This document shows, piece after piece, positions 1 through 32,000 of a DNA stretch of 32,000 nt. The stretch is from Nitrosococcus oceani ATCC 19707 (GTDB lineage Bacteria; Pseudomonadota; Gammaproteobacteria; Nitrosococcales; Nitrosococcaceae). Location: contig NC_007484.1 of NCBI RefSeq assembly GCF_000012805.1, positions 2,850,001-2,882,000 on the forward strand, given 5' to 3'. Position numbers and translations under genes: made by a program. Position 1 is the stretch's first letter. Each line of letters starts with the position of its first letter. Under the pieces are notes generated by a model. The model was given only the letters and a program-made list of their open reading frames with translations. It ran no database searches and was not told the origin of the DNA.

Positions 1-1
1 G

Positions 2-205
2 GCTAGGTTTTTGCTTATGTTATGCGAAAAATTAGCCATCAAACCTCGGCAAACAATCGCCATCGGTGATGGAGCTAATGATTTGGAGATGTTGAAGGTC
101 GCGGGACTTAGCATAGCTTACCATGCTAAACCAAAAGTACAGGCAGCAACCCAGGTAACTCTTAACCATACTACCCTAGATGGAATTTTGCCGTTTTTAT
201 TATAA
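2..205 (+). CDS. serB: Phosphoserine phosphatase SerB, C-terminal fragment (5' end outside window)
   Basis: The frame is open from the window edge. It carries the HAD motif AIGDGANDLEML followed by SIAYHAKPKV, typical of the SerB C-terminus. Confidence 0.8.
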   Translation, partial: ARFLLMLCEKLAIKPRQTIAIGDGANDLEMLKVAGLSIAYHAKPKVQAATQVTLNHTTLDGILPFLL

Positions 206-381
206 AAACAGCCATTCTGGGTCGAATAAATTTCTTATGCCCCACCCTACTACAAGTAAGGATTTAACGATCTCTCAGCCAAAATTTTGAAAATAGAGAT
301 GAGGCATCGAAATAAATAAACTCTTCTTGGCTAGCGTTAAGCAGCAGAGTGCTCTGCGGGATCGAATGTTGGGTCTTCGCG

Positions 382-422
382 CTTACCTGTATTTGCGTGC
401 CCCGTCTGCAAATACAGGTAAG
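382..422. terminator. Perfect 15-bp inverted repeat hairpin; possible bidirectional terminator between serB and the convergent cupredoxin gene
   Basis: CTTACCTGTATTTGC (382-396), an 11-nt loop, then GCAAATACAGGTAAG (408-422). A moderately T-rich tail (tatttcttcg) follows on the + strand. It lies between two convergent gene ends. Confidence 0.4.
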
Positions 423-517
423 TATTTCTTCGCTACTTGACTATTTTATTATTTAGCTTCTTGCATGGGGCTTTACCCCAATTTACTACCCAGAGTAGTA
501 GCCAACAGGCTACTTGA

Positions 518-1537
518 TTACAAGCGCCACCGTTTGCGCTGTTTGGTTTCTGGCCCAAAATTCTGTACTTGCTCCGATGATTCTCTACGCTTTTTGCTAA
601 GTCGCCCCAAACCGATCATCGCCAGAGCCAAACCTATTGCCCCTGCGCCTAAAGAAGAACCTATGACGCTCCAGCTCGCTTCCATTTGATAGGAATCCGG
701 ATAGTTTGGGGCTGTTAATCCTGGAATGCTAGGAAAGTCCTGATCCCCACTCCCTACTTTCAATTGGGCTTTCATCCCTTTTTCTGTATGCTGAGCGATA
801 TCGCAATGGACAAAATAAGTTTTCTCAACGCTCGGCACAATAAAAGTTCCCGTCCGGCGACCGGGGCCAGCTAATTCGAGGTGAAACATTCCCTGAGGAT
901 AAAGATACCCCGGCAACATGTGAACCATCCACTGGTGGCGAATATCGTCTTCATTGATAAAGGTGACCGTGATTCGAGTACAGGGCTTGACCTTCCATTC
1001 ATGCTGATCATAACCAAATACCGTTCCCGGAAAATCCTTAGCATACTTAGTTCCTGCTCGCACCGTAATTTCCACATCACCTGCAAGTTTGGGGCAGTCG
1101 CGAGGCAGGTTATCCGTATTCTCATTCATGACCATACCATGAGCATCCATGTCCATCATGTGGTGTTCGTGTTCAAATTCATGATGAATATGGCCTTCTT
1201 CTTCCTGCGGAGGGGCAGTTACCTTAACATCTGCCGTCCTTGGGCCATGTTCATGGTGATGGTGGTGCATTGGCTCCTCTTCAGTTGCCGCTGATTCTTC
1301 CTCGGTCGAAACATCTGCTGCTGGAACCTGGGCAGAAGCTTTTTCTTCCGGCGCGGGTTCCAGCCGCCCCTTCTCCTGGGATTCCACGTCCCTAGGATGC
1401 TCGTGATGATGATGCTCCGGCGCGGCAGCCTCCGATGGCAATTTATCCTGCTTTGGGCCGTCAGCCGATTCCACAGCGGCGGCACCTAACGAAAGCATAA
1501 GCGCCGCACTAAATATGAATAATTGATAACCCATCAT
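518..1537 (-). CDS. Secreted, C-terminally membrane-anchored cupredoxin (type-1 copper) protein with long His/acidic-rich N-terminal region
   Basis: Signal peptide MMGYQLFIFSAALMLSLGAAAV. His tracts HHHHEH, MHHHHHEH and HIHHEFEHEHHMMDMDAHGM. Blue-copper ligand pattern FVHCDIAQHTEKGM (C-x4-H-x4-M). C-terminal TM helix IGSSLGAGAIGLALAMIGLG plus a basic tail. The start lies 8 nt after the stop of the upstream MCO gene. Confidence 0.75.
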   Translation of the reverse strand: MMGYQLFIFSAALMLSLGAAAVESADGPKQDKLPSEAAAPEHHHHEHPRDVESQEKGRLEPAPEEKASAQVPAADVSTEEESAATEEEPMHHHHHEHGPRTADVKVTAPPQEEEGHIHHEFEHEHHMMDMDAHGMVMNENTDNLPRDCPKLAGDVEITVRAGTKYAKDFPGTVFGYDQHEWKVKPCTRITVTFINEDDIRHQWMVHMLPGYLYPQGMFHLELAGPGRRTGTFIVPSVEKTYFVHCDIAQHTEKGMKAQLKVGSGDQDFPSIPGLTAPNYPDSYQMEASWSVIGSSLGAGAIGLALAMIGLGRLSKKRRESSEQVQNFGPETKQRKRWRL

Positions 1538-1544
1538 GTTCTAT

Positions 1545-3236
1545 TTATACCTCCTTGGAGCGCCGCTTCAAGATCATGATTGAGCGAATCCCAATGACGA
1601 TACCCCCGAGCAATAATCCCACGCCAAAAGCAAGCAAAGCAGGCTGAATGCGAAGTTGATCTGGTACTTTACTAATCTCGCCAAACAGATTTTCTTGATC
1701 AAAACTTGCCCATACCGGCACTTCCTTTTGATAAAATTCCTTACTAAAATAAGGTTTTAAATCAACCCCCCTACCGAGCGGCATACCCTCTTCGCCGAGA
1801 AATGACTCATAAACAATGCTGGTCACGTCTCCGCCAGGATTCATCCCATCAGTGGTAACGGCCCGCTCCGTATGATCATGCAACAACCAGATCCCTTCCC
1901 CATAGCTGTGGAAACCATCAATACTGGTATTCAGAGCAAGATCAATGCGCTGGGCGGGTCCTAGCTCATAAACATCCCGCGTGATCCATGCCTCTGGGTT
2001 ATGGGGGGCCCCATCATAAGCGGTAATGGTCATTTTATGGCCATGGCTGTGAATGTAGGCAGGATCTTGGCCCGCGTTCCCCATCCGAATCTTTACCAAC
2101 TCATTGGGTTTCACCACTACCAGCGATTCCCGCAGGGTATAGGGAAAAGAACGGCCATTAAGCAGAAAATAATTAGTTGGATTCTCAGTGATATTATAAT
2201 CACGGTTAATCGCCTTGGAGATCAACCGCGCATCATTAGCGATCTTAATCTTATCCGCCAAGGTCTTGTCAACGCTCTGATAAAGAAGATCATACTCCCG
2301 ATCATAGGTCTCTTTCACCGCTACTGAGGGATGACGTACATGCCCTCCCCCTACATTCAGGGTCTGGACCCAATTACTGGGACGATTTTCTTCCACCACC
2401 ATCAACCCTACCAACCCCATTCCAATATGGGCATGGGGCTGAACATGGCAATGGTAAAGCATGGTCCCCGCATGCCGGGGAGTCATCTCATAAGTACGGC
2501 TCTCTCCCGGCATTAAGGGCAGCTCGCTGGTCTGGGGAACCCCATCGTTCCCTTCACCCGCCGCATTCACGAAGGGGTGATCGACCCCATGAAAATGGAT
2601 CGTATGGGGAAGATAATGGGTATTCTCGAGAGTAATTTTTATGGTATCTCCCTGCTCAACGCGGATAACGGGAGAAGGCGCTCGCAGATAAGCATTAGCT
2701 TGCAAACTCTCGAAGTTAAGGGTGGACATACCGCGGGTCTTGGGGGCAAAAACCCAGAACCCAGGCTGGACACCCGGTGCAATCGAATAGGCAGGAATAG
2801 GCTCCGGAGTATCCGGCGAGAATCCGTTTAGCTCGGCCACTTCTAACCGAAGATGGATGACATCCGGATCCCCATCCCCATCGCGGTCCTCACCTTTGGT
2901 GACCGCATCCATCGCAAGCTGGGTCTCCATAATGGTGTCATGGGAAACATTGTTCGTGCCTTTGACGAATGCAGCAATATCTGCTGGGTTATCCGGGCTG
3001 CAAAAAGGTGATGCTTCCACGAGCATCCCCTCAATCACCTGACGCTCTCGCCAAACTGGATCCACATCGGGGCACATCGGCTCGATCTCCAACTCAGCAA
3101 GGTTGAAACTCTCAGTTGCTGGGGGCCGTTGGTAGGGAGCCGACCGCACTATGGAAGGGAACAAGAGAACAAAGCTCCCTAACCCTATCACAACGGCAAA
3201 GAAGGCATGACGTATATTCATCATTTGCATACACAT
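1545..3236 (-). CDS. Two-domain multicopper oxidase, T1 site in the N-terminal cupredoxin domain (type-C-like), with N-terminal signal/anchor and C-terminal TM helix
   Basis: Copper ligand motifs appear in the order HTIHFHG, YHCHVQPHAHIGMG, IHSHGH, WLLHDH. Only the first HxH-type motif pair carries the Cys..His..Met T1 set. There is a DRDGDGDPD Ca-binding-like motif in a roughly 190-aa N-terminal extension. C-terminal TM helix: ALLAFGVGLLLGGIVIGI. Confidence 0.85.
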   Translation of the reverse strand: MCMQMMNIRHAFFAVVIGLGSFVLLFPSIVRSAPYQRPPATESFNLAELEIEPMCPDVDPVWRERQVIEGMLVEASPFCSPDNPADIAAFVKGTNNVSHDTIMETQLAMDAVTKGEDRDGDGDPDVIHLRLEVAELNGFSPDTPEPIPAYSIAPGVQPGFWVFAPKTRGMSTLNFESLQANAYLRAPSPVIRVEQGDTIKITLENTHYLPHTIHFHGVDHPFVNAAGEGNDGVPQTSELPLMPGESRTYEMTPRHAGTMLYHCHVQPHAHIGMGLVGLMVVEENRPSNWVQTLNVGGGHVRHPSVAVKETYDREYDLLYQSVDKTLADKIKIANDARLISKAINRDYNITENPTNYFLLNGRSFPYTLRESLVVVKPNELVKIRMGNAGQDPAYIHSHGHKMTITAYDGAPHNPEAWITRDVYELGPAQRIDLALNTSIDGFHSYGEGIWLLHDHTERAVTTDGMNPGGDVTSIVYESFLGEEGMPLGRGVDLKPYFSKEFYQKEVPVWASFDQENLFGEISKVPDQLRIQPALLAFGVGLLLGGIVIGIRSIMILKRRSKEV

Positions 3237-3706
3237 ACAACCTTATGAAGGATTCAACTTGGTATTTAGCGGCAGCCTGAACCCCATATCCAGACCTGCT
3301 TTTTAGCTAAAAATCAACAATATTAGTTCTCTTTACCACTGCTTAGTTCCCTGATGACAAAGTTTTTAAAGAATTTCCTATTTCAAGCTTGCTGTTGGTA
3401 AAGATAGAGAATGCGGGAAAAACGGATAACCGCAATAGCTAATTTAAAATATTGGAAGATTTCTGTTTTGAGCAAACGGTTAGAAGACGCAAAGGCACAC
3501 TTGGACTAACTTAACGCTTTTGTGTCCCTGCGTCTTCTTACCAATAGATTAGATGTGGGATGCTTAATTTCTTAACCTGTTAAGGAGACTCTACCCCTAG
3601 AATTTTTTAACCCCACTCTAACAATACGCACTTCAATGGGAACATAGTCAGATTCGTCAGAAAACGGCTATTTCCTATCCCCTCTCATGCATGCTAGCTT
3701 TCTAGC

Positions 3707-3820
3707 CTAATCCTTCATAAGCCAGCGGACAAAGTAGTAAATGCCGGCGATTATTCCTATAGTCACGACAAATCCAATGGGGGTGAACATTTTATCGACT
3801 AATTCAAGGATTGCTCCCAT
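3707..3820 (-). CDS. Candidate 37-aa small membrane protein (below the ORF-track length cutoff)
   Basis: ATG at 3820 is preceded by AAGGAG (3829-3834) with an 8-nt spacer. Translation is MGAILELVDKMFTPIGFVVTIGIIAGIYYFVRWLMKD, one clear TM helix, with TAG at 3707-3709. I recognise no homolog. Confidence 0.4.
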   Translation of the reverse strand: MGAILELVDKMFTPIGFVVTIGIIAGIYYFVRWLMKD

Positions 3821-3934
3821 TCTATAATCTCCTTACATTTTAATGATTTTATATTGCGCAATTTAGCCAGATAGCGACTAAAGTGGCGTAGTATAGTAAC
3901 GATCATACTTCCTGACAAGTCCATCCATTTATGG

Positions 3935-5371
3935 TCAGCGAAACCGGCCTAGCGTTTTTTGCACAAAACCGTCCTCCCCATAACCCATGCAAACTTTCCT
4001 GTCATTCATCCGGGTTTCTAACCATACATCCCGACCCCATAGCTGATAAAGGTGGGAGAGGGTTTTCTCGGCATATTCCGCCTGTAGATCCCGTCCGTCA
4101 TGGTCATGTTTAAGGTAGAGTTGCCGGTTACGCCCGTAATCGGCATCTTCGATCCGGATGACGGGGATACTCCCCATACCTACATTTTTTAGCAAAGTTG
4201 TTTTGATCTCACGCCAATGTTCTTCATCAGAGACCTTACTAATGACCAAAGCCTCTCCTTTAGGTTGATACTCAAACATATCCATCTCGCGCATCAACTC
4301 TTCGGTTAGAAAGCGGCGCAAAAATGAAGCATCCCGATCAACTTCGCGAACCTGGAAAATTCCTTCGCGGCCTCCCTTCCGTGGCTTACCGACATGCTCC
4401 TCTTCTGCAGAGACTTGACAATGGCGGAAGATATCATGCCAAAGTTTAAAACCTAAATAGTATGGATTAATATCGCCCGGATGGGGGCGTACCACCTGGT
4501 TGTGATGAACGAGGAATTCAAGATAAAGATCTTGGGGTAAATCTATACTATTCATGAGCTTATGATGCCAATAGCTAGCCCAACCCTCGTTCATAATCTT
4601 GGTTTCAATCTGAGGGATAAAATAGCGTGCTTGTTCATGCACAATAGTAAGCAAGTCCCGCTCCCAATCGGCAAGATAAAGGTTATTATCCCGCATAAAC
4701 AGCAGAATATCCTCTTCAGGAAACAAAGGAAAACGATTCAAATCGGGCTCTACATACTCAGGCTGCTTATGCAATCTTTGATAGGGATCATGCGTAGGAT
4801 GAGCGGCAGCCACAACCTGCTCTTTCTGCTCGCTGGCACTCAATTTACGTATCGCTTGATTCCTGCTGCACTGCAAAGATAAAGCGTGGGCCGCATCAAG
4901 CACCCTTTCTGTTTTATGAAGTCCGATAGAGGGATCTTCAATATAGCCCCGTACTCGATCAGCGCGAAGTTTAAAGTTAGAAAGAGTCAATTCAGGTTGA
5001 GTATCGCGAAAGGTAAAATTATTTTTGAAAAAATCATTGTGACCATAGACATGAGCAATAGTCAGAATTTGCAAACACAAAGAATTCTCCTGCACTAAAT
5101 AGGCTAAAGCAGGATTTGAATTGATCACCATTTCATAGGGCAGCCCGCTCATCCCATGCTCGTAAAGAGTCTGAAGCTTCTCGTAGGCTTTGCCATAAGA
5201 CCAGTGAGGATAATGGGCCGGCATACCCGAGTAGGCCATATAGCCTAGCATTTGGGTATGGTCGCAAATCTCAAACTCCTGGGGAAAACAAGAAAGGCCA
5301 AATTCCTCGGCTTTTTCACGAATCTTGTCATCCCAATATTTTAGATCCTCAATCGTCCAATGACTGGCCAT
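3935..5371 (-). CDS. ycgB: SpoVR/YcgB family protein
   Basis: 478 aa with the SpoVR-like N-terminus (WTIEDLKYWDDKIREKAEEFGL..., HVYGHNDFFKNN). It is the third member of the conserved PrkA-YeaH-SpoVR triad immediately downstream. Confidence 0.9.
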   Translation of the reverse strand: MASHWTIEDLKYWDDKIREKAEEFGLSCFPQEFEICDHTQMLGYMAYSGMPAHYPHWSYGKAYEKLQTLYEHGMSGLPYEMVINSNPALAYLVQENSLCLQILTIAHVYGHNDFFKNNFTFRDTQPELTLSNFKLRADRVRGYIEDPSIGLHKTERVLDAAHALSLQCSRNQAIRKLSASEQKEQVVAAAHPTHDPYQRLHKQPEYVEPDLNRFPLFPEEDILLFMRDNNLYLADWERDLLTIVHEQARYFIPQIETKIMNEGWASYWHHKLMNSIDLPQDLYLEFLVHHNQVVRPHPGDINPYYLGFKLWHDIFRHCQVSAEEEHVGKPRKGGREGIFQVREVDRDASFLRRFLTEELMREMDMFEYQPKGEALVISKVSDEEHWREIKTTLLKNVGMGSIPVIRIEDADYGRNRQLYLKHDHDGRDLQAEYAEKTLSHLYQLWGRDVWLETRMNDRKVCMGYGEDGFVQKTLGRFR

Positions 5372-5405
5372 AACTTTTATCCCAGCCTTTCACTTTAACC
5401 AAATT

Positions 5406-6590
5406 TTACTCATCATATTTGCTGCTCTCCGACTCTCGGGACAACAGCTGCCTAAAACTAGGCCAGATATCTTCCTTACGTTGGATTAACACCGACTGGA
5501 AATTGTCCATCCGCACACTACGGAACAAATCTAGCATGGTCCCTTCATAGAAGCCCGAGGGACGTGGTTTAATTTCACCATAACCAAATAAGTTACAGAC
5601 TTGACATAGCACTTCGGCAGCTTTTAAGGTAGCGGCGTTATCACTATCAAAATTGTCGCCATCCGAGCAATGAAAAGCGTAAATATTCCACAGCGAGGGA
5701 TGATAACGATTCTGAATAATTTCTAAAGCCTTGCTATAGCCTGAAGAAATAAAGGTACCCCCCGCTTCACCTTTATGAAAAAACTCTTCCTCCGTCACTT
5801 CTCTGGCTTTAGTATGATGGGCAATAAAAACCACATCCACATTAACGTAACGGGAACGGACAAACTGGTAGAGCAAAAAGAAAAAACTCCGCGCTAGATA
5901 TTTCTTTAATGTATCCATAGAGCCAGAAGTATCCATAATACAAAATACTACCGCATTCGACTGAGGACGCATATCCTCCCGCAGCCGATGATAGCGCATA
6001 TCATCCCGATGGAAGGGGAAACGGTGCTTTGTCTCATTATCTTCAGCATCTTTATCGCTTGCTAAACGCCGTCGAATACGAGATTTAGCCGTGCGCCGCT
6101 TATCCATATGGACTCGCACGCCAACCCGGCGGAAGCCTTTTCGTTTACTGGTACGCTCCGATAACACTTCACGGAAACGTTTACGTTCCATATCTGGCAA
6201 CTCCAGGTCTTCAAGCATGATCTCGATCAGTTCTTCCAGAGTGATTTCAGTCTCATAATAATCCATGCCAGGACGATCACCCGCATGACCCGGACCGCCA
6301 TCTCCTTGGGGCACCTGGCCAACAGTTTGGCCTGGCTCCGAATCCCCTTGGCCTGTGCCTACCCCTGGCGTATTCTGTCCATAAACAAAGCGATATTCCC
6401 GGATACCTCGAATGGGAACTTTAATAATACGATCACGGCTTTGGCCAATAATTGATTCCTCAGCAACAATGTCAGCCACATTATCACGGATCGCTTTGCG
6501 GACCTTTTGCCGATGCCGCAACCGATCCTTTGCACTGCGATCAGAGCGTAAGGCATCCGATTGAGAATAAGCACGAAATACTGTGGTCAT
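5406..6590 (-). CDS. yeaH: YeaH/DUF444 family protein (vWA-like)
   Basis: 394 aa. It has a basic N-terminus (RSAKDRLRHRQKVRKAIR) and the MDTSGSM MIDAS-like motif typical of DUF444/YeaH. It sits between prkA and spoVR. Confidence 0.9.
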   Translation of the reverse strand: MTTVFRAYSQSDALRSDRSAKDRLRHRQKVRKAIRDNVADIVAEESIIGQSRDRIIKVPIRGIREYRFVYGQNTPGVGTGQGDSEPGQTVGQVPQGDGGPGHAGDRPGMDYYETEITLEELIEIMLEDLELPDMERKRFREVLSERTSKRKGFRRVGVRVHMDKRRTAKSRIRRRLASDKDAEDNETKHRFPFHRDDMRYHRLREDMRPQSNAVVFCIMDTSGSMDTLKKYLARSFFFLLYQFVRSRYVNVDVVFIAHHTKAREVTEEEFFHKGEAGGTFISSGYSKALEIIQNRYHPSLWNIYAFHCSDGDNFDSDNAATLKAAEVLCQVCNLFGYGEIKPRPSGFYEGTMLDLFRSVRMDNFQSVLIQRKEDIWPSFRQLLSRESESSKYDE

Positions 6591-6660
6591 AGCCTTTTCA
6601 TCTTTTTTCAGACACTTCTATTCCAAACCCGGTACAGGCAAGGTGCCTTCCCTTTTATCC

Positions 6661-8592
6661 CTAATCCTTCCAAAGATTATTTGCGGCATATTTCAACACC
6701 ACCTCTGCTGAGTGCTCGTTATAGCCCCGCTCCAGGAGATTCTTAACCAAATCATCGTACTTCTTGGCCTGCTCCTCATCTCGGGTACGAGATTTGGTAA
6801 TAATACGGCTTAAATCCCGTACCGAACTGGTCAATTTCTTCTCTATCGCTTCCTTTAAAGGCTCATAGGATTGATAGCTTACCTTCTCGCCACGGCGGGT
6901 AGCCGCCCAAAGAAAGGCAATCACTTCTTGCCGGAAACCATCAGCAGCGCTACCGACGATAGCGATTTGCTCTTCAACTGACTTCAGAAAATTTTCATCG
7001 GGCTGTAATTCCTCCCGCGTATCCCAATCTTTAACCCGAGTCTTGTTCACATAGGCCTCAGCATGATCCAGATAATTTTGAAATAAGGTTTCTGCCTGTT
7101 CCTCATAGGAATAGACAAAAGCTTTGGTAATTTCTTTTTCTAGGATTTCAAGATAGACCTTGTGCAAGGTATCTTGGAGCAACTCCAGATAGTGCTTCCG
7201 GGTATCGTCCGCCAGCTCCGATTGTTTGACCATCACAATCAAGGCTTCGCGGACATTGATAGGATTGATCCCCTCTTCGCTATCCGCCAAGGCATTGTCT
7301 AGGGCCTTCATAATAAAGCGGGTCGAAATGCCAAACATCCCTTCCCGTGAAGCTGCCTCCTGGAGCTCTTTAGCATTGATCTTGAGCGTTGACCCCTTCT
7401 CTACCACCTCCTCGCCATTATAAAGCCGCAGTTTGGTTATTAAGTCACATTTAGGGGTAGGCTCTAGGCGGGACAAAATCGCAAACATAGAAGCCACTTC
7501 AAGAGTGTGGGGCGCAATATGCGCCCGAAAATCAGAATGATGTAAAAGTTTCCCGTAGATCTTGATTTCTTCTGATAGGCGTAAATTATAGGGCACTTTA
7601 ACCACGACGATCCGATCGAGAATAGCCTCGTTAGTATGGTCGGCTTTGAATTTCTGCCATTCGGCCTCATTAGAATGAGCAACGATACAGGTATCCACAT
7701 ATACAGTACCGTGGCGGCCGGGAGCAGGGACAAATTTCTCCTGGGTCGCGGTAATCATGGAATGGAGATATTCCGTCTCGTTCTTAAAGACCTCAATAAA
7801 TTCCACCACGCCCCGGTTGCCCACGTTGAAAGCGCCATTTAGATCCAATACCCGAGGATCGCCTTCGGAATACAGATCCAATTTGGAGATATCCTCTGAT
7901 CCAATTAACACTGAGGTATCCTGGTTATTGGGGTCCACCGGCGGTACAACGCCAATACCCCGGCGATCCCGCTTGGAAAAATCTACCGTGATAACAGGCA
8001 CGTCTTCATAACGGCCATCAAACTCTTCTTTGAGACGAAAACGGCATACCGGGCATAAATCACCCTCAATATGCACATCCAGCATCTTTTCAAATTCCTT
8101 ACGTAAATGGCGCGGTAGGAGATGCAAGGGTTCCTCCCGCATGGGACAGCCTTCAATGGCATAAATAGGCTCCACATTCTCCAAACCCCGATGCAAGCGT
8201 TCGATAAGAGAACTCTTACCGGCCCCCACGGGACCCATCAGGTAGAGAACTTGCCGACTCTCCTCTCCATGCAGGGATGCGGAATGAAAATAACGCACCA
8301 ATTGAGCTAGAGTCCGTTCAATACCAAAGAATTCATCCTTGAAAAAAGAATATACTTTAATCGGCTCATCTCCGTAGAGGCGCTTGACATGAGGGTCATC
8401 CGCGGCATTGATATCTTCGGCCCCCTTCCGCATGATCATGTCGTAAACTCGGGAATGGGCTAACCTAGCAAGTAGGGGCTCCTTTTTGACTTTTTCTAAG
8501 TAATCAACAAACGTTCCCCGCCATTCTTGGCGCTCTCGCCTCGCCCGGTCCTTTTGAATAATTTCAGTAAATCCATTTTTTGTATCGGCCAC
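6661..8592 (-). CDS. prkA: PrkA (YeaG) family serine protein kinase
   Basis: Walker A GPVGAGKSSL and overall YeaG-like length. The ORF track starts at a TTG (8619). A GTG at 8592 is preceded by GAGGAGG with a 6-nt spacer and gives 643 aa, matching YeaG length, so I prefer 8592. Confidence 0.9.
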   Translation of the reverse strand: MADTKNGFTEIIQKDRARRERQEWRGTFVDYLEKVKKEPLLARLAHSRVYDMIMRKGAEDINAADDPHVKRLYGDEPIKVYSFFKDEFFGIERTLAQLVRYFHSASLHGEESRQVLYLMGPVGAGKSSLIERLHRGLENVEPIYAIEGCPMREEPLHLLPRHLRKEFEKMLDVHIEGDLCPVCRFRLKEEFDGRYEDVPVITVDFSKRDRRGIGVVPPVDPNNQDTSVLIGSEDISKLDLYSEGDPRVLDLNGAFNVGNRGVVEFIEVFKNETEYLHSMITATQEKFVPAPGRHGTVYVDTCIVAHSNEAEWQKFKADHTNEAILDRIVVVKVPYNLRLSEEIKIYGKLLHHSDFRAHIAPHTLEVASMFAILSRLEPTPKCDLITKLRLYNGEEVVEKGSTLKINAKELQEAASREGMFGISTRFIMKALDNALADSEEGINPINVREALIVMVKQSELADDTRKHYLELLQDTLHKVYLEILEKEITKAFVYSYEEQAETLFQNYLDHAEAYVNKTRVKDWDTREELQPDENFLKSVEEQIAIVGSAADGFRQEVIAFLWAATRRGEKVSYQSYEPLKEAIEKKLTSSVRDLSRIITKSRTRDEEQAKKYDDLVKNLLERGYNEHSAEVVLKYAANNLWKD

Positions 8593-9282
8593 ACTCCACC
8601 TCCTCACCGAAAATGCCAATTAGGACGCTACAACACCCGCTACAGTAAAGACACAACAGACCCCTTTGGAGTTCCAAGCCTCTGCTTGCAAAAAATACTA
8701 AAAGAACCTGATAAATTAAGAAATCTCTTTTGCGTTTATAAGACACAGCCATTGCCCTAAATTGTTTTTCAAAATGTTGGCAACCGTACTGAACATGCCC
8801 GCATAAACACAAGAGGCCGTACTCTCAGTATAGCCCCTAAAAAAAAATCTAAAGAGGAAAAGGAAAACAACCGTGCGTTGCCTGAAGGACTCTAGTACGC
8901 ATATTGCACCTAACTAATCAAAAGTAACGGACAGCCCCCTGCACTATCAATCGTTTGCTCCTATGGGCACCAAACCTTATTCCGCAACGAATGCTGCTGT
9001 CAGTCATTTTTAGTTTATCCCTTGCGAGATTCAGTTCAAATACATTTAAAGCTAATAAGAACGCAAACTGTCCCTACACAAACAATAATCTACCAGACCC
9101 TAATTTCAGAACCAAGGATGCTCTGTCAAGGGAAAAACTCCTTTCATCAGAAGTAATCGCAAGAAATTAACTGCTTCGGGCCGTATATCACTCTATTAAG
9201 GTTAGGAGCAAAACTTATATTTCTACTCAGTGAAGATTTCCGTACGGATGCTTATCACAAACAAATACAAAGCGAATCCGGA

Positions 9283-9305
9283 TGGGGCGAAGCGCCCCAC
9301 TTTTG
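9283..9305 (+). terminator. Rho-independent-terminator-like hairpin inside the gene-free gap
   Basis: TGGGGCG-AAG-CGCCCCA followed by CTTTTG on the + strand. No recognisable gene lies upstream on that strand, so the transcript it would end is unknown. Confidence 0.35.
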
Positions 9306-9592
9306 TAGTGAGCCCAGAACGTTTCGAAACATCCCTGGCTGCTTCTATCCTGAAATTTCCTTGGCGCTCAGCAGAGATAGTAAATCGCACACCTCCTCAA
9401 GGAACTGCAACTATAAACTGCTTATATTGCTAGATATAGGGGCGTCTCTATAGGGAAAAATATCCGGAAAGCAGCATTCACGAGAACCCAAAAGGACGAA
9501 AAACCCGCCGCCCATTTTACCGCTGTCAATGTATTTGTCCTTCTCAACTACATCGATACTTTCAGCCTGATGATACTGGAAGCCATGGTCCG

Positions 9593-9830
9593 CAGTGAGA
9601 GTACGAAGTGAAACGGCGCATCGAGCGCGAGGGCCAGCATGACTTGCGTTTCGCCAACAATTCGCGGTATATTTTTCTGTTGCCAAGAGCGCGACCTACC
9701 CTCGGTAGGAGGGGAAGTGATGCGCGTGGAGGGTGATACCCAACCGAGGGCCTTGCGCGCTAAGTCGTAGCCAACCCAAGGCACCCATTGAAGCGCGAAT
9801 TCTCCAGGCGGATGAAGTTTTATAGAAACA
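9593..9830. repeat. Structured GC-rich element, copy A (shorter, internally deleted relative of the element at 31641-32000)
   Basis: The 44-nt block 9593-9636 aligns without gaps to 31641-31684 (36/44 identical). Further shared motifs appear in the same order (TTTCGCC; AATTCGCGG/AATTCGCGAG; CCTACC..GGTAGG hairpin). No credible coding potential. Confidence 0.55.
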
Positions 9831-9984
9831 AAATCGAAATCAGCCATGGCGAAACTCCAATTCTCTGAATGCTGTCTGATGCCAGGTTTATGCAGAAAAA
9901 TTACCTGGCCCTCTGTTTACTCAAGCATTGCTGAATAATCTTGTCCCTCAACAGGATAAGACCGACATCGAAACTTCCCCAGCT

Positions 9985-10809
9985 CTATCTCCCACTGAAT
10001 AAAAAAGAAACGGCTCCCATCAGCTCTAGTAACATCTCCAACCCTAAGCCCCCAAGGAAAATAGCAAACACCCTCTTTAAAGTTATCGAAGCCAACCTAT
10101 GGGCAAGCCTTGCTCCTAACGGAGCAAAGAGCATACTGGTCGCCACAATACTTACAGCGGCGGGCCAATACACATAGCCACTGCTCCAGGCAGGTAACCC
10201 AAGCTTATCCCAACCCATCCAAACAAACCCACAGGTGCCACTGACCGCGAGTGGAAAACCACAGGCGCTTGCTGTCCCCACCGCATTTCGCATGGGAATA
10301 CTATGCCAAACAAGATAAGGCACGGTAAGACTCCCTCCCCCGATTCCAAAGAGCGCGGAAACCGTCCCAATCAGAGCGCCGATTAATGCCAATATCCAAC
10401 GCCGCGGGAGAGGATGGAGCGCCGCCGGGTGAATGCCGACCCCCATCCGCCATGCAATCAGCAAGGCAAAACTGCCAAATAATCCTTTGAGGATCTGCCC
10501 GGAAAGAGCCTCGGCAATGATCGCTCCTAGCAATGCGCCAAGTACAATCCCCGGCGCCATTGCAACCATAGTTGGCCACAACACCCCCCTTCGTCGATGA
10601 TGCGCCCAAATAGCGGCTATAGAAGTCATCACAATAGTAGCCTGGGAGGTGCCGAGCGCCATGTGCATACTCAGCCCCTTGCCGATCCCCTGAGCGGAGA
10701 ATAAATGCACTAGGACCGCGACAATCACAAGGCCTCCCCCGATTCCAAGCAAACCAGCCAAAGTGCCAACGAGGGCTCCCAAAGCTAGATAAGCCATCAC
10801 CTCAGCCAT
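9985..10809 (-). CDS. TSUP (TauE/SafE, DUF81) family membrane permease
   Basis: 274 aa, polytopic and Gly-rich, with the repeated LGIGGG / FGIGGG motifs characteristic of the family. Confidence 0.85.
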   Translation of the reverse strand: MAEVMAYLALGALVGTLAGLLGIGGGLVIVAVLVHLFSAQGIGKGLSMHMALGTSQATIVMTSIAAIWAHHRRRGVLWPTMVAMAPGIVLGALLGAIIAEALSGQILKGLFGSFALLIAWRMGVGIHPAALHPLPRRWILALIGALIGTVSALFGIGGGSLTVPYLVWHSIPMRNAVGTASACGFPLAVSGTCGFVWMGWDKLGLPAWSSGYVYWPAAVSIVATSMLFAPLGARLAHRLASITLKRVFAIFLGGLGLEMLLELMGAVSFLFSGR

Positions 10810-10872
10810 TTGTCGATCTGATGATAACTAGGTTAATATTCAGTCCATCCTGGCCTTAGAGAATTTAAACTC

Positions 10873-11391
10873 ATGCCAAACCAGCGTACCCTACTCTACC
10901 GTGGCCGGATTATCGATCTTGGTCTCGAGCTGGCTTCATTACCCAATGGCCAACAGATAAGTTTGGAGATCGTCCGCCACCCGGGAGGGGCAGTCATCGC
11001 GGCTGTCGATGATAAACAACAAATTTGCTTACTCCATCAATACCGGCATGCAGCCGGCGGTTTTATCTGGGAAGTCCCCGCAGGTAAACTGGACCCTGGC
11101 GAGTCTCCATTTGCTACCGCTCAGCGAGAACTTGCGGAAGAAGCCGGTCTCCGTGCTAGCCATTGGACCGAGCTGGGCGCTATTTATAGCACCCCAGGCT
11201 TCTGCGATGAAATTTTGCATCTTTATCTCGCTCAAAACCTGACCGCTACCTCTCGCGACCCTCAGCCTGAAGAATATCTGGAAAGCTATTGGTTCCCCCT
11301 CGCTAAAACCCTTGAGTGGGCCCATCGAGGGCGAATCAAGGATGCCAAAACATTGGTTATCCTATTTCGAGCCGCGGCCGCCTTAGACTAG
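10873..11391 (+). CDS. NUDIX hydrolase (ADP-ribose pyrophosphatase-like)
   Basis: Nudix box GKLDPGESPFATAQRELAEEAGL (G-x5-E-x7-REuxEExGu). Confidence 0.85.
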   Translation: MPNQRTLLYRGRIIDLGLELASLPNGQQISLEIVRHPGGAVIAAVDDKQQICLLHQYRHAAGGFIWEVPAGKLDPGESPFATAQRELAEEAGLRASHWTELGAIYSTPGFCDEILHLYLAQNLTATSRDPQPEEYLESYWFPLAKTLEWAHRGRIKDAKTLVILFRAAAALD

Positions 11392-12657
11392 CTCCAGGCT
11401 GGGGAAATTACCGCTCCACATCAACAGGCTACCGCCTCCCACCACGATCGAGAGTAAAAAAATTCCTAGAAGAGGCAGCCCAAAACGGCTTCCGCCTATC
11501 CCCCAGGCCAACCCCCCTTTAACCAGCGTGTTCACCATAGCGGCCAGGAAAATCCCTATGGCGGCAACAGCCAAGACTTGGCTATCCTCTTGGGCCATCC
11601 GTGCTAGGGTAAGGGAGATAGCATCAACGTCGCTAATACCCGAGATTCCCGCTGCTACATACAGCCCAATCTCTCCAAACCACTCCTTTAGCGCATGAGC
11701 AGCCAAGATAACTAATGCCAACAAGCCACCAAATTTTACCGCCATCCCCAGATCGCAAGGATTATCTAGCACTAGATGGGGTGTAGATTGGCGCTTAGCA
11801 CCCCGCCAAAGCCAGTACCCTCCCCCGTAAACGATGATACCCATCAAACCAGCGGGGAAAAGTAAATAAAGCGCCATGGAAGGGTGGATAATGCCCACCA
11901 CCAATAAGAGCCGCGGAAACATGGTGGCGGCGGCAAATGCAATTCCCGCGCTAAGTAAACGCTGGCCTCGAGGATTAGCACGGGCAATTCGAGAAAAATG
12001 CAAAGTCAAAGCCGTCGAGGAAACCAGTCCGGCAGATAGTGCAGTCAACAATATTCCCCGTCCCGTTCCCGCAATGCGGACTGCGAAATAGCCAATGAAA
12101 GACACCCCCGCAATCAGAACCACCATCCACCAAATCTCATAGGGGTTGAGAATTTGCCACGGGCCAAAACCTTGGTTAGGCAACACGGGCAGCAGCACTA
12201 CGGAAATAAGCAGGAGTTTATAGACAGCGTAGAGTTCTTCCTGGCGCAGCCGAGCCAACCAGGCGTGTAAAACGGGTTTAAGGCCTAATAATACAGTCAC
12301 CACAACCGCCGCTGCCGAAGCGACCACCTCATAACCCGCAACAGTCAAAGCACCCAAGGTAAAAGTCACCAAAGTAGCGACCACTGTGGTCAAACCACGG
12401 GCTCCGCTCCGCTTTACGCTGTCAAAATGGGAAACCAGGACCAGTAAAACAAAAGTTAAAAAAGCAAATCCCAGGAGAACTGCTCCAAACTGCTCGGACA
12501 ATAAAGCCCACAGCCCCCCCAGCAGGCTAATCAGTCCAAAGGTACGCAAGCCAGCGATACGGGCACCTTCCTCCGCATGACGCTCTTGCCATCCCCGTTC
12601 CAAACCTACCAGCAACCCTAGCGCAAGCGCTAGCCCCAGTTGTTCAAGGAGCGCCAT
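11383..12657 (-). CDS. MgtC/SapB family plus DUF4010 membrane protein
   Basis: 424 aa and polytopic. The N-terminal LALGLLVGLERGW motif is typical of the MgtC family. The stop overlaps the NUDIX stop convergently by 9 nt. Confidence 0.75.
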   Translation of the reverse strand: MALLEQLGLALALGLLVGLERGWQERHAEEGARIAGLRTFGLISLLGGLWALLSEQFGAVLLGFAFLTFVLLVLVSHFDSVKRSGARGLTTVVATLVTFTLGALTVAGYEVVASAAAVVVTVLLGLKPVLHAWLARLRQEELYAVYKLLLISVVLLPVLPNQGFGPWQILNPYEIWWMVVLIAGVSFIGYFAVRIAGTGRGILLTALSAGLVSSTALTLHFSRIARANPRGQRLLSAGIAFAAATMFPRLLLVVGIIHPSMALYLLFPAGLMGIIVYGGGYWLWRGAKRQSTPHLVLDNPCDLGMAVKFGGLLALVILAAHALKEWFGEIGLYVAAGISGISDVDAISLTLARMAQEDSQVLAVAAIGIFLAAMVNTLVKGGLAWGIGGSRFGLPLLGIFLLSIVVGGGSLLMWSGNFPSLELV

Positions 12658-12692
12658 AAGTTTACCTTCCCAAGGATCGCGGGAAGTTAAAA

Positions 12693-13121
12693 CTAATCGA
12701 CGAGGTGTAAGGCCAGCAACAGGGCGTCTTCACGGCCCTTGTGGGCCGGATAATAACCTTTACGGGTCCCAATTTCATTAAAACCAAACTTATGGTAGAG
12801 ACGAAGCGCCGGGCCATTAGAAGGACGCACCTCAAGAAAGACGGTATTGGCGCCCCGCTTACCAGAAATCTTTAAAAGGTGGCGGACGATATATCCTCCA
12901 CAGCCTTGTTGATGATAATCCGGATGAACGCAAATATTAAGCACATGAGCCTCGCCGGCCCTCACCGCTACTACCCCGTAGCCATAAATCTTGCCTCCTC
13001 GCTCATAGACCCAGGCATCATAGCCGGCCTGTAAGCAGTCAACAAAGGTACCCTCAGTCCAGGGAAAAGCGCAGGCCGCCCGTTCAATCGCTCCGACCAC
13101 TTTCAGATCAGCCTCCCTCAT
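12693..13121 (-). CDS. rimI: Ribosomal-protein-alanine N-acetyltransferase RimI
   Basis: GNAT fold that aligns along its whole length with E. coli RimI (IERAACAFPW, ICVHPDYHQQGCG, LEVRPSN, GFNE, YYP...REDAL). The first ATG is at 13121. The ORF-track start at 13169 is a TTG that adds a basic 16-aa extension absent from RimI. Confidence 0.85.
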   Translation of the reverse strand: MREADLKVVGAIERAACAFPWTEGTFVDCLQAGYDAWVYERGGKIYGYGVVAVRAGEAHVLNICVHPDYHQQGCGGYIVRHLLKISGKRGANTVFLEVRPSNGPALRLYHKFGFNEIGTRKGYYPAHKGREDALLLALHLVD

Positions 13122-13265
13122 AGGTCGGGGGGAAAAAACTCGTAGTCTGCGCACTAACCTTCGAAACAATTTACCCTTCTCTGCCTGCGGAATAGTTTGT
13201 TGTTTCTATCGGGGAATATATTCTTGGCACTTAGAACAGCACTTTTGATAATACCGTAGACATTC

Positions 13266-13961
13266 TCAAAATTCACGGTATACCTTGTGCGCCAGCTGCA
13301 AATCCTGCCATGCCCGGCGTTTCTCCCGCGGCGCACGGAGTAGGTAGGCTGGATGATAGGTCACGACTAAAGGAATAGTCGTCTCTGGATATTGATGTAC
13401 GCTGCCGCGCAGACGTCCCAAGGGGAGCGAGGACTTAAGAAGATTTTGCCCCGCTACCCGCCCTACCGCCAGGATAATGCGAGGCCGCAACAAGGCCACT
13501 TGGCGGCGAAGGTAGGGTTCACAATGGGCCACCTCTTCAGGTAGTGGATCCCGATTGTTGGGGGGACGGCATTTAAGGATATTCGCAATATAGACCTGCC
13601 CTCGCTGCAATCCTACTGCTTCTAGCATAGCGTTGAGTAGCTGTCCTGCCCGGCCCACAAAAGGTTCACCTTGGCGATCTTCCTCGACCCCCGGCGCCTC
13701 CCCGACAATCAGCCATTTTGCCGCTTGATCCCCCACCCCAAATACGGTTTGCGTACGGCCGCAGTGCAACAAACAAGCCGTGCAGCTGGCCACCTGGACG
13801 GCAAGCTCCTCCCATTCCGACGCCACCTCGGCAGATGGAGCCAGAGGAATGAGTTCTTCACCCGTTTCCACTAGCGGCTTTTTTCCAGTGCTTGTAGGCT
13901 GACGCTGCTGCCAAACCTGGATTCCCATCGTCTCTAAATAGTGTAACTGGCGGGAGTCCAT
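13266..13961 (-). CDS. Family-4 uracil-DNA glycosylase with an approximately 55-aa N-terminal extension resembling the Pol III psi (HolD) N-terminus
   Basis: Family-4 signatures: the Fe-S Cys pattern SCTACLLHCGRTQTVFGVGD and GEAPGVEEDRQGEPFVGRAGQLLN. The N-terminus MDSRQLHYLETMGIQVWQQRQP aligns without gaps to E. coli HolD MTSRRDWQLQQLGITQWSLRRP. It lies directly upstream of rimI. Confidence 0.85.
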   Translation of the reverse strand: MDSRQLHYLETMGIQVWQQRQPTSTGKKPLVETGEELIPLAPSAEVASEWEELAVQVASCTACLLHCGRTQTVFGVGDQAAKWLIVGEAPGVEEDRQGEPFVGRAGQLLNAMLEAVGLQRGQVYIANILKCRPPNNRDPLPEEVAHCEPYLRRQVALLRPRIILAVGRVAGQNLLKSSLPLGRLRGSVHQYPETTIPLVVTYHPAYLLRAPREKRRAWQDLQLAHKVYREF

Positions 13962-13970
13962 AAATTTACC

Positions 13971-15509
13971 TCAAACCTGGGGATAGGCCCGCTCTACTGG
14001 GTATAGAATCTTGTTTAAAGCATTGACGTAAGCCTTGGCCGAGGCCATCACAATATCTGTATCCGCACCCTGACCGTTTGCAATGCGCCCATTTTTCTTC
14101 AGCCGAACCGTTACCTCTCCCTGGGCATCCGTGCCGCTAGTAATACTATTTACTGAATAAAGCAGTAATTCCGTATTACTCTGAAGAATAGAATCAATAG
14201 CTTTATAAGCAGCATCCACCGGTCCGCTCCCGGGAGCGGATGCCTGCCGCTCTATACTATCCACACTTAAGGTGACAGACGCTATTGCGGTTTCTCCTGT
14301 TTCCGAAACCACCTTAAGCCATGAGAGTTTGAAGCGCTCATTTTCAGCGGCCAAGTTAGCATCGGTTACCAGCGCCTGGAGATCCTCATCATAGATCACA
14401 TGTTTTTTATCCGCTAGTTCCTTGAAACGCTGGAAAGCAGCATTTAATTCTTCCTCGGTCTCAAGCTCAATACCCAATTCCCGTAAACGGGCCCGGAACG
14501 CGTTGCGTCCCGAATGCTTGCCAAGGATCATTTGATTAGCATGCCAACCCACGTCTTCTGCACTCATAATCTCATAGGTTTGGCGTTCCTTGAGCACGCC
14601 ATCCTGATGAATGCCTGATGCGTGGGCAAAGGCATTGGCCCCCACAATAGCCTTATTGGGCTGCACGGAAAAGCCGGTAATGCCCGAGACTAAACGAGAC
14701 GTGGGAACAATTTGGCTGATATCGACATTAGTATCGCAAGGAAAAGAATCTTGGCGAGTGCGGACCGCCATGACCACCTCCTCAAGAGCAGCATTGCCAG
14801 CCCGCTCCCCCAGACCATTAATGGTACATTCTACCTGTCGGGCGCCACTCATTACGGCAGCCAAAGAATTAGCCACCGCCATGCCTAGATCATTATGGCA
14901 GTGGACTGAGAAAATAGCTTTATCCGAGTTTGATACCCGCTCACGCAGAGTACGGATAAGTTGAGCAAACTGCTCCGGTAGATTGTAGCCTACAGTATCA
15001 GGGATATTGACGGTCCGGGCACCAGCAGCAATAACAGCTTCCAAAATCCGGCATAGAAATTCGATCTCTGAACGGCCTGCATCTTCGGGGGAAAATTCCA
15101 CATCATCGGTATATTCTCTCGCCCGTTTCACGGCTTTAACGGCATGCTCTAGGACTTGGTCCGGCTCCATCCGGAGTTTCCTTTTCATATGAATAGGCGA
15201 AGTCGCAATAAAAGTATGAATTCGCGCAGACTCGGCCTCCGCCAAAGCCTCGCCAGCACGATCAATATCTGCCCCGAGCGCCCGGGCTAAACCACACACC
15301 GTGCTCTCCCGCACACTTCTAGCCACCGCTTGTACCGCTTCAAAATCACCTTGGCTGGCTACTGGAAAGCCCGCCTCAATCACATCGACTCTCATACGTT
15401 CCAAGGCTTTAGCGATCCGCACCTTCTCTTCCCGAGTCATGGAAGCACCGGGGCTTTGTTCACCGTCCCGTAAAGTCGTATCGAAAACGATTAATTTATC
15501 TTTCATCAC
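13971..15509 (-). CDS. leuA: 2-isopropylmalate synthase
   Basis: N-terminal motif [31 protein letters not shown], and a 512-aa bacterial LeuA length. Confidence 0.95.
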
Positions 15510-15763
15510 TGGCTAATCCACTCTTTTACACCGTTAGATGTGCAACGGAATCGATGCGCCGCCAATTTCTGTGAACCCGCCGGCGCAGCTGCTAATTGAA
15601 TAATTGGATTGATTATTTTTTGCCCCTTAGCAGGGCAGCAGCAAGAGTAGGGCAGCCACATAAAGGCCACGAAGCTCTAAAATAGAGCCATTGAAAGGGT
15701 AAATAAGGGATATTAATCCAAGCATAGCGCTACTATATCGCGGTTATTGGTAAATGCCAATGC

Positions 15764-16587
15764 CTATTTCTCGTTGTCGTCCGGTGGCTTAGCCGAATCC
15801 GCGGGAGTCCGGCGCTGCACTCGATATTGTACTCGATGCTGGTGTAGCCGCACCAAGGTCACTGCTGGCCCTGATAAAGCATAAAGCAGGAAAGCGATGA
15901 ATAATACCTTGGGCGGATCGACTGATATTAAGACAAATACCAATACGACCGCCAAAATAGTCACAAAGGGAACCTTATCCCCATTCCCAAAACCTCTAAA
16001 ACCATAATAACGGATATTGCTGACCATAAAAATAGCTGTTGAAACTGTAAGGATGAAAGCCGGAATCATAAGATCATCGCCAGCTATACCGGCATCCGTG
16101 GCGAACCACACTAATCCCGCTAAACAAGCGGCTGCGGAAGGGCTCGCCAAGCCCTGGAAATAACGCTTATCAGCGATTCCTACTTGAGTGTTAAAACGGG
16201 CCAACCTTAGAGCAGCGCAAGCGGCATACAGGAAGGCGGCTAGCCATCCTAATTTTCCTAAGCCAGAGAGGGTCCACTCATAAATAACTAACGCTGGTAC
16301 TAGTCCGAAAGAGGCCATATCGGCCAAACTGTCATACTCCGCGCCAAAAGCGCTCTGGGTATTGGTCAAACGAGCAATCCTTCCATCCACCCCATCCATT
16401 AACATCGCTATAAAGATAGCCTCGGCCGCCGCGTCAAAATGACCATTCATGGCTGCTACAATGGCATAAAAACCGGCAAACAAGCCTGCTGTGGTTAGTA
16501 GATTGGGAAGAAGATAGATTCCTCTGCGGCGCCGGCCATTACCGCCCCGCGCGGCGATTGGACGTTTCTTATCCAAATTTACCGTCA

Positions 16588-16588
<1 letters not shown>
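15764..16588 (-). CDS. pssA: CDP-diacylglycerol--serine O-phosphatidyltransferase (CDP-alcohol phosphatidyltransferase family)
   Basis: Motif DGVDGRIARLTNTQSAFGAEYDSLAD (D-G-x2-A-R-x8-G-x3-D-x3-D). The GTG start overlaps the ilvC stop by 1 nt (TAGTG). The ilvC-pssA linkage is as in pseudomonads. Confidence 0.9.
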
Positions 16589-17622
<1,034 letters not shown>

Positions 17623-17861
17623 TTAATTTTTAAAAGTGTATAGTGTATAAAGTTCGGGAGCGCTGGATAACAATCAAAATGACGAAACCGCTACATTGAA
17701 TAGCGATTAATGCTTGCTTTTAGCGAATTCCTTTCGTCCTTTGTAGCTAGGCAGGGATCAAAATCTTTGTCGTAGCTTAAGAAATAAAGGAAGGAGAGGA
17801 AGCCGCAAAAACAGGGGCCACTTATTTTTTGGCATCACACTAAGCTCTGGCTATAATTCAC

Positions 17862-18356
17862 CTAGAGTTGCAACCCTTTTACGCCACGGGCAATTCCCAT
17901 CGCTCCAGAACGGACGGTTTCCAAGATTTGGAACTCCTTAAGCACCTGGATAAAGGCGTCCTGTTTATTACCACTACCCGTGAGCTCTATAGTATAAGTA
18001 CTATCGGCAACATCAATGATGCGGCCACGGAAAATATCACTTAAACGTTTAACCTCATCCCTTTCAGCCGCCGAAGTAGCCGCCACTTTGATCAGCATCA
18101 ACTCCCGCTCAATATGCGCTCCCTCGGTAAGATCCTCTAACTTAACCACATCAACCAGCTTATTTAACTGCTTCAAGATTTGCTCGATGATCTCATCCGA
18201 ACCAGTGGTAACCAAAGTCATACGGGACAAGGAAGGATCTTCCGTGGGCGCCACAGTCAGGGACTCGATATTATAGCCCCGTGCAGAAAACAAACCTGCA
18301 ACCCGAGACAGAGCCCCGGATTCATTTTCCATGAGTAAAGAAATGATATGACGCAT
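17862..18356 (-). CDS. ilvH: Acetolactate synthase small (regulatory) subunit
   Basis: 164 aa. ACT domain N-terminus MRHIISLLMENESGALSRVAGLFSARGYNIESLTV. The start lies 2 nt after the ilvI stop. Confidence 0.95.
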   Translation of the reverse strand: MRHIISLLMENESGALSRVAGLFSARGYNIESLTVAPTEDPSLSRMTLVTTGSDEIIEQILKQLNKLVDVVKLEDLTEGAHIERELMLIKVAATSAAERDEVKRLSDIFRGRIIDVADSTYTIELTGSGNKQDAFIQVLKEFQILETVRSGAMGIARGVKGLQL

Positions 18357-18357
18357 G

Positions 18358-20106
18358 TCAGGCCCATTCTCTTTCCAGCGATTGGGGCACCTTACACTCG
18401 GGAGCTAAGTGCATCTCATGATGCCCCTTACCTTGAGCAATCATCGGATACACATTCTCTGTCTGATCAGTAATAAAATCTAAAAATACCAGCCGGTCCT
18501 TGAGCGCGAAAGCCTCTTTCAAGGCGGCGTCTACATCTCCCGGCTCTTCTATCTGCATGCCTACATGACCATAGGCCTCGGCCAGCTTCACAAAATCAGG
18601 TAAAGCATCCATGTAGGAATGAGAATAGCGCCGGTCATAGAAAAATTCCTGCCATTGGCGCACCATACCCATATAGCGATTATTGAGATTCACAATTTTA
18701 ATGGGTAAAGCGTACTGCATGCAGGTGGATAACTCCTGGATACACATCTGGATACTGGCCTCGCCGGTCACACAAACCACGGGTGCGTCAAGATAAGCCA
18801 ATTGCACTCCCATCGCCGCTGGCAAGCCAAATCCCATGGTTCCCAGCCCCCCCGAATTGATCCACCGTCTTGGCTTGTCAAACTTATAGAACTGAGCTGT
18901 CCACATCTGGTGCTGCCCGACATCGGAAGTGACATAAGCCTCTCCCTTAGTAATCTCATAAAGCCTTTCGATAATATACTGCGGCTTAATGAGCTTGCCA
19001 TCTTGCTGGTAACGCAAACAACGACGCCCCCGCCATTCCTCAATTTGAGACCACCACTTGTCCAATGCCTCTCCATCAGGCCTCTTGTCGGTGCTTTTTA
19101 AGACTGTGATCATCTCCTTCAGCACCAAACCCACATCCCCCACGATGGGGATGTCGACTTGTACATTTTTAGAAATACTGGAAGGGTCAATATCCACATG
19201 GATAATTTTGGCATAAGGGCAAAATTGCTCTAAATTACCCGTCACGCGATCATCAAAGCGGGCACCAATAGCAATCAGCACATCACACTCGTGCATTCCC
19301 ATGTTAGCTTCGTAGGTCCCGTGCATCCCCAACATGCCTACAAATTGCGGATCAGTGCCGGGATACCCTCCCAGTCCCATCAAGGTATTGGTGACAGGAT
19401 AACCAAGCAATCGAACAAATTCAGTCAATGGCTGAGCCGCATTACCAAGGACTACCCCTCCACCCGCATAAATCATAGGGCGGCGGGCGGACAAGATAAG
19501 ATCAACGGCCTTTTTTATTTGCTCGGGAGTTTCCACGGTTACCGGATGATGATAAGAGCGCAAGGTAAGCTGCTCGGGGTAATGGTAGGGGATCTTGACA
19601 TTAGGATCGGTTACATCCTTAGGAATATCCACCACTACAGGACCGGGGCGACCAGTGGTAGCAATGTAAAAGGCTTTTCTAACCGTTAAAGCCAGATCAT
19701 TAAGATCTTTGACCAAGAAATTATGCTTAACGCAAGGGCGGGTAATCCCTACAGAATCCACTTCCTGGAAAGCATCGCTCCCAATAGCCGCCCGTGGCAC
19801 TTGACCAGTAATCACCACCATGGGGATAGAGTCCATGTAAGCCGTGGCAATACCAGTAACCGCATTGGTAGCGCCAGGGCCAGAAGTAACCAACACCACG
19901 CCAGGCTTACCCGTGGCACGGGCATAGCCGTCAGCGCCATGGGCCGCTCCCTGCTCGTGACGTACTAAAATATGCTTAACCGCCTCTTGTTGATAAAGCG
20001 CGTCGTAAATGTGCAATACGGCACCGCCCGGATAGCCAAAGATATATTCCACACCTTCGTCTTGCAAACACCGGACGAGGATCTCGGCACCACTCAAGAG
20101 ACCCAC
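18358..20106 (-). CDS. ilvI: Acetolactate synthase large (catalytic) subunit, ThDP-dependent
   Basis: The N-terminus LSGAEILVRCLQDEGVEYIFGYPGGAVLHIYDAL aligns with E. coli IlvI. ThDP motif GGLGTMGFGLPAAMG...GEASIQMCIQEL. GTG start at 20106 with AGAGAGG upstream. Confidence 0.95.
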   Translation of the reverse strand: MGLLSGAEILVRCLQDEGVEYIFGYPGGAVLHIYDALYQQEAVKHILVRHEQGAAHGADGYARATGKPGVVLVTSGPGATNAVTGIATAYMDSIPMVVITGQVPRAAIGSDAFQEVDSVGITRPCVKHNFLVKDLNDLALTVRKAFYIATTGRPGPVVVDIPKDVTDPNVKIPYHYPEQLTLRSYHHPVTVETPEQIKKAVDLILSARRPMIYAGGGVVLGNAAQPLTEFVRLLGYPVTNTLMGLGGYPGTDPQFVGMLGMHGTYEANMGMHECDVLIAIGARFDDRVTGNLEQFCPYAKIIHVDIDPSSISKNVQVDIPIVGDVGLVLKEMITVLKSTDKRPDGEALDKWWSQIEEWRGRRCLRYQQDGKLIKPQYIIERLYEITKGEAYVTSDVGQHQMWTAQFYKFDKPRRWINSGGLGTMGFGLPAAMGVQLAYLDAPVVCVTGEASIQMCIQELSTCMQYALPIKIVNLNNRYMGMVRQWQEFFYDRRYSHSYMDALPDFVKLAEAYGHVGMQIEEPGDVDAALKEAFALKDRLVFLDFITDQTENVYPMIAQGKGHHEMHLAPECKVPQSLEREWA

Positions 20107-20369
20107 GGCAGAAACCTCTCTAAATTTATCAAAGTTAATTCGCCCACAAACAGAACCTGCTGGTAATACTCAAACACAGTAACTAGATCCTGACTTTGGG
20201 TCAAGGTAGAATCCCTATCTCCAAGTCCTTATTGAAAGGCACTTAAAGGTAAAGGTTATCAAAAAACCATTAAACGCACCCCAATAACTCACCAGGATTC
20301 TCAGAGAGAAAATTTCCCTCTCAAATCACTGCTATCAATTACGCACTTCCATAGTAGATATACAAACTT

Positions 20370-21407
20370 ATGGTAACAACCCTACAACTGACTCGCCCTG
20401 ATGATTGGCATCTGCATTTGCGGGATGGAAAAATGCTAACCGACATTGTTCCGGCCACGGGCCGCCGTTTCGCTCGGGCTATCATTATGCCTAATCTGCG
20501 GCCACCTATTACCACCACCACACAAGCACTGGCTTATCGAAAACGTATTCTTGCAGCTCAGCCTAAAAATTTAGACTTCGAACCCCTAATGACCCTCTAT
20601 CTTACTGATAATACCATACCTGAGGAAATCACTCGCGCTCGGGACAGCGGGCATATCTATGCGGTTAAATTATATCCTGCAGGGGCAACCACTAATGCCG
20701 ATTTTGGAGTTACCTGCTTGCACAAACTCTATCCTGTACTGGAAGCCTTGCAACAGCAGCAATTACCATTATTAATCCATGGCGAGGTGACTGATCCTGC
20801 AGTCGATATCTTTGATCGGGAACGGGTCTTTATTGAGAGTCACCTCATTCCGCTGCTCCATGATTTTCCGGCCTTACGGGTAGTACTGGAGCACATTACT
20901 ACCCAAGAGGCGGTGGACTTTATCGAGGCAGCGCCACCAAACATTGCCGCCACTATCACCCCCCATCACCTGCTATTTAACCGCAATGCCCTGTTAGCAG
21001 GGGGAATTCAACCCCATTATTATTGCTTGCCGGTACTCAAGCGGGAAATCCATCGCCAAGCTTTGGTAGCCGCAGCTACTAGCGGCAACCCCAAGTTCTT
21101 TCTAGGAACAGATAGCGCGCCCCATGCCAAAACCGCTAAGGAAACAGCTTGTGGCTGTGCCGGAATCTACAGCAGTCATGCCGCCCTGGAACTTTATGCT
21201 GAGGCTTTCGAGGAAGCAAGCGCTTTGGAAAAGCTAGAGGCATTCGCCAGCTTTCATGGGCCTGATTTCTATGGTTTGCCCCGCAACCAAGACACGGTGA
21301 CGCTCATCAAAACTCCATGGCAAGTGCCGGAGAGCCTACCTTATGGCGATGATGCGTTAATACCCTTGCGTGGGGGAACGACGGTTGCCTGGCGCCTTGC
21401 CGAGTAG
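20370..21407 (+). CDS. pyrC: Dihydroorotase (class II, E. coli type)
   Basis: [14 protein letters not shown] is near-identical to the E. coli PyrC N-terminal metal-binding motif. 345 aa. Confidence 0.95.
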
Positions 21408-21448
21408 ACCCACAATGTCGTGTGCTACAAATATCCTGAAAAGTACGC

Positions 21449-22165
21449 CTATAACGACATACCTAAGCGCCGGGCTACCTCCTCATAGGCTTCCGTAACC
21501 CCCCCTAGCCCATGGCGGAATCGATCCTTATCTAGTTTCTCACGGGTCTTCACATCCCAAAGACGACAACCATCTGGGGTAAATTCATCACCCAACAGGA
21601 CTTGACCCTGAACATCACCAAATTCCAACTTGTAATCCACTAACAATAATCCCGCCTCCAGAAATAATACTTTTAAGATGTCATTAATCCTAAAAGTATA
21701 CTCCTTCATCTGCTCAACCTGTTTCGGGTTCGCCCAGCCAAAAGTGCGGATATGATATTCATTAATCATGGGATCATGGCGGGCATCGTCCTTAAGAAAA
21801 AACTCAAACACGGGGGGATCTAAATCAAGACCATCTTGCACCCCTAATCGCCGGCACAAACTGCCAGTAGCAATATTACGCACCACGCATTCGATGGGAA
21901 ACATCTCCAAGCGCTTAACGAGAGATTCTTGTTCGCTCAACAGACGCTCGAAATGGGTTGGAATACCCGCCGCCGCCAATTTTTCCATAATGAAGGCGTT
22001 AAATTTATTATTGATTTCTCCCTTGCGGCTGAAGCGCTCAATTTTCTTCCCATCGAAGGCCGAAGTATCGTCACGGAAATACAGAATTAGCTGGGTAGGA
22101 TCGTCCGTTATGTAAACGGTCTTGGCCTTACCAGAATAAAGCTCAGATTGTTTTTTTGTTGCCAT
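21449..22165 (-). CDS. purC: Phosphoribosylaminoimidazole-succinocarboxamide (SAICAR) synthase
   Basis: 238 aa. N-terminus [10 protein letters not shown] plus conserved PurC motifs. dapA-bamC-purC synteny as in E. coli. Confidence 0.95.
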
Positions 22166-22181
22166 ACGCTTCCTTCTTTAT

Positions 22182-23198
22182 CTACTCAGTCAATTGCTCA
22201 CCTAGCAAGGACAATAAGCGTTTCGCGGTGGCCGACTCATCACGCCGCCCCTCAGTATCAAGGATAACTACCCGAGTCGCCGCGCCGTCGGAAATTAACT
22301 TGATCTGGTAACGACTTTGCTCATCTTCATCCTCTTCATCATCCCAAAAGGCCAGCTTGGAAAACCAGCCTGAATCCGTTTCCTGCGGCTGCGCAAAAGG
22401 ATCTTTATAGCGGATATAGTAAACACCTCGGGAGCGGTTTCGATCTTCTACGGAAAACCCTTTTTGATCAAGCACCAACCCTACCTGGCGCCAAGCGCGG
22501 GAGAAGTCTTCAGCTAGTTCCATAGCCGTGCCCCCATCCAGCATATTGATACGGCTAGGGCTGGTAGTAGCCTGCTGGCCGTTCTGCTCGACCCGGGCCA
22601 GATCCTGAGCATGCAATGCCCCAAGATATTCAGCTAAACGGCGGAGCATAGTTTCCGCCTGCTGCGGATTAGGATCAGCAGTATTCTGCTTTAAGTGAAT
22701 AATGGTGGACTGGGGAGTCTCTCCACGCTCAATACGGACCCGATAATTGTCCTGTTCAGAAGAACCTGTGGTATCCATAAATCCAATACGGATATCCTCA
22801 GCCTTAATTTCAAGGCCGTTTTCGGCCCAGAAGCTGTGTACCCGTTCCCATACTTTCTTCTGGTCTTCCGGAACCAGCAATCGTTGTTCTACCCCCTCGC
22901 CTTCCAAGCGGGGTTTTCTGTCTGACTCAATCTCATAGAGATCCATCAAGGGGTTACGACCTTGTTCTTGATATTCTAAATAGGTCGCTGTACCGGCATC
23001 ATCCTCTATTATGTTAGTACGAATAGCTTCAGCACTTAGATCGGGAGGAATATCCAGAGGTGGTAAGGTTTGGGCCTTACGGTATTCCTTAGTATTATCA
23101 GGCACTAACTCATCAAGCGCAGAAAAGATACTGCACCCCCCCAGGACTACGGGGATTACCCACAAAATGGCGTAACATCTCCCTATCCTTATGCCCAT
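22182..23198 (-). CDS. bamC: Outer membrane protein assembly factor BamC (NlpB) lipoprotein
   Basis: Lipobox VVLGGC near the N-terminus, 338 aa. It occupies the conserved position immediately downstream of dapA. Confidence 0.85.
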   Translation of the reverse strand: MGIRIGRCYAILWVIPVVLGGCSIFSALDELVPDNTKEYRKAQTLPPLDIPPDLSAEAIRTNIIEDDAGTATYLEYQEQGRNPLMDLYEIESDRKPRLEGEGVEQRLLVPEDQKKVWERVHSFWAENGLEIKAEDIRIGFMDTTGSSEQDNYRVRIERGETPQSTIIHLKQNTADPNPQQAETMLRRLAEYLGALHAQDLARVEQNGQQATTSPSRINMLDGGTAMELAEDFSRAWRQVGLVLDQKGFSVEDRNRSRGVYYIRYKDPFAQPQETDSGWFSKLAFWDDEEDEDEQSRYQIKLISDGAATRVVILDTEGRRDESATAKRLLSLLGEQLTE

Positions 23199-23216
23199 AT
23201 TCCGATATTTTTAACC

Positions 23217-24095
23217 TTACTGCAGAATCTGCTCTTGGCGTAATGCTTGCCGTAGCAATTCATGATAACGTTCAGACAAAACGGTCAAGGGTAAGCGAAT
23301 ACCTTGGGCAATCAAGCCCATCTCATACAAGGCCCATTTCACGGGAATAGGGTTAACTTCAGAAAACAGAGCAGCGTAGAGGGGGCATAACCTAGTATTA
23401 ATAGCCTCCGCAGCCTTGCGATTACCCTGCAGCGCCACGGTACACATTTCATGCACAGCCTTAGGCGCCACATTGGCGGTTACCGAAATAGTTCCCCGAC
23501 CTCCTATTAGCATATATTCCATAGCAGCACTATCTTCACCGCTATAGAGATCGAGTTTATCGCCACACAGTTCTAGAATCTGGCGCCCTCGGGCAATATC
23601 TTCCGTAGCCTCCTTGATACCAACAATATTGGAAATATCCGCCAAACGGGCTACCGTTTCCGGCAATAAATCGCACGCCGTCCGGGTAGGTACATTATAA
23701 AGAATCTGGGGAATGGGGACAGCTTCAGCAATAGCTTTGAAATGGAGATATAAACCTTCTTGAGTGGGTCTATTATAATAAGGAACCACGAGCAAGCAAG
23801 CATCGGCACCAGCCTCTAAGGCCGCCCGAGTCAACTCTTCAGCTTCACGGGTAGAATTAGCGCCCGTTCCCGCAATTACCGGCAACCGCCCCTGGGCTTG
23901 ATCCACCACCTCGCGGATAACCCGAATATGCTCTTTTACTTCCAGCGTAGGAGACTCTCCCGTAGTCCCTACCGTTACTATAGCATCAGTTCCGTTTTCT
24001 ATATGGAAATCAACCAACCGCCGTAAACCTTCCCAGTCTAGGGCCCCGTCGGGATGCATCGGTGTTACCAAAGCAACCATGCTGCCATGAAACAT
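23217..24095 (-). CDS. dapA: 4-hydroxy-tetrahydrodipicolinate synthase
   Basis: GSMVALVTPM...VTVGTTGES N-terminal signature. 292 aa. Confidence 0.95.
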   Translation of the reverse strand: MFHGSMVALVTPMHPDGALDWEGLRRLVDFHIENGTDAIVTVGTTGESPTLEVKEHIRVIREVVDQAQGRLPVIAGTGANSTREAEELTRAALEAGADACLLVVPYYNRPTQEGLYLHFKAIAEAVPIPQILYNVPTRTACDLLPETVARLADISNIVGIKEATEDIARGRQILELCGDKLDLYSGEDSAAMEYMLIGGRGTISVTANVAPKAVHEMCTVALQGNRKAAEAINTRLCPLYAALFSEVNPIPVKWALYEMGLIAQGIRLPLTVLSERYHELLRQALRQEQILQ

Positions 24096-24267
24096 AGCGC
24101 TATTCCCATAAATTAATAATGATTAACCGCGCATGGTACCCATGGACTCAAGGAATGGCAAGGCTCTGTCGCATTTCACCGACAGACAATTTAGATTAGT
24201 GACGACCGTACTGTAATCGGCTAAGCTAACTGGCCTATTTCTTTGAAAGGGTGCAGGCAAAAACACA

Positions 24268-24801
24268 ATGCAGCAGCATTTGGTGATCTCGGCGATAGGA
24301 CATGAGCAACCTGGGCTTTTAAAGGAATTAACTAGCGCCATACTGGATAGCGGTTGCAGCATCGAAGATAGCCGCATGGTCCTGCTTGGAACGAAATTTA
24401 CCATACAGCTGCTCGTCTCTGGCAGTTGGAGCGCGGTGGCTAAATTAGAAGCCATGCTACCCGGTTTAAAGCAGCGGCTTACATTAACCATACTCAGTAA
24501 ACGCACCGAAGCCCGCTCCCGCAACCGCACCCTTATGCCCTATGCGGTAGAGGCTATATCAATAAACCAACCCGGCATTATACATGAGCTAACTTATTTC
24601 TTTGCCAACCGCAATATTACTATCGAAGAACTTAGCACCCGATGTTATCCCGCGCCGCATACAGAAGCGCCTTTATTTTCGGTCAGCCTCATTATACACT
24701 TGCCCGCTGATCTATCCATTGCCGTTCTAAGAGAACAGTTTATGGAACTATGCGATAATTTAAATTTGGATGCTATCTTGGAGCCTATCCGAGGCCGCTA
24801 A
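24268..24801 (+). CDS. gcvR: Glycine cleavage system transcriptional repressor GcvR (tandem ACT domains)
   Basis: It aligns with E. coli GcvR (LVISAIGHEQPGLL..GCSIEDSRMVLLGTKFT..LVSGSW). It is divergent from dapA and followed by bcp, exactly as in E. coli. Confidence 0.85.
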   Translation: MQQHLVISAIGHEQPGLLKELTSAILDSGCSIEDSRMVLLGTKFTIQLLVSGSWSAVAKLEAMLPGLKQRLTLTILSKRTEARSRNRTLMPYAVEAISINQPGIIHELTYFFANRNITIEELSTRCYPAPHTEAPLFSVSLIIHLPADLSIAVLREQFMELCDNLNLDAILEPIRGR

Positions 24802-24823
24802 TCCCTACAATGTTAGAGATCCC

Positions 24824-25291
24824 ATGACTGAAGTAACTATAGGAAAAACGGTTCCCGATTTTGAACTTCCTGCCACTTCGGGACAAACCGTCAAGCTGTC
24901 GCAACTACAAGGCCAAAACGTGGTGCTGTACTTTTATCCTAAAGACGACACGCCAGGATGCACCCGGGAAGGGCAAGACTTCCGAGACCTCCACCCAGAA
25001 TTCAAGCGCCTTAACACCGTTATCTTTGGTATTTCCCGGGATACTCTAAAATCCCATGAAACGTTCAAAGCGCAGCAGCGTTTTCCATTCGAACTCTTAT
25101 CGGATAAGGATGCAACAGTTTGCAGACTATTTGAGGTCATCAAGCCCAAGAAAATGTTCGGCAAAGATGTCAAGGGCATAGAGCGCAGCACTTTTCTCAT
25201 CGATCAGGAAGGAATTCTGCGCGAAGAGTGGCGCAAGGTAAAAGTTGAAGATCATGCGGCGGAAGTGCTAGCAGCAACTAAAGCTCTCTAA
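24824..25291 (+). CDS. bcp: Peroxiredoxin Bcp (PrxQ-type thiol peroxidase)
   Basis: Active-site motif YFYPKDDTPGCTREG. The internal ATG at 24824 (MTEVTIGKTVPDFELP) matches Bcp N-termini. The ORF-track start at 24770 overlaps gcvR. Confidence 0.9.
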   Translation: MTEVTIGKTVPDFELPATSGQTVKLSQLQGQNVVLYFYPKDDTPGCTREGQDFRDLHPEFKRLNTVIFGISRDTLKSHETFKAQQRFPFELLSDKDATVCRLFEVIKPKKMFGKDVKGIERSTFLIDQEGILREEWRKVKVEDHAAEVLAATKAL

Positions 25292-25472
25292 GAAGCCCTT
25301 TTTAAAAATATATCCTGTAGGCACCGATACAGTGTTGAGGCGCATTTTGCAATGCTGAAGAACTAATAGTTAACCTCCGATTAGGCTACTCATTCACTTT
25401 TCTTTTCCCTCTGAGTAACCGTAAAAAATTAAGTATTATAGGAAACATCCGTCCAACGGGGCACTGCGCTAC

Positions 25473-25481
25473 TTATCCACA
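25473..25481 (+). promoter_or_regulatory. Perfect consensus DnaA box upstream of nrdA
   Basis: TTATCCACA is an exact 9-mer match. A GGATAA half-site in inverted orientation follows 10 nt downstream. Confidence 0.45.
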
Positions 25482-25512
25482 CGGCGCCGGATAATGTCGA
25501 TCTAATTGCCCC

Positions 25513-25541
25513 TTGCGCTTCGCCTCAAAACACCCTATGTT
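25513..25541 (+). promoter_or_regulatory. Candidate sigma70 promoter of nrdAB
   Basis: TTGCGC (-35), an exact 17-nt spacer, then TATGTT (-10), about 90 nt upstream of the nrdA ATG. The -10 is embedded in NrdR-like box 1. Confidence 0.4.
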
Positions 25542-25577
25542 GTGTTATGTAAGTCGGTTAACCACATCTTCTTGTGT
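25530..25577 (+). promoter_or_regulatory. Tandem NrdR-box-like palindromes
   Basis: ACACCCTATGTTGTGT (25530-25545) matches 13/16 to acaCwAtATaTwGtgt. CCACATCTTCTTGTGT (25562-25577) matches 11/16. The start-to-start spacing is 32 bp, the typical phasing of paired NrdR boxes. Confidence 0.5.
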
Positions 25578-25632
25578 TTTTACGCTGGTTAAAAACAACT
25601 CTAAACCTCCATTTAGTGCCTGAGAGTCTGCT

Positions 25633-28600
25633 ATGAAAACGGAATCCTCTACTACTATGTCATACCCCCAGGAACAGACTCATGACCCCGAAGCCCTGGA
25701 CCCTACCGTCAGAGTCACGGCCCCTGGTCAATACCGAGTCATTCGCCGCAACGGCAAAGTCACTGGTTTTGATCCCAGTAAAATTGCCGTCGCTATGACC
25801 AAAGCCTTCCTGGCGCTAGAAGGGAACGGCGCGGCAATGAGCAAACGCATCCACCAAACGGTGGAAGTCTTGACGGAACAAGTGGTGGAAGCCTGTACCC
25901 GCCGTTTAGAGACAGGGGGCACCGTCCATATCGAAGGTATCCAAGATCAGGTGGAACTCGCTCTCATGCGAGGGGGACACCACAAAATAGCGCGAGCCTA
26001 CGTGCTCTACCGGGAAGAACGAGCCCGAGAGAGAGCCCAAACCGCAGCCAAAAATAAGAAAAAGACCATCGAACCGCCCATCCAAGTAACTTTGGCTGAC
26101 GGCCGAACTGCACCATTGGATAAAGCCCGGCTCACCCGAATTGTAGAAGAAGCTTGCCAGAATTTACCGGAAACCCAGCCCCAGGCTATTATCAACGAAA
26201 CCTTGCGTAACCTTTTTGATGGCGTCGCGGAACAAGATGTGGAAAGGGCCCTCATCATGAGCGCCCGCACCTTCATCGAAAAAGAACCCAATTACAGTTA
26301 CACCACCGCCCGTCTATTGTTAGACAGTTTGCGCCGGGAGGCGCTTTCCTTCATCCATGGCATGGAAACCCATGCCACTCAGCAGGAAATGATCGAACGC
26401 TATCCAGAATATTTTGCTGCCTATATCAGGCAAGGCGCTGAAATACAATTGATTGACAGCCGCCTTACCCAATACGATTTAACCCGACTAGGCCAAGCCT
26501 TGCGGCCGGAACGGGATTTTCAGTTCACTTATCTTGGCTTGCAAACCCTCTACGACCGTTATTTCATTCACTCCGGCGGTACTCGTTTTGAGTTGCCCCA
26601 AGCCTTTTTCATGCGAGTTGCCATGGGGCTAGCCATCAATGAAATTGAACGGGAAGAGCGGGCCATCGAGTTCTATGAACTGTTGTCCTCCTTTGACTTT
26701 ATGAGCAGCACCCCCACTTTATTTAACTCAGGCTCCTTGAGACCTCAGCTTTCCTCCTGTTATTTAACCACCGTGCCCGATGACTTGGATGGGATTTATA
26801 GCGCCATCAAGGACAATGCCCTGCTCTCCAAATATGCGGGCGGGCTCGGCAACGACTGGACTCGGGTTCGGGGAATGGGCGCTCACATCAAAGGGACCAA
26901 CGGCAAATCCCAAGGCGTAGTGCCCTTTTTAAAGGTGACCAATGATACTGCCGTGGCGGTCAATCAATGTCTTGCGCCAAACACTTTGGTACACACGGCC
27001 GAAGGAATAAAGTCCATCAAAGCCATCCAGGCAGGGGATTTAGTCTTGAGTCAATGCGGCGAGTACCGGGAAGTAACCCGCAAGTTTGCCTATAATCAGA
27101 CTGAAGCCATGGTGGAACTCAATATCAAGCACGGTATCGAGCCACTCAAAGTCACCACTGGTCACCCTTTTTGGGCACTGCGCGGCGTACCCATGGAACA
27201 ATCCAGCTACCGAACCCTGTCCTGGCTTGCCCGCGGCAAAATACAACCTGAATGGGTCGAAGCCGGAAAGTTGTCCAAAGGGGATTATGTGGCCCAAGTA
27301 ATACCGAAGGAGATAGTGCCGGTAGCTGATTTTACCGAAGACGACGCTCGCCTATACGGTATATTGCTTGGCGACGGGCACCTCTGTAAGAAGGGAGGGG
27401 AATGGGGGGTTTCCGGTAACCCTCGGCGAGACCACCACCTCCAGTTCGTACGCCATTACCTAGAAGTGCGCGGAATTCACTACTGGGAAATCAGCCGCGG
27501 CACTCGCTATGCTCAGATTCGTTGGGCCAGCGGCCGTGGTGCCGTTCGCAATGCCACCACCGGCCGCATCGTCGGCGCTGGCGCCCCTACTCTTCCATTT
27601 ACCCGCGACGATCTCTATGATCACACCGAAAACAAACGCATCCACCATCGGCTCAGTCACCTTCCCCGCCGCCAGACCCTAGCCTTGGTACAGGGACTAC
27701 TAGAAACTGACGGCGGTGTGAGTCGAAATAAGGAGATCTATTTTACTAGTACCTCATTTTTACTTGCGGAGGGGCTACGCTACCAACTATTGCGCTTAGG
27801 CGTACCTACCGCTGGCCAATACCGTGAACGCCAGCAGGGTCACAGCGGCCAGCGTAGCGATGGCAGTGAAATCCGTTTTAACGGTATCTGCCGAGCAGTG
27901 GATGTGAGAATTCCCGCCGTGTCTGAAATCGCGGAACGCCTCGGCTGCCGCGCACTCACCAAGCACAACTGGATCGAATATAATGGTTTTCTATTCACCC
28001 GCCTGCGCAGCGCACGTGATATCTCCCCCCTACCCTTCGTCTACGATCTCAAAGTCGAAGGTGATCCAAGCTATATGACCACTACAGCCCTAGTTCACAA
28101 CGGTGGCAAGCGCAAGGGCGCGGTCTGCGCCTATCTGGAAACCTGGCACATCGATATCGAAGAATTCCTTGAGCTGCGCAAAAATACCGGTGACGATCGC
28201 CGCCGTACCCACGACATGAATACCGCTAACTGGGTGCCGGACCTGTTTATGAAACGGGTAGCTGAAGACGGCGGCTGGACTTTGTTTTCCCCCGACGAAA
28301 CCCCGGATCTCCATGACTTGGTAGGCCAAGCTTTTGAAGCAGCCTATCTTGGCTATGAGGACAAGGCTAGCCGTGGCGAAATCAAGAATTTTAAAAAGCG
28401 GCGTGCCGTGGATCTATGGCGCAAAATGCTCTCCATGCTATTCGAGACAGGACATCCTTGGATCGCCTTTAAAGACCCCTGTAATCTGCGTTCCCCCCAG
28501 CAGCATGCGGGCGTGGTCCATTCCTCAAATTTATGTACCGAAATTACTCTGAATACCTCCGATGATGAAATCGCAGTATGCAATCTAGGCTCTATCAACC

Positions 28601-29643
28601 TCCCTCAACATCTGGATGAAGACGGTCTTAACCTGCCTAAATTGGAGAAAACCATCACCACTGCCATGCGCATGCTGGATAATGTCATCGATTACAACTA
28701 TTACAGCGTACCCACGGCACGGCGCTCCAACCTGCGCCATCGGCCCGTCGGCCTGGGCCTCATGGGGTTTCAGGACGCCCTTTATAAACGCCGTATCCCC
28801 TATGCCTCGGAAGCCGCCGTGGAGTTCGCCGACCACTCCATGGAGGCAATCAGTTACTATGCCATCAAGGCTTCCAGCAACCTCGCCGCAGAACGGGGCA
28901 GTTACCATACTTTCGAAGGTTCCCTCTGGAGCCAGGGACTTCTGCCCATCGATTCCATCAGCTTGCTCGAAGAAAGTCGTGGCAGTTACTTCCAGCAAGA
29001 CCGTTCCCACACACTGGACTGGGACAGCCTGCGGGAACAGGTCAAAACAGTGGGTATGCGTAATTCCAATTGCATGGCCATCGCCCCCACTGCGACGATT
29101 TCTAATATCTGCGGCGTCAGCCAGTCTATTGAGCCGACTTACCAAAATCTGTTCGTGAAATCCAACCTCTCAGGCGAGTTTACGGTGATTAACCCCTACT
29201 TGGTCCAGGATCTGAAAGCCCAGAACTTATGGGATGAGGTCATGGTCAACGACCTCAAATACTTTGATGGTAGCGCCCAGCCCATTGACCGCATACCGGA
29301 GGAACTCAAAACCCTCTATGCCACCGCCTTCGAGATCGATCCCCGCTGGCTGGTGGAGGCGGCCTCCCGCCGCCAAAAGTGGCTTGATCAGGCTCAAAGC
29401 CTCAACCTTTATATGGCCGAACCCAACGGTAAAAAGCTTGATAACCTCTATAAGCTCGCCTGGGTGCGGGGCCTCAAAACCACTTATTATTTACGCTCCC
29501 TGGGCGCTACCCATGTGGAGAAGAGCACCATGACCTCGGACCAGGCGAACAAGCTTAATGCCGTCCAATCGGGCTATATTCAGAAATCGGAAGCGCCGCA
29601 AGCTTGTTCCGTCCAGGACCCGGACTGCGAAGCCTGTCAATAG
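25633..29643 (+). CDS. nrdA: Class Ia ribonucleotide reductase alpha subunit precursor (two N-terminal ATP-cone-like regions) interrupted in frame by an intein
   Basis: ATP cone VIRRNGKVTGFDPSKI, catalytic SNLCTEI, and the C-terminal CEACQ tail. 1336 aa total. Removing residues 446-823 leaves 958 aa, the length of the pseudomonad-type NrdA. Confidence 0.95.
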   Translation: MKTESSTTMSYPQEQTHDPEALDPTVRVTAPGQYRVIRRNGKVTGFDPSKIAVAMTKAFLALEGNGAAMSKRIHQTVEVLTEQVVEACTRRLETGGTVHIEGIQDQVELALMRGGHHKIARAYVLYREERARERAQTAAKNKKKTIEPPIQVTLADGRTAPLDKARLTRIVEEACQNLPETQPQAIINETLRNLFDGVAEQDVERALIMSARTFIEKEPNYSYTTARLLLDSLRREALSFIHGMETHATQQEMIERYPEYFAAYIRQGAEIQLIDSRLTQYDLTRLGQALRPERDFQFTYLGLQTLYDRYFIHSGGTRFELPQAFFMRVAMGLAINEIEREERAIEFYELLSSFDFMSSTPTLFNSGSLRPQLSSCYLTTVPDDLDGIYSAIKDNALLSKYAGGLGNDWTRVRGMGAHIKGTNGKSQGVVPFLKVTNDTAVAVNQCLAPNTLVHTAEGIKSIKAIQAGDLVLSQCGEYREVTRKFAYNQTEAMVELNIKHGIEPLKVTTGHPFWALRGVPMEQSSYRTLSWLARGKIQPEWVEAGKLSKGDYVAQVIPKEIVPVADFTEDDARLYGILLGDGHLCKKGGEWGVSGNPRRDHHLQFVRHYLEVRGIHYWEISRGTRYAQIRWASGRGAVRNATTGRIVGAGAPTLPFTRDDLYDHTENKRIHHRLSHLPRRQTLALVQGLLETDGGVSRNKEIYFTSTSFLLAEGLRYQLLRLGVPTAGQYRERQQGHSGQRSDGSEIRFNGICRAVDVRIPAVSEIAERLGCRALTKHNWIEYNGFLFTRLRSARDISPLPFVYDLKVEGDPSYMTTTALVHNGGKRKGAVCAYLETWHIDIEEFLELRKNTGDDRRRTHDMNTANWVPDLFMKRVAEDGGWTLFSPDETPDLHDLVGQAFEAAYLGYEDKASRGEIKNFKKRRAVDLWRKMLSMLFETGHPWIAFKDPCNLRSPQQHAGVVHSSNLCTEITLNTSDDEIAVCNLGSINLPQHLDEDGLNLPKLEKTITTAMRMLDNVIDYNYYSVPTARRSNLRHRPVGLGLMGFQDALYKRRIPYASEAAVEFADHSMEAISYYAIKASSNLAAERGSYHTFEGSLWSQGLLPIDSISLLEESRGSYFQQDRSHTLDWDSLREQVKTVGMRNSNCMAIAPTATISNICGVSQSIEPTYQNLFVKSNLSGEFTVINPYLVQDLKAQNLWDEVMVNDLKYFDGSAQPIDRIPEELKTLYATAFEIDPRWLVEAASRRQKWLDQAQSLNLYMAEPNGKKLDNLYKLAWVRGLKTTYYLRSLGATHVEKSTMTSDQANKLNAVQSGYIQKSEAPQACSVQDPDCEACQ
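26968..28101 (+). mobile_element. Intein (378 aa) with LAGLIDADG homing-endonuclease domain, inserted in the conserved NQ|GGKRKGA motif of NrdA
   Basis: Block A CLAPNTLVHTAEG, block B VTTGHPFW. Two dodecapeptide motifs, LYGILLGDGHL (about 27349-27390) and LVQGLLETDGGVS (about 27682-27720). Block F VYDLKVEGDPSY and terminal LVHN. The flanking extein sequence is contiguous once the element is removed. Confidence 0.9.
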
Positions 29644-29722
29644 GCAGTCTCTTCGTGCCCGTACGGCACATGTAAATCGAGCCCAGTCAAAAAAAACTTA
29701 ATTAATAATGAGGAGCTTAAAG

Positions 29723-30961
29723 ATGCTGAATTGGGACAATCCACTTGCAGGCGTTGATAGCGAAAAAACCAAACCTCAAAAGTTGCCTCCCATCGGCGCG
29801 TACGACAATGAGAGTGGGGAGGAGATATCAGACAACTTAAATGAAACCTTTCTGACGGACAAGCCGACGCCCCATGCGGCTTCAGCTGCTGGGAACAATA
29901 ATGGCACTGGCGTTTTAGGGGTTGAAGACATTGAAATGGGCGCGGCCCGGATTCAGGTGGACGATAAGCGAATTATCAACTGCCGAGCCGATCTGAACCA
30001 GTTAGTACCCTTTAAATATCATTGGGCCTGGGAGAAATATCTCAGCGGCTGCGCCAATCACTGGATGCCGCAAGAAATTAACATGAACGCGGATATCGCC
30101 CTATGGAAAAGCGCCGATGGACTGACCGAAGATGAACGCACTATTATTAAGCGCAATCTTGGCTTTTTCGTCACCGCTGACTCCCTGGTAGCTAACAATT
30201 TGGTGCTGGCCGTTTACCGACATATTACTAATCCTGAATGTCGCCAATACTTGCTCCGTCAGGCTTTCGAGGAAGCGGTGCATACCCATGCTTACCAGTA
30301 CTGTGTAGAGTCCCTGGGGCTGGATGAAGGCGAGATTTTCAACATGTACCGGGAAGTGCCGGCGGTCGCCCGCAAGGCCGAATGGGCCCTGCCTTTTACC
30401 CAGCACTTGGCCGATCCTCAATTTCATACCGGCACTGCGGAAAACGATCAAAAACTACTGCGGGAACTCATCGCCTTTTACGTCATCTTTGAAGGAATCT
30501 TTTTTTACGTAGGCTTTGTCCAGATTCTCTCCATGGGCCGCCGCAACAAGATGACCGGCACGGCTGAGCAGTTCCAGTACATTATGCGCGATGAGTCCAT
30601 GCACATGAACTTCGGTATTGATGTCATCAATCAGATTAAGCTTGAAAATCCCCATCTATGGTCAGACTCATTCAAACAAGAAACCCTCCGGATGATCCAG
30701 GAAGCGGTAAGTCTGGAAACCCAATACGCCCATGACACCATGCCCCGGGGCGTACTGGGCCTCAACGCGCCCATGTTTGAAGAATATCTTAAGTTCATTG
30801 CCAACCGCCGCTGCGCCCAAATCGGGCTGCCGGAACAGTATCCTGGCGCCAGCAACCCCTTCCCCTGGATGTCTGAGGTTTTAGATCTGAAAAAAGAAAA
30901 AAATTTCTTTGAAACACGGGTCACGGAATACCAAACTGGGGGCGCTTTGAGCTGGGATTAA
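29723..30961 (+). CDS. nrdB: Class Ia ribonucleotide reductase beta subunit
   Basis: Di-iron and Tyr radical motif [11 protein letters not shown], then [10 protein letters not shown] and RDESMHMNF. The ATG at 29723 has GAGGAG 7 nt upstream and gives MLNWD..., which I prefer over the ORF-track ATG at 29708. Confidence 0.95.
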
Positions 30962-30979
30962 ACGAATCATCAATCAACA

Positions 30980-31002
30980 ATAGCGGGCACTCAGCCCGCT
31001 AT
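30980..31002 (+). terminator. Hairpin terminator candidate after nrdB
   Basis: ATAGCGGGC-actca-GCCCGCTAT (9-bp stem) lies 19 nt after the nrdB stop. The T-tract is weak (ctcattta). Confidence 0.5.
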
Positions 31003-31030
31003 CTCATTTACAATTCCTGGGGGGGGCCAA

Positions 31031-31197
31031 ATGACTTCTGGCTTAGTTGCGCCAAAAAAAAATATAGGGTCATCTATTCCGATCCACCTTGGACATTTAA
31101 AACCTATTCAAAAAAAGGCATTTACAGGAAGAAGAACTGTAAAGACCTAGGCCAGCTACCTGATCCTCTCACCGGAAATAGCCGCCCTCCTAGTTGA
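31031..31197 (+). pseudogene. 5' remnant of an MT-A70-family (DPPW) N6-adenine methyltransferase gene, frameshifted at an A9 tract and truncated
   Basis: The frame containing 31081-31092 reads KKKYRVIYSDPPWTFKTYSKKG, the typical N-terminus and motif IV of MT-A70 enzymes. The only ATG (31031) is in a different frame, separated by the A9 run at 31054-31062. The reading frame ends at 31197 after about 50 codons, and the rest of the gene is absent. Confidence 0.5.
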
Positions 31198-31209
31198 ACC
31201 CAATAAATA

Positions 31210-31569
31210 CTAATGGCCTGTTCCGTAAGTGGTATCCCGATAAAAATCCTCAAAGACATAGGTAGGGTGAATAATTTTAGCTGTCGGCACGAAAAAAGTC
31301 GCCAATTCCCCTACTCCCACGAGCGTACGGCCAAGGGTTTGACCAATCCCTTTAAGCAACCCCCAGCTTACCCCAATGCCTACATTACTATCCTTGCTAG
31401 TATTTATTATATTTTTAGGAATTTCTACCCAACCAGTCGCTACATTGGCTAATCCACGTCCCAATTTTTCACCCACTTCCGAGCCATAGCCTTCTCCTGC
31501 CAGGGCTGATGAAGTAAAACCCAATAATAATAACGCCAATAAAGCCATGGTCCCTATTGATCTAGTCAT
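31210..31569 (-). CDS. Small secreted protein resembling the TIGR04073 exosortase-associated family
   Basis: Signal peptide MTRSIGTMALLALLLLGFTSSALA. Motifs KLGRGLANVATGWVEIPKNI and GRTLVGVGELATFFVP match my recollection of TIGR04073. The first ATG is at 31569; the ORF-track start at 31581 is GTG. Confidence 0.6.
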   Translation of the reverse strand: MTRSIGTMALLALLLLGFTSSALAGEGYGSEVGEKLGRGLANVATGWVEIPKNIINTSKDSNVGIGVSWGLLKGIGQTLGRTLVGVGELATFFVPTAKIIHPTYVFEDFYRDTTYGTGH

Positions 31570-31640
31570 TTTATTACCCACTATCCTTACCCTTTTCCTT
31601 GTAAAACCTTGGAATTAAACATGGATGTTTAATGACCCCC

Positions 31641-32000
31641 CAGCGAGAGTGCGAAACAAAGTGGCACATCGAGCGCGAGGGCCACATAAAAATAGGTCCC
31701 CGGTGTTTGACCCCACCGGGGAAGGGTTGGCTTTCGCCGCAGCCCGAAGGCTGTAAAGGTTCCCTCGCTCAGTTATCTCGCGGTTTCTCCCACCCTTGCG
31801 GGTCAATCCATCGAGGGAGCACTGCCCGTTATCCCGGCCCGTGCTGTTTAACCCCCTGGCGCAGTGTTCGGAGCTGGGAATGCACCCCGAAGTGCCTATC
31901 TTTACCGGCTGAGGTAACACAAGCCCGTCAGCCAGAATTCGCGAGTAACCTCTCCTACCGGAGTAGGGAGCTGGTTGAGTCAATAACTGATCATTTAAAT
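31641..32000. repeat. Structured GC-rich element, copy B (larger copy, truncated by the window end); candidate 5' part of a group II intron on the + strand
   Basis: It shares the 44-nt block and downstream motifs with copy A. It is dense in perfect hairpins: CCCCGGTG/CACCGGGG, CAGCC-cgaa-GGCTG, GCAC-cccgaa-GTGC, TCCCTCG...CGAGGGA. GTGCG occurs at 31649. The overlapping 122-aa ORF has no protein-like character. Confidence 0.5.

Follow-up and report, generated by a model that had tools for sequence, protein, structure and literature searches.

A conserved family of homing-endonuclease inteins followed by glycine at loop 2 of the NrdA ribonucleotide reductase

Main finding

In the nrdA gene of the window (the whole 32-kb stretch of Nitrosococcus oceani ATCC 19707 DNA analyzed here), a full-size class 1-type intein that bears a homing endonuclease separates Gln from Gly in NrdA loop 2. 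The residue following the intein is Gly, in the position occupied by Cys, Ser, or Thr in canonical inteins. The initial annotation described this residue as an oddity of a single gene, whereas we found it without exception throughout a large family that is conserved and apparently mobile. The best explanation is that these inteins probably splice without a side-chain nucleophile at the +1 position.

The nrdA gene and its neighbors

The nrdA product is a class Ia NrdA of the PRK07207 type, as shown by the model score (NCBIfam PRK07207, 1726 bits vs. a cutoff of 965), the ATP-cone, the catalytic Cys motifs, and the adjoining nrdB. Pfam identified ATP-cone, Ribonuc_red_lgN, and Ribonuc_red_lgC domains, the last one in two parts, and the C-extein barrel harbored both SSNLCTEI, with the thiyl-radical Cys, and AVCNLGS. 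The nrdB gene was assigned by its position, by R2 motifs in its translation, and by PF00268 matches on its counterpart at loci L001 and L002. Two NrdR-box-like 16-mers were found at a spacing of 32 bp, about 55-100 bp 5' of the nrdA start codon; by their resemblance to the NrdR consensus, they are putative NrdR operators. No nrdJ, nrdEF, or nrdDG genes were found within the 32-kb window. The features are listed in Table 1.

Table 1. Features of the nrdA region, in positions of the window
Feature	Position	Strand	Description
Two NrdR-box-like 16-mers	25530..25577	+	ACACCCTATGTTGTGT at 25530-45 and CCACATCTTCTTGTGT at 25562-77; sequence reading and pattern match
nrdA, class Ia RNR alpha subunit precursor	25633..29643	+	1336 aa, unbroken ORF; PRK07207
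N-extein, 445 aa	25633..26967	+	Two ATP-cone regions, all-alpha domain, and first barrel part; ends in ...AVAVNQ
HINT N-terminal half, intein residues 1-115	26968..27312	+	Cys1 (TGT, 26968-70) and block B (T63-T-G-H66-P67, 27154-68; T63 at 27154-56, H66 at 27163-65); strands from the AF2 model
LAGLIDADG homing-endonuclease domain, intein residues about 116-330	27313..27957	+	Pfam PF14528; motif 1 LYGILLGDGHL (D136 at 27373-75) and motif 2 LVQGLLETDGGV (D248 at 27709-11)
HINT C-terminal half, intein residues 331-378	27958..28101	+	Block F (FVYDLKVEGD; D360 at 28045-47) and block G (TALVHN; H377 and N378 at 28096-101, as CAC 28096-98 and AAC 28099-101)
+1 codon	28102..28104	+	GGT, Gly (E. coli G295); Cys/Ser/Thr in a canonical intein
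C-extein, 513 aa	28102..29640	+	Rest of loop 2 (GGKRKGA), barrel, and C-terminal tail
nrdB, small subunit, 417 aa	29708..30961	+	Intact; 65 bp 3' of nrdA

Anatomy of the intein

The intein comprises 378 residues (positions 26968-28101; precursor residues 446-823) and begins at the junction AVAVNQ/CLAPNT, where the slash marks the splice point. The last residue of the N-extein is Gln, corresponding to E. coli Q294 (numbering via alignment offsets), and the insertion point is therefore Q294/G295 in specificity loop 2 of NrdA, with the empty site reading ...GCGGTCAATCAA/GGTGGCAAGCGC.... When the intein was cut out in silico, the sequence across the junction was identical to that of the intein-free Pseudomonas aeruginosa NrdA (structure 5IM3). 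This alignment confirms both the junctions proposed in the initial annotation and its statement that removal of the insert restores the conserved RNR motif. A junction shifted to a neighboring Ser, Thr, or Cys is impossible, since the spliced sequence matches 5IM3 exactly; the C-extein has none of these residues upstream of Cys+9.

The HINT fold with blocks A, B, F, and G, Cys1, the TxxH motif and Asp, the C-terminal His-Asn, and clean removal are all as in a canonical class 1 intein. The +1 nucleophile is lacking, and the first nucleophilic residue downstream is Cys+9. Foldseek searches with the AF2 model of the intein (pLDDT 91.6) recovered PI-SceI (1VDE/1EF0), TliVMA (7QSU), and PI-PfuI (Pfu RIR1-1, 1DQ3) with E = 1e-18 to 1e-13 and TM of about 0.55-0.68. 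These three inteins have the same two-domain fold, Cys1, TxxH, Asp, and His-Asn, but all of them have Cys, Ser, or Thr at +1. In the AF2 model, the endonuclease domain has a pseudo-dimeric fold matching PI-SceI, TliVMA, and I-DmoI, with catalytic acidic residues in its two LAGLIDADG motifs. The window copy scored 18 bits against Pfam PF14890 (Intein_splicing; cutoff 35.8), and its scores for Hint_2 and PT-HINT were also under the cutoffs.

Distribution and invariance of the Gly+1 family

Gly at +1 (HN/GG) was found in 80 of 80 related genome loci, in 5 of 5 viral loci, and in every metagenomic fragment spanning the junction. The 73 complete copies encode it by GGC (58), GGT (10), GGA (3), or GGG (2); a single substitution would give Ser or Cys in 68 of these copies, and the change has been made in none of them. 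A recent mutation at +1 is ruled out by this family-wide Gly and its four codons. The same observations, made in each of the 85 independent loci and in every fragment, dispose of a sequencing or assembly error at 28102-28104 concealing AGT or TGT, a doubt raised in the initial annotation to which we give no credence.

Residues C1, T63, H66, P67, D360, H377, and N378 were invariant in all 73 complete copies, and the acidic residues of the endonuclease were also conserved (D136 in 73/73, D248 in 72/73). In the window copy, Cys1, the block B Thr and His, the terminal His-Asn, and both LAGLIDADG motifs are intact, as stated in the initial annotation. The hosts include Gamma- and Betaproteobacteria, Actinobacteria, Chlamydiae MAGs, and viruses, and represent at least 80 species, possibly about 350; complete genomes with the element include CP059265, OZ220717, and OZ220680. 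IMG/VR contained five Gly+1 copies in viral RNRs. A phage origin was nevertheless rejected, since no close copy was found in 50,697 phage records, in which the best matches were inteins of other genes, with an identity of about 25%.

The ORFs were whole in nearly all loci, and those of reference genomes encoded intact proteins of 1300-1450 aa. All 69 of 69 database homologues were fragmentary, some of them on megabase contigs. We considered a pseudogene and rejected it, as the breaks come from long-read assemblies prone to error, where unrelated neighbors and nrdB are split as well. A pseudogene copy in the window, named in the initial annotation as a finding that would refute it, is likewise contradicted by the intact ORFs, the low dN/dS, and the intact nrdB.

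Selection and mobility

The median dN/dS of HINT-N, the endonuclease domain, and HINT-C was 0.12, 0.14, and 0.22, respectively, which is similar to that of the flanking exteins (0.05 and 0.15). Synonymous divergence of the intein and its flanks was discordant in both directions; for instance, a Halomonas trio had dS of 0.03-0.09 in the intein and 0.26-0.40 in the flanks. This discordance and the patchy hosts across phyla fit active homing of the predicted endonuclease, and homing, if active, would indicate that the insert is not lethal, because a lethal insert could not sustain it. The Gly+1 family is widespread and old, is under purifying selection, and is apparently still on the move.

Relatives at the same site

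More distant relatives at Q294/G295 comprised 59 Gly+1 and 19 Ser+1 sequences, and the Gly+1 state was present across deeply diverged clades. Homologues with E <= 1e-10 number roughly 1500. Both the Ser+1 and the distant Gly+1 relatives passed the Pfam Intein_splicing threshold, indicating that splicing is the ancestral business of the family. The Ser+1 loop-2 inteins found in this study (e.g., P0104, P0111, and P0092) share full-length homology, the site [ND]Q/C...HN/, and the architecture with the window intein. They differ in the C-extein, which reads SG[KR]R in accordance with the canonical rule, in the residue after the block B His (Gln, Asp, or Glu, never Pro), and in their host proteins, class I RNRs of a eukaryote- or virus-like kind.

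Pro directly follows the block B His in 54 of the 59 Gly+1 sequences and in none of the 19 Ser+1 sequences of this wider family. Phylogeny confounds this association, since the Ser+1 sequences fall into a single main clade and one additional pair in the tree. The case for His-Pro as a marker specific to splicing without a nucleophile is weakened by the occurrence of HPF in a canonical Cys+1 intein (the second intein of locus L047) and of HQ instead of HP in some giant-virus Gly+1 copies.

Comparison with nucleophile-free elements

Type A bacterial intein-like (BIL) domains have His-Asn without a +1 nucleophile and can splice; the mechanism proposed for them is thioester formation, then Asn cyclization, and finally attack on the thioester by the amine thus released (PMC4031507). 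An example is the Clostridium thermocellum BIL (PDB 2LWY; Dassa 2004 and Aranko 2013, as summarized in PMC4031507). The window intein resembles type A BILs in its HINT domain, Cys1, C-terminal His-Asn, and lack of a +1 nucleophile, and 2LWY was its best PDB sequence match, although a weak one limited to the N-terminal 70 residues (E = 7e-4 with the window HINT and 4e-4 with the family profile). Common to both are T-x-x-H-P-F-Y/W and VEAGKL..GD. The full-length homologues of the window element, however, are inteins. BILs are about 130-160 aa long, lack an endonuclease, and occur in variable segments of proteins that are non-conserved or hypervariable (PMC2814812, PMC4031507), whereas the window intein has 378 aa with a conserved LAGLIDADG domain, occupies a highly conserved loop of an essential enzyme, and has Ser+1 intein homologues.

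An intein-like element of Magnetospirillum magnetotacticum likewise has a non-nucleophilic +1 residue, Tyr (Southworth, Yin and Perler 2004, cited in PMC4031507), and, as far as that citation describes it, warns that absence of the nucleophile can mean absence of splicing. It is a single element, whereas the Gly+1 family is large, conserved, and located in an essential gene.

The Azotobacter member and RNR redundancy

A NrdA intein has been described in Azotobacter chroococcum NCIMB 8003 (aa 442-800) and Azotobacter vinelandii DJ (Avin_33290) as an ordinary LAGLIDADG intein, and the missing nucleophile goes unmentioned (Robson et al. 2015, PMC4465626). This element belongs to the same family as the window intein, with the same insertion site and Gly+1, and the NBRC 13581 copy from A. 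vinelandii (locus L036) shares 65% identity with the window intein along its full 378 residues, with the N-junction NQ/CFAPET. The InBase entry 'Avin RIR1 BIL' is presumably the A. vinelandii NrdA element; neither 'RIR1 BIL' nor 'Avin RIR1' was found in the literature searched, and an InBase-derived table had no entry at the loop-2 site.

No B12-independent RNR besides nrdAB is named for A. vinelandii and A. chroococcum, class II nrdJ is also carried, and strain DJ does not synthesize corrins (PMC4465626). In Tn-seq data from B12-free Burk's medium, 12 of the 19 TA sites of nrdJ (Avin_00810) had insertions, and fitness was about 1.0 (PMC12811062). Since nrdJ is dispensable without B12, these published data indicate that the intein-bearing NrdAB must be active in Azotobacter, assuming that the genome encodes no other RNR.

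Proposed splicing route and alternatives

Direct aminolysis, the mechanism put forward for type A BILs, would proceed as follows. Cys1, aided by the block B Thr and His, would form the N-terminal thioester, and Asn378, aided by His377, would cyclize and free the C-extein with an unhindered Gly alpha-amine. This amine, kept beside the thioester by the HINT fold, could then attack it directly to form the Gln-Gly peptide bond, bypassing the branched (thio)ester intermediate and yielding mature NrdA with a native QGGKRKGA loop. We infer both this order of steps and ligation, rather than mere cleavage, as the outcome. No splicing experiment on any Gly+1 family member was found in the literature searched. 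Two points count against ligation: mutation of canonical inteins to Ala or Gly at +1 normally abolishes splicing, and BIL domains reportedly yield mostly cleavage products (PMC4031507, PMC7664689).

The initial annotation left three readings unranked, namely splicing by a non-canonical route such as aminolysis, cleavage only, and a non-functional nrdA. Aminolysis is the best supported of these, because the family is old, widespread, under purifying selection, and apparently mobile, because of its Azotobacter member, and because type A BILs provide an experimental precedent for the chemistry. Cleavage only, by thioester hydrolysis and Asn cyclization without ligation, would leave NrdA fragments of about 50 and 57 kDa that associate as a nicked enzyme. 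The catalytic residues needed are the same as for splicing, so their conservation does not discriminate between the two, and the tendency of BIL domains and +1-mutant inteins to cleave is in its favor. The NrdA of Aeromonas phage Aeh1 offers a model for a two-piece RNR alpha subunit, being fully active although split by a free-standing endonuclease gene between two barrel strands (PMC3045599). However, that split lies elsewhere than the loop-2 site, and the tails acquired with it are essential for activity (PMC3045599), whereas a nick at Q294/G295 would interrupt the loop responsible for effector reading and substrate contact. Moreover, none of the about 85 loci shows a move towards a genuinely split gene, and the Ser+1 sisters at the same site indicate that the host enzyme needs a ligated product. 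We consider cleavage only unlikely.

Transfer to the C-extein Cys+9 followed by a long-range S-to-N shift, or the help of a host factor, is more doubtful still and, in our view, improbable. Cys+9 is present in 72 of 73 family members, but it also occurs in the intein-free P. aeruginosa enzyme and is thus a feature of the extein, and it is replaced by Phe in locus L026 and by Ala, Ile, or Thr in distant Gly+1 relatives. It was accordingly rejected as a surrogate nucleophile. A class 3 mechanism is ruled out by the absence of the WCT motif and by Asp at block F position 4. An unremovable intein in a non-functional or decaying nrdA, with dNTPs supplied by another RNR, would suit the presence of class II nrdJ in Azotobacter and probably many other hosts, but it is contradicted on several sides and is the most improbable of these readings. 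The ORF is intact in the window and nearly all relatives, dN/dS is low in exteins (0.05-0.15) and intein (0.12-0.22) while the Gly+1 codon varies only synonymously, nrdB is intact and NrdR-like boxes lie upstream of nrdA, the A. vinelandii nrdJ is dispensable on B12-free medium, and Gly+1 persists across deeply diverged clades.

Beyond direct aminolysis as such, a fuller proposal seems to us plausible rather than probable: an ancient, large, and still mobile endonuclease-bearing clade may have dispensed with the +1 nucleophile and ligate Gln to Gly efficiently by this route, thereby gaining access to the invariant QGG, which lacks Cys, Ser, and Thr. The Ser+1 sisters and the co-varying His-Pro(-Phe) shared with the C. 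thermocellum BIL may mark this adaptation.

Implications

The +1 requirement is the chief practical limit of intein-based protein engineering, because a scar residue stays behind in the product. A Cys, Ser, or Thr at +1 has been treated as a defining rule of inteins (PMC2814812). The Gly+1 family members look like true mobile inteins in that they occupy a conserved position of an essential enzyme, have a homing endonuclease that looks active, and are under strong purifying selection, but the next residue is always Gly. If ligation is true, nucleophile-free splicing would be a strategy of mobile inteins, beyond small BILs in variable proteins; more sites would be open to invasion, and insertion exclusively ahead of Cys, Ser, or Thr would not hold as a general rule for inteins. 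The family would also provide a natural, ready-made scaffold for scarless protein ligation at glycine. The Ser+1 and Gly+1 sisters at one site represent a natural experiment on the residues that make the side-chain nucleophile dispensable. In addition, since the insert lies in the substrate-specificity loop, slow or conditional splicing would gate the dNTP supply of the host.

nrdA and its intein in the window

The nrdA product scored 1726 bits against the PRK07207 equivalog model (cutoff, 965), and its NrdA barrel domain match fell into two separate stretches. The initial annotation of an NrdA intein followed by Gly at +1 was borne out in every detail: the N-junction read AVAVNQ/CLAPNT (slash, junction), the +1 codon was GGT (28102-28104), and the intein retained Cys1, block B T63/H66, block F D360, H377-N378, and both LAGLIDADG motifs (D136 and D248). 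The insertion was likewise precise, as claimed, since the intein-excised sequence across the junction was identical to intein-free P. aeruginosa NrdA (PDB 5IM3) and the junction placement held in the ortholog alignment. Alignment offsets placed the insertion at the E. coli Q294/G295 boundary; Q294 and R298 of specificity loop 2 touch the substrate (bioRxiv 10.1101/2021.07.31.454598). The intein had the same GC level as its host gene (GC 0.547, GC3 0.566).

Features of the window around nrdA
Feature	Position	Strand	Remark
Multicopper-oxidase-like ORF	1545-3236		
prkA / DUF444 (yeaH-like) / spoVR-like trio	3935-8619	-	
First small ORF	24268-24801	+	upstream of nrdA
Second small ORF	24770-25291	+	upstream of nrdA
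16-mer ACACCCTATGTTGTGT	25530-25545		just upstream of nrdA
16-mer CCACATCTTCTTGTGT	25562-25577		just upstream of nrdA
nrdA	25633-29643	+	ORF; PRK07207 match; class Ia RNR alpha subunit, 1336 residues
Intein	26968-28101		in nrdA, between two barrel halves; 378 residues
nrdB	29708-30961		downstream of nrdA

The intein was modelled with AlphaFold2 together with 10 residues on either side (mean pLDDT, 91.6), and the model best matched endonuclease-bearing class 1 inteins, namely TliVMA (7QSU, E = 1e-18), PI-SceI, and PI-PfuI, the last of which is also an RNR intein. The modelled fold has no unusual feature.

Directly upstream of nrdA lay dapA-like, small regulator-like, and peroxiredoxin-like ORFs (identities by eye from translations). 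The two small ORFs overlapped by 32 nt in different frames, and the real start of the second may lie further downstream. Other genes were ordinary housekeeping ones, including leuA-like and acetolactate-synthase-like TPP enzyme genes, and no further RNR genes were found in the 32-kb window.

Conservation of Gly+1

A protein search with the intein as query returned 69 homologues, all partial (longest, 658 aa; the 1336-aa window protein is not in this collection), and every homologue spanning the C-junction had HN/GGK. When one genome of each species was scanned, 355 related stretches were detected, and all 80 loci retrieved carried NQ/C...HN/GGKRKG. Their hosts included cultured Halomonas, Chromohalobacter, Azotobacter vinelandii, Azorhizophilus, Thiothrix, Thiolinea, Thiofilum, and Fulvimonas, the actinobacteria Kibdelosporangium, Murinocardiopsis, Actinorugispora, and Marinitenerispora, and MAGs of Burkholderiales, Usitatibacter, and Chlamydiae. 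Additionally, intact Gly+1 copies were present on five IMG/VR viral contigs, one a giant-virus MAG. The IMG/VR loci L086 (GVMAG-S-3300010158-137) and L087 encode giant-virus-type RNR alpha subunits (...ARYVDQ/...HN/GGGRRNGSF...), with intact Gly+1 relatives about 30% identical.

Ten positions (Q-1, C1, T63, H66, P67, D360, H377, N378, G+1, and G+2) were invariant in 73 complete copies, and the endonuclease residues D136 and D248 were kept in 73 and 72 of them. The +1 codon was GGC in 58 copies, GGT in 10, GGA in 3, and GGG in 2; because of their GGC or GGT codons, 68 of the 73 are a single substitution from Ser or Cys, and none has changed. Gly+1 is a trait of the family and not an accident. 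A sequencing error at +1, for which the initial annotation had allowed as a misread AGT or TGT, was excluded by Gly throughout the 80 loci and five viral contigs in four synonymous codons.

Wider relatives and second inteins

An exhaustive profile search gave 7133 matches (134 at E <= 1e-30), and in many RNR alpha subfamilies full-length relatives were inserted at this same [ND]Q/ position. Alignment of the 78 sequences with both junctions showed a C-extein starting with Gly in 59 (GGKRKG, GGGKRKG, GGNKRPG, and similar) and Ser in 19 (SGKRNG, SGRRKG). A rough neighbour-joining tree of these sequences placed Ser+1 in one main clade and a separate pair, and Gly+1 in several deep clades, so the nucleophile-free state is old. 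Since Ser+1 members and distant Gly+1 members passed the Pfam Intein_splicing threshold, this is an intein family by homology. Individual proteins of the wider family deviated: P0118 had a Ser1 intein start and GSKRKG after the intein, P0173 ended in Lys-Asn, and P0185 had EKRNG straight after His-Asn, with GG apparently missing.

In the Ser+1 host subfamily, homologues without the intein, which were partial matches (longest, 366 aa), had GG at the same site in 107 cases versus SG in 6, SS in 1, and CG in 1, so Ser there is tolerated by the enzyme but rare. The NQ/SG (P0223, P0225, P0226, P0240, P0277, and P0280), NQ/SS (P0209), and NQ/CG (P0271) fragments may mark places from which an intein was precisely lost; alternatively, they may be pre-adapted target alleles.

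Where NrdA proteins with the Gly+1 intein carried a second intein elsewhere, that one obeyed the canonical +1 rule. That of Thiofilum flexile (L047, ORF 4644-9837) read IAV/C...VVHN/CNLGS, with Cys+1. Those of Usitatibacter MAGs (L049, L060, L063, and L077) and a Lysobacter MAG (L071) read SSNLC/C...[KR]N/TEITL, with Thr+1; they immediately followed the thiyl-radical Cys and ended in Lys-Asn or Arg-Asn, not His-Asn.

The alignment column best separating Gly+1 from Ser+1 among the 78 sequences was the position following the block B His, which held Pro in 54 of 59 Gly+1 members (39/44 on database representatives only) and in none of the 19 Ser+1 members, the separate pair included. The best PDB sequence match of the window HINT and the family profile was C. 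thermocellum 2LWY (weak, E = 7e-4 and 4e-4, N-terminal 70 residues), a BIL domain investigated for ligation in the absence of side-chain nucleophiles; its block B sequence is T-F-D-H-P-F-Y, compared with T-T-G-H-P-F-W in the window intein. HPF also occurred in the canonical Cys+1 intein of T. flexile, and the giant-virus Gly+1 copies (L086 and L087) had TPEHQ, with HQ and no Pro. The His-Pro association has few independent contrasts and is suggestive of, but does not prove, an adaptation to the missing +1 nucleophile.

Selection and apparent mobility

Median dN/dS over pairs with usable divergence was 0.05 in the N-extein flank, 0.12 in HINT-N, 0.14 in the endonuclease domain, 0.22 in HINT-C, and 0.15 in the C-extein flank (flanks short, 100 codons each). 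Both nrdA and its intein are under selection. Intein and flank dS were discordant in both directions, with 0.03-0.09 versus 0.26-0.40 in three Halomonas species and 0.7-0.8 versus 0.26-0.30 in several Burkholderiales pairs. This is the discordance that homing would be expected to produce when it transfers or replaces an intein, and the element is apparently mobile.

Proposed splicing mechanism

Type A BILs, which end in His-Asn and lack a +1 nucleophile, can splice; in the proposed route, an N-terminal thioester forms, Asn cyclisation cleaves the C-terminal junction, and the amino group thus released attacks the thioester, and cleavage products predominate (Mills, Johnson and Perler, PMC4031507). 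By analogy, the NrdA intein probably splices without a +1 nucleophile: a thioester would form at Cys1, Asn cyclisation at the intein C-terminus would cut off the C-extein, and the freed Gly+1, the least hindered amine possible, would attack the thioester, producing a native Gln-Gly bond. Cleavage leaving NrdA in two pieces would need the same catalytic residues, and split NrdA is functional in phage Aeh1 (PMC3045599), but this outcome is unlikely, as a Q294/G295 nick in loop 2 is an unpromising position and no locus has drifted towards a split gene. Participation of a surrogate nucleophile (Cys+9), taken together with other unknown routes, is quite improbable.

The non-functional nrdA considered in the initial annotation is scarcely credible given the dN/dS of 0.05-0.22 across exteins and intein, and the broken relatives reflect long-read assembly frameshifts. 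The pseudogene-like look of the protein database matches comes from these frameshifts, which split nrdA in the metagenome loci L001 (ERZ25039476), L002 (ERZ25039522), and L053 (MFD00008 bin); in L001, nrdB and several unrelated neighbours were broken too. Full-length relatives were present in the representative library and genome loci, unlike the partial protein-search matches.

Splicing by freed-amine attack would make the NrdA element work like a type A BIL, but it is not one: unlike those domains, it has an endonuclease, an invariant site in an essential enzyme, and homology to canonical inteins. It also resembles a class 1 intein, but its +1 residue departs from the criterion of that class. 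The Azotobacter member was described in print simply as an intein (Robson et al. 2015, PMC4465626). InBase reportedly listed it as 'Avin RIR1 BIL'; an InBase-derived table had no entry at this insertion site. The literature searched held no report of family size, Gly+1 invariance, Ser+1 sister lineages, or any splicing test.

Role in vivo

The A. chroococcum NrdA intein (aa 442-800) has a conserved counterpart in A. vinelandii DJ (Avin_33290), with Gly+1 unmentioned; nrdAB is the B12-independent counterpart of class II nrdJ in Azotobacter, and DJ lacks corrin-ring synthesis (Robson et al. 2015, PMC4465626). DJ was grown on Burk's medium, the recipe of which includes neither cobalamin nor cobalt; its nrdJ (Avin_00810) carried insertions at 12 of the 19 TA sites, and fitness was ~1.0 in all conditions (Knutson and Barney 2026, PMC12811062). 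Given the missing corrin synthesis, the cobalamin-free medium, and the dispensable nrdJ, we infer that intein-bearing NrdAB is the dNTP source in A. vinelandii, assuming no further RNR in its genome. In N. oceani, the two 16-mers, 32 bp apart, resemble NrdR boxes and may form a tandem operator. If so, the intein-bearing operon would be subject to normal RNR regulation.
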